From Paecilomyces variotii (lineage: Eukaryota): a DNA stretch of 64,000 bases. The position numbers and the translations under genes are program-made. The notes below the pieces were generated by a model. That model was not told the DNA's origin, did no database searches, and saw nothing but the letters and a program-made list of their open reading frames with translations. The stretch lies in NCBI GenBank assembly GCA_004022145.1, contig RCNU01000016.1; one strand, 5' to 3'. Below, piece after piece: positions 1 through 64,000 of this stretch; the stretch's first letter is position 1; every line of letters begins with the position of its first letter.

Positions 1-744
1 AGGACAGTATCCGAGATCTGATTATGTTGGAACTTGGAAATCTGTATCTGTATGCTTGAGGGTCACCACTCACTTTGGGGAAGCTGTAAACATTGAAAAT
101 TACGTTTTGTCCACCAGCGGGAGGAGATCTTGATATTGGCTCGATGCCAAGGGAGAGATAGTCCATGTAGACAGTCTCCGATGCAGCTGTATCTTCGAAC
201 AGTAGCACCTAGGTCATTTGTGATAGCTAGTCGATCTCACTCACCAATAAATTGATATCATACTCATCTTCCTCTGTACAAAAGTATATATCAACATGGC
301 AACTTTAACAGCATCTAGCAGGTTGAGACTGCGAAGATCCTAAAAGACTCAGGATGTCGTCTTGAACCCAAGTCTCATTTCTCTTGGAATGTCAATTTGC
401 TATCCGATTGGTCTCGTTCATTCACCGCTATCCTTTGTCTGCCATCTCTGTATTCACTGTCCCCCAGGTCAAAGCGAGAGTGAGCTAAAGACAACACAAC
501 CGCATTACGGCAAATAATTAATGCCACCTGACGCACAATATATCTGAACTCTTCCTCATCATCTGTCTTCTTCTGTCGGTCACTTTTACACTCTGGACAT
601 TCCAGTGCAGTCTCTGACACAGCTTGATCAAAATACCAAGGTAATCAGTTCTGTCTTCATACTTCAGTCTGGTATATTTACTGAGATCCACATTTTGTGC
701 TAGGTCTATCTATAGCAAGAAAACGCAACAAAAAAAACATCAAC

Positions 745-1398
745 ATGTCTCGTACCAACAGCGATGAGCAGCTCCAGTTCCTGCTCAGTTGTATCAGGTA
801 CTCGAACAATGGAAAGGTCAGTTCTAGTTTTCATCTTACATCAGTTCTGCAGCTGTATTTCATTCCTCATGCATATAACAACGCTGACACATAACAGGTT
901 GACTTCACTGAAGTCGCGAAAGAATGCAAAATCGTCTCCAAGGGCGCGGCGTAAGTTGCTTCCGTCCCATAATCTGCTATCTAGAGTTGAATGGAGTTCA
1001 TACTAACTTGCATAACAAGCGCCAAACGCTACGAGCGCATGATGAAAGCGAACGGCATCAATCCTAACGGTGGACCGTGTCCTCCTTCGGCTTCTCCCGA
1101 CTCCAAAACCAATACCCCGACCAAGGGTGCCACTGTGGGAAAAGCCACTAAGCGCAAGTCGAACGGAGGCAGTCCTGAGTCCAAGAAGGCGAAGATCAAG
1201 AAAGCTGCGATCGAGAATGCGGAGAAGCTTGTTGTTCCGAAGGAGGAACCATCTGACAATGAAAGCAAAGATACCCCTTCTCACACTGCGTATCTCAGCC
1301 AGGGAGCGATGGCGGACGAGGACACTGACAAGGACTTGTTTGATCAGTTCTGCAACACTGGCGAGGATGATTCTCAGGAGGAGGAGCTCTTCGCGTAG
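745..1398 (+). CDS. Small Myb-like (fungal) DNA-binding domain protein
   Basis: Spliced model 745-816, 898-950, 1020-1398 (GT..AG introns). It gives MSRTNSDEQLQFLLSCIRYSNNGKVDFTEVAKECKIVSKGAAAKRYERMMK, typical of the fungal Myb-like 'FLLSCI..GKVDF..VA.EC.I.SKGAAAKRY.R' family, followed by a basic/acidic tail. Confidence 0.8.
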
Positions 1399-2043
1399 CC
1401 GTGTGGCTGTTCTGCTAACAATGTGTTTGTTTGGCATGACTTGCGAGTTTTGTTGTGGGGATCGACCACGATATCGTTGGATGCCTGTAAAGACAAATTG
1501 TTGCAACTTACAATCATTGGGTTTGAGAGAGTCTAAACTGGCTTTGGCTCTGTCGTTTGTGACTTGGAGCATATTGTATTGTTTAGCAATTTTGCCCGAG
1601 GATGCTTTCCTGGTTGGCGGTAGCCGATAAGGACTCTAGCCCAATGCACTCTTTCTTAGCATCTCAACTTCTTTAGTTAAGTCAATTTTGGGCACATGCG
1701 CAGTGGCATTTGCCGCTAGACATTCCCAGCGAGTCTCTTGGTAGTATTCCCCTCTGGCTATGTTTGATGGGGTAAAAATGCGATCGCTCCGCCATGATTC
1801 TGTACGACTAAAGGCTAAAAGGGAATATGCGATGTGATTCGGGAAATACGATTACGATAAGTGAGTTCCATAGCACACTAGTAAGTGAATATGATTCCCT
1901 GTAAGGAAAAGAAATAGTACATCATACACAAGATTCCTCCCTGTCGTACCACCCGCAAAGACCTAACTCGAAGATCCTCCCTCCTTATAACGCCATAATC
2001 ATACCAACGTATCTGCCATGGTGTTCCTGATCCCGCCTGAATG

Positions 2044-4394
2044 TCACATATCGCCCATGACCGCTTGCAGAATATTTCGTTTATATTGCCCGAGAGCTTG
2101 GTCTTTCTTTCTCATTTGTTTCTTCAGCTTCAAATAACGCTGCTTCCAAGTCGACTCGGACGTGGAGCTTGTGATTTCGTCATCGTCAATGTCATCATGA
2201 GAGAGGTCATCAATGGTCGTAGTATCATTCAGATCGTCGGGGAACACCGTATCTTTTATTGTGGTCGTGGCACCGGTACTGTCATAAATTGTATCCATCA
2301 CAATTCCCGGGGCAGGAGAGTACTCGTACGATATGATATAGTGCCAGTTCCTGAGAACATTCATAGTGCTGCTTTGCGGCTCAGTAGTTGATGTGTTCGG
2401 CTGCATCTTCACTGTCAACGGCCCACATGAGCCATAGTTCATACATTGGCCTCCAATTCCAAGGTGCACAGCACACAACAGTGACATGGAGTCTGGGTTA
2501 ATTCCAAAAAAAGAAGAACTTAATTTCTTAACCACAGATTCGGCCATATCGGTGGCCTCTTCGCTAGTTAGGGGAGCGGAGCGACCAACAAGTTTGCCGT
2601 GAAGCAGGCGACGGCTGAAGAGCTTGACCAAGCTGTCTATGTATACTCTCCGTGATGGCTGCTCGCCATCCGTTTCAGCGTCTGATTTACTTCGAACTGT
2701 CCCATAACGTGGTGTGCTTGCAACGGAGCCATTAGTGCTATATTTGTCGGCGGCGGGACTACCCGATGCACTGTCCACCCCATTTATCAAGAGGGTGGGA
2801 GGCGTTGCAAGTCGAACAGGGCCGCTTGGGAGCTGGGGAACTTGTAACTGGAGCTTTGTTGCCTTTGAAATCGGCTGCTGGGGAAGGGGTTGTCTCTGGG
2901 GCGGGCTGGAGGATCTGCCTGTGTCATTCCCATTCTGCGGGGCTAGAGCCGGTGACGAACGAGCGACTGGAGTCTCAGCAAAGGAGGAAACAATCGGCCC
3001 AGTGTCGACTTGGAAGGAAGAGAACTGTCCAGATGATGTGGTCGCTTTATTTGGTGGCCTGCCACGAGTTTTCCTTGGAGAATTCCCATGAGTTGACCAT
3101 GCCGAGGAAATTGCAGGTCCATGTCGCCTTCGCGTGTGGTTCCTCTCTGCCGATGCAGGTATCACGGCTGATCGAGGTTCCACCGCCATGAACTCCTCCG
3201 ATGCATGGCGGTTAGCTGGAAGTATAGCCGAATGTGGATAGGCGGCAGGAGACGTATGCCGTTCAAATGGCCTCCACCGGAAGTCTTGGCTCTGGTCTAT
3301 TGCCAGGCCGGTATTCGAACGATGATGAGGAAATGGTGATGCCACTACCCATGGATCTGTCGCATCGATGTCCCCTGGGAAAGCGCTGAATGGGATAGCA
3401 CTATGCGGGAAATTTGCAGCATGACTGGAAATGTCAACGCTATGCAATCCAGCCATGGAAGTGTCCAACATCGGTCTTTTAGGCGTCCTTGAGCCCTCAC
3501 TATCTTCTGCCTTCCTTCTACCGCGTTTAGGTTTCCACTCAGGCAGAAGAGACGTCAAGGCCAGATCTTCCTCTAAGGGAACGCCATCTCGACTTTCACT
3601 GGGCATTCTGTCGGAAGGAATCTGAGTGTAATAGCTGTGGGGGTGACCAAGACAGTATTCAAAAAACGCATCAATGTGCATTGCTCGCATCCATCGCTAT
3701 TCGAAATTAATCATAGCTCGCTGACAATTTACTTGGATGGACGTACCTTTAGCCGGACCGCATACTGCTGTACCTTTTGAGTACTCTGCTTCTTTTCCGC
3801 GGAAGGTGGCTCCACTCCCAACTCAGTGGCCAACTGAATCCACGTCTTCAGCTCTTTCTTATCCAGCTTCACAATGAGTTCCCATAACGTAAAGACGCTG
3901 AAACTCTTTCCGTCACTCCGTGGTGGTGATCGAAAGACCCGACGCAGTTCAGATGTGTCCACCGATGACGGGACACTGGGATTGCAATACAGAATAAATG
4001 CAATATATGCATCGTCCATGGTTTGATCACTGAATTCGGGAGATGGCAGAAGTCGAGAATTGTCGGATCGCAATGACTCATTTGCGTGGTTGGGACGAGA
4101 TGTGCCGTCGAATAGAGGTGGAGACATGGAAGGACCTGATTCTCGAATGGGGGTGACAGCCTGTAACAAATTTGTTCTTGGGGGTGATTGAAAGTGTGGT
4201 GGGATATTTCTAGGTTGTATAGATGGAGAAATAGAAACTCTCGATCTGCTGCGAGCGCCAGACGGTGAGACACTCCGTACAGATGAATCGAAACTCAAGG
4301 AATACCTGGCGTATTGGTCGAATGGCGCCTGGCTTCGCGGTGGCCCTCCATGTTCTGCTGTATTATGAGCAGAATCAGGATACTGACTTTCCAT
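2044..4394 (-). CDS. abp2: ARS-binding protein 2 (Abp2) family protein
   Basis: Two exons, 4394-3747 and 3696-2044 (50-nt intron GTACGT..TAG). The join reads QKVQQYAVRLK|RWMRAMHIDAFFEY. Also present: AYIAFILYCNP, FRSPPRSDGKSF and AT-hook-like PKRGRR and RGRPP, all Abp2 hallmarks. Confidence 0.88.
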
Positions 4395-5186
4395 GCCCGG
4401 CGAGTCTTGGGATGTTAATGATGGTAGTTAATGATGGCGGGCGCCGGGACTTGCACAACAGCAATGGCTATCCGGAAACCGTTTCAGCGTGCATCACAAG
4501 CATTTCATTATCGTCCACATCAAATCGTTATAATAGCAGACAAAATAAATCCACAATATAGAGCAGAATATGAGTGGGTCACTGGGAATAGCAGTAACTT
4601 TGCGACATGTAGACAGGCCTGAAGCTAACGGGTGAGCGCCAAATGAATTTGATTGATAAATGTGGAGCAAAATAATCGAAGAGCATTTCTCATCGTTTGG
4701 ATTCGGTATTCGAATGATGAAGGCACAAGGAGTTCTCCAGCTCCATCGCATAGCCAAAGACTAAGTGCAGCTGAAGCTGTTGGCAGCTCCTGAGATGCAA
4801 GAGGGGTAGCTGCTCGTGTTGCTATTTTAGGACATGAGCGATGCCTTCTTGGGTCAACAGGGCTCGGTCCGCGGGCTGGCAAATCATCAGGCGCCCACGC
4901 AGAGTATTATTATTATTGATATTATTGAAACCGGACGGTTCATAAGGCCAAAATGTCATGTAACAATATCTGCTGCTCCTTGGTGCGATAACAAAAAAGG
5001 CTAATATTTTCAATAGTGTATATCATCCAGCCTGATCTTGGATAGCCATTGCTAGTTACTCTAAGCTCTGACAAACACACACCATCGGCTAAGGTTTGTA
5101 AAAGCGTTTCGATATGTAACTTAACTATATACTGTTCTATATGTCTGTTACAGTGGCCTTCTTTTATCATATCTTCCATTGTGTTT

Positions 5187-6269
5187 TTAGAAATTATCAA
5201 GAATACCTCTATCCTGTTCGGCCCGTTGCCTCTTCTTATTCACGTCCCACCACCAACTATACAAAATCGCATTGGATTCTTCCCATGCCTGTCTCATACC
5301 GGTACTTTCACTTCCTCTTAGACTTGCGGGTTGATTTTTCCATGGCTTGTCTGCAAAGATGTAATGCACGACCTTGACTTCATCATCCCGCCAAATAGTA
5401 TCATGCACGTTCTTCCATCGAAGGGTCTTAAGTGCATTATACGTGTACGGCAGTGCCACCCATCTTCCCGTGAAGATATCGGCTAGTAGATCTTGGTCAG
5501 GGAAGTCATACTTACATGTCAATTCCGGCGTGTCGATCGCCTTCGTTATCTTGCTATATGTTCCCATCGATGGATTGATCACCAACAGGCCGCCATTTAG
5601 CATCCCGAGACCAGAGGAAATGGGGGGCCCTTCTATCTGTGCCTTTTCTGGTGTTTGATGTTGCATGGTAAATGCGCAATTACTCGGTATCCTGACGATC
5701 AATTAGCTTATCGGATTGTCATAGTGACTAGGATCCATACCAGTCCGGAGGATAATGCTCTTTCTTGAGTGGGTTACAGCAGCATGCATGGCTGGCAGCA
5801 AAGACGCGTTGACCATCTCCGCCGAGTGAAGGGGGATCCAGATCCAAAATTATAAGTTCATCCAGATTGCGACGGACTAGCATGTCACTGTCCAACAAAA
5901 CAACCCGATCAAAGTCAACCAATGAAAATGCAGAGAGTTTCGTCCAGGTATCCATGAAACGAGCATCGTTCTTGAACTCTTTGCTTCCTGAAGGCTTTAG
6001 AAGCGGCACCTTTCGCCGTGCGATCTTGCGCGCATCTAATGCGGCTAATACTGTTTCCGGGACCGTATCTGTATACAACGCGAGCAGTGGATATTTACTC
6101 CCCGCGAGCTGAAGGGAGTAGTCCAGCGTCAAAAGACCAGGCAGGTATTCCTCATGAGTGATCAAACTGGCCCATACTGAACAATGGTCAGTAACAACAT
6201 CGCTATATGGAGATTCGGACAAATAATCAAGGTACCCCTTTTCGACTCCTGGTTAGCATCGGAGGTCAT
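5187..6269 (-). CDS. Glycosyltransferase family 8 (glycogenin/GNT1-like)
   Basis: Exons 6269-6236, 6176-5741, 5691-5187. Motifs: VWASLIT..YLPGLLTLDYSL, WTKL, LDSDMLV (DxD), LNGGLLVINPS, DQDLL, YNALKTLRW and VHYIFADKPW. Confidence 0.88.
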
Positions 6270-7002
6270 CGCTCCACGATTGGATGAGTCATTTTGGTAG
6301 CCAGACCATATCCCTCCCATTTCCTTCTAGGAAATATATATTGGCTTGTGAATGTGAGCAGAAACAAGGAACAGCCGCCTGGACTCCCAATGGGCTGCTA
6401 TTGCACCCATCCACCTCGAACTAGTCGTGCTGCACACAGAACGGTCTTGTATAAGCCCGATAAGCGGAAGGCAACTACAGTATCTATATTCTGGAATTTA
6501 GGGATAATAATTACCTACTGTGGGTTTTCAGACTGTGTACAAGACCCACAGGGCTTCGTCTCCACAACCCAGCCAGCCACGAAAATAATAATACTTATCA
6601 TTATGACCTTCGAGAAAAGGGCCATTTTGAGTTTCGACCCGAGCTTCAACTACACAGATCAACAAACTATCTTACTAGTTATTCCGCTGAGCGCAGCAAA
6701 GCAAAATGAAGAGCGCTGTGAACGCTGCTACGAGCCAATTAATCTTTCAATTCACCAGTGCGCTGTAGTGACAAATGAGCCACGTGGTAGTGCATGAAGT
6801 TACTACACTGGCAAAGGTGAAGAGTCGTGTAAAGTAGGCACCGATTCTCCTCGTTAAGATGGTTGAAAGTGATTATAACATGATACCACCCCGTTGACTC
6901 TCCCATATCCATGAACCTGTCATCCCAATGACTTTGTCGAATCCTGAAGGCACGAAAGCACGGTCATATTTGAATCAACCTAGCTGACGGACCCATGCTG
7001 TT

Positions 7003-7311
7003 TTATTCCTCGTTGGTCCCGTCATGCGGCTTCCATGGCCCGTTCAGGGATGAATATGCTGATGTGGCAGATGCCTTCACTAGATGCTTGAAGCAATAAT
7101 TTCCGATGCTTCTATTCTCATTCACGATATCTTTATTCTTGCATCTTGTATTGGTGCCCTTCCGACCCTCACATTGGATCTGTTCGGTATTTTTTCTGCA
7201 GCCGCACGTATACACAAGGATTATCTGTTTGCACCTAAACGGAGCATTTCCATTAGTAAAAGCCCATCTCACATACTCGGGATATCAGGATACGTACGTC
7301 GTGTATACCAT
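7003..7311 (-). CDS. Small Cys/His-rich putative zinc-binding protein (paralog A)
   Basis: Proposed exons 7311-7298 and 7234-7003 (intron GTACGT..CTAAT..TAG). Protein: MVYTTCKQIILVYTCGCRKNTEQIQCEGRKGTNTRC...NYCFKHLVK. It is 38/53 identical to the 10016-10467 product over the Cys domain. Confidence 0.7.
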
Positions 7312-7641
7312 TATTGGACTTCTATTGGAGTTGTTGAACTTGGCATTGTATACGTAGTCAAGAGTAAAAGAGAGTAGTGTCAATGGCGTGCCTTCAGAAT
7401 TAAAATAACCTTTTATTAATTTATTTACACAGTTCGCGTATGACGCGATTCATGTGATGTTACGGTAATTGAATCTCTTTTGAAAACTGCTTCCATCTGC
7501 CAATAGCAATAGCTTAGAACTGTGCATTCTACTTCGAAATGAAAATATTGAAGGATAGGCACGTATCTCAATGCAGGAGTAAGTATGAATAATATGTCCC
7601 GTATTAGTTACCCGCCCACGTTCAAATTTGTCGGGGTACGT

Positions 7642-8104
7642 CCAGGTGATCCTGTCATATCATCCGTTTGCCGCAGGTTTCTTGATATTCGATTTCGATC
7701 CATAGGATAGAACCTACTAGATCAATAGGATCTAAATTGTTTGGATGCTACAGGAGACAAACATGGGTTCAACTCCCCTTAGTACTGGAGTCAAGCAAGG
7801 ACATATACGACGAGCGTCCGTTTCTTGCTCCCGCTTACAGTTTCGATGATCCACTACGGATAACAGACAGATGAGAAAGAGATTGTTCCCATATGGGAGA
7901 AAACAAGAATTATTTCGAATCCTAAAGAGCACGGAAGCAGGATCTGAATTGCTTGCTTGACTCTAGATCTAGGGGGATTTGATCCCATATTTATCTCTAG
8001 CATACAAAGAATCTAGATCCTAGTGATTTAGTAATCAAGTAGTAATCCAGTGTAATCAGGATTCAAAGAATCTGCCGCAAACGGATGATTAACAGATCAC
8101 CTGG
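7642..8104. mobile_element. Decayed non-autonomous TIR element (MITE-like, possibly hAT-derived)
   Basis: The left end ccaggtgatcctgtcatatcatccgtttgccgcaggtttcttga matches the reverse complement of the right end, ccaggtgatctgttaatcatccgtttgcggcagattctttga (imperfect ~45-50 bp inverted repeats). The interior is rich in TAG/CTAG, as expected after RIP. There is no intact transposase ORF. Confidence 0.7.
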
Positions 8105-8169
8105 CGTTTGCTTTGTACGCCAAAAAATTATCCAATTAGTTTACCTTGACATATATATTAACTTCGGCT

Positions 8170-9354
8170 TTATATAGGAGCATCTTTCTTAAACGTGCCG
8201 TCAGCCTGCACGAGAAATGGATCACCCTTTATTGGTGGGGGTGCAGGGGACCAGCACCTGTAGCATCGGCGCCTGTCCCATACCTTAGCTGCTTCGCATT
8301 CGAGGAAATGCTGGGGTAGCTGCTCGATTGTATATGCACGAAGTATGGCCCTGTGCTTTTGCTTGCTAGAAGAATAGAATGAGCCGGGGACAAATGAACA
8401 TGCCGAGCAATAGAGACCCTTCTGGATCACTCTCTTGCTGGGATCCCAAACTGGGAAATGCGCTGAAGCCATAAAGGCAGGGTAGTCGCTATTCCCACTC
8501 TCCAAAGAAGGCACTTTTAATTCTCTCGGGAAACGAGGTCTTCTGCTATGCTGTCTGCAATTCTCGAGCTCATCAATTGCAGTTGAGGTTTCGCCGGCAT
8601 TTTGTTTTTGCCAATCAGCCACAGCATCAAAGTGCCATCTCGACAAGTCATCGCGATATGTTGAAGCAGCTTCAATGCTCTCTTCAATACTTCCGTGGAT
8701 CTTTGTGGCTAAAGTCAGGATATCCTGTAGCCTAACAAGACGCCGTCGCTGCCTGACGTCTCTCGCATTGCCATACCTTCCCGGAATAGTATATATAGTG
8801 ACAAGCTCTTTTGTATCGCTCACAGACAGACAATATTGTACGGATGCATCGAAAAGCGATACCAGTATGTAACTCTCTCTGAACTTCAGACAATAAACGC
8901 AACATCGGGTAAAGTCCATGAGAAAAACACAAGGTCCGAAATCGCCACATGTGCGGCAGTATGGCTGGCAAAATTCATCGAATATGCGATAAATGTTGAA
9001 GAAGCGCGCTGTCCGTGTCATGTGCATGATCTGGAGCACTTCAGAAGCATGTTCTCGAAGAATCTTATATGCAGGAAGATTGGTCGCTACCGAAAAGTAT
9101 GTCCTGTTGAGTTGACGTACGGCACGAAGTGCATCCAGGTCGAGAAACATCAAAACTTCATCGAGGATCTCTCTTGGGAAGGCCTTCAGATTTCCAAGTG
9201 ATGCTTTTCGTTGCCTGTTAGGAGACAAAACAACTCCATGTACAATGTCCGTGCCATAGCTCCTGTTTCGTGTATCTATCATTTCTGACCAGGCAGACAG
9301 ATTCAGCATCCATGCATCCTCTTCGTCGATGCAATACGCAAGGCCTGAGGCCAT
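8170..9354 (-). CDS. F-box domain protein with Cys-rich (CxxCGDFG...RCCxxC) region
   Basis: Single 394-aa ORF. F-box-like segment LGNLKAFPREILDEVLMFLDLDALRAVRQLNR, then CRTCGDFGPCVFLMDFTRCCVYCL and a C-terminal GLYCSAC...HFLEC, as seen in an expanded fungal F-box family. Confidence 0.8.
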   Translation of the reverse strand: MASGLAYCIDEEDAWMLNLSAWSEMIDTRNRSYGTDIVHGVVLSPNRQRKASLGNLKAFPREILDEVLMFLDLDALRAVRQLNRTYFSVATNLPAYKILREHASEVLQIMHMTRTARFFNIYRIFDEFCQPYCRTCGDFGPCVFLMDFTRCCVYCLKFRESYILVSLFDASVQYCLSVSDTKELVTIYTIPGRYGNARDVRQRRRLVRLQDILTLATKIHGSIEESIEAASTYRDDLSRWHFDAVADWQKQNAGETSTAIDELENCRQHSRRPRFPRELKVPSLESGNSDYPAFMASAHFPVWDPSKRVIQKGLYCSACSFVPGSFYSSSKQKHRAILRAYTIEQLPQHFLECEAAKVWDRRRCYRCWSPAPPPIKGDPFLVQADGTFKKDAPI

Positions 9355-10015
9355 TGTTTCTGCAATTCATGAACAATATTTAAGCTGTTATAAGAATTAC
9401 GATGCTGAAGCTATATACTTCACAGTTACTTCTTGATACAACTCATGTACGTCATTATAATGAGCACTGTTCCTAGGCAACAATCCAAAAACCTAATCCG
9501 ACCCCCAGCATTTATCGGCGGATGATATATAGGGAGACGTAGTTCAGTAATCCACTCAATAGAGGAGATATCTGAAGAGTGAATGACATTATTATCGTAT
9601 TCTTTGGGAATTTTATGTAATCTAGTTCCTTAGTAGATTGGCCATCAGGTCCTGCATCTCCGTTTTTACCAAAAGTAGACGTCTGAAAATGGATTCCTCC
9701 TTGATTAATCACAATTCTGCGTAAGCTTCACTGACGGTCTCGATGAACTTGGGCAAGCTCGTATTAGGGTAGTGCCTCCCAGAGATAGACCGATTCTGTC
9801 TCAGGAAACAGTAAACCGCGTTGTACGAACTATGGAAGGCACGTTTAATGCTTCCATTCCATTAAAAGGCGTACTACTGTCAACGTCTCTCCTTGTAGTT
9901 CAGTATTCACACGTACAGCACCAGGTAAGTTCAGTGGCCCTGATACGGTTGTTTAATGTCCGCCGCGGAGCTAATTAAATATCGATGGTTCTCGCCACAG
10001 GAAAGTCAAAACAAG

Positions 10016-10467
10016 ATGTACGTATTACAGGATCTGATAAATATGGATTATAACACCTGCTAATGGAAGTGTTATATCTATATAGGTGCAAACGAATACA
10101 GCTCGTCTACACCTGCGGGTGTAGAAAAGAAGGGGATCAGATACAGTGTGATGATCGGCGGGGGACGAATACCAGATGCGAAGACAAAAAAATTGCAACC
10201 GAAAATAGGGATGTTGGCAATTATTGTTTTAAACATCTTGTCAAGGACGGCACCCAGATCACATACGACCGTGGGGAAGGCAACGGCAATAATAAAGGTA
10301 AGCGGCCTGCATCCGCGACCTCGGCGGCCCCCAAGGCCAAAAAGCCACGGGTGGAGGTGGATGAGGAGGACGAAGAGGATGAGGTAAGTTTGAATATTAA
10401 TTATTGCGTTTTGCTATGCAGAAGATCAGGCTTACTGTTTTGGAAATAGTTGAACTTCTTGGCGTAA
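10016..10467 (+). CDS. Small Cys/His-rich putative zinc-binding protein (paralog B) with basic NLS-like motif and acidic tail
   Basis: AT(10016-17)|intron 10018-10085 (GTACGT..GCTAAT..TAG)|G TGC AAA gives MCKRIQLVYTCGCRKEGDQIQCDDRRGTNTRC...NYCFKHLVK...PKAKKPR..DEEDEEDE. A probable last intron 10384-10449 is followed by LNFLA*, so the 3' end is uncertain. There is an upstream intron at 9925-10000. Confidence 0.72.
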
Positions 10468-10486
10468 TCTTCGCCAAGAAGGGCTA

Positions 10487-10577
10487 TTACCGTGTATAAA
10501 TTACCGTGTATAAATTACCGTGTATAAATTACCGTGTATAAATTACCGTGTATAAATTACCGTGTATAAATTACCGT
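10487..10577. repeat. Perfect 14-bp tandem minisatellite (TTACCGTGTATAAA) x6 plus partial
   Basis: Units start at 10487, 10501, 10515, 10529, 10543 and 10557, with a partial TTACCGT at 10571. Confidence 0.95.
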
Positions 10578-10835
10578 TGTATTATTCATCTTACATAATC
10601 ATCTTCCTTATCGATAACCAACCTCACCACACCACATCGAACAAGTGAGTGACGCAGTCCCCGATTCTCTTTCGTACTCGATTATATCCTCCTTCAACTG
10701 GCCTTCTTCTTACAAGTGATTTACAAGGCTACCTTCTGGACACCTTCTGTTTGAGTCCGTGACTGCCGAGACCCAGCGGTACCATGTCGCTGTCAGCCCC
10801 TCTACCCTCGACTTTCTGATCACAGGGCGCCCGCT

Positions 10836-12950
10836 ATGGCACCTTCTCTGCACTCTCCACCAGCACGCCGCTCCTCGAGATCATCGCGCCCTCTTAGGTC
10901 GAGTCGCATGCGCGTGCAGACTTATCAGGAGAGCAGTTCGAATTCGGATGACAACGACAACTCATCATCGTCATATGAGGACCAAGAGTTCCCGGGCAAC
11001 TCGTCTCTCTCACTGCGCCCGCGACGTCCAGACCGGGTGCCACGCACGTACCGGGAATCAAGCACGGAACAAAGCCACGATGAAGATGGGGAATCTGAAG
11101 AAACAGTCACCGTCGAAGCGACCACAAATGGCCATGCACCCTCCCGTCCTCGACGCAGTGCGCCTAGGACCCGCAGTTCCAACACCAGGTCATCGAAGAC
11201 ATCGTCGAGCAGGAAAAGAAAACGGATAGGAGACCCTCTGAAGAAGCGCAAGAAGACGGAGATAGAAGAGTTTCCCTTTGTCGGATCTGGCACGATACCT
11301 CCTTGGCAGACCTTGCCCTACCACATCCTCTTTGACATCTTCTACTACGCGTCCTATCCACTGGTGGATAAGCAGACTGCAACTCGAAACAGCTCCGTAT
11401 CATGGCTGGCTGCGGTGGCTCGTCTATGTCGTGCTTTCCATGAGCCTGCACTAGCTGCGCTATATCATTCGCCTGCTCTTCTGCCCGCTGCGAAGAGCCA
11501 TGGTTTATTGAGCCTGTTGTGGGAGCCTCAGGAATCGCTGTCCACGAACTACGTTTCCAAGGTCAAGGAGTTGCATGTAGATGCGGAAAGTCTTCTTGTT
11601 TACAAGAGTGGTCCGGCTTTGGGCTATTTTGATCTGACGAGTCTCATCCAAAGGACGCCTCAGCTGAGAAAACTGCAGCTGTACCACAAGGATGACTGTC
11701 TGGTCGGACTTCCACCCTGGCAGATCCCGGCGTCAAAATGGACATATCCAGGCAATCTCTTTGTGACCCTGAACCAGTCCGGGATACATCTTCGGAGCTG
11801 GGACTGGAACGCACGCTTCATGGAGTCCGACCGCCTGGTGCCGCTCATATTGGGAAACCATCGAGAACCCGCTTTTCATAGCCTGCGCGAAGTCAGGATG
11901 TTGCATCTCAGTTACTCTGAGGACGAGGATCCGTCAAACTCGAGGGAAATGGTCCTGGCTACAGCCTTGAAAGAACTTCCTGAACTGCGGCGCCTTGAGT
12001 TCGTTGAATGTTCTATCGTCAATGAGATCCTTCTGTCCAATCTACCGTCGACACTGACATCCTTGACCATTGATAACTGCGACGATGTGGCAACATCGAA
12101 TTTCATCCCGTTCCTTGCGACCCATGGCCACAATCTTCGTGAATTAACACTGAGCCACAATCGCCATCTCAACATGTCCTTTGCCGTCAACCTAGCCCAG
12201 TACTGCAAACAGCTGGTGAGATTCAAGATGGATCTCTCCATTCATGACTGGTCGAGCTACCACGACAACGAGCCCCATTTCAAGCAGCTCCTTGGCCCTT
12301 CGGAGATTCCCACTTGGCCACCAACTCTGCAGGAGATCGAACTGATCCATCTCCGCAAGTGGGATGATTTCATAGCAGAAGCTTTCTTCACTTCCCTTAT
12401 CGAATCCGCTCCTGACCTGAAGGATTTGAGAAAGCTGGTAATCAGTGCCATCTTAAAAATAGGCTGGCGCGACCGGGCCAACTTCCGTGAGAGATGGATC
12501 GGAAAACTTGAGAGCGTCTTTCTCAGAAGAAGCCCTCCTCCTGATCCTGCCCTCCGGACACTGGCCAAATCAACAACTACTGCAGAGGACCAGCACCGGC
12601 AATCTGACACTCACGACGGGAACGAGACTTCGCCACAGGACTTCCCTCCGACTCCATCCAAGCGCAAGAGTGCTCGGATCGCTCAGCAGCACATTGCTGA
12701 AACGGAGCACGACACGGATGGGTCGCAGGTGTCGAACTCCGCTTGCGCACCTGCTCGTGATGGAAGAGAGAAAGACCCGCCGATAAAGCATGTCCAGGGC
12801 ATGTGCGATGTTGTCATGATCCGCATTGACAACAGCCGTCCGGCCGAGACCCAATTTAACGAGGACGACTTCCTCGATGACGAGTTAAGTGGGGATGAAG
12901 ATTGGGATGGCAACGATCCTGACCCTGATGGCGGCGGCCATGCGTGGTAA
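10836..12950 (+). CDS. F-box-like / leucine-rich-repeat (RNI-like) protein, conserved fungal hypothetical
   Basis: 704-aa single ORF. It has a disordered basic/acidic N-terminus with an NLS-like RKRKR, F-box-like PPWQTLPYHILFDIF, and LRR-like repeats (LPELRRLEFVEC, LTSLTIDNC, LRELTLSHN). Confidence 0.75.
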   Translation: MAPSLHSPPARRSSRSSRPLRSSRMRVQTYQESSSNSDDNDNSSSSYEDQEFPGNSSLSLRPRRPDRVPRTYRESSTEQSHDEDGESEETVTVEATTNGHAPSRPRRSAPRTRSSNTRSSKTSSSRKRKRIGDPLKKRKKTEIEEFPFVGSGTIPPWQTLPYHILFDIFYYASYPLVDKQTATRNSSVSWLAAVARLCRAFHEPALAALYHSPALLPAAKSHGLLSLLWEPQESLSTNYVSKVKELHVDAESLLVYKSGPALGYFDLTSLIQRTPQLRKLQLYHKDDCLVGLPPWQIPASKWTYPGNLFVTLNQSGIHLRSWDWNARFMESDRLVPLILGNHREPAFHSLREVRMLHLSYSEDEDPSNSREMVLATALKELPELRRLEFVECSIVNEILLSNLPSTLTSLTIDNCDDVATSNFIPFLATHGHNLRELTLSHNRHLNMSFAVNLAQYCKQLVRFKMDLSIHDWSSYHDNEPHFKQLLGPSEIPTWPPTLQEIELIHLRKWDDFIAEAFFTSLIESAPDLKDLRKLVISAILKIGWRDRANFRERWIGKLESVFLRRSPPPDPALRTLAKSTTTAEDQHRQSDTHDGNETSPQDFPPTPSKRKSARIAQQHIAETEHDTDGSQVSNSACAPARDGREKDPPIKHVQGMCDVVMIRIDNSRPAETQFNEDDFLDDELSGDEDWDGNDPDPDGGGHAW

Positions 12951-13967
12951 TCACCTTGTTTCCGAGTCCTTTTGTTCTCTTTCTTTTTTGTTCTCATCTT
13001 ATTGAGCTGCGAATGTTGTCATGGAGTTTACGGACAGCATTCCTTCTGTTTATGGTTAGACTCATGGTATGATTTGTGGAATACGCGGAGTTCTGGCTCT
13101 TGGAGTGTTGCGAGGATTATACCGGTTGGGCACGGAGGCGTTCTGCTCGAGTCACAAGGCAATTATTATTGAGGGGTGGTGTTTCCTGGTGGTATATTAA
13201 TAGGTTAGCATCGGCCGGTGGCTCTATTTGAATGCGTTTTGTCATGGTGATCGCTGGACCGGGTTCTCTTTTCGATTACTGAACTCATAACCCGTCGCGG
13301 TTCTTTAGTTAGATAGTTATCGTTTAATATGGATGGCCATCACCTCTCTTGACTGTTTCTTTCAGATTCTTTTTCCAATTTTTAGTTAAAACAGGGACAA
13401 GGTGAATGAATTGCTAGAGTTGTATATTAAACCCACAAGAACAATCTCATTTTGTCAGCTTTTCGACGTGGCTGTCTTAAAGTAGTGTATACCTATATTT
13501 TTAACCGCGCCCAGAACTCCACAAAGGCCATGTTCATCCCACGCTAAGATCGATAAGCGCAGATAAGGATGGCTGGGCACAAATTGTGCTTTGGGGAGAA
13601 CCGTATTGATCCAGAGATCGCCTCATTTGGAACGCTTTTCTTCGCCTGCCCCGTGCCTCTGAGTTGGTCTCTGGTGCCTGCACGGTAACTTCTCGCTATA
13701 CAACTCACCGCCGGCGGACAAGTCGCATCTAAGTACTTAACAACGTTGGGCGTCGACGCATCGCTTTGCTGACCCCACCGACAACTTCCCAGCAGCCCGA
13801 CCTCTTCAGATAGTCTGGACACCGAGTTCGCCGCTTCTTCAACTCTGGAAGTCATAGTCTGAACGGCAATTCTGTCCTCTCGTTTCTTCTTCACGAAAAG
13901 ACGCAGAAATTCGCGGAGACTCAGCGGTGGCTTGACCTTCTTTTCTGTCCTTGTCTTATCGCTGTAG

Positions 13968-15826
13968 ATGGCGAAAGACGGCCCCCTCGACAGCGAAGGG
14001 CCGTCGTCCCCACCACCGCCGTTGCCAGATGGTTGGTGAGTCGCTCCGCCTTCTCCGTGTTTTCTCCAGTTATTCTGCTTCTTGCGTTCCACGGTTCAAG
14101 CTGGCGATTCTAATGCTGATACAAAAAATTCGTCCGCTTCAGGCTTGCCCAGTGGGAAGGGGTCGAACGCAAGTGGTACTTTGTCCAGAGAGCTACCGGA
14201 AAGGCACAATGGGAGATCCCCACAGAGCCAGTGATCCTCACGCCGTCCACGACGCCGACGTCTACGGGAACAGGGCCTTCGCGGGCACCGTCGTCGAGGC
14301 CTCAGACAAATAGCCCTCCTACTGGCATGGGCGCAAGAGGATTTGGGGCGGAGGGCGTCTACGGCGGAGCCGACAGGGCTGGATATTCCGTATGCGGATG
14401 CGCTCGTTATTTTTATGTGCCGTGCAGGCGAATGAATGAAGCTGATATTCTGTAGAGCTTCTTTGGCTCCCCCGGGGGCGCTCATCAGACTGGATTGTCG
14501 CAAATGGCCATGGGGATGCTGGGGCGGATGCCGAACTATGGCCCCCAGGACAAAGTTGGTGGACAGCCGGGTCTACCTGGTTATCTCGCACAACATCAGG
14601 TATGAGGAGATGGATGAACAATATGTTTTCAGCTTTGACTAAGGGTGATATAGAATCCTCAGCAGAATCCCTATGGCTACATGTCGACGGGGCAAACTGG
14701 CCCGTACACTGGGAGTCCGTCGCAGTATCAAAGTGGCGGTCATGTACAATCGGCCGCGGGAATGTTTCCTCATCCCCAGTCAGGCAGCCCTGGTCAATTC
14801 GCAGGCATGCAGGGCGCATCTAGACTTGGTTTCCAGCAACACTTCGGGGTTGACGCTCAAGGAAGCTTGTCGTCCCCGTTCACACAAGTTCCGACGCAGA
14901 CGCAGGATCAAATGGCAGCTGCAGTAACATCCTCTGGCGGACCAAGCCCGTTTCAGGCAGGAGCTGCTACCACTCAAGCGCAGGGGGGAAGTCCCTTTGC
15001 TTTGCAATCTCCGGAGCAGCAAGTGACGCAGACACGCTCGCAACCAGGACTTGAATCCTCTAATCCCGCCTTGGCTGAAAATGGGAGTGCAAACGACCTT
15101 AGCGGATATTCACAGGGGCAGCAGAATTTATCTGTCTTGAGTTCACAAGCCCCTTCAATCAGTCCCAATCAAGCATTGTCCTCCGCAGGGTTCTCAGTGT
15201 CACAATATGCCGCCACCCAAGCTTTGGGGCCATTCCCGCAAACTACGATGGCCCCTCCTGGCCTGGGACCGTTTCCGCAGAATGCGCCTCCTGGTTTTCC
15301 AAACGCACCGCAACAGGCTCAGTATGGACAGAGCGCCTTCGGGCAATTTGGGCAACTGCCGGGTCAGAACCCGTATGGCCAATATCCACCAGGCCCTTAT
15401 GGACTTTCTGACCAGGGAAGCCCGTACAATGTAGGTCGTCCCGGTGTGACCGGTCCGCCTGTGACCGTGCCTCCTTATGGTGCTCAATTCCCAACAGCTG
15501 GACCCTTCGGTCTACAAGGCGCACCGGGAGCGTCACAGCTTGACCAGTTCGGTCCCCAATTTGATCCTCGACAATACCCACGCCCTGCAAGCGACCAGAT
15601 GGGTCGTGTCCCTGGATACAACATGCCGCCTGGATCTGTGAACCCGCAAGGGTCCTTCCAACAATATTCACGCCCGCCATACACCGCTGCAGGCCAGTGG
15701 TCAGGACCAGATCCAGCGCAGTCGCGCTCCGCCATTTACGACCCTCAATTCGTGAGCGGCCCTTGGACATCCGCAACGGGCTATCGCCAGCCATCCCCCT
15801 ACGGGGCTTTCGGCCCTGGAAGATAA
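13968..15826 (+). CDS. WW-domain protein with long Gly/Pro/Gln/Tyr-rich low-complexity tail
   Basis: Exons 13968-14035, 14143-14389, 14456-14599, 14654-15826, all GT..AG and frame-consistent. The N-terminus PPLPDGW|LAQWEGVERKWYFVQRATGKAQWEIP is a canonical WW domain and joins the 381-aa ORF at 14681. Confidence 0.85.
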
Positions 15827-16874
15827 ACCCAAGAATGTTTTCTTCCCTATGTGTGAACGTTTTCCTATATACCCAAATAAGTTCAGTCATGAAATGTGTC
15901 ATTTAATCAAACAAGCATCCCATCTTGAATCCATCAAACCCCCAACTATAGACCAGATCGAGTTATCCAGATATGAGAAATATGTATCTTACGAACCTCA
16001 CGACCCATTCAGTACTTTACCTGCATGTCAAGATTGGGCAATTCATATCAATTTGTATTCGAATATTTAGTTAGTCTGTCACAGTCGTGTATTAGCTAAC
16101 ACTAGATCCTCATCCCTAGTTAAGTCTGTAGAGTTGCTCAAAACGCACTTTCTTCATCGGTGCTTCTAAGTCGTAGTTTGGTATCACATATTGGATTACT
16201 GTATATATTTGTCACTCCACTCCAAGGATAACTAAAAGGCTTATAGATCAAATTATTAAACCTGTTTTATCAACATTTACTAAATCTTAACCTTTAAAAG
16301 AAACTATAACTGATAAGCAATATAAGACCAAGTATCGCAAGATCCAACAGCAAGAGACAAAATCATTATCCCTCGCCCTAACACTATCATTAAAGTGAAG
16401 TACCATACTCGCAGCAGGGTTACTAGAACCGTCTGACCTCACTCTGAAGAAATCGAAGAAAAGAGCGATAGGAGCGGTATTTATTATTTCGGGCTTGTCT
16501 GATTAGATCACGCTTACTATTGGTTGAATAACTGTAATGCATTAATATGCCATCATTTGTAATAAGATATCCTAAAATCTACTTTTGAAGAACGGGAATA
16601 GTCAGCAATATCTGATTTGGAAAAAGTAAAATAAACTTAAGTATTTATCTAGTTGGAGTCATCCTTTACTTACTCGTAACTGGTAGAACCTCGCTAGATC
16701 AACAATCACGTGATTAATACGGAAACAGAAAGCGGTGAGAATCACACCTCCCCGAAGAAAAATATTCTGCCGCCGATCCGCGATAAAGCTTGAAGTTTTC
16801 TCCGCCGCCGCCAAAAGAAAAGAGAAATTCATTAATTTGCTGCAGTCTTCGAAACACTGCATACATCTATCACA

Positions 16875-18013
16875 ATGGCGGCAGTCTACAAGTCAATTTC
16901 TAAAAAGGGCTCAAAACCCACTCACGAGGACGTCTCGGATGAAGATGTCGCCATGGACGAACTTTGGGATGGAGATGAAACGAGCGACAGCGATGAAGAG
17001 GTAGAGGATGCGGAGGATGGAAAGACGCAAAACTCGACGAATACGGCCGGACAAATGCCCAAGACTCGTGTTCTGATGCTTACATCGAGAGGTGTTACGT
17101 TTCGGTATGGAAACTGCGTTTGGTTCATGTTTTATGGGCTTTGGCTAATTTTTGTCTTTCTTCTTGCGTTAGGCATCGGCATCTTCTCTCAGATCTTTGC
17201 GCACTCCTTCCTCACACCCACAAGGAGAGTAAGCTGGATACGAAAAAGAAGACGGCTGGTTACAACCTGCTGCTGAACTCCCTGGCGGATTTGCACTCGT
17301 GCAATGTCATCTTTTTCCTCGAGGCACGCAAGCGCGGTCAGGATTTGTACCTTTGGCTCTCGAGACCTCCTAACGGCCCGACGATCAAGTTCTCTGTTAC
17401 CAATCTGCACACGATGGGCGAGTTGGGTACGGGTTTTGCTGGAAACTGTCTCAAGGGTGGACGCGGTATTGTGGTGTTTGACCGTTCCTTTGATGAGAAC
17501 GGACCGGACATGGCCAAGCCTGGTACTGAGTACCGTGGTCTGATCAGGGAGATGCTGCGTGGTGTCTTCTCCGTCCCGAAGCGGGGTGTGAAGGGAATGA
17601 AGCCGTTTATCGACAGGGTTATTGGTATCTACGGTGTCGACGGCAGGATTTGGATCAGAGTGTACGAGATCAGAGAATCTGAGCCGAGCAAGAAGAAGGC
17701 CGAGGGAGAAGAAGGAGAGAAACCAGCACCCAGGAGCAAGGACGGTCCCGAGATCTCACTGGTTGAAATCGGACCCCGCTTTGTTCTCACGCCGATTGTC
17801 ATTCTTGAGGGAAGCTTTGGTGGTCCGGTGATCTACGAAAACCGCGAATATGTCAGTCCCAACCAGGTGCGCCGGGAGATCCGTCTGTCGAAGGCCGGAC
17901 GCTACGCCCAGCGCAGAGATGTGCAGACGGAGAGGATCGCGAAGAAGTCGGAGCTGGGTCTACAGGGCAAGAAGAAGCGGGATGCTCTCGATACCAGGGA
18001 GGTCTTTGCTTAG
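16875..18013 (+). CDS. BRX1: Ribosome biogenesis protein Brx1 (Brix domain)
   Basis: Exons 16875-17104 and 17173-18013. Motifs: RVLMLTSRGVTFR|HRHLLSDL, FFLEARKRGQDLYLW, PNGPTIKF, TMGEL, KPFIDRV and LVEIGPRFVLTPIVILEGSFGGPVIYEN. Confidence 0.95.
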
Positions 18014-18723
18014 TTTGTTTTCCCATACTAAGCAACTTCCTTCTTTTTGTGTTTTTTTCCTTTCGATATCCTGAGGTGGACGGCAAGCTTTCCCCTGTGC
18101 ATCCTGAATCGGGGGGCATCATAATGTTTTCTTACTCAAGGCGTCTGGTAGAGTGGCCATTTCTAAATCATGGGATGACTGAAAAGTGTATTTTCTCAGG
18201 ACTTGTCTATATACAATGTTATCGTGAATGAGCATCTATTATTCCCATCTGCACTTGTGTATGCTTTTCCATCATAGATAGGTTGATGTGGGGACCATGA
18301 TAAGCTGTTGCTTATATAAGCGCTCTATATGAGGCGCGATCTATCGCGGAGTCATCTCCATCCCTTCCATCATCAACAACAATGGCTGCCTCAGTTGTCC
18401 CCAGCCCGATGCGGCTGCAGGCTTGCAGTCACATTTCACAAACTGCCCTTGGTGCAGCTATTTCTATGTATTTGTTTGGTCTTCCTGTGAACAGCCCCAA
18501 CGGCGGGGTCTGGATCAGATAAGTGTATACAGTTGCCGCGGTGGCCATCGTTCAATCGCTGTGACGACGGCTACCAACTTCTCATTTTCACCCCAACTTG
18601 TTTCAAAATACCATATCCAAAATCACAATTTGTTTCCTTAGTTAAAGGCGACACACATCAATAAAGGTGAGCATCTCACGGTTTGTTTTCATCTTTCGTA
18701 TACTGACTTGGCTAGATCACGCA

Positions 18724-19809
18724 ATGCAGCTAGATCATCTACCTACGGAGCTATTGCTCCATATATTTCGCCGTTGCGAGACCGTATCTGATGTTCTTAA
18801 TCTCGCCTCGACGTCTCGGCATTTCCGTCGTGTCTACCAAAGGTCGAATAAGCTCCTCATACTCGTCGATGCTGCGGAGGCGGAGTTCGGTCCGTTGGAG
18901 GACATAACCCAGATCGTTACCCAGAATGCGAGTCAGCCAGCCCATATCTTTCGCGAAGCTCCCATGTCAGATGCACTTCTGAAGCAAGCTATCAAGATTG
19001 GTCGCGTGGCGAAGAAGTGGGAGGAAATCTATCCTTTCAAGAAATGGAAGATCGATTACGACTCTCGTCGGCTCTTGACCGATGAGGAGCGCTTCCGTCT
19101 TCGTCGCGCTATATACCGCTTGTGGCTGTACCATCGCGCGTTTCATAACCGTCTTTATGACCGATACTCGCGCAATACACGTTCTGTTATCGCTGAGCGC
19201 GCGCAGCTCTTGCATAACTGGTCGACTGAAGAGCTGGCTGATATCGAGGATGTCCGACAAGTCATATGGGATGTGGTTCAATATCACATCTGCCCAAGTA
19301 ACGGTACTATCCAACGTAAATTTCACAGACGCTATCCCGAGCGTCAAACTCAGTTAACTTTCAACATTCATCTCAACTATCCCGTCGATCGAGATTCTTA
19401 TGGTGCGCCTCGTTTCGGCTCTGAAAGAAGCGCCAACTCTGTTGAACAGATATTCTACAATGCCCACCCACCTGGAAGTAGCAGTTCTTCTAAGTTCGCA
19501 TCTAAACTGCGCAATGATGTCTTTCACGATCCCGGATTCGAGGGCTGGGGCGACGAGATCCCTCATTACTACGTTATCCAGGACATGCTGAAACTGGATC
19601 CCGGCCAAGTGCTTTTCTTACGTGAACATGCTCCTTTGAAAGAACAGGTGGAAGCCTACATCTTCTCGCAGGGCGAGTGGTTCAAGGATAACGGTGAAAC
19701 CTTTTTCGACACCCTCCAGTGGGTGCTGAAGGAACGAGCGGAGGACTTGCAGAACTTTTCGGACATGATGGCCGACCGCCAGCTGGGCGTCGCCAGGGAC
19801 ATCTGTTGA
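18724..19809 (+). CDS. F-box-like domain protein
   Basis: ATG at 18724 after a 5'UTR intron (18667-~18714). The N-terminus MQLDHLPTELLLHIFRRCETVSDVLNLASTSRHF is F-box-like, and ERFRLRRAIYRLWLY is typical of this fungal family. Confidence 0.8.
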   Translation: MQLDHLPTELLLHIFRRCETVSDVLNLASTSRHFRRVYQRSNKLLILVDAAEAEFGPLEDITQIVTQNASQPAHIFREAPMSDALLKQAIKIGRVAKKWEEIYPFKKWKIDYDSRRLLTDEERFRLRRAIYRLWLYHRAFHNRLYDRYSRNTRSVIAERAQLLHNWSTEELADIEDVRQVIWDVVQYHICPSNGTIQRKFHRRYPERQTQLTFNIHLNYPVDRDSYGAPRFGSERSANSVEQIFYNAHPPGSSSSSKFASKLRNDVFHDPGFEGWGDEIPHYYVIQDMLKLDPGQVLFLREHAPLKEQVEAYIFSQGEWFKDNGETFFDTLQWVLKERAEDLQNFSDMMADRQLGVARDIC

Positions 19810-20101
19810 TTTTTTAAAGCGAGAATTTCGGGCTATGTGTTTTCTCTTGACACTCGCGTTGCGAGGTTATGTTCAACTTCTGTCTCAGATAGATCGCTCG
19901 ACACGTAAATGAAACTGCCATATGTCGTAAATGCAATAGTGATACATGGAGACTAATACATCCCACCGTACAATCCGTTCCACAAAACTAACATGGTATC
20001 TTTAAATGCTTCCAATTCCCCGGCAGAAACCCTCATCCCTCATCCCTCATTACGATCATAACCCATAACCGTTATTCGTTCCTGCTCTTTCCCTCTGCCA
20101 A

Positions 20102-21470
20102 CTATACAAAAACTCCACTCTCGCTCATTCCCTCTTGTGGAAATCCCGAATCATCCGATCTGTTCTGCTCATATGTAGTATGATATATCCTCGTAGCCCT
20201 CGGCGCCGCAACTTGCCCGGGAATACTGACATCGCTTCCATCCACGCGCGCATTAAAGAGAGGAGTCGCATTCCTCGGAGACCTATCTGAATCCACGACG
20301 CCCTTGTTATTTCGATTCCGCATTAGACCAGAGAACCAGTAACCGTGTGATAATTCTAGGCCTCTACCGCTGTTGTTGAGAGACGTGCAGATCTGGACGA
20401 CTAGGCCTCGAAGAGATGGGATGGAGGCAGCTATGATCGTTGCGCCCGTTTCTGCTGCGGTCCATATGAGGATTGAGCTGGAGTAGTCTGTATCATTTAT
20501 TGTCAATTGGTTCTTATTTAGGGTGGTACTATGGCGGAACTCACAGGTATAGTCTTCATGGTTGGATGCGTTATGCAGAAAAGATGTCTTGACCATGGCG
20601 AGTATAAATGCACTATGCAATCATAATCTTTGTTAGCCTTGATGGTCTTCCTGTGAAGTTTTATTTTGATAGGGGCAAATACTCACAAGACACCGAGACT
20701 CATGGCGAGTGCGACGCCGATTTTCTCTTTGACAGTCATCGGAAGTTTCCATACAATAAACCACGGCTGTAAAGCGAGTACGAGATCCATGACACCCGAA
20801 TATGCTTCCCATTCAAAATATTAGCCAAGACTGCTTCGCACAACCAGAATGAATATATTGTTAATCTTGAACTGTCATTGACTCACCTCCAGATACAATA
20901 GCGAAGTTGGTGACGATACTCGGATCCCAACACTTTGCTTTGATTTGAAAATCCCACAGTTTCGCAGAGGGTTGACATTGCGCCAGAGTCAAGATTGCCG
21001 TGAGCCACATCAAGCTGTTCATTGAGAAGATTATTAACGATAAGAGCACGACCTGCCATCTGTCGACTACTACGCGCAGCAGACTCAGGGCGAATGAAGT
21101 CTTGCTGAGCACGCAGGCGATAATGGCGAGGAATTCGCCAATGTATGTAAGTTTCAGAGCCGTTGTGAGGTCGGTGATGCTGGTTATATCTTGGACGTGT
21201 TTTCCGAGACCATTCTTGACTGCTGCGGTGATCAGGGTTGTGTATATTAATAGTAGGACCTGCGGGATTGTTATTAAACTGAATCATTGTTGATATATCA
21301 TAACGGATGAAATAACCTACCCACGACCATGACACTATGATATCATCCCAGCCGAATCTTTTTCGAAGGACATTTTTGCCATGCAGACGCAGAGCGATAA
21401 TGGCACACGGAACAATAGTGGTTATCCACAATCCCCACAGGATGGCCGGACCTTGATCATTCTGTGTCAT
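20102..21470 (-). CDS. Pth11-like integral membrane protein (fungal rhodopsin-fold GPCR-like), no CFEM domain
   Basis: Exons 21470-21321, 21259-20887, 20804-20687, 20612-20545, 20487-20102. Motifs: ALRL..K...FGWDD, GLGKH, SKTSFALSLLR, QCQP..KLWD...KCWDP, DLVLALQPW, KEKIGVALAMSLGVF and WTAAETGATIIAASIPSLR. Confidence 0.88.
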
Positions 21471-24400
21471 GACGGGCTTTTCGCAAATGGAAGGACTAAC
21501 ATCACATTGATGATTTTGGTCTGAAAAGAAGAATAAAAAAAGCATCTATCTAGTGGTTCGTCTCCAGCATCAGACAGGATTGATATATACAAGTCCTGGT
21601 ACTTTTGTATCCGCGTGGAAAAAAAAAGCTAGGATCATGTTCGTGCTCACGGCCTTGTGTTTACTGATAGCTCGCATCCCTTAGTTCCAGCTAGATATCA
21701 TCCAGATTCAAAACACCAAGGGTAAGGGACGGACAGACCAAGTCGTGCTGAGCGCAAGCTGATACAGGACCCTTGTGTCTTGCCTCTCTCCTCTTTGGTG
21801 CTTGGTTGGTGTCATTGTTATCTTTTTTTCTTTTCTCTCGAAAAAATGACACACTTGAGGATCGCCACGTGGCTCCTGAAGCAATTTGGCGATCATTGTC
21901 AATCAATTGACGAAAATAGACATTACTCTATAATGTTTCATGGTTTCAATGCCCTCTTTGAGAGGGAGGCAAGGTCTTGCATAATGGTGGCTTGGAATTC
22001 CAAATTCCACGTGGAATATAGGGTTAGGGGAACTAGGGTCTGCAATGTTCCAGAATGTGAGCTCTATGCTCTTTATCCTGGAACAAACACTAGCCGGGTT
22101 GGAGTTTTCCTTTTGGATGCGTCTAGCGGCCGTTATGTATAGCCAAAAGCACGCGTGGGGAGTTTGGAAGACAAAGATCTGTACACACTCGACCTGGAGT
22201 TGTGATTTAGCGTTGGAGATCACCCATGCAGCTATTATTATTATGACGCTAGCGAGGTTGGATATCACTTGGAAGAGTGAAACTATGATGCAGCTCATAG
22301 GAGGTTGTGTCTGAGCGTAAAGCAAGTCTGGGCTGCCTTGCAGTCTAGGACCATGCATCTACTCCTGCATCGCATTGACAGAACACTATGCCATGTGGTT
22401 GTGGAACCTAACGAAATAATAAGCTCTCATCCAGCGATTCTTCTCATTATGACTTCAGGGAATAAGACAGCTGGCAGATCAACTCCTACGAAACGTTCTT
22501 AGGGTACAAATCTGAAGTAGTTTAGCAGAGGTTACGAGTAGAGGCAGTGGCGAGCCCTCGAAGCCCCTATCTACCGAGTAAATTGGTGCTCGAACCTTTC
22601 CAAAGATTCGCGATTGCATATGGGCGTCCAGAGAGACAGATGCATAAGATCGTTTTAGAACAGCACCATTATTGGCTTCTTTCTTGGGTAGGTCAACCAC
22701 CTGGCCCGGGTGCATCGAGAGATCCTCAATAGGATATAGGATTATAGGATGATCTTCTGATGTACAGTGCGTTCTAGAAAGCTTTTTGTCTACATCCACC
22801 CCTTCTAAGGCGAGAGAAAAAAAAAAAAAAAAGGCTCATCCTGCAAATCGACTAGGAATTACAAAGTCTGGGCGAGCCATACCAATCTCCTTCCCAATGC
22901 TATGTGTGCGTACTGCGGAAGCAAGATAATACGAAAATGGCAAATCGTGCATATGTAGAAGTTCATTATTCCTTGCGCTGTAATAGACTTGGGAGTATAG
23001 GGAACCATGTGCCTAGTCATCCTCTTCACTTAGCTACTCACATATCACCAAGCTCGCTTAAGTATAGAATACAGATATCCAAAAATTTATCACATGGCCA
23101 CTTGCGACTATCTTGGAAGCGCGTAGCACGGGCATGGTACACCCCAGAAGGACCCAAATTTGAGCCCGGGCCTTCGAAGCTGTCAGATAATGACATCCCC
23201 GTAGATAATCCTTTCTCCTCGAGCATCCTAGTCGTTCCATCCCCGGGAACTATCCAGCCATCTCATGTATAATTGGTCAACACACAAGCGGAATTTCCAT
23301 CTGCGGCCACGATGGGATCACCAACGCAGCAAGATGTGTGATGATGCATCAGCGCTGGTTTAGCGGGGTTGGTGACCATGCTTAGGGGTTCCTTGACATC
23401 AAAGCGAACAACCCCGGCTAAGAGCGCCATGCATTGGCAAAAGTACCGTACGTCTCTCTCGCTTCACAATGACGAGTTTCAGGTGTATGTGCGTGTATGT
23501 GCTTATGCTTGTGACTTGGGTTGATGGAGTGGTGATAGGATGGTCTTGTTTTCTTTTCTTGCCGTAGGATTCCCAATTAGGTATTTACTGTAGGATTTCC
23601 GGGGGCGCAATTCACGTGGAATGAAAGATAAGAATAAAGACGAGGAAATTCGTTGATTCAATTACCATCTTTCTGGAAGGGTTTGAATTCCAGCGATATT
23701 CCGGATTCAGACCTATGTATAATGTGATCGGATGACGCAGAGGTGCATTCTGTCTCAGACTATATAGATAAGTATGGTTTGATATGAAGTCTGGTGTTCA
23801 AAGTATGTACTTGTACCAACTTATCTGCATCACCTAGACTGGAGAAATTCCGTACTATCCAAAATGGACTAACTACAAATCCACAATAGCATCATGAACC
23901 GGAACCACTTTCTTCCATTTCCGACAGAGGATAAGAAAAAAGAAGAAGAGCATCCCCTTTCTCCTGGAGCTATGGCCACTCCCGTTCTTTATAGCTCGTC
24001 GTCTGTGCTTGCTTGCCATGGCTACCGGACTCTCTTTGGCCGTTTCACAGCTCCCTTGGGCGGATAGCTCATCGACACCGCATATCTGAAATATCCGGAA
24101 GGTTCCGATTAAGGACTTTGTTAGTTAATTAGGCATGGCGGAATTTGAGCTCTGCGGTGGATGGCTGGTTTAGAAGCATAAGCGGTGTTTTTGTTCTCGT
24201 TAACCAGAATATGAATATAAACTCCGAAGGCAAAGATATCGATATCGCTGACAAGAAAAAAAAGTAGCCATTTTCCACGGGGTAATCCACTAGATACGGA
24301 GTAGACGAATCCATCGTCTCATACTCCACAAAACTAGTCTGATGTTACTCAAGCATTGAATGAATGCCCCAGACACCTATGTCTACTAGAATTTTAGAGT

Positions 24401-25596
24401 AATCCGGTAAATATTAAAACGGCCAATCAAATTACGTGGTGCAAGGGAAATAGCATAATGAAGTGAGTCGCTAAAGACTTTTCAAAGGGGTTTATCGTGG
24501 GGCGCGCTTAGTGGGATAATTTATTAATTTATCAGTCAACAACTCAGACCAAGTGCATTGGATCCATCCCGCGCGATTGCGATTCCAGTCCCGTTCTTTG
24601 TGAGTGATCGACATCAGATTTGTATCTCTCGGGGGTGAAAATAGGAATATTCGGCCAAATAAGTATCTGCTGTGAGCGTGCTCAAGGTATCGCAAAGGTT
24701 AATACAGATTCCAGATAAATGTAGTCAATATCTACAGGGAAACACTACACTATATAATAACTGTCGGGAAGGTATGGTAGTCGTCTGATTATTATGTAGT
24801 ATTATTCTTATCCGCCAGCATGTCACTGGAAGACTTTAAAAATCTCTTCTATCTATCTCCATCAACCGCGCCAGAACTAAAGGATATCGAGTCTCCACGC
24901 GGACCCGCCATGGCCGATATCGTTCAAATTACATGCTCCGCCAGGTGGATCCGGCTGTCATCAAAAGGGGCCATACAGAGGGGTCTGAGCAGTCTGGACT
25001 TTGCGATCTCTACATAGTACACTGTGTCCTTTCCAAGGAGCCAGGAGGTATGGACAGCTGACTCGACTCAAGGTCGGTCAAGAGGACGTAGAGTAAGGAC
25101 AGAATGCCACATTTGATTTTTATGTTCTCATGGAGACGATGGACTCCCGGCGACGCACCCCAAAAGAACACTAAGACAGCTAGGACAAAACTAATCGAAT
25201 ACGCCCATTAAGAGAACAACCAAAGCTTTAACGAACCAGGGAGGTGACCGTGGTTAGAAAAGGCGTAGGAGGGAAAATAAGGGAAAACTGGGGAAAAGGG
25301 GAATGTGTGAATCGAATCCGGCCGTGACGGATAGAATGAAAGAGAAGGCAATGAAATACAAGGGCAGAAGATAAAGCAGCACCTCGACAGAACGTATCCC
25401 CATGAATCATACATTCCGTCAAGGCAGAATGTGCCTCGTCCGCCCTTGTCCTGCATTGCCGCTTCCCGTAATCGTCCCCTCGTAATCATCATCGTCCAGG
25501 GGGAACATGTAATAGACCAGTACAGACGGAGACCATTGCATGATCACATCGCAAAAGAAATGACATCGCCGCTGACGCCCCGATATGCGCCATCGT

Positions 25597-26506
<910 letters not shown>

Positions 26507-27285
26507 GACTGCAACTGCTGTCGCGTGTTAAGCGCAATTGTGCGGGTGATATAGCGAGGGGTTTCGACGTGGCGGAGGGTTGTCACAATCCGTCAAAACG
26601 GGCGGTGGGCGAGACTTGGGGTAGTGCAGCTAGGAGGTGATCTGCAATACGGTAAGCGATGCTACTTGAACCGCCCACCGGCTCCTTTGCGAGGAAGGGA
26701 ACAAGATTCGAGGAAGGCTCACACTAAGTTTGGACTGTTCAAGTAATAAGAGGATACGATAATCCAGATGCCTCTCAGTAGTTGGATCGTCAGTGTCTCC
26801 TGCGCTCTGGCTGCCGTGTCCGCGGCTTGTTGGAGGACCGCCTGATCTGGGCTAGCGCTTCATCATGTGACCACAACAGCAGACTTGCTGAGGTAAGCTG
26901 CGATGCCCTGAATCTCTGATAGACTGATTCACCGCACTAAAGCGACGAGTTTATATTCATTCTATAGGTTTTCACAGAACGCTCCTTTGATGGTGAATTT
27001 CAGAGTTTCTATCTCGTCTCAATTCACACCTTCCATCAACGATAATGCTCAAGCTGATGCTGTGGCGCATTTTTGCTGGTCCCTAATCTCCTGACCTTGA
27101 GCATAAGTCGGGACCAAGACTAGCTCCCAAGTGAATTTCTTTTCAAACATGCCCTATTAGAGGGGCGTGTCTTCTTTGACTTGCTTTCTGATTATTCTTG
27201 GTTCTATTTCCCATACATGGGTCATGTTTCCTAAAATATTCGTTCCATCCAGCTCATCAAGTCCTCTAGCTCTTGTTTGGTAAAG

Positions 27286-30200
27286 ATGCCCGACAGCATC
27301 GAGGACGACGACAGCATCTCTGTCACGTCAACAGTACTGAGCGAACCAAAGTCAGAATATGAAGTTGAATGCATCCTTACGGAACTGATGTTCCCGGATG
27401 GTGTCAAGTATCTAGTCAAATGGGAAGGCTACCCTGTTGAGAGATCAACCTGGGAACCGGAAGACTCTTTCGCCGACCCCCAGACTCTGAAAGACTGGGG
27501 GGCTAAGAAGAAAGCCATAGACCGTGGGGATGAAGAGGAGTTCGATCTTGAAACGTGGGAGAATCGACTAGAAGCGCTGGAAGATGCCAGGGACGAAAGG
27601 AAACGCAAACGAAGAGCCAAACGGGCCAGGCTCGGGCTACCGGTGTACGAGACGGAAGCAAGAAAAGAAGATGAGAGCGACAGCAGCACTTCGAGCGATG
27701 AACCACTAAGTGCCCTTCGATCAAGACTACATGAAAATAGACGATCATCTTCGGATAGCTCTCTGCAGACCTCCAGACAGCTCGAGTCGAGAGTTACAGA
27801 TTCGGCCAGTCTTACACATGAGCAGGGACCAATGGCACAATCTAACTCCACAAACTCCAAGGATGATGAGTCTTCCAGTGTGCAGCACGGCGGTAAACAT
27901 GCACCCCAATCTGTTCCAGCACAACCGGTTAACCGTCATTGCAACCCTGGTTCCACGGTAACACCGTCTAGAAGCAAAACCTCTACACACACAAGTGCAC
28001 CCCTCCTTCTGCCTAGAGGCCCTGCTCGTGACCAAAGAAGCCTGGGTGGCTCGCTGTATGCTCGCAAATAGCGGCTGAAAGCCGAAGGGAATGATAATAA
28101 CGAGAAACCTACACTCTTCAGAAATATCTCTACCAGGTGGAAATACGAGAAAGCACTACGTTTTGAGCCTGCCCCTGATATCACACAATTGGACCTACGA
28201 CGGCCATCAGATTGGGCGGCAAGTCCAAGTGTGCTAAATACGGATATTATACGCCCTATCAGACGTGCAGAATCCAACGAGCTCTTTGTAAGACAAGATA
28301 CTCCTCAGGCCACTTCGGCCAAGGCAGAGAGCATACCTCAGGAAGATTTGTTTCCAGAGAGGCCCATGGCACCTTCACGGTCATTTTCCACGGGCACCAC
28401 ATCACTTCTGGGTCAGTATTCTGTGACCAGCCCGGATTCTAGCCGACCGCCTCTGCAAAGAAATCCTACCTTTTCTTCCCGCGATGATTCGATCAATGCA
28501 GGCCTTAAGAGGCGCCTAGATGCACCTTCAGAGCCGTCTCGTCCTGCTTCATCAACCCTAGGAGGTCCCCCACCTCGAGGCCCTAGGCGGTCTACGCTTG
28601 CGGGCCCTGCTCACAGAAGTGATTCCAAACCAGGTTCCCACGAAGTAGAGGTGCGGTTGTTCTATGGCCCGGAGAAGACCAGAGTTGGTTCAGTGGTCAT
28701 ATGCGGCATCAATGAGCTTACCAAGCTCAAGATCACCAGCTCGAGTAAGGCAAAGGACGTTGAGGTCTGGTTTGAACACCTGTGTACTATCGACCAGTAT
28801 GACTACTTATGCTCGAAGGTGAGAAACCAAAGACACCATTGATTGAAGTCGCTGACCTTGACCAGTTATCAAAACCAAAAAATGCGAAATTCTGCAATGG
28901 CTGGGTTGAAGGCTATTCATATAATACCCGATATATCAGTGAAATGGCGAAGACATTGCGAGACGGCAGTCTTGTCGGTATCTGTTACCTAAACACTGTA
29001 GGGACCAAAAATGTCTTGCTAGCCTATGCTACTGGATCGGCGGAATGGGACTTTCTCAACGAAAATGGGTATATCAAACCAGGCGTTTCGTTGCGTATTG
29101 CCGCAAGAGCGCCCCTGCCTCCTATCAGCGAACTGCGCAGATTACCAACCATCAAAACCAGCACGGCTTCTCAACCAGTGTTACCCACAGAAGGGCCAAC
29201 CTCTGTTACGGTTGATACACCCTCCGGCCCTGTGACTATGAGGGGTCGCGAGAGCTCCCCAAGACAGGATAGGCAGCATCCTCGTCCTGCTTTGACTTTG
29301 GACACCAGTGAATCAAACGCAAAGACGGAAGAACTTACGCCGGGACTCAGTCAAAGTGCTACTCGGTCTCCAAAAAGCATTGGGAGCGCTCTCACAGAGG
29401 ATCCACAGTTCAATAAAGATACCGAGATGAAGGATTCCGTCATGACAGACAACTCCATCGATCTCGACGCTATCTTTAGCAGCCAATACAGCATCAGCTT
29501 CCGGGAACTCGCATCAGTAAACGGGTCAAAATCTAAGACCCCAGCCCAAGTTTTCTACGTATGGTATCCAGATAGCGCAGAAGCCGAGTACCAGGTACTC
29601 GTGGAATTCCTGAAAAGGCACAAGGTCGTTATATACTCAAACCGGCTTCCGGAAGACTGGGAGCGATTTGCGCGAACGGTTTCTCACGGGGTCGTTATGG
29701 TATGTCTAGTTTAAAGAGTGTTGCTTCACGGTATATGCTGACAAATACACTTTTAGTTCTATGGTGACTTTCTGAGTTTTTATGATCTGCCTTACTTCCT
29801 GGACTTGACGCGGAAAGAAATAAATTTTTGGAGCGTGTCCTTGGCTGCTCCGTTGCCGTACGCAGATGGAACAGCACATCTTCAGCGCCTCTTTCCTCAC
29901 GGCGGAGTCATCCTCCTTACGGAAGATCTTTTTCTCTACGACCAAGACTGCGTGGTAGTGATCTTAGCATGGTTTGAGGAATTCGTCCGGAGGAGGTCTC
30001 CCGGTAGCTGGAAGATTATGTTTCGTCCTGATATTCTGAACTGGCTACTTAAGAAGACGGACGAGTTTGAAACAAAATCAGTTGAAGAGAGGAAGAAGGC
30101 ACGGTGAGTTTCAATGCTAGGAGATCTGAGGGTAAAGAAAGAACTAACCTATATCAATTAGCTGGCTGGATATGTATGTTCTTATTCTCAAAATGCTACC

Positions 30201-30817
30201 TCGTCGGTATCACTACCACCATGACCCTCAAAACCCGCCGCATCTCGAAGGCGCTCGAGAAGAGGACGGGACCCATAACCCGGTCATCTCGTTTCGCAGT
30301 ATACCCAGCTATGGTCACCGTCAGGAGGACGAACACGATGCTATCCCCAAAGGGTTAAGACAAGATCAGCGCGATACTGATCATCTAGTCGAGTTCTTCG
30401 CGGGCTGGAGCATCATCAACAGCCATAGATTCCGCCGCTTCATCGTGGCGTCTCATTACTCACAAGAAAGATGGAAAGCATGGAACCACGTAAGTACCTT
30501 CTACATCATATACATCTTCATAGTCCAATAGTTCTGATAATAAACAGCTTGAACTGCACCAAGGTGGTCACGATTTCATGAAGAGTCAAAAGATCGACGC
30601 CAATGCCATCTGGGCGGAACTCGTCTCAAATACTCCTAGAAGGTCGGATCCATCTCGTTCAGCGCGAACTCCTCGAACGCCTCGAACGCCCTTTGTTCCG
30701 ACCAGTGTGAAATGGGACCCTAGCAATACCCCTGGCACCGTGGCCACTGCATCCGCCAAAGCTGCTCAGGCGCATCACACTCAATCAGCCCACAAATACC
30801 CCGACCCGTATGTTTGA
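27286..30817 (+). CDS. Chromodomain protein (Chp1-like, Pezizomycotina type) containing one in-frame TAG at 28069-28071
   Basis: Chromodomain EYEVECILTE...YLVKWEGYPVERSTWEP. Exons 27286-28818, 28866-29699, 29757-30103, 30162-30489, 30548-30817. The C-terminal RLFPHGGVILLTED..W..MFRP..HLVEFFAGW..FRRFIV region is typical of these proteins. The frame is continuous across the TAG, or a 66-nt intron 28056-28121 removes it. Confidence 0.8.
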
Positions 30818-31594
30818 TCTTACGCACACACAAGGTACATACATACATACATCGCGAGTGATACCCTATTCTTCTGGTCTGCATGGATTCATCCTATTAT
30901 TGATTGCGAATACCCCCAAAGCTCCTGTCAGCTGTTACATGAAACAACATGCGAATATTCGATTCCAGTCTATGGTTCTACCCCTGTAGATGTCTTCCTG
31001 TCGCTATTCCAATCTATTCTACTCTATTCGTGTTTAATTCTCATCTTGTTATCCTTGTGGATGTTGCGTTATGTCGAAGGTTAATCATACCCTGTGAATA
31101 ATACCAGAAGTAACTACGGATGGGAGAAGAATAATAAGAGTTAGTAGTTAATTACCCCTCCTTTCTACCCTTTTCGTGCCGGCGCGGTTCCCTTTTCGTC
31201 GCGGCGCGCGGGATCTCGACAGGTAGCCTCAGTATGGCGTATACTATGTACATACTTAGTGTTGATATGGGTATTGAGATAGTAGTACGTCCGTACGTAC
31301 AGATATGCATAGTATGAATTGAAAAAAAAATTCCATTTCATCCCGCTAAGTCGTAAAGTGGACAGGAGGAATGAAAAGTCTCGCGAGATAATGACATGGT
31401 AAAAGAACGCCCTATGCACCACACGGTCCGGTTCCCTAAGTGAAGACGAATGACACATGGCAAGAAAGACAGACGGGGTCCAGCTGGACCATGAAAACAG
31501 ATATGATCATTCCGAGAGGGGGAAACGAGGTGGGGGGGGTATATACAGGGTCATGACATGTGAGGGTTAGTAGGGGAGGGCGGGGGAGTTGGAA

Positions 31595-33543
31595 TTATTG
31601 CCCGCCTGCAGCGCTCGAAGCACGGTTACGGTACTCCTCGAAGCTGGATGCCGATTGTGAATTTGAATTCTTTGCATTCTTGTTCTTCTCCTGTTTCTCC
31701 CGACGCATCTTCTCTTCCCATGCGCTCTCCTCGGCTGCAATCATGGCGTGGAAACGACCGCCCTGGCCGCGAGCTAGATAGACTGGCTTCTCCTTGCGCT
31801 CAGCGACAGCCTCGGTGACGAGAACGAATTTCACGCTAGAGCCTGGCGCTTCGTACATGGCATCGCTAAGGATGGTTTCCATCTCTGTACGGAGAGCACG
31901 CGCGCCGGTTCCCATGGCCAACGCGTTGGTAGCCACTTTATGCAGAGCAGGGGTCGTGAAGCGGAGTTCAATTCCCGACAGCGAGAAGAGGGTGGTGTAC
32001 TGGGCCAGAAGCGAGTTGCGAGGCTCAGTGAGTATCCGTAGGAGCAAAGGATGCGTTAGCGGAGAGAGGGCGGTGGTGACGGGGACACGGCCAACTAGCT
32101 CGGGAATGAAGCCGTAGGTCTGGAGATCATTGGGGGTGAGGAGATCCAACGGATTGAAGTAAACAGGTTCTTCATCAGACGAGGAAGGCGTTGCGGAGGT
32201 GAAGAATGGAAGATGCTTTTTGTACAATGCTTCCTCCTCTGAACCCGGGAGGATCCGGATGGGCTGGCTGTTCGGGGAGACGGATGTACCTCGTCCATCG
32301 CTGGAGCTGGCAGAAGCGCGCACGGGCTGTCCAAATCCGATCGAACCGCGAGATATTCGATCCATCACCATCTTATTCAACCCAACAAACGCGCCAGAGA
32401 GGATGAAAAGGATGTTGTCGGTTCGGACGTTGTAGACTTCCCCTTTGGGGGAGGGAGCTGCGGCACCGGAACCCTGATAGGAATTGCCCAGTGGATTGCT
32501 CGAAGGGTACTGATGATGGCTTGTTGGCCCTCCAGAACGAGGAGCACTCTTCTCTGGTTTGGCATGGACCTGGATTGTAGTGCCCTCAATGATCTTCAAG
32601 AGCGCCTGCTGTACGCCCTCACCACTGACATCTTTCCCGTGGCTGACTTTGGCGGTCGCGATCTTGTCTACCTCATCCAAACAGATTATACCTCGCTCCG
32701 CTGCTTCGACATCGTAGTTGGCAGCCGCAAGAAGACGGTGCACACAGACCTCTGCATCTTCTCCGATGTATCCCGCCTGCGTAAAGGGAGTGCAGTCCGA
32801 CATGCTGAAAGGTACGGAGAGTACTCGTGCCAGCGTCTTTGCCATCAGCGTCTTTCCCACTCCCGACGGTCCCAGTAAGAGAATGTTGGACTTTTCCAAT
32901 TGCAACGGAGATGTATCAACGATTGGGGCGGCGTCCAGCTTTGGTGGGGTCGGTTCCTGTCGTTCCGATACATGGACGGTCCGTTGTTGGCCAGGGAATT
33001 CATCTGCACAAGTTCATATCATCAGTATGAGATCTCGTTCCAAAGGGTCCTTTATGGGTTTCACTCACCTTCCACTGGATGGCTTTCCATCGCCTCCCTC
33101 CGTTGTCGCTGAGCTTCCAGTTCCGCTTCCTCCTCTTCCCGCCGCTGGAGCTCCTGCACCCGCTGGTAGTGGTTGTATACGGCAACTGAGAGCACCTTCT
33201 TTGCCCGATCCTGGCCAACGACAAACTGGTCCAGATACTGCTTCAGGGCTTTGGGCGTCAGCCGCGGGGCCCCGAAGGCGGGAGAGGATCCAAGAGGGCC
33301 ATCTGTAGGCAACCCAGCCTCATAAGTGCCTGTATACCCCTGACCGCTGAAATCGGAACGGTGGAAATGGGAGAATGTCGGGTGAGAGACGGCCGTGGCA
33401 GAGAAATGGCGGACGCTGCTTTCAGCGGAAATAGCACATGATGAGCGCAGACGAAGGGGACAAGCAGCAGAGAATGGTGTCGCTCCAGCGGATCCCACGG
33501 TCTGATAACGCCCGCGGAGTGACCGGGCAGGCAGCCGCAGCAT
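31595..33543 (-). CDS. clpX: Mitochondrial ATP-dependent Clp protease ATP-binding subunit ClpX (Mcx1)
   Basis: Exons 33543-33069 and 33003-31595. Arg-rich targeting peptide [35 protein letters not shown], Walker A GPSGVGKT, Walker [31 protein letters not shown] and GARALR. Confidence 0.96.
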
Positions 33544-33725
33544 GGCTGCGGGGGAAATCAGAGACGAGCAATTGGATCTGCTATCCGCGAGGCAGATCAA
33601 GGACGGGTAAAAAGAAGAGAAGATCGAGATCTGAAGAGAATCCCTGGCGAGAGAGAGCTGGATGTGACTGAGATGGTCGATCGCCGCGATGTCGGAGCCG
33701 GAGCTTTCCCCGCAACACGTGACGC

Positions 33726-33734
33726 TTATCAGAT
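33726..33734 (-). promoter_or_regulatory. SreA-type GATA element ATCTGATAA upstream of clpX
   Basis: TTATCAGAT on + matches the ATCWGATAA consensus, ~180 bp upstream of the clpX ATG. A second match lies at 34672-34680. Confidence 0.3.
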
Positions 33735-36634
33735 GTATGTAGTTCTTCCCTATTGATATTAATAGAGAATTAATTCCCTATTCCTTCACTCGGTAATAAT
33801 TATCTCTCCAGAATCAGCTTCTCACAAAGTCGATGCGTGGTTCCTTACTGAGTGACATTCCCATATATTCCCCCGGTCCTATGACGTTGGACTGAGTTCC
33901 AAGTTCCACGGCATCGGAATTTGTTTTTAACTTCAACCTTGAGGTTCAGCCAGTAGGTACAGAGGACAACTGTCTATTCAAAGTCTATTTATTGTCGCTA
34001 TTCCGCCCATAGAAATCTTCCAGAATTTCACTATACGACGTGGAAGGTTTCTCGGGGATTGAAGTACAATGTATGCATGCGAAGAAGTTTGGATATGGGG
34101 AAATGATATAGAGAGATATCGTAGTTAATTCCAGGCTTCATATTCGATGATGGTTATCATAGCTAGGATTCTTCGAAATTAAGGAACCGTAAGAGTAGAA
34201 ATTTTTCAAAGAGAGAGAGAAGAAGAAAAAAAGGTAATAAAGCTAAGTAGGGTATTGACGCAATTGCATAGCTCTATAACTAGTTACTTACTGCAAACCA
34301 TTACTTTGCCGGGAATGTCAGACATATACCATATAATTCTATGAGAACAGCAAATAGCGCTAGCCATAAGATATATTATGAATCGTTGGATCGAATAATA
34401 ATTAGGTATAGTAGTCGTCATTGGTCTTCTCTTCATACTGAAGCGTCGCGTGTTAGTTAAATGCTACAACGGGCGCGCTATTTTTAAGTAGATAGTGGCT
34501 CCGTTCTCGCAAAGCCGATTGTCACTCAGATCCTACAGTCAACGAAGATGCGACTTCGGAATAAACCGATGAACCAACAAGAGTCAAATTTCTTGTCGAT
34601 AATAATGATTTCCGTGAGTATGGTAAACTCTCTAGCATCGTAGATCGTAGATCGTTGATCGCCTTCAGACCTTATCTGATAGTCGATATCGACGGTTGTC
34701 GGTGCGTACGGCCGGGACGCGCGTTCGCTTGGATTTACCAACTCCGACTTCAACAGCTGTCGAAATAGGAATATTTTTTCGACGAGATTGCGTGGAAACG
34801 GCTTTGTTAAAGCTAGGTCTTTGAATCCAGACCGTCGAGGGGTGGATAGAAGGTCGATACGTGTAGTATATAAGAATGGCCTCTGTCCCCCGAGAGATCT
34901 AGACATGATGGAGAGAGGATACCAAGCTTCTCCATTGTCAATAATAATATGATGATTATGCCAATAATCATGCTTACTCTGCATCGTGGCATGATGCTTA
35001 CTCCTACTCTGTACATCCAGCAGGATGAAAGGATTTATTACCTTTACACAGCGCCGGGACTCTTTGTTCTCTGACTAGCTGACTTCATACTGAGGTTACC
35101 AGTCATGTCATACTCATCTCGTTCAAGCTGACCGCATGCCGATCAACAGTTGTCACTCTGCTTTGTGAGAAATGGCATACCAACTGCCTCCTTTTTTTTT
35201 TTTTCTTCATCTGTGTCGGAAGCCAGCGGGTGAGGCCAAGCTTATTGGGATCGCCAGCATACCAGACGGGCCGTTCCCCCGTCGAGAGTCCTAAAACCAG
35301 CAATGGGCGCGCAGCAGCAATTACCGCAAGGGTCGAAGAATGCGCATCGAAACATCTCGCAAGGACCCTGAGAGATTGCACCAAGATTACTGGTGCACGG
35401 TCCGGTCTGTCCCTGAGAGATGGCTCAGGTCCCGCGCGGGACGAAGCATTTTTGTTTTTGTCGCAGAGTTCGTGCAATTTGCACTGTGGCCACCGGAGAG
35501 CCGTCTCAGAAGTCCAGCGGTTCCATCCCAAAACCTTGGTTGAGGCAGAAAAGGTCATTTTACCGGTCGCCACCGATCTGCTGTTTTCGTTCCGGAGATC
35601 GCCCAAGCAGTCCACCGGGGATTCGTAAGTCGATAAGCGCTGTATGGGATACGAACTTCCAAAAGGACCCAGTCCTGCAGGGAATTCCTCATGGTTGGAT
35701 GGCTGTTTACCCGTTGATCGCCATGAAGCTTTTTCCTTGGTCGAATAACACCGTGGGACGAAGCTTCGGTTAGGGCGATCGTGGCGCAGACGGTATCACA
35801 GCAGCTTACGTGGTGTATCTAGTCTCACCCTGGGTGTATGACCCTGTAACGATGCCATTACCACGGGACGAGAGAGGTAAAGAACAGCAAGAAAAGAGAC
35901 GAGAAGAGAAGAGAAGACACAAAGGGACAACTAGACTAACTATGCTGGATTCCTCAGTATGTGATAATCATGCTGGGTCCATGAAGATCAATAATGGAGA
36001 CTTGACGTTGGTATTATTATTGTTTGTTGTTCGTCCATCTCTCTATCTATCGTGTTAGTTATTCATGTTCCCTGACAACAACCAGGTTAGACTGACCGAG
36101 CTTACAGATAACTAGTGCAACTCAACTCATCAGCATGCCTCATGACGTGCTGGATCTGATGTGACCGTGTGGTTATACTACTGTTACATGAACAGTTGAA
36201 CTGTTGAACTGTAACAGTTGAACAGGTAACTACCTAACTAAGGGGAATCGGACAAATAATTGCTCGGGCGGTCTGTCTTCTTTTCTCTTCTCTTCTGCCA
36301 ATAATCCCTTCTCCTGCAGTTATTCTGGGAAACGCGGCTCAGCTGGCAACTAAAACCAACAGTGGCTGAACATAGTCCACTCTTGTCTTGTCCCTTATCC
36401 CTAACTTCTCTATCTTGTCTCGTCAAATTGCCGTTTCTCTCCTGGGTTCCACTGCGACCGGTCTGAGCGTTCCTCGACTCCTGCCATCCGGCAACTTCCC
36501 CAATCAGGTTGGCCGGCTGCTCCATCGTGTCCAACGTATCCAGCAGAAATGTTCTTTGTTCCTGCGAGCGCTGCCGATACTTGCTGCGTCCGGCGTGGGT
36601 TCCAGAAAGTCAAGCTTTCCCCGTAGCTGCAGTC

Positions 36635-38960
36635 ATGGACGACGCGTACTGCGACCGCATACCTCGTCGTAGGTTCCGCTGGCATTTCCTTCCCTCAAAA
36701 ACGGGCGTCAGGGCATCCTTCGCGGACTTCGTCAGGATGCGATCTCGCAAAGGCGTACTCATGCTGTCCGCCGTGGGATTTTTCGTTTCCCTGCTCCTTG
36801 CCCTTTCCTATCTGACAGTCGGCGTACTGTCGAGTCCTCACGATGGGCACACATTCTTTGTAAGGCGCCCCCCTCTTTGTCGCCCGCCTTATCGTCCTTG
36901 TCCACAGCACACGGAACTGACCGCGATGGATTTAGGGGGGCAAGAAGGATCCGATGAGGCCGCCGCAGCAAAAATATCTAGAAGAAGCCGCATCATATTC
37001 AAGGTTCGTTTGGCGATCGACTAACGAAGGGGAAAAGAAAAGAAAAAAATTCCCCAGGGCGCGAATCACTCAACTGACAATACATCTCTTGAAGCAGCAC
37101 ATTTAAAAAACTAAAATCGACGTTGAAACGGATTCACGTACCAGAGCACTACCACAACCCTCACGTCTTCGATGATCCCCGCGCGGAGGACCCGACCCTT
37201 CTGCCCAAGATCTATCACCCCTATCCGGACTACGAGAGTTCCGAATGGAAGCAGACGCACCGCGGAAATTTCCAGCCATGCATGGGCCCGCGCGGTATGT
37301 ACCTGAATGAGAGTCTGGAGGACAGAGTCGGAGTCTATGTTGGAATCCCGGAGGGTACGTTTCTTCATCGTTCTTCACACGGAAAAAGAGTTAGGGATGC
37401 GGATGGGCTGATGATGCGATAGGCTTCCCTGCACCTGTATTTGGTACGCACCAGACTATCGGACTCGATGGAGAGTTGTCCTACGACCGTTACACGAGAT
37501 ACGGACCTTACGGATTTGGTGAAGACGAGGATGATGTGAAGAACTGGATCAAGCCGGCCCCCGTGGATTGGAATCGGACCGACTGGGGCTCTTTGCAGCG
37601 CCAGTGTGTCGAGCGCAATGCTGCTCGCTATGCCCAGTCGACCCAGGAGCAGAGATCGGCCAAGGTGACGATGCGACCGGAGCATCGGACGGCGATTCTG
37701 ATCCGGACGTATACCAACAAGGAATACTCCGAGGACGACAAACGCGTGCTTCGGGCCATGATCACGGAGCTATCCTTGCATTCAGGAGGCGAATACGAGG
37801 TCTTCCTGCTGGTACATGTAAAGGACGATACCATCCAGATCAACAAGAAGGAAGTTTACGACCAGGTCGTCCGCGAGACCATCCCCGAGGAGTTCTGGGG
37901 CATCGCGAAGCTCTGGAATATCGAGACCGTGCGGGCTCCGTACCCGTATCTCAATCCTGCCGTGGTGAATGTGCACCAGTCCCAGTGGTTACCCGTGTTG
38001 TGGTTCATGAACGAGAACCCACAGTTCGACTATTTCTGGAATTGGGAGATCGACACCCGTTACACCGGCCACCTCTACGAGTTCGCGGAGAAGGTTGCCG
38101 AGTTTGGGCGCAATCAGCCTCGACGGGGTATGTGGGAACGCAGTGAACGCTTCTATATCCCCGGCCTCCACGGCGACTACGATAATGAGTTCCGCAAGTA
38201 CGTTGACCAGAGAGTCTATCAAGCCATTTGGGGTCCGATGCCCGCGCACGATGTCGAAAATCCAACGGGACCTCAGCCGCCTGTCAAGGATTACAGACGG
38301 GACAACTACAACTGGGGTGTTGGCGAGGAGGCTGATTACATCTCGTTCCTGCCCATCTTCAATCCCCAGAACACCCACTGGGTGCTGAGAGACGACGTGA
38401 TCGGTTATGAAGGCATCACGACTCCACGACGCGCGACCATTGTGACGCATTCCCGCCTCTCTCGAAGACTATTGCAACAGATGCATCAGGAAAATCTGTA
38501 TGGTCGCCACATCGGCTCCGAGATGTTCCCGCAAACGATCGCTTTGCTGCATGGCTACAAGGCGCTTTATGCCCCCCACCCGATCTGGTCGGACAAGCCG
38601 TGGAAGCTTGAGCGTCTGGACCGATGGTTCAACTCTGGTATTAACGGAAAGTCGGGTAACACCATCGACAGTCCGTTCTCGTGGGGTCGTGAAGCACGTT
38701 TCGAGGACTTGTCCTGGTACTACCGGTGCAATATCCCTGGTCGATTATACTGGAACTTCCTAGGATGGGAAAAGGACAACACAGGCGGCCCAGACGTAAG
38801 GACACCCCGGCCCCTCTCAGGAAACTCTCATGGCCTTTTAACTGACCATCTCCAGTATGAACGCCGCTACGGACGACATGTCTTGCCTTCAATGCTTTTC
38901 CACCCGATTAAGGATGTACAGCCAAATGCCGACAGCATGAGCTACCGACTCCCGACTTAG
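36635..38960 (+). CDS. DUF3405 family type II membrane protein
   Basis: Exons 36635-36859, 36936-37003, ~37095-37354, 37423-38795, 38856-38960. One N-terminal TM helix. Motifs: DRYTRYGPYGFG, WGSLQRQC, RTAILIR, LRAMITELSLHSGGEYEVFLLVH, WNWEIDTRYTGH, WGVGEEADYI and HPIK. Confidence 0.88.
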
Positions 38961-40284
38961 CCAATCCGGCTTTTCTTTTCTTCTAGACTTCGACTATTAT
39001 CCCATTTTTTTTGTTTTTTTCTTTTCTTTTCCGCATTATACCTTCTTGTACATATTAGGGGAGCATGGGCTCGATTGGGGTACACCATACATACCATACC
39101 ATTATTGCATATATGCATCTATGTATTAGCATGTCAGATTAGATTTAGCTTCTTAATGAGTCTCAAGACTAATTCAATGGAAGAGTCATTGAAAACCGCA
39201 ACCATCGTTCATCTTTTATCAAATAGTTGAAAAGCAGCACTTTGCAAAGCACGCACTTCGCAAATACGCTTCCACGCATCCGGCAAGAAGCAAATCTACT
39301 CGCTACGTCATCACTCTTCGCATCGCCGGGTATATATCTCACATTCCTTAACGATACAAAGCCAAGACAAGTTTTCGCGCAATAAAAATAAGCAACAGGC
39401 TCAGAAAGTAGGGTATAGCATTTATCCACCTTAAAATTGGTCCTCCTAGAGAAAAGTGTAGTTAGACAGCGCTGGTTTATGGTACAATAATCTCAAACCC
39501 CGTCTTGACTCTACTCTAACCTATAAAATGTTGAACTATGATGTCCCAATCCATTACCTAGTATAGTAGTATAGTAAAAGGTGAGAAAACATCATGCGTC
39601 CCTGATCTCATTTACACGCAACCACCGCCTCTTCACTGCCCCTGCCAAGCATCTTGGCGTGGCGTCTAGAGTCAAGACAATAGACATCTGCCCATGTGCG
39701 TAAATGGCTCGATGGTGCGTGTGCGTGTCTTGACTCTGGTCTCTGCGTGGACCGTTGGTTAGGTATCTGGGTGATCTGCGAGTGAGGATGATCTGAGGTT
39801 CTGAGTTCCACATGGATGTGTTAAGACCCGGTTTTTGATGGATCAGGTAGGTATGGGTAGTAGGTAGGGTAAAGGGTGGTGACTACTATTATATGTAGTG
39901 GTGATGTTGTTTTGTTGTGTTGGGGTAGCTATGTTGCGTTTAGGAGGTCGGGTTTGTTGATAGAATATATATTTTCTATATGGAAATTTTCAAGCTTGAT
40001 GTTCTTTTTATCTAGTCTTTCATTATGGGAAGTAGATACATTGACAAGGTCTGCTCGTTAGGAGGCTGAATTGTTCGTCTTTAAATATACTATGCGTATT
40101 TTAAAGAATCTCCAGAGACAAAACAGGGAACCTCTGAAGAAGGTCGTAGCTCTTCGGTGCACCAGCAGCGTTACATCTTGCTGGTCAAGTGGCTAAACCC
40201 CCGGATCATATTGGAATCCATTGCAGAAGAGAGTTTGTATTTACTGATTGGAAATTAATGATGGGATAGGAGCATTAATTCCAT

Positions 40285-41536
40285 TCAAGCACCCTTTGTA
40301 TCCTCAGCAGAAAGTTTGATGACATATTTCGTCGTAGTCTACAGTCATATCAGTCACTATGAAATCCCTTGACGAATCCAGGACCATCAGAGTATGTTTG
40401 TAAATAGTCGACTCACCTTACTATCAGTAAGTAACCTTGTAGTCTCCGTGAGCTTCTCCAGAGTAGTTTCCTGCACCGCAGGCACAACCACTCCTCTCCG
40501 AACAAATTCCACCGCTTCCTGAATATCCCCCCTAGAACCTACGGAGGATCCAATCACACGGAAGCCATTATCGATAAAATTCAACGGATGAAACTGCACC
40601 AGCTGGTCTGGCGGCGGAATGCCCACACAAACCAATGTGCCAAAAGGCGCCAATATCCTAAAAGCATCTTGATATGCACGGCCCGATCCTGCAGTTACTA
40701 GAACAGCGCCCGCCCCGGCCCCTCCTGTTATCAACTTGGCGGCAGTGGCCACGTCCTCTTCTTCCGAAATGTCGATAAATGCTTCTGCCTTCAGTCCAAG
40801 ACAGTATTCCCTCTTCTCCTTCCCCATATCAATCGCGAGAACTCTGTATCCCATCGCGGCCGCATACTGGATTCCCAGAGCTCCAACCCCACCACCGGCC
40901 CCTGAGATCGCAACCCATTGACCGGGAACCGCGCCGCAGATCTTCAGTGCCTTGTACGCAGTGACGCCGGCACACATAATGGGGGCCAGCTGTTCATCAG
41001 ACACCCCTTCAGGCAGAGTGACTACCGACCGCGCGGGAACGAGCGTGTATTCAGCGAACGTCCCATTGACACTTTTCCCGGAGAAAGTCTGCGTCTCGCA
41101 CCGTGTCTCCCCGCCATCAGTCAGACACATAACGCACTTCCCACAACTATCGCGAATCCAAGAGACGCCGACGCGCTGACCGATTTTCAAAGATGGGTCA
41201 TTGAGATGCTGCAAGGCTGATCCAAGAGCAGCGATGCGCCCAATCCCTTCATGGCCGAGGATGGGCTTGGTTGGACCCAATTCCCCCGAGGCTAGGGCAA
41301 TGTCGGTGCCGCAGATGCCTGTTGTGGAGAGTTTGACGAGTAGGTCAGTTGGGCCTGGAGCTGGCAATGGGAGAGATTGTAGCTCGAAGACTGGGGAAAG
41401 GCCATGTTTCTGTAATCTGTCAGAATTGGGATATAGCATACAATATTATGCATAGTGTAGGTAGTTAACTAACCACGATAACGGCCGCTTTATGGGTGGA
41501 TGGGCATGAGCCATTCATGTTAATTCGGTCGTACAT
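40285..41536 (-). CDS. Zinc-dependent alcohol dehydrogenase (MDR, ADH1-like)
   Basis: Exons 41536 (or 41518)-41474, 41409-40417, 40338-40285. Motifs: GICGTD, LGHEGIG, structural Zn CxxCxxC..C, APIMCAGVTAYKAL and GAGGGVG. Confidence 0.93.
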
Positions 41537-42149
41537 TTTTTCTTATCCAGATCAAATTCTAGAGTTCATGAGATACTCTGTAGATGCATCAGTCTCATCA
41601 AGATCGAATAGATAGTACCCTATTTCAGCGTGGTATGCAGACGTTAGGCTCAGGGACGGTGTACTGTGCACACAAGTGACGGAACTCAATAGCATACACT
41701 TCAATGGCCCGCAGCTAAGACACTACCGCTGATATAAATACCTTAAGCGTATTCATAAAAACCAAATATATAAATATATCCGCTTCCATCAATGCCCATT
41801 TAATAATACAAGAAACAATGAGCTTGACTGAAGCGTGGCGGCGGGGAAGAAGTGGGACAGCTGCGTTTCGGATTGCGGGGCAAGTGGGATCAATGTCTAT
41901 GGACTCTCTTCATGGAGTGTACTTACTCTCTGGGATTGGTTATCGACTATATCCAACTACAATATTCTGATTCATATAAATTCTAGCTGTGCAAGCATAT
42001 AACTAACGTGCAAGCTCTCTATCTCTATACCTCAGCATACCGTATGGGAATTTATCTGTTCCAAAAGAAAGAACCGAACCTGCTCATCAGAAAAGGAAGC
42101 CATAACAGACGACCTTGAAGCCGCTCCTGCAACATTAGGTGTCAAGGAA

Positions 42150-43830
42150 GCCTCTTTACAATAGTCTTATCTTAGCGAGGCTGAGGTGCTCATAATGATA
42201 TTCTTCCGCTCTCTCAGATGATATGCCAACTAAGTAGTCCAGTCCGCTTGGCTGCTCTCTATGGCGTCTTCTCCTCGAGATAGATATTTCGTTGCTCAGG
42301 GTTACTTCGCGATGCTCATTCCCATACATAAGCTGCTCCAACATTGAGGAATATGAGACTTTGTATCACGTATTCTTCAAGTTAACCACTTCCAGTCTTT
42401 GTGATCACGATTCAGGAGCCGCGGAGCGGAAGTGGAGAGCAGACTCCGTGTATGTGATCTTCTAGAGCGTCGATGGTTTCAGGTTATTGACATTGATAGA
42501 AAGATTCTGTTCTGGGACTGCTCTTCAAATAGTATTGGTTAACACCGTATGTGACGTGTCTATCGATGGCTTATTATCTCAATCATTGATACCTAAGGAA
42601 TATAACTATGTCTGTCGGTAATCAATTATGGGCAGCTAACTAAGCTAGCTAGCGTGCCTCAAAAACAGAGAAAATGGCTTTTCGCTGAACTGCAAATCAA
42701 AGAGGAACTCAGAGGTCTCTACGATTCCTTAATGTGACATTGAAAAGACTGTTGTGTCGATATTGTTAAGCTCCAACCATTACTTGCTGTCCCACGTGGC
42801 CCAGCACCGCGAATACCAGCTTGTACTGGATATAGGGCGCTCGCTCAGTCCGCTTACCAATGCATCTTTCTCTCAACCATCGGGGAGAGTCCGATGGTCA
42901 TGGTTGCAGTCATGGATTCGTCGTGGCGACTAGAGGACGCATACTGGGCAAGTCTTGTCGCACATGGCCGAAGACCACTAGTCGTGCAACAGCAATGACT
43001 GAAGCTGACTTTGAGAAGTGCCTTTCTAGGGGGAATTTAGAATTCATTAGGATAGTGGAAACCCTTGGGATTGCTCCTGTTGACTTACTTCCCATGCACT
43101 TGGGTAGAGTGCCCCGTGTTCTTGTCATCAGTGACAATCGACAATGAGCAGAGACCTATATACGCGATACACCCCGATGGACTTGGTGATCCTATGTGAT
43201 CCTACCATAGTCTGGCAAATTCCACTAGATTATCCAGTCAATGAAATGCCTTCCATCCAGAGTATGCAGATTCTTCAGTGCTCAAGATCTGGAGTCGATA
43301 TGAGAAACAGTAGGATCTTCTCGGTTCTACGAAAGAGTCCTAAAGCGTATTGCGATTCAGGCATCCGGGACATTCCACTACGCTTGAAATAAACTGATAT
43401 CTCTTAGTTTCTGGAAATGGTTTCCCATACTGCCCTTAGCTGCAGCATGAATACGTCAGACAGACCTCCATTAGAGCACATATGACCTTTGGGCCAGCGG
43501 TACTTTTCGGCTCTTACCGACTTACAACAAGTATCCCTAGAGGGATATCCTTCACTCGATCTATCATATATGGGAGTTGTCGGCCGAGAAGTCTGCACTT
43601 TCGTGTATGTCATTGGGGAACAGGCGAATAATCAGTAAGATGGCATGATTTCCTGGTGCACGGACTGGAAAGTACGTAGGTACATGATGGTTATCAAACG
43701 CTCAAACCTCTCGGCATGTCCGGATACGGCTCGCAAGCGTCTTAATTCCTCCACAGCGAGTATTAGCCAGCCCATGGCGCCGATTTCCCCGGCTTTTGGC
43801 GCAGAAGAGGAGCAATAATGTCGCATCCGA
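42150..43830 (-). pseudogene. Possible heavily decayed C2H2/Zn2Cys6/fungal-specific-domain transcription factor relic
   Basis: Fragments on the - strand occur in the expected order across frames and stops: C(E)PYP..AERFERL (~43700), CCKSVRAEKYRWPKGHMCSNG with Zn2Cys6-like spacing (~43470-43530), *LPIID (~42625), YVIQSLIFL (~42350) and ERAEEYH...LSLAK (~42200). This is pattern recognition only. Confidence 0.3.
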
Positions 43831-43980
43831 GGCTTTACTCTATAACTACCGAACCATACCCCAGCTCCACTATCGAACGACCTGTGACCTGTGACATGTC
43901 TTTGGATGATAAAGTTCCGCCATGTTTATAATACAGAAGCTTTCTGGCTATTCCGTCCAGCTGCAATGCTTCCTAACTCT

Positions 43981-44339
43981 CTCCACGGTTAAGCACAGGC
44001 ACCCCGTGGGGAACTTCCCCCACGCGTGAAGCCAACGTGCACCGGACTTGGTCCGATGAAGTCTCATGGTCTCACATCTCTACTTAACGTGGAAGGTTGG
44101 CTAAAATCGTATGATGGCATCCCCAAAGCGTGGGGGTAAGCTCGGGGAGGAGTTGATAACCGCCACCGGTTGCAGCGTCGGTAAAGGCTCCATGCAAGAG
44201 TGTATGTCATGCCGGGCTGTCTATTGGAGAAATCGGTATTACTACTTGTTATGTTTAAGGATTTAGCCTGATCACTCGGCCTCTTCCTCTCCGGAGTGGC
44301 TTTCCCCACGTTCCCCAGACCCCGCAGTTGTTACCCCGG
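43981..44339 (+). promoter_or_regulatory. Cluster of CreA (SYGGRG) carbon-catabolite repression sites upstream of the MFS gene
   Basis: Matches at 43981, 44006, 44018 and 44130, plus six within 44289-44339 (CTCCGG, CCGGAG, CCCCAC, CCCCAG, CCCCGC, CCCCGG). A TATAAG follows directly at ~44350. Confidence 0.55.
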
Positions 44340-44443
44340 ACTCCAACTCTATAAGGTTATCAGGCCGTCCCGTTGTTGTCTGCAGAGATGAGAATTGCTA
44401 TCCGCCAAGCTCTTCTACACTCATCACGTACTGTACTCTCGAT

Positions 44444-46098
44444 ATGGCGAAGGAGATATACATCAAAGACCATGAGGCGATGGGGGAAAAGGCCGAGATG
44501 GCGCACGAGGAGGTCGTGCACTTGATGGCATTGACGGAGGAAGAGAAGATCATTGAAAAGAAGTTGCGTACGCGCATCGATACCCTGATTATGCCACTGG
44601 TGATTCTGGTTTATCTCATGAACTACATCGACCGGTACGTTTTTTGAATAATTCCCCGATATCAATCTGTACATGTCGCTCACTGTCGCCTAGGAATAAT
44701 TATGCAGCAGCCAAGCTACAAGGTCTAACAGAAGATCTCCATCTGACCGACGCGCAGTATCAGACCGGTCTCTCCGTCCTTTTCGTTGGTTACATCCTCA
44801 TGCAGGTCCCATCGAACATATTACTAAACTACGTCGGCCGACCCTCCATATACCTGGGATTTTTTGTATGCGCATGGGGCCTGGTTTCTGCATTGACTAG
44901 CCAAGTCAAGAGCTATGGAGCTATGGTAGCATGCCGCTTCATCCTAGGATTCGTTGGTAAGTTTGTGAAGGCTAGTCACGAATCGATCAACGAGAATTGT
45001 AGACTGACGGAATCTTCAGAGGCACCATTCTTTGCAGGCGTCTTGTTCTACTTGTCAAAATGGTACACAAAATCAGAGCTTGCACTTCGCATGAGTATCT
45101 TCTACGCCGGCTCTCTTCTTAGCGGTGCATTTGGAAATCTGATCGCAGCCGGCATCCTCAGTGGACTTGCAGGCCACAGAGGCATATCCGCTTGGCAGTG
45201 GCTGTATATCATCGAGGGAGCCATCACTTGCGCCATCGGACTGGTGATTTGCTTCATACTACCGGACTTCCCAAACACATGGCGCCTTCTCTCGCCGGAG
45301 ATGAAGCAAGTCGCCAACCGGCGTTTGGCGATTGAAGCAGCTGAAGCCGATGTGGACGAAGAGGGTGGAATGACCCAGCTGCGTGGTATCAAGTTGGCCT
45401 TGACGGACATCAAAACCTACCTCTTGGCTCTTGCGTACATGGGAATTACAGGCGCTGCTGGATTCCAAAACTATTTCCCAACACTAACGTCAACATTGGG
45501 ATATAGCAAGATTATCTCTCTGCTGCTGGTTGCACCTCCATATGTGTTCATGGTGTTCTACAGCATGCTTCACTCACACCTATCCGACAGATATTCCCAC
45601 AGATTCTGGTTCTTCATCTACCCCATCCCCGTCACTATCGTCGGATTTGTCGTTTTCATGGCGACCTCCGGCTTCGGACCGCGATATTTCTCCTTCTTCC
45701 TCATGATCTTCGTCTTTGCGCAGAACGGCACTCTATACTCCTGGATTGCTAATGCTATCCCACGACCCCCTGCCAAGCGTGCGGCAGCGTACGCATTCAT
45801 CAACTCAATTGGCAATTCTGCCAGTATCTGGACACCGTACACATATCGCGAATCCGAGGACCCATACTATTACACGGCGATGGGAGTTTGTATCGCATTG
45901 CAAGTGCTTGCTCTAGTGTGTGCGATTATCCTACGCATCAACCTGCAGAGACAGAACAAGCGGCTTGAGCGCCTGGAGGATGAGGATATTACTCTTACGG
46001 AGAAGGAACTTCAGCGCCTACGCAAGACGGCGGAGATCGAAGGCATCGACGTTGCGGCAGCCAGGCGCCTGCAGAAAGGCTTCCGTTACACATTGTAG
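44444..46098 (+). CDS. MFS transporter, anion:cation symporter (allantoate/nicotinate permease-like) family
   Basis: Exons 44444-44634, 44694-44956, 45020-46098. Motifs: KKLRTRID..IMP..NYIDR|NN..AAKL, QVPSN, RFILGFV|EAPFFAG..YLSKWY...ELALR, WQWLYIIEG and LPDFP. Confidence 0.93.
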
Positions 46099-49000
46099 TT
46101 AGAAACTCATGATAGTTTGATGGGTTCAATAGGAATTTCAGGAATTATTTAATAGTACTACTTACCTAGTGCCTCGGGCTTTTCCCGTCTAAATCTGCTG
46201 TGCTGCCAGTCGTTCAGGATTGAATAATAAACTGTGCTCGAAATTCGAGACTTTACTAATGGCTCTTTAGAAGCCTTCCAGGCGTATTTGTAAGATGTAC
46301 ATTAGGTACATTGTCAATCTCATTCGGCTCCCGGGCCGTACTGTAGCTGGTCATGTCGAATCCTAAATAGCACCGAAGCAAGGTCATGACTTGAACATCG
46401 TAGCGGCACCAGCTATATCGCTTCCTTGCTTTCTTGGCTCCAGATCTAGGGGAGGTAGACACCATGTTTATGTCCTATGTACAGAATAAGTCTAGATATT
46501 CGGATCTAGTAGTTTGATCATGATACAGATGGATTGACGACAGGTCACCATACAAACGTCCTTTGTGCCGACAGATCGTTCCAAATCTATGGTACTCTTA
46601 AGGATGTCAGTTATGTCAAGTTCGGTCCGCAGTCCAGAATTTCTATTCGCCTAGCGATCCCATTGCTGACTATGCAAGGTAAATGGATGATATGTCGGAG
46701 CCTGTCTACACTACTGTACAGGCAGACCTCCTGTCGGTTTTCTTCCAGGCCTTTCTAGCTCCATCCACAGAGATAGATAGGCTGAGCTAGTTGCTAGAGA
46801 ATTCAAGCTCAGCGAGCTTCTCTCCAAGATGATATGCTTTGAGCGCTGGCTCCGTCTGCAGAGACTGATGTTATACTCTGAAAACGCATCCAATGAGGAA
46901 GATGTGTTCATCAGGAACTGTAATAGAGTTAAAGGGGCAAAAACATATCTTACCACTGAAGGGCATGTATCACTGCAATTCCTTATTGTTTTCCTACTGT
47001 AGTGCGTTGCAAGGCTTTGTGGGTTTGTCGGGGAATAGAGCCAGTTATTGTGTTAGATGATAAGATAGCTTACGTTAATCAAACTTGCTCCTGTTGCTGC
47101 TCAAATCGAAATACAGTACGATAGATCTACACTCAAGCCCCAAGGATCTAACTACTCCGTAGTTACTGTTCTACGGATTATCTAAGTGATATTATTGATA
47201 ACTATCAAAAGTCAATCTACTCACAGGCATCCTACTATCACAGCTGCTATCTTCCTTGATGCCCCAAGACGGTTCGATAATAACCATCAGAAACGGCCGC
47301 AACCACATGGAGCAGAGGATACAGTACGCGCCATAAGTAAGGGTTCAACAGGGCAGAATAAATCCCGTCAATGATATATCGTATACCCTTAGGAAGCGGA
47401 GATAGATAGTAACAGCTGACAGCAACAGCTAATTATGCTATCGCGCAGGCATGTTGTACTGTATATCATCTTTTCAGGATATACCAACGATTTATTCCGC
47501 GAGATAGACGCAAAAGTTTTCTCGGTACGTCTTCAGGATGATGATTACCGAAGTTCCCCTTGCTGCGAGGTTTACTTTCATTGTGGACTCTCTCGGTCGG
47601 CCCGTTCCATCTCTTTCCCTTCTGATTCACTGGCTTGGCCCACTGCTCAGCCAGCCATGATATCGTCTCCCATACTGTGGATATTGGATAATCCAATATC
47701 CCACCATCGTGGACGCCTCATTCTTGGGGCGAGGACTTCAGAACATGACTGGCCGTATATCAGTTCATGATGGCTCCGGTCTACTCTCTGCAACAATGTC
47801 ATGGGACGACAACCTTGGCGGTGTCGACCGCTGATCAGCGTCAAGAGTCAAGATTGACTTCATCGATTCCGCCAGACACGCATTAATGACTCCACGCGAT
47901 AAACGGCGTCCCACGGGTACCTTCAAATTGGCGAAATTGGAAGTCTATCCGTTGACAATACGTTGACAGGAGGATGTTATGACGATAGACGATGAAGGCA
48001 GAGGAGCGGCGTATCCAGACGGCATCTTGACATAGGATTCAAGACCTGGAATTCGAAAATTCGACACAAGAGCAAATGTTATGCATCCCCAATGCAACGA
48101 CATGTTCTATACCGGCAAACCCTGCATGTGGCGTATATGTGCGTGGATATTTCCTATCCCTCGCACCTGACAACGACAAGACATATGCTCTTTCGCGTGG
48201 ATTAATCGAGTCTTGCTGCAGATATTGATGAGCAAGGGACGTTTCAGGAACAGCTTTCACTTATTGGACTCGGAGGTTGCTGGAAAAAAAAAAAAAAAAA
48301 GGTCAATTGTCCGTGCCATCATCTTCCGCAGCTAATTAACTGACAACATCGCAATCCGATACGGAGTATGCAGTCAATGGCATTAAATCATCGCCACACA
48401 CTGATCGCCGCCTTCTCCGGGCAACATGATTATTATTTCAGAGAGAGCAATTTTCGTTGGCCGACGCATCGACTGCTGGCGTCATGGCCAGTTCCGATCT
48501 TCTGGTAATGTGTGTTCTTGAGCGGCACAGAAGATCTCGACTTCTTAGAGTAATGTGTGAACATGGTTTCCGATCCTTTTAATTGGTCTTTTGCGCATGG
48601 CAGTACCATAAGCCATGCAAGCCCGTCACAGCGCCCCAAGACCAAGACCACAGGCTAGACAAGCATTAACAGACACGCCTGTGGACATCCGGATGATCGA
48701 GCCGAATTCATGATGCATAATGGCCATCAAAGCCATCAATTCCATTCAGCCAATTCGGTTGTATCCAACGATATCTTGCTCAACATTTCAGTTGCTATTT
48801 CTGAAGTTTACAGTTCCAAAATAATCGTGAGCCCTCTTGATGTCTATAAACCTAATGATAACCGCAGTGCCACGGCTCTTTTGGAGTAGATGAATAGCTA
48901 GCTACCGGAAACCTGGGCTATGTACATACGTACCCCCAAGCCCCAGCATCAGTTCAACGGTCGGTGAAGTATGGGTCCCCGTTCTCGTTACGGCCGTTAG

Positions 49001-49699
49001 TTGATACTTCATCTCCACAAGTTGCGCACTTATGGTAGATTTCGGTCGTTCCGCGCGGAGCTCAGACCAACCGGGCCATGGCCGTGTTCTCGTTGAATTC
49101 TGGATGTGTCAACTCGATTTCAGCTTGAATTTACTATTACTTTTTCCAGCGTTGCATGAAGTAGGGGTATTGCCATGGCTGCTACAATGTCTAGATGTGA
49201 TTTGCCCTCTAAGGGACCTCATTCGGTGTACGGCTTCACCGTGGCGCGGCAGAGCATTACTTCGACATGCCACAACTGTGGGAATTATTACTTACCATGT
49301 TGGTAGACTTTACTCCGTACGGTCCGTGTGACGATGGTACGCCCTCTAGCGAGAAGGGGTAAGTCGACCTTAATGGATGACAGCTCGTTCTCGACCCGCC
49401 ACGCCCGTGGCCAACCGTTTAGCAAACGTCGTCTCCCCGGGCCAGTTCGGACTGGGTCTAATTAGTCCCTGTTTGCCCTTGCTGGATCAGATGTGTCCAG
49501 CTGGCAGCAGCTAAAACCGCGATGAGATCTCTTGCGATGTCCTCCGAGATCTCGTCCCTCAAAATCCGGCCGTCTCGTTGGCCGCAACATGACGCCTGGT
49601 CGCCGAACGTGTTCATTTTGTCTTCACTGCACGGATAGTCTCCCTCAGTCAACCCTATCGACGACTGAGCGAGCTTCAATTGTCTGATCCTCATGCCAC

Positions 49700-52078
49700 A
49701 TGGTCGAGGACCAGGACCAGAACCCCGGGGGCACGGCCGCCACGATAGACCGGAGGAAGGCTGCGAATCGTCAGGCACGATCATGCCGCGTATGTCGTCT
49801 ACGCAAAGTCAAGGTACGTTTCTGATAGAGTATGTCTCTGTCCCCGCCTGTCAACGCCTGACCGTTGATGCCCGTGGGCCCGGCCCGCACGGGTGCCAAC
49901 TGTCAGATTGGATATGACAAGCCTTGACTCAAACAGCTACGATCGCGATCCCGCGGACAAATGATTAAGAAAATCTAACCAGAAACGCCATGCTGAGCTG
50001 ATCTACAGTGCGACCGTGTTAAGCCGTGCCACGCGTGTTGTGCACATGGCCACCCCTCAAAATGCGTCTACGATAATCCTCTCGACGAGGATGAACTCCA
50101 GCCCATCAGTCAGTCTGACGAGATCCGAAATCTGAGGACCGAGATCTCAGAGCTGCGCAGTCGGATTAACAGTCAAGGTAAGTAACTTTATGTATGAGAA
50201 CTTGGGCGGATTGGCCGCGGTTGCGTCAAACAAGGATACCCGGCTAAACGCAAGCTTGCTTCAGGAAATCGCGCCCAGGGACACAGGCGGCTGGCCGAAT
50301 TGGAACGTGTCTTCGAATCGATCCGCTCTGCGCCGTTGGACGTGGTCAACAGTATCATCTGGCAGATCCGAGCTTCACGCAGTAGTGCAGATGGACCGGC
50401 TTTATTACCGAGACCCGCCGATGAAGCTACAGGTAGGCATCTCCCGTGCTCTCGAATCATCCACAGGTCCAAAAGTAAGAGACGCCGGTGAAACCTCCAG
50501 TCTGACTTGCATCTGTCTCCGCAGTTTACCCCGAAGCCAACCCGGAAGATGCCAGCATAGTTACAGATGGGCCCCCATCGATTCCACCAAGGAATTTCCC
50601 CGTACGGAGCCGGACGCCTTCTGCAGATAGCATTGTCGATGAGTTCACCGATGACGGCTATGGAACCAGTGGTGGTTTCGGAGCGTCTGTCGGGACATCT
50701 GAATCGCAGTTTGGCGATGAGGAGCAGTATGTCTGCGGGCCCGTGTCCCGATTTGCGCCTCAGTCACCAGCGCTCGACGTCTTCCTTCAGCGATTTGTCG
50801 ATGCTTTCAGTCCAGAGGTAGATCTCAGTTCCGGCCGTGCTGGGGCGATCAGAGCCGGTGCCGAGATCCGGATGTTTTCTCCCATGATCTCCAATGCCTT
50901 CGAAGCCGTCTCCACTACCTTCTTTGGCCGGTCTATTCAAGACCCACGCATTGAGGCTTCAGGGTTGAAGCTGTACCCCAAAGTATTGCGCTCATTGCAG
51001 CAAGCACTGCTGGACCCTGAACGGAGCCGATCCGAGGCGACCTTGGTCACTGTGACGCTTCTTATGGCATTTGAGGTACGCATGATCGGTGTGCCAAACT
51101 CCACTGAGAAAATAACTGACTTGGTCCAATTAGAGTATTGAGCGGACCACTCAAGGTTCAATCGCTGCCCACGCCATGGGAGCGATGCAGCTATTTCGGC
51201 ACCGAGGCGCTGAGAACCATATATATGGCGTCGAGCACCTTCTCTTCACCGAGTTGCGACCATATTGGGTATGTCGCTTCTGTTCGTACTACCGTGACTG
51301 CTGTGTGCTAAGATGGTCTTAGGTTGGAGCTGCGCTTGTGAATCGACGGCCTTCGTTTTTCGCAGAAGAGGCGTGGAAGACGATTCCATGGTCGGCCGGC
51401 ACAACCGTCAAGGATATTCTGCACTATCTCCTGGATATTGTGGTAGACATCCCGGCCGTGTTAGCACAGTACGATGACCTGGAGGCATCACAGAGCTCTG
51501 GCGTACTGGGTAACGGAGAATTGGTTGCCAAACAGACAAAGCTCTGGAACGGCGTTACAGATCTCACGCAGCGATTTCTCCAGTGGAAAAAGGATTGGGT
51601 AGACAATTACCCAGCGGGATCACCAAAGGAGGTGGATTCTCAGGGCGATGACTCCTTTCCGGTCTTCCGCTGTCGCGACTTGCGCACCATGAAGATCATC
51701 ACACCAAAGACGCTTGTATACCCGGACCTCCGACTGGCACAGACCATGTGTGTATACTATGCGACTCGCCTGATTCTGTCCTCGGTTGATACTCGACCGA
51801 CCGGCCGGGTGACGCCCGCTGAGCAATATACTCTAGCTTGCAACATCTGTCGCAGTATGGAGTGCTATCTGCGGCAAGCCCCGGGCAATATGATCAATCG
51901 ATTAGCACTTCCTGTGCGCGTGGCCTGGGAAGCCCTGCCCACGAAAGGCGTGGAACGGGAGTTCATGCAAGAGATCTTTCGCCTGGTCGAAAAGCGCCAT
52001 TCACTGAGTTTCTGGGGTAGTTCCATGCCGGAAATTTCGCCGAGGGCTGGTTCCCCTCCGAAAGTAGAAGGTGGATGA
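49700..52078 (+). CDS. Zn(II)2Cys6 transcription factor
   Basis: Exons 49700-49813, 50009-50177, 50265-50432, 50525-51075, 51134-51268, 51323-52078. The zinc cluster SCRVCRLRKVK|CDRVKPCHACCAHGHPSKCVY is split by intron 1. A C-terminal fungal TF domain follows (RRPSFFAEEAWKTIPW, ICRSMECYL). Confidence 0.9.
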
Positions 52079-53186
52079 GGGTACACGTCGACATACTCAA
52101 GCGACCGGAGGATTGGGTCATCACGGGCAACGACTGATCAGCGAGATTCGCGTAGATGACGACAGGGAACACTAGTTTGGCAGTCTTTCAAGCCCATGCG
52201 TACAGAGAAGACATTACGACTGAGGCCTAAGTCATCCGGACGGCTTCTTGAGTTGCTCCACGATGATGATGACGATGACGACGATGATAATGTGATATGC
52301 CACGACTCATATAATTAATATAGGCGACGGTGTTCGTGTATCTTGTAGAGTATAAGTGATATCCAGCGGAGTCTCGCAAGGGATAAGGGTCATATAGTTA
52401 GTTAATGGAAGCACATGGATGATTGACTCGAAGAATTCTTCTAGACAGCTGACATTATTCTCTTCGTTTGGAGTAAGGCGGCTTGTTTTCCCCGGCTGGT
52501 CCGTGGAGGTATGTGCTCTTCTGCTTCTTCCTAGAAAAAAACAAGAATATCTCCAGGACCCTGACCGGCCCTAGAAGCGATCTTCAGCCGAATCTCTTTG
52601 GACCCACCAAAGCTGAAGCTGACGAACACTAGCCAAGGCCCAAGAGTAGCGTTCGCTGCTCGTCTGCGATCTCACGGTTCCTGTTCGTCAATGCTATTTG
52701 GAAGCTTCAATAGTTCCCGCCGCGTTCTTCAACTAGCTTGTCGCCAATCATGACCCGAGAGTAATTAAACTCCATATCTACAACTCGTATCTTCATTTGT
52801 GTGCAGTCAGCCAGTCACAAACTCCCAGGTATTCGTACGGGCTCCCGACACTCTGGGGACGGACCGCAGGCCTAGAGTCAGCTAGGGCCTGGGTCTTCAT
52901 GTCTTGATGAGTTAGGTTGTTACTCTCCTCGTATCTACTCCCCTGGGTTCCGGGACAATGGTCACTAGATAAGCGGAGCCTGCTGATTTCAGCTATCATT
53001 CAAGTAGCTCTGCAGCTCAGTATGGGTCGAGTATAAGATGTCGCCCGCTTTCTGGCTTCCCAGGATATGTGCGTGGAAAGTCTCGTTGATGCTTTGATCT
53101 GGAATTGAACCAATCATTCGTTCGGTTTACTATTTTTTTTTTCTTTCTGTTTGTTGCGTGTTGAGGACCATCATATATCAGACATA

Positions 53187-54071
53187 ATGTTTCTCCCCTC
53201 GTTATCCCTTGGGCTGCTTCTCTCATCGTCTGTCGCCTATGGTTTACCTACCAACTCAACAGCATCCAACAGTACTCCGTCACCTCTACGCCCTCACAAT
53301 GATTTCTCCTGTCGCAGCACCGAGTACCCGAACCCGGTCGTTCTACTCCACGGCCTCGGCGCGACATATTACGAGGACCTCAACTACCTCGAAGCCTGGT
53401 TGCAGATCCAAGGCCATTGCACATTTTCCATAACCTACGGTGCATACGATGGTTTCCCCTTCGTCGGAGGCCTCAAGCCCATCAATGAATCGGCACAAGA
53501 GATCGCATCCTTCATTCAGGAAGTCCAGACCAAAACCGGTGCCGACAAGATCAACCTTGTCGGACACTCTGAAGGTGCCTTCCAGAGTCTTTATGTACCT
53601 AAGTTCACGGGCGTGAGCCCCATCATCGACAAGGTTGTAGCCATTGCGCCTCCGACTCATGGAACCACCTTTGCGAATCTTTGGGACCTTGCGTACCTCC
53701 TCGGCAACGGAACCCGCGAAGCCGTCGGCGATGTCTTGCGTGCTGTTGGCTGCGCTGCCTGCGACGATCTCAGCGTTGGTGGAGCGGCGATTGCGAAGCT
53801 GAACGATGGAACTCCTATCCACCAACCTGGTAATCAATTGACAGTGATTGCATCCAAGGATGATGAACTCGTCACTCCCTCAGGCACGGCCAGCTGGGTC
53901 GAAGAGGACGGAGTGACGAACGAATACGTCCAGAACACCTGCTCCTTTGACCCCGTCGGACATATAGGCGAGGCGTACGACTTGAATGTTTGGAATTTGG
54001 TCAAGAACGCCCTGGAGGGGACGCCGGATCGGGCATTTACCTGTGTTGTCGGATCACCGGGCAAGAGATAG
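53187..54071 (+). CDS. Secreted lipase/esterase (lipase class 2, alpha/beta hydrolase)
   Basis: Intronless, with signal peptide MFLPSLSLGLLLSSSVAYG, PVVLLHGLG, nucleophile GHSEG, APPTHGT, SKDDELVTP (Asp) and DPVGHIG (His). Confidence 0.9.
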   Translation: MFLPSLSLGLLLSSSVAYGLPTNSTASNSTPSPLRPHNDFSCRSTEYPNPVVLLHGLGATYYEDLNYLEAWLQIQGHCTFSITYGAYDGFPFVGGLKPINESAQEIASFIQEVQTKTGADKINLVGHSEGAFQSLYVPKFTGVSPIIDKVVAIAPPTHGTTFANLWDLAYLLGNGTREAVGDVLRAVGCAACDDLSVGGAAIAKLNDGTPIHQPGNQLTVIASKDDELVTPSGTASWVEEDGVTNEYVQNTCSFDPVGHIGEAYDLNVWNLVKNALEGTPDRAFTCVVGSPGKR

Positions 54072-54293
54072 TTGGGTATATAATTGATTATCATCTAGTT
54101 TTATGCATGCTTGTGGCCTTACAAGAAAGGAAGTCATGATATGGATTGTAGACGTTTGTTTGCAGTTGAGAATACCCGGGTCATAGTACGTTTTGCAATT
54201 TGAGGGAATTTCCACGCAGAAAAGTGTTGATTTAATTTACTACTATCGAGTTAATCATTGTCTGCTAGGAGCATATTATAAGGAACCTATCGC

Positions 54294-55100
54294 TCAAGAA
54301 TGATGGCTACTCGCATGGCCTCTGGAAACATCGCATTGTGATATTTCTGCGAAAACAGGCTCCTGGCAGTCCGGGTCATTTTGCAAGCACCATGGGATGC
54401 GGCCCTTGTGGCAACGGAGTTCCTTGTCAAGATGATAGAGACCATGACCGGGCTGCTTGGAAACTCTTACCACCTGTTGGAGCAAGTCACCGATGTCCTT
54501 GACGTGCTTGGATTCTTTACGCAAGAACTTCGTCTGGATAGCGTCCGTGAGGGAGTGATTGTTGCATTTCTGAGCCAGCGCGCACAATCGCTCTAGATCC
54601 TGGAGCACGTTCTTCTCGATACTGAGAGCCTCCCTGACCGGGTGGACGGGCTCGACTGGGTGGTCAGGCCATTCGATCTTGGGAGCCTCAATGGCAGTAG
54701 GCTTGGAGCGGCCACCACGGGAGATGAGGTATTTCTCCAACCAGTACATGTCTGCGAGGCACTCGGTAGCACGACGCTGCCAGAGCCTAGAATGGTCAGT
54801 TTGCTGGTCAGAAACACCCTCGTGATAAAGGGAATGCTTACATGGAGAAACCATGCAGCGCGATATTGGTACGAGCGCAGTCGGCTGCCAGCTTGCGGTA
54901 GAACATCCAGGTGGTCAACTCCTCGTGGATGTGACCTCTCACTGACTGATTCTGTTAGCCCCAGAGTGCAACGTGTATAGTATCGATGACCATACTTCTT
55001 CCAATTCAATGGTGAATGTTTTATCCCGCACAAAGTCGTCGAGGTTCGTATTCGCCATCTCAGCGATCACCCTCTTCGCTTCTTCAGTACTATGCGCCAT
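54294..55100 (-). CDS. Ferritin-like protein (eukaryotic ferritin fold, atypical ferroxidase residues)
   Basis: Exons 55100-54996, 54945-54842, 54786-54294. It aligns by eye with ferritin H: HIHEEL..MFY, R.NIALHGF, RGGR, ALSIEKNV.Q.L..L..LA, L.D.I.T.FL, VKDIGD and G.GLYHLDKEL. Confidence 0.82.
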
Positions 55101-56663
55101 CTTGATAAGATCAAAATTCGAATCAGTTTTAATGGTTAGACTATTTCCTCTTGTGCTGTCTGTCTGTCTGTCTTGCTCATTGGGAGACTGCGCTAACACA
55201 AAGGGCATAGAGTGCTCATATACTTCTACTGTCGAGACCGAAGCACGAACCAGCAGATCATCATGACAACATATCAAGAAGGGCAATTCGTCTAGGCCCG
55301 ACAATCATACGGGGTCCTTCGATCAATTGATAGGATACCAGGTCCGCCGATTCCGCACAACTCCCAAGAAGCAGCCATCGGATATGTCGGCTGCTCTGTC
55401 AATTCGACACGATCACCCCAGTCAGGTACCAGTGAGAGTCATGATGAGAAAAAATGATTTCTCCATCGGAGCCGATCCGTGGACAATGGACATTTGGAGA
55501 CGAAACTCGCGACAGTCCCGTTCGATGTTTCTCAAGTATCGTTGTTTGTTGTCGGGGAACCAGAGCTATTGCGCCCATCTAGAATCGCGATTGAGTTTCC
55601 TATGTCTAAACGCACTGCTTGGTATCGAGAGAGTTTATCGAGAGTTTCATACTGGGGAGTTCCGATGCTGCGTCAACGGTGAGCGAAACATGACATAGTT
55701 TTTATGTTGGCTGCCACGTAGTACCTGTGGGAAAGGTAGGGCCGTATGTTGCCAGTATGATGAATGAAATACATAGTAAGCGGGGCCTTATATTTTTTTC
55801 GCATCTAGTCTGTTGAATAATGTTCAATAGGACAAATAGAATAATGTTTATGGTTCGAAAATGATGCTAAAGTCCGGGGGAAGCGGGACTGGCCATCCTG
55901 GCCTTAGTGGTATCCTTTCCCAACGAATGAGATTGAAGATTTGCGATGATTAAAACATGGCGCTATATACTATCAGACATTCGAACATTCGAATTATCTC
56001 AAAAGAAGAAGAAAAAAAGACATCATTGGAATGACTCTATTGTTTCCCTGATACTCCCATCCATTTCATAAAGGCAGCGATGAATATGTAGCGCTTGTCC
56101 GTCCGATAGCAATGTCTGTCGTCACTACGGAATCTAAACGAGTCCTCCTGTGGTTGGTTGATATATGGATTTGTAATTCTAATAGTCCGGGCTCTCCACA
56201 TGTGGATGAGAACTAGTTACAATATTCACATGAAGCAGAGCAATACTTTCTAATGTCAGGGAGACATGGCTTTTAGTTCTCAAGGCACGACCGACATAGC
56301 GATGCGGAAACGGCAGAGGAAAAGCCTGCAGAGTCTCTCTGGGAGTGTAATTGGGGTAAAATAGATATACTGCCCGTTCTGGATTCGGGGGTATGCAAGA
56401 TCCCTGTTCACCACGCTATCCATATTGACCATAGCAGGAGATGCTAGTGGTCTTCCTACCTTAATTAACCGGCCAATGGCGGTCGAGGGCAGAAATCGAA
56501 ATATAACTGGTCGTGCGATATGCTGTCGACGGAAGAAGAAATTATTATGTTGCATATAGATGACTTCATTTGAATACTAAGGTTCATGGCCAGCTGAACT
56601 GCACAAAGAACCTACTCGCGCACGTCGTTACGGTGGGAAATCCTGATGATATATGTTGCTATC

Positions 56664-57576
56664 TCACAGATGTGATCGACTCACTCCCAATGACTGCGCG
56701 ACGTCTTTGACCAATTTACCAGCTTCCGATGCCTTTTCCAATGTATGCCAATGGCCCACTCCGGACCAGCTCACTAATTCGACATTTCGGTTTCCCAAGC
56801 TCTCCTTGATCGCACGGCATGTTGCGGGCGCAGATACTTTATCCTCCTCGCCCGAAACAATGACGATTCGATTAGCGCGAATCTTGCTCCAGTTGGGATC
56901 TGTCGCTGCTGCGAGCGCCTCGCAGCCCATCGCGTAGCCTTCTTTATCCTGTCTGGAGAGCAGCTCACGAACATATCCCACTATCTCTGGGCGCGATGCT
57001 AGCGTCTGAGGAGCCAATGCAGCGGAGGCTATGGCATCCGCCGCTGCGGCCATACCTTTCTGGCGGACTGCAACAGCGCGGTTTCTGTTGGCCGATTTAG
57101 CAGCTTCTGGAAGTCCCTTTGCTGGTCCAAACAGCACGAGAGCAGAGGCCAGATTCGGCTCACTGGCAGCAAGATGCATGGCGACGAGACAGCCCATGGA
57201 ATGCCCGACAATGACGGGGTTCCTGGCCTTCAGGTGGGAGATCACGGCTGGCAATAGAGCGTAAGCAACTATATGAGTTCCTCGAAAGAAGACGGGGGTG
57301 TCTGCGAATTCAGGTCATCCTACCTTTGCAGTCCTCAACATATGTCTCGATGGTGGCTTTCTGTGACGGTACGGAACTCCGGCCATGTCCGGATAGATCA
57401 AATCGGACGAGACGGAAGTTTCGAAGAGAGGTTATCAACGGCTGGAATGTATTGAGAGTACCGCCTAGGCCATGGACGAAGAAGATAGTCTGGCTGGAGG
57501 CTTGTCCTTCTTCCTCGTAATATATCTGGCGATCATTGACAGCAATGAAGCCGTTGGACGTAATCGCGGACGCCAT
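56664..57576 (-). CDS. Alpha/beta hydrolase, 3-oxoadipate enol-lactonase (PcaD)-like
   Basis: Exons 57576-57324 and 57247-56664. Motifs: FVHGLGG, FDLSGHGRS, GHSMG, RAVAVRQKGM, EGYAMGCEAL, GEEDKV and GHWHTLE. Confidence 0.87.
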
Positions 57577-58976
57577 TATGGATGTCTGTCAGATGTAGAT
57601 ACTAAGTTATTGTGTTTCCTAGCTGATAACATGCAACTATTCGTGTGCTATATAAGTTGCAGTCTGTCATGATCATCTATGATGCTCATCGGATCAATGG
57701 AGGTGGGCCAAACGCGGGGATTCGGTAAGTAAGCAGATCCCGTCGTCGGGGTCTGAAGAAGCAATCGGGATGGTTCGACAATGTCGCCATCAACCGAGTT
57801 TCATATCATAACCCTCGGTTCATGGAGATGCAGGATCTCTCGATACATAATAAGAATGCATGTTGAGTTCTGCTAGTTATTCAGACAGTACTTGGCTTTC
57901 GGCTTTCGGCTCTCCGCTCTCACGTGGTCTGCAGTGTCTTCGCAAGTGCCGATGGCGTTTCTTCTTCTATATTGAATTTGAAGAGTAGGGTTTTCGAACT
58001 GCATATATTTCTGGTGCATCTAGAGTACCTGAGGAGAACTCGGTTGCTCATATCTCCTTTCAAGCGGGTCTTTGTCGAATCGCAGGCCCATATTTCCTGC
58101 TCTCATCTTCACGTAGACACCATTACCGTCTTGCCACAAGCGTCAGAACGTGAGACAAGTGCAGGAAAGAAATCTCAGAGCCATGTGTCTTCCCGGAGAA
58201 TACCTGCTCTATGGGTCGTGGATCCGAAAAAGCACCTCGTGATACGGCTCAGCTAATAAGTAGTGCAGTTTAACACTGCATTTGCACTATCCGTTCAATA
58301 AATGCGCCTGGCAGACCTCCGTGCAAGTATGGCAACCGCATGCGTAGAAAAGTGGGTGTTAACCAAGAGCAGTTTCAGCGTCAATGCTCCTTCAGTTGGT
58401 TTTCGGTTCTCGAATGCTATACTTAACTACTTGGCCCCTCCCAAGATGTCTCGTGCAGTTCCTTGTTTCTGCTTGTCATCTCCAGGAGGCGCTATCGCCC
58501 GATATGTTTCCAGGAACGATAATAATCAGCACAGATGGAAGGAAAAGGAATTGTGCAGTGATCCTACCAAATAATGTAGCAAGCCGGTCGCTTATCACTT
58601 AGACTATCACGATAGGAACACGAGCGAGGAGCTGTTAAGTATCGTCCTTCCTAATTTGGTCAGGCTTCTGTCGGTCGAGCTGTTCTTCCACCGACACGAC
58701 GAATCAGCGCATATCGACAAAGAATCCGTTATGCATCGACGTCTGCTCTGTGCAGTCGATCGGATAGAGACCGCCGTTCTTGCTCTCCGCTTCTTTTTAC
58801 CTTTCCCCACAGAAGCTATGCGGGATCAGGAAGCTCCCATGTTTTTGCACGGATAAACTGGAGGAGCAAGTAGATACAGAGTGCACATATAAAGCAGTCG
58901 ATATGGTCACCGCGATACACACAATGTGACCTATGTTTTGGTCCACTTTCAGTCGCACTCGTGTCCTGCACAAATC

Positions 58977-60892
58977 ATGGCTCCTTCGCTAGCGACACTA
59001 TTTAGCGTCGGGCTGTCCCTGTCCGCAGTTTTGCCTCTTGGTCATGCTTCAGCGACAGGTGAGTCGGCTGTTTAATTCCTTCTTTTTTCTTTGGGTCAAT
59101 TGCTAAGATCTGGCAAGCGAAATGTGAATACCCTCCGTTGATAAACGCTACGGCGGATGAGCTTCAGGCTGGACTCAGCGGAGGATGTTTTACCAGCCTC
59201 GATCTGGTTAATGTTAGTATTCTTGCACTCTTTCAGAACCTGCACAGCGCTGACTACTAACAGACTTATGTTGCAAGGATTCAAGAGGTCAATGACACAT
59301 TGCACATGGTTACACAGTTGAATCCAGACGCCTGGCAGATCGCGATGCAACTGGATATTGAACGGATGACCGGCAAGGTTCGAGGGTATGTTTCTACAGT
59401 AGCTTTGGCCAGTATACTTCTCGCTGATAAAAGGTACCAGGCCACTTCACGGTCTCCCCATTTTGATCAAGGCCAACTTGGGCACTAAGGATAAGCTGGA
59501 AACAACCGGTAATATGCTGCAATGCGTCCCTGTTCGAACTGGCTTCTGACTGCACTCTAGCCGGTTCTTATGCCTTGGTTGGAGCCAAGGTACCCGCCGA
59601 TTCGACTGTGGCGGCCAAGCTTCGAGAAGCTGGAATGGTCATCTTAGGGAAGACTGACCTCTCCCAATGGGCGAACTTCCGTTCCTATAATAGCTCCAAT
59701 GGCTGGAGCGCCTATGGAGGGCAGACATATGATGCTTATTTCCCTATGCAAGATCCTAGCGGAAGTTCCAGTGGTAGTGGTGTCGCATCCGACCTGGGTC
59801 TCGCGTTTGCTGCCATTGGGACAGAGGTAAGCATTGTCTTCGGGGGTACAAGCAGTAGATACCGTCTGACTCATGAGACAGACGAGCGGCAGCATCGTAA
59901 GCCCCAGTGAGTTCAACAATCTCGTGGGCATCAAGCCCTCTGTTGGCCTGACCTCTCGGTACCTGGTTGTGCCAATCAGTGAGCGTCAGGATACCGTTGG
60001 TCCCATGGCCAGGACCGTCAAGGACGCCGCAAAGGTGCTCCAAGCCATTGCAGGGAAAGACTCAAACGATAACTACACGATGGCGATCCCATTCAACGAA
60101 TCTCTTCCTGATTATGTTGGAGCCTGCAAATTGGATGGTCTCCAAGGAAAGCGGATTGGTGTTGCCCGCAACGTCATTGACCTGTCCGCAACAAATGATT
60201 CGGCCCCTATCATCGCAGCTTTCAACAATGCTATCAAGATCATCGCCTCAGCAGGCGCTACGATTGTTGAGGACGCCAACTTCACAGCCTACGCCACATA
60301 TGCGAACAGCAGCATTCCGGAGAGCATACTGCAAGCTGATTTTGTCAGCGATATCGCAAAGTACTTTTCAGAACTCGAAACCAATCCCACCAATATCCAC
60401 GATCTCGCTCAACTGCGTAACTTCACCCAGCATTTCCCGCTGGAAGACTATCCCAACCGCGACACTGGGATCTGGGATGCTGCCCTTGCGGCGGGCATCA
60501 ACAACACCTCTCCAGAATTCTGGCCGATCTATCAGAAGAACTTATACTTTGGCGGCAAGGGTGGGATCCTGGGAGCTCTTAAGCGGCACAACCTCGATGC
60601 CGTCATCCTCCCAACTGGCATGGCATACCCTGTTTCCGCTCTGGTCGGTGCGCCTCTCATTACCGTCCCGCTTGGCGCGTATCCGAAAGGCACCCAGGTG
60701 GAATGGAATAGTCGAGGAGACCTCGTGGAGCAGGGACCAGGGACGCCGTTTGGGATCAGCTTCATGGGTGCGAAGTGGAGCGAGGAGTCACTGATCGAGA
60801 TGGCCTACGCATTTGAGCAGAGGACATTGGTAAGGGGGACATTGAGCCATTATATCCAACCGCGGACGGAGCTGAAGGACGTTGTAATCTGA
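58977..60892 (+). CDS. Secreted amidase signature family protein
   Basis: Exons 58977-59058, 59118-59212, 59264-59385, 59441-59508, 59561-59826, 59882-60892. Signal peptide, GPLHGLPILIK (Lys), LGKTDLSQWANFR, DPSGSSSGSG, GTE|TSGSIVSP, GIKPSVGL and AYAFEQ. Confidence 0.93.
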
Positions 60893-62710
60893 GCGCCTAC
60901 AAGTCATGGTCTCGTAGCGATATAAATAGAGATACCAGAGAAAGGAAGATTAATGGCTTGATCCAATGACTGCACTTATCGGGGACGATGCCAGTGCTGT
61001 TGCAAAGACCGAAGCGCTGGCCTCACCCTAATAAACCCGAGCTTAAGAGCATCACGCGAATAAAGATGACGGCGCATTTTATCCATCGAGGATCTTCATG
61101 GATTTAATGCATCATGAAACCATCAGTGCCTATAATAATAGAAAATCTCGACACTGTCGTGGAGAACTTAAGAATATACTACGGTCTGGTCTGATTGTGG
61201 CTTGCCTCGGTTAGATAAGATACCTAAGAGTACAAAGTACATGTAGTTACATAGTTCACTAGTTAATAATCCACCGTGGCGCTGGTCATCGTCGGTCAAT
61301 AGGCTAATAATGAATAATAGAATAACTCATACTGATAGTTGCAGTATTACTTGCTGAAAAGACTACTGTTAAAAAATCCTATGATTCCTGTTTTATAACA
61401 CCGTGGAAGTGTTGTATAACGATCAACAACCCCATTTCTTTATCTTCGGATGATATCCCGCTTAATAATCCCGAGAACCAATTAGCAAAGCCATCACAGC
61501 ACGCGCTCCTTTAATCTCGACCACGTTCTTCAACAGCTTCTTCTTGTTCGGAGATGCCCACCTTGTCGATCATGCACATTATCCTGGACGCTGCAGTCAT
61601 CTCAGCGATCTAAGAGAGTAGAACTACGCTCGTGCGTGTTTGATAAAACCAATCATGGATAGAGAAAAAAAATTTTTTTTTTTCGTCCTTCGGAACAGTA
61701 GTATCTTGGCTTTTGGACACTGTCGCAAATGGAGTGGGCGCCAAAGGGTTCGGGAAAGTCGAAAAAATGGAATCCACAAAGGGCAGTGCCAAGGGTCAGT
61801 AAACAGTACTTAGAGTACTAAGGAAGGAAGTGGTTCTCATTCTCATTCTACTGTATGTACATGTTTAATAATACATACCTACTTAAGCACGCAGCCCAAA
61901 AATGCTCCCCATCCTCGCAGACATTCCGGAAATTCGGGCCTAACAGGTCTAGCCAACGTATTTCTCTGGGGATCTATAGATTAAGTATTTGGGTTTTTTT
62001 CTTTTGCATAGTTTATCTCGACTTGATGTGGCGTTAGAGACAACACAAAGCGCCGGGCGTCTCAGTGGCCCGCGATTCGCATACAAGCAAGGTTTGGGAT
62101 TCAAGTTCCTCGACGGTAGCAGTTTAGCTAGTTACATATCTAGTCTAACTACCTAGCTAGATCCGCATTACTCTTACTCCAGATACATCCCTGTAGCCCG
62201 GTTAAACTCACGGATAGCCGGCACAGATCCGAGCGATAGACTAAGGCTACTGCAATAATGGGTCCTAAGCTGGAGACTGATTATCGGCGATGGATCCAGG
62301 ATTCTAAAGCGTTAAACATCACCACAACCTGCTATGCTAACCACTGATCTCCGCATGTGCTCTCTCCGCCACCTCTGAGATCTCCGCCAGATCTAGATCT
62401 ACCACCAATGAAGAGTCGGATGCTTCTTTCATGGTCACTGGGTAATAGGTATTCGCGGTCTGACTAGCGTATCGGCTTTGGACTTGTCTGGGCCGATATT
62501 ATAGCATAGAGATTGATATCATCACCTGGGTCCATCATGTCGCTCCTTCCTCCGGTTCTGCACGAGCTATGGCTTGGTGCGGAGGCCTTCCTGGGAGCTA
62601 GATTCTACATATCTACGCTGCCCACGGAGGAAGCCGAGCCTTTTCTCTCTCAGATCGCAGCCTTGTTCGAAGGCCCGTCTCTGTGGTGCTGGATTCGGTC
62701 TGTACTGCTG

Positions 62711-64000
62711 ATGATAATCCGCACGACGGTGTTTTCTGGTCTATTCAGAAACTTCCCTTCGCTCGCCATGCTTTCCATGGATGTGTCCTCCGGCACGGTT
62801 CTTGGCTCGTTGGTGGCACGGTCGTTGGATTTCACGCAATATGTCAATGTTTTGTGAGCGATATCAGCTACATATGTTGTAAATGTTTATCCACAGGAAA
62901 CAGTTCTAACAGCGGTTAGCACGGGATCTCAAAATGGCGGAAATGACTTTCCTGGAGTCGCCCGCCCGTTCGGCATGGTCAAATTGGGACCTGATCTGCT
63001 CGTCCCAGGAACGGATTCCTATTCCGGCTATCTACCCAATGGGAACTTTTCAGGTTTCAGCTTAATGCACGAGCAAGGAACCGGTGGTGCTCCGAAATAT
63101 GGCACTGTCTCTCAACTTCCCATTGTCGGTGTCGTGTCTGATCCATTGTCCAACTTGACTGTTGGGCGAGCTGTCGCAGACCAAGCATCCGTGGGATACT
63201 ACAAGGCCCAGACGACGGATAATGTCACCGTCGAGCTCGCTGCTTCGGAGCGGGCTGGTATGTACCAATATACCTTCCCGGAAGGGGTGTCGGGGAGTAT
63301 CCTCGTCGACGTCTCACATGTGTTGCCCTCCTTCAGAGGACAGGGTCTGGGGCAGAACTATGAAGGTGGTCAGATCGAAGTATTCCCTGACGGCCATTAT
63401 GAAGGCTATGGAACTTATGACAACGGCTGGAATAGGGCACCAGACTGGAACATATACTTCTGTATGTGCATGGTTGAATGATCCTGCGGAAGGAATAGGT
63501 TGCTGATTGTAAATAGGCGGACATTTTGATACTGCTCCCGTCAGCAACAAGACTTATAGTGGCACTGATGCTAGTGGGAGCGTTGAACAGGCCAGTGGAT
63601 CTGCATTCTCCAGTGCAGGCGCTACCCGAGTCGGCAGTCTGTTCACATTCAGCAGCCCTCGAGTCGTGTCGCGGGTTGGAATCTCTTGGATCTCCACCGC
63701 ACAAGCCTGCCAAAATGTGCAGACCGAGATTCCACCTGGAACTGACCTGCAGACGGTCGTCGACGACACGAAAGCAGACTGGAATACCAAAGTGCTATCC
63801 AAGATTACGACCACGAACACAAACGAGACGAGCCTGACACTGTTGTACACTTCGTTGTATTTCATGCATCTGATTCCCACCAATCAAACTGGCGAGAACC
63901 CGAGCTGGAGCTCCAGTGAGCCTTACTGGGAGGATATCTTCACTTACTGGGTTGGTTTGCCTCCCCAATGACTTTGGTCATGCTGTGGCCTTTTTGACTG
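62711..64000 (+). CDS. Glycoside hydrolase family 92 alpha-1,2-mannosidase (runs off the window end)
   Basis: QYVNVF|TGSQNGGNDFPGVARPFGMVKLGPD, GFSLMHEQGTGGAPKYG, SRVGISWIS..QACQN, LYTSLYFMHLIPTNQTGENP and YWEDIFTYW. Introns at 62854-62919, 63462-63516 and from 63951. The start codon is uncertain (62537, 62711 or 62768). Confidence 0.92.

Follow-up and report, generated by a model that had tools for sequence, protein, structure and literature searches.

The window analysed here, a stretch of 64,000 nucleotides of Paecilomyces variotii contig RCNU01000016.1, carries on its minus strand a ferritin-family gene (55100-54294) whose three exons encode a product of 233 residues, identical to the P. 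variotii protein P0069, which is annotated as hypothetical or ferritin-like. Exon 1 (54996..55100) encodes residues 1-35, that is the initiating ATG, the helices of an N-terminal extension (2-16 and 20-24) and the start of helix A. Exon 2 (54842..54945) provides residues 36-70 and the part of helix A that holds H40, E44, W48, Y51 and C58 (positions 23, 27, 31, 34 and 41 of the human H chain), and exon 3 (54294..54786) encodes residues 70-233 with helices B-E, the tail and the stop codon. GT..AG candidates with branch sites gave two gene models, and RNA contigs chose between them. Both introns, of 50 (54946..54995) and 55 bases (54787..54841), run from GT to AG and are exactly skipped in contigs of three of the four runs (X3, X5 and X9; three studies, and for X3 and X9 the RNA origin is a guess), and the contig of the fourth run, X1, is unspliced at the gene. 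The three-exon structure proposed in a preliminary description of this DNA is thus confirmed, and an alternative acceptor of intron 1 (44 nt, 235-residue product) was ruled out because the RNA contigs skip 50 nt. An in-frame upstream ATG could add 36 residues (55208-55101, minus strand; the 269-residue form P0076); aligned homologues begin near the second ATG, and the region of the upstream one is reached by just one of the three spliced contigs.

Convergent to this gene lies a lipase gene (Lipase_2; 53190-54071, plus strand), whose product is probably secreted and into which contigs of X5 and X9 continue uninterrupted from the ferritin gene, the 3' ends of both genes probably overlapping. The neighbours are this lipase and an alpha/beta hydrolase, and no metal-handling gene was detected among the long open reading frames scanned with Pfam (12 of 41). 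Further away, two long open reading frames of 398 and 731 residues (8173-9366, minus strand, and 10755-12947, plus strand) have no Pfam match. Neither an iron-responsive element nor any other Rfam RNA matched within 53000-57500, and motifs for SreA, CRE, STRE, BrlA, WetA and Yap1, in their consensus forms, are absent from the 1.56 kb upstream. Two CTGGCC hexamers stand 9 bases apart upstream of the gene (55889-55903, plus strand); this hexamer, which we take to resemble a VosA-type motif, occurs three times in the 1.56 kb for 0.76 expected, which is not significant evidence.

The product matches the Pfam Ferritin family (PF00210) at 49.8 bits for a cut-off of 24.5, and its AlphaFold2 model (pLDDT 94.4, 68-row alignment) contains helices A-E together with extra N- and C-terminal helices (residues 2-16, 20-24, 31-58, 66-92, 117-143, 147-178, 184-195, 203-206 and 208-227). 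The Pfam match, the model and its superpositions agree on a four-helix bundle, a long BC loop and helix E, in line with the initial recognition of four ferritin helices plus helix E. Structurally the model comes closest to eukaryotic ferritins, at a Z of about 24 and an rmsd of 1.2-1.9 A, artemin (7rvb) superposes on residues 21-204 with a Z of 20.5 and an rmsd of 2.7, and bacterioferritins do so at Z 18-19. A complex prediction of four copies with Fe, run without an alignment, scored 0.00 and is uninformative; the fold suggests that the protein may assemble as a ferritin-type 24-mer.

HMMER alignments to solved plant, invertebrate and human H ferritins are gap-free around the site residues and give the same register as the by-eye mapping of the preliminary description. 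In human H numbering, used hereafter for the site positions, the P. variotii protein carries H23, E27, W31, Y34, R57, E61, C62, D65, E107, D131, Q134, K140, E141 and H144. The retention of E27, Y34, E61 and E107 and the changes E62>C, H65>D, E140>K, Q141>E and A144>H therefore hold as first read, and comparison at the structural level brings back no canonical site; Q23>H, S31>W and the presence of R57 had been overlooked. With four of the seven residues of the H-type ferroxidase set (E27, Y34, E61, E62, H65, E107, Q141) present, and E62>C, H65>D and Q141>E, the centre is indeed not that of a standard ferroxidase. Of the acidic entry and transfer path only D131 is kept, together with E134>Q and E140>K, and the L-type nucleation positions, presumably 57, 60, 61 and 64, are occupied by R74, T77, E78 and A81 of the protein.

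Three segments of exon 3, on the minus strand, hold the altered centre: E78-C79-x-x-D82 (54750..54764; E61, E62>C and H65>D), a weak A/B half-site; E127 (54615..54617; E107), the ligand on helix C according to the alignment; and K160-E161-x-x-H164 (54504..54518; E140>K, Q141>E and A144>H), a new Glu-x-x-His motif on helix D. Diiron cofactor sites of the bacterioferritin and class II type have a Glu and a Glu-x-x-His motif twice; here the C/D half alone has this form, and helix B reads C-x-x-D. A disulfide between C41 and C62 was considered and is unlikely, as C58 ends helix A in the model and C79 sits 13 residues into helix B.

Homologues were collected by two word-index searches (68 of 78 and 95 of 2335 candidates) and an exhaustive search (92 representatives), and conservation was counted over 45 full-length rows, leaving out fragments and visibly mis-spliced models. 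The substitutions are family-wide in these rows: H23 occurs in 45, E27 in 43, W31 in 44, C41 in 42, R57 in 43, E61 in 43, C62 in 43, D65 in 44, E107 in 38, K140 in 44, E141 in 32 and H144 in 43. Position 34 is Tyr in 18 rows and Phe in 27, D131 is kept in 35/45 and position 134 is Glu in 19/45. A wider set of 129 proteins (fragments included, five excluded) agrees, with C62 in 68/73, D65 in 75/78, K140 in 116/123, E141 in 84/123 and H144 in 105/123. H23, E27, E61, C62, D65 and K140 stand together in 40 of the 45 rows, and three or four of the canonical seven residues are kept in 39/45 members versus six to seven in 12 hand-picked canonical rows. Members measure 201-244 residues, with a median of 5 Cys.

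The family is fungal and comprises Pezizomycotina, Glomeromycota and one protein from an assembly labelled as chytrid, which could be a contaminant. Its other named members belong to Eurotiales, Onygenales, Sordariomycetes and Dothideomycetes, with a lichen MAG as a further source. Acaulospora and Geosiphon provide outer members, and a Diversispora fragment differs on helix D; Glomeromycota are thinly sampled, since a search that started from the Acaulospora protein recovered nothing but that protein at E 1e-25. In a 43-row tree (midpoint root) the core clade has a support of 100/99, groups with the Glomeromycota-type rows at 99/96, and stands apart from canonical ferritins at 100/99. Union with the early-fungal canonical ferritins was rejected (p-AU 0.014), and so was union with plant and algal ferritins (p-AU 0.028, a weak result on long branches), by which a transfer from plants was set aside; in both cases the groups were picked after viewing the tree. 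Passages of the reviews PMC4133162 and PMC5812535 describe ferritin as lost in, or absent from, higher fungi. A conserved and spliced ferritin clade nevertheless spans the Eurotio-, Sordario- and Dothideomycetes and extends to Glomeromycota.

Several peculiarities surfaced in the collection. P0183, P0248, P0249 and P0250 make up a second, independent ferritin group with F27, R62, D65, K140 and a C-terminal extension, nested among early-fungal-type canonical ferritins. The gene models P0156 (Geosiphon, 748 residues) and P0091 (V. dahliae, 517 residues) extend beyond the ferritin domain, in P0156 with sequence that looks methyltransferase-like by eye, through either fusion or annotation merge. 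Two or more copies are frequent in Penicillium genomes (P0017/P0234, P0036/P0232, P0239/P0241). The reference gene model of A. fumigatus, P0084 (AFUA_8G02670), misses the N-terminal 80 residues, and this truncation may be a reason why the family was overlooked.

In ferritin-like bundles a pseudo-twofold relates helices A/B to helices C/D, and in the P. variotii protein the corresponding spacings are 35 and 34 residues. Read across this axis, the pairs 62/141 and 65/144 are E/Q and H/(S,A) in the 12 hand-picked canonical rows and C/E and D/H in the family, so that the tight half, a Glu plus Glu-x-x-His, appears to have switched sides. Canonical rows have Gln at 141 in 12/12 and Ser or Ala at 144 in 10/12, against the predominance of E141 and H144 given above, and judged from these alignments the Glu-x-x-His motif on helix D is a gain. 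The Q141-x-x-D144 present in two natural ferritins, 7xz4 and 9x0k, mirrors C62-x-x-D65. The canonical centre may be pictured as a tight half E27 + E62-x-x-H65 on A/B and a loose half E107 + Q141-x-x-A/S/D144 on C/D. The P. variotii site would then be its near mirror image, with a tight half E107 + E141-x-x-H144, E61 lying behind it, and a loose half E27 + C62-x-x-D65 whose D65 would be salt-bridged to K140. From diiron geometry we assume that position 61 backs His 144 and that position 140 backs 65. E61-H144 would then be an ordinary second-shell pair, and in K140-D65 the charges would be swapped. The mirror is imperfect, as Tyr is absent at 114 and H23 has no counterpart.

These features, in our view, fit best an old fungal ferritin paralogue devoid of a standard ferroxidase centre, which would form a cage without canonical ferroxidase activity, retain a residual single-metal C/D site, line its cavity with its tail and act protectively in resting or stressed cells. 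We hold this explanation as a whole only tentatively, at somewhat less than an even chance. It is weakened by the fact that the D65-K140 and E61-H144 pairs and the ligand geometry depend on general diiron-bundle geometry, and it gains from the presence of D65 and K140 in the unrelated F27 + R62 group.

A tree built without the site columns indicates how the two halves have fared. The A/B side is near-frozen, with 0-2 changes (H23 0, D65 1, R57 1, C62 2, E27 2, E61 2), and K140 changed once and H144 twice; E107 changed 5 times, E141 9 times and Y34 12 times, and the threefold-channel positions D131 and E134 changed 8 and 11 times. Six members from Eurotiales and Onygenales, A. fumigatus included (P0022, P0008, P0233, P0235, P0245 and P0033), combine E107>Q with E141>H, Q or K, and their C/D half-site may be read from sequence as degraded or re-specialised. 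Raw counts over 109 rows link the losses of E107, E141 and H144 strongly (Fisher p 3e-4 to 1e-8); a phylogenetically independent test had too few pairs to draw on, 2-3 on starred branches, and was not significant. Because E141 has decayed repeatedly, the function that the family conserves is unlikely to be ferroxidation, and such recurrent ligand loss, as aligned, speaks against a dimetal redox chemistry being essential. Three deep rows (P0156, P0169 and P0238) have Ala at position 62, and therefore a small side chain, not a thiolate, seems to be required there.

The same observations bear on the reading that the mirror-image centre is alive, as a working ferroxidase or a peroxide-consuming dimetal enzyme with Fe1 at E107/E141/H144 and a labile Fe2 at E27/E141/D65. 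C62 would then either take the role of the canonical Q141 or serve as a thiolate ligand, in a ligand set not known from natural ferritins. In its favour, the six positions (E, C, D, E, E, H) all hold potential ligands in 29/45 members, the set goes back to Glomeromycota (complete in P0150, with A62 in P0156), and the first-shell positions of the P. variotii protein are free of blocking Lys or Arg. Yet E107 and E141 are the very positions that vary while the remaining site stays fixed, C62 gives way to Ala in the deep members, most members have Phe at 34 with no Tyr at the mirror position 114, and K140 removes the transfer carboxylate, so that we regard a live centre as unlikely. Slightly less likely still is the fuller proposal that a dimetal centre flipped across the pseudo-twofold (tight E107/E141/H144, labile E27/C62/D65) keeps turning over Fe(II) or peroxide, housed in resting structures within an artemin-like cage that the tail lines; if true, it would represent both a ligand set new to the natural ferritin superfamily and a ferritin-type stress system of ascomycetes, a group said in reviews to have no ferritin.

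Under the preferred explanation of a protective paralogue, members with E107, E141 and H144, the P. variotii protein included, would bind a single divalent ion (Fe, Mn or Zn), and catalytic turnover would be slight or nil. K140 and R57 would take the place of acidic transfer and nucleation residues, which makes an iron core unlikely. This bears directly on the annotated function, an iron-storage ferritin with slow, L-chain-like mineralisation, which the complete ferritin fold and the retention of D131, and of Glu at 134 in some members, could accommodate, and which the authors of PMC3145793 assumed, in the part of that paper available, in speaking of iron sequestration. The inner-surface acidic positions are nevertheless basic in nearly all members (R57 43/45, K140 44/45), and of the presumed L-type nucleation positions only 61 is acidic. 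Three genome searches, one each with P0069, with PF00210 and with a canonical fungal-type ferritin, brought up this locus alone above noise and, as lower bounds, no second ferritin above cut-off that could be an H-type partner, which also counts for the protective paralogue. The absence of an SreA-type motif upstream points the same way, although just 0.1 was expected by chance. We consider iron storage quite improbable.

The C-terminal extension (residues 196-233; 54297..54410, minus strand) is the second feature that sets the family apart. A Cys/His pattern had been noted in it; the pattern is present in the P. variotii sequence but is not conserved, C195, C203 and C210 being minority residues, and the tail as a metal motif was dropped because its Cys and His are not shared among homologues. 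What the family does conserve is a loop G-x-x-P-W-x-x-x-N-D-P (G198, P201, W202, N206, D207, P208) followed by an extra helix predicted at 208-227, with G198, P201, W202 and N206 each in 44-45 of the 45 full-length rows, and W202 and N206 changing 0 and 1 times on the tree. In the model monomer the artemin superposition ends at residue 204, and the tail helix is predicted beyond it. The preferred explanation would have this loop and helix line the cage interior in an artemin-like way, the family-wide job being that of a stress-protective cage in resting or ageing cells and metal buffering an optional extra.

The constancy of the tail also suits a metal-free, artemin-like holdase, in which the buried polar residues would form a network of hydrogen bonds and salt bridges and the tail and dimer surfaces would bind clients. 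Fold and tail are indeed kept in members without E107 and E141 (A. fumigatus, A. cristatus, two Talaromyces, Penicilliopsis and Malbranchea), and the length and tail layout of the family match those of artemin (229 residues). However, four of seven ferroxidase residues are kept and a Glu-x-x-His is gained here for one of seven kept in artemin, according to the accessible text of PMC9742257, the median of 5 Cys falls short of artemin's 10, and the conidial transcript level in A. fumigatus is low. A holdase devoid of metal therefore seems doubtful, on a par with the flipped redox cage and behind the protective paralogue with a residual metal site.

Expression data for homologues point to resting stages unevenly. 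In Verticillium dahliae, VDAG_02389 is, in the accessible part of PMC3852263, 42.48-fold up in microsclerotial cultures and listed as unknown, and has an FPKM of 0 at all of the six stages of a microsclerotia-forming strain in another study, PMC4035056, whose data do not separate an absent gene from a silent one. Passages of PMC3145793 call it an 'iron-binding ferritin' of lineage-specific region 1, report homologues in just one of four Fusarium genomes, that of F. oxysporum, and place the V. dahliae and F. oxysporum copies in lineage-specific regions. For A. fumigatus, AFUB_083920 (whose place in the family rests on the annotation Ferritin and on an inferred locus number and not on its sequence) has a log2FC of -4.34 in PMC13712828, that is 20-fold higher expression in the more dormant 37 C conidia, and moves the same way as catA, con-10 and atfA; its baseMean of 97 there, against 51,496 for con-10 and 10,276 for catA, makes it scarce in conidia, unlike abundant artemin. 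AFUB_083900, first considered as the A. fumigatus locus, proved to be a different gene, and the 'ferritin-like' genes of PMC7506082 and PMC8150946, which have signal peptides, were taken as another family. In the supplements of PMC4869263, PMC5838799 and PMC5946477 the A. fumigatus gene has no row, which is uninformative because two of these supplements cover only three-species orthologues or selected genes, and the accessible text of PMC2610380 does not mention the gene.

We found no functional or structural study of the family in the open full-text literature, and an earlier description in subscription papers is possible. The suggestion of a possibly undescribed protein thus stands as regards characterisation and not as regards recognition, since UniRef and NCBI name the family ferritin and PMC3145793, in the part available, noted those from Verticillium and Fusarium. 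The literature searched seems to contain no remark on the mirrored site or the artemin-like tail. The label 'iron-binding ferritin' is probably wrong in detail, and the likeliest role is to protect resting cells, not to store iron. The site offers a natural test of which ligand arrangement gives turnover and which a cofactor diiron site, a long-standing question of ferritin chemistry, and natural variants with and without the C/D ligands allow comparison. Should the protein be protective in spores or microsclerotia, this would bear on food-spoilage moulds and on the long-lived resting structures of crop fungi.

Compared with eukaryotic H-type and plant ferritins (7xz4, 6j4j, 3a68 and human H), the P. 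variotii protein shares the A-E fold at 26-31% identity, together with E27, E61, E107 and, in this member, Y34, and its N-terminal extension partly overlays the extension peptide of plant ferritin 3a68 (model residues 10-196). It differs from them by C62, D65, K140, E141, H144, H23, W31, R57, the 38-residue tail and its separate clade. Early-diverging fungi have canonical ferritins of the same fold, such as P0205 of Mortierella and P0197 of Jimgerdemannia, and these keep all seven site residues. L-chain ferritin also lacks the canonical ferroxidase centre; the P. variotii protein is distinct from it in having neither Lys62 nor an acidic nucleation patch nor, as far as the genome searches go, an H-chain partner. 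With bacterioferritin and class II sites, and with the frog M-ferritin 'EEH' mutant 3ka9 (judged by its title), it has in common a C/D half E107 + E141-x-x-H144 and a second-shell acid at 61, while its helix B half is C-x-x-D where bacterioferritin has E-x-x-H, at 8-10% identity. The position that we take to be the haem ligand of bacterioferritin is Leu. Artemin, the highly abundant Artemia cyst chaperone, is likewise a ferritin homologue of about 230 residues with a dead canonical site and ties to dormancy, and its helix E is followed by a Pro-containing loop and a further helix, as predicted for the P. variotii protein; within the accessible text of PMC9742257 it binds no iron and lines its cavity with a loop L' and a helix F. 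Its loss of six of seven ferroxidase residues is not reproduced in the P. variotii protein. The likeness is architectural only, given a Z of 20.5 for artemin and about 24 for ordinary ferritins, and probably convergent, because artemin is not among the top sequence matches.
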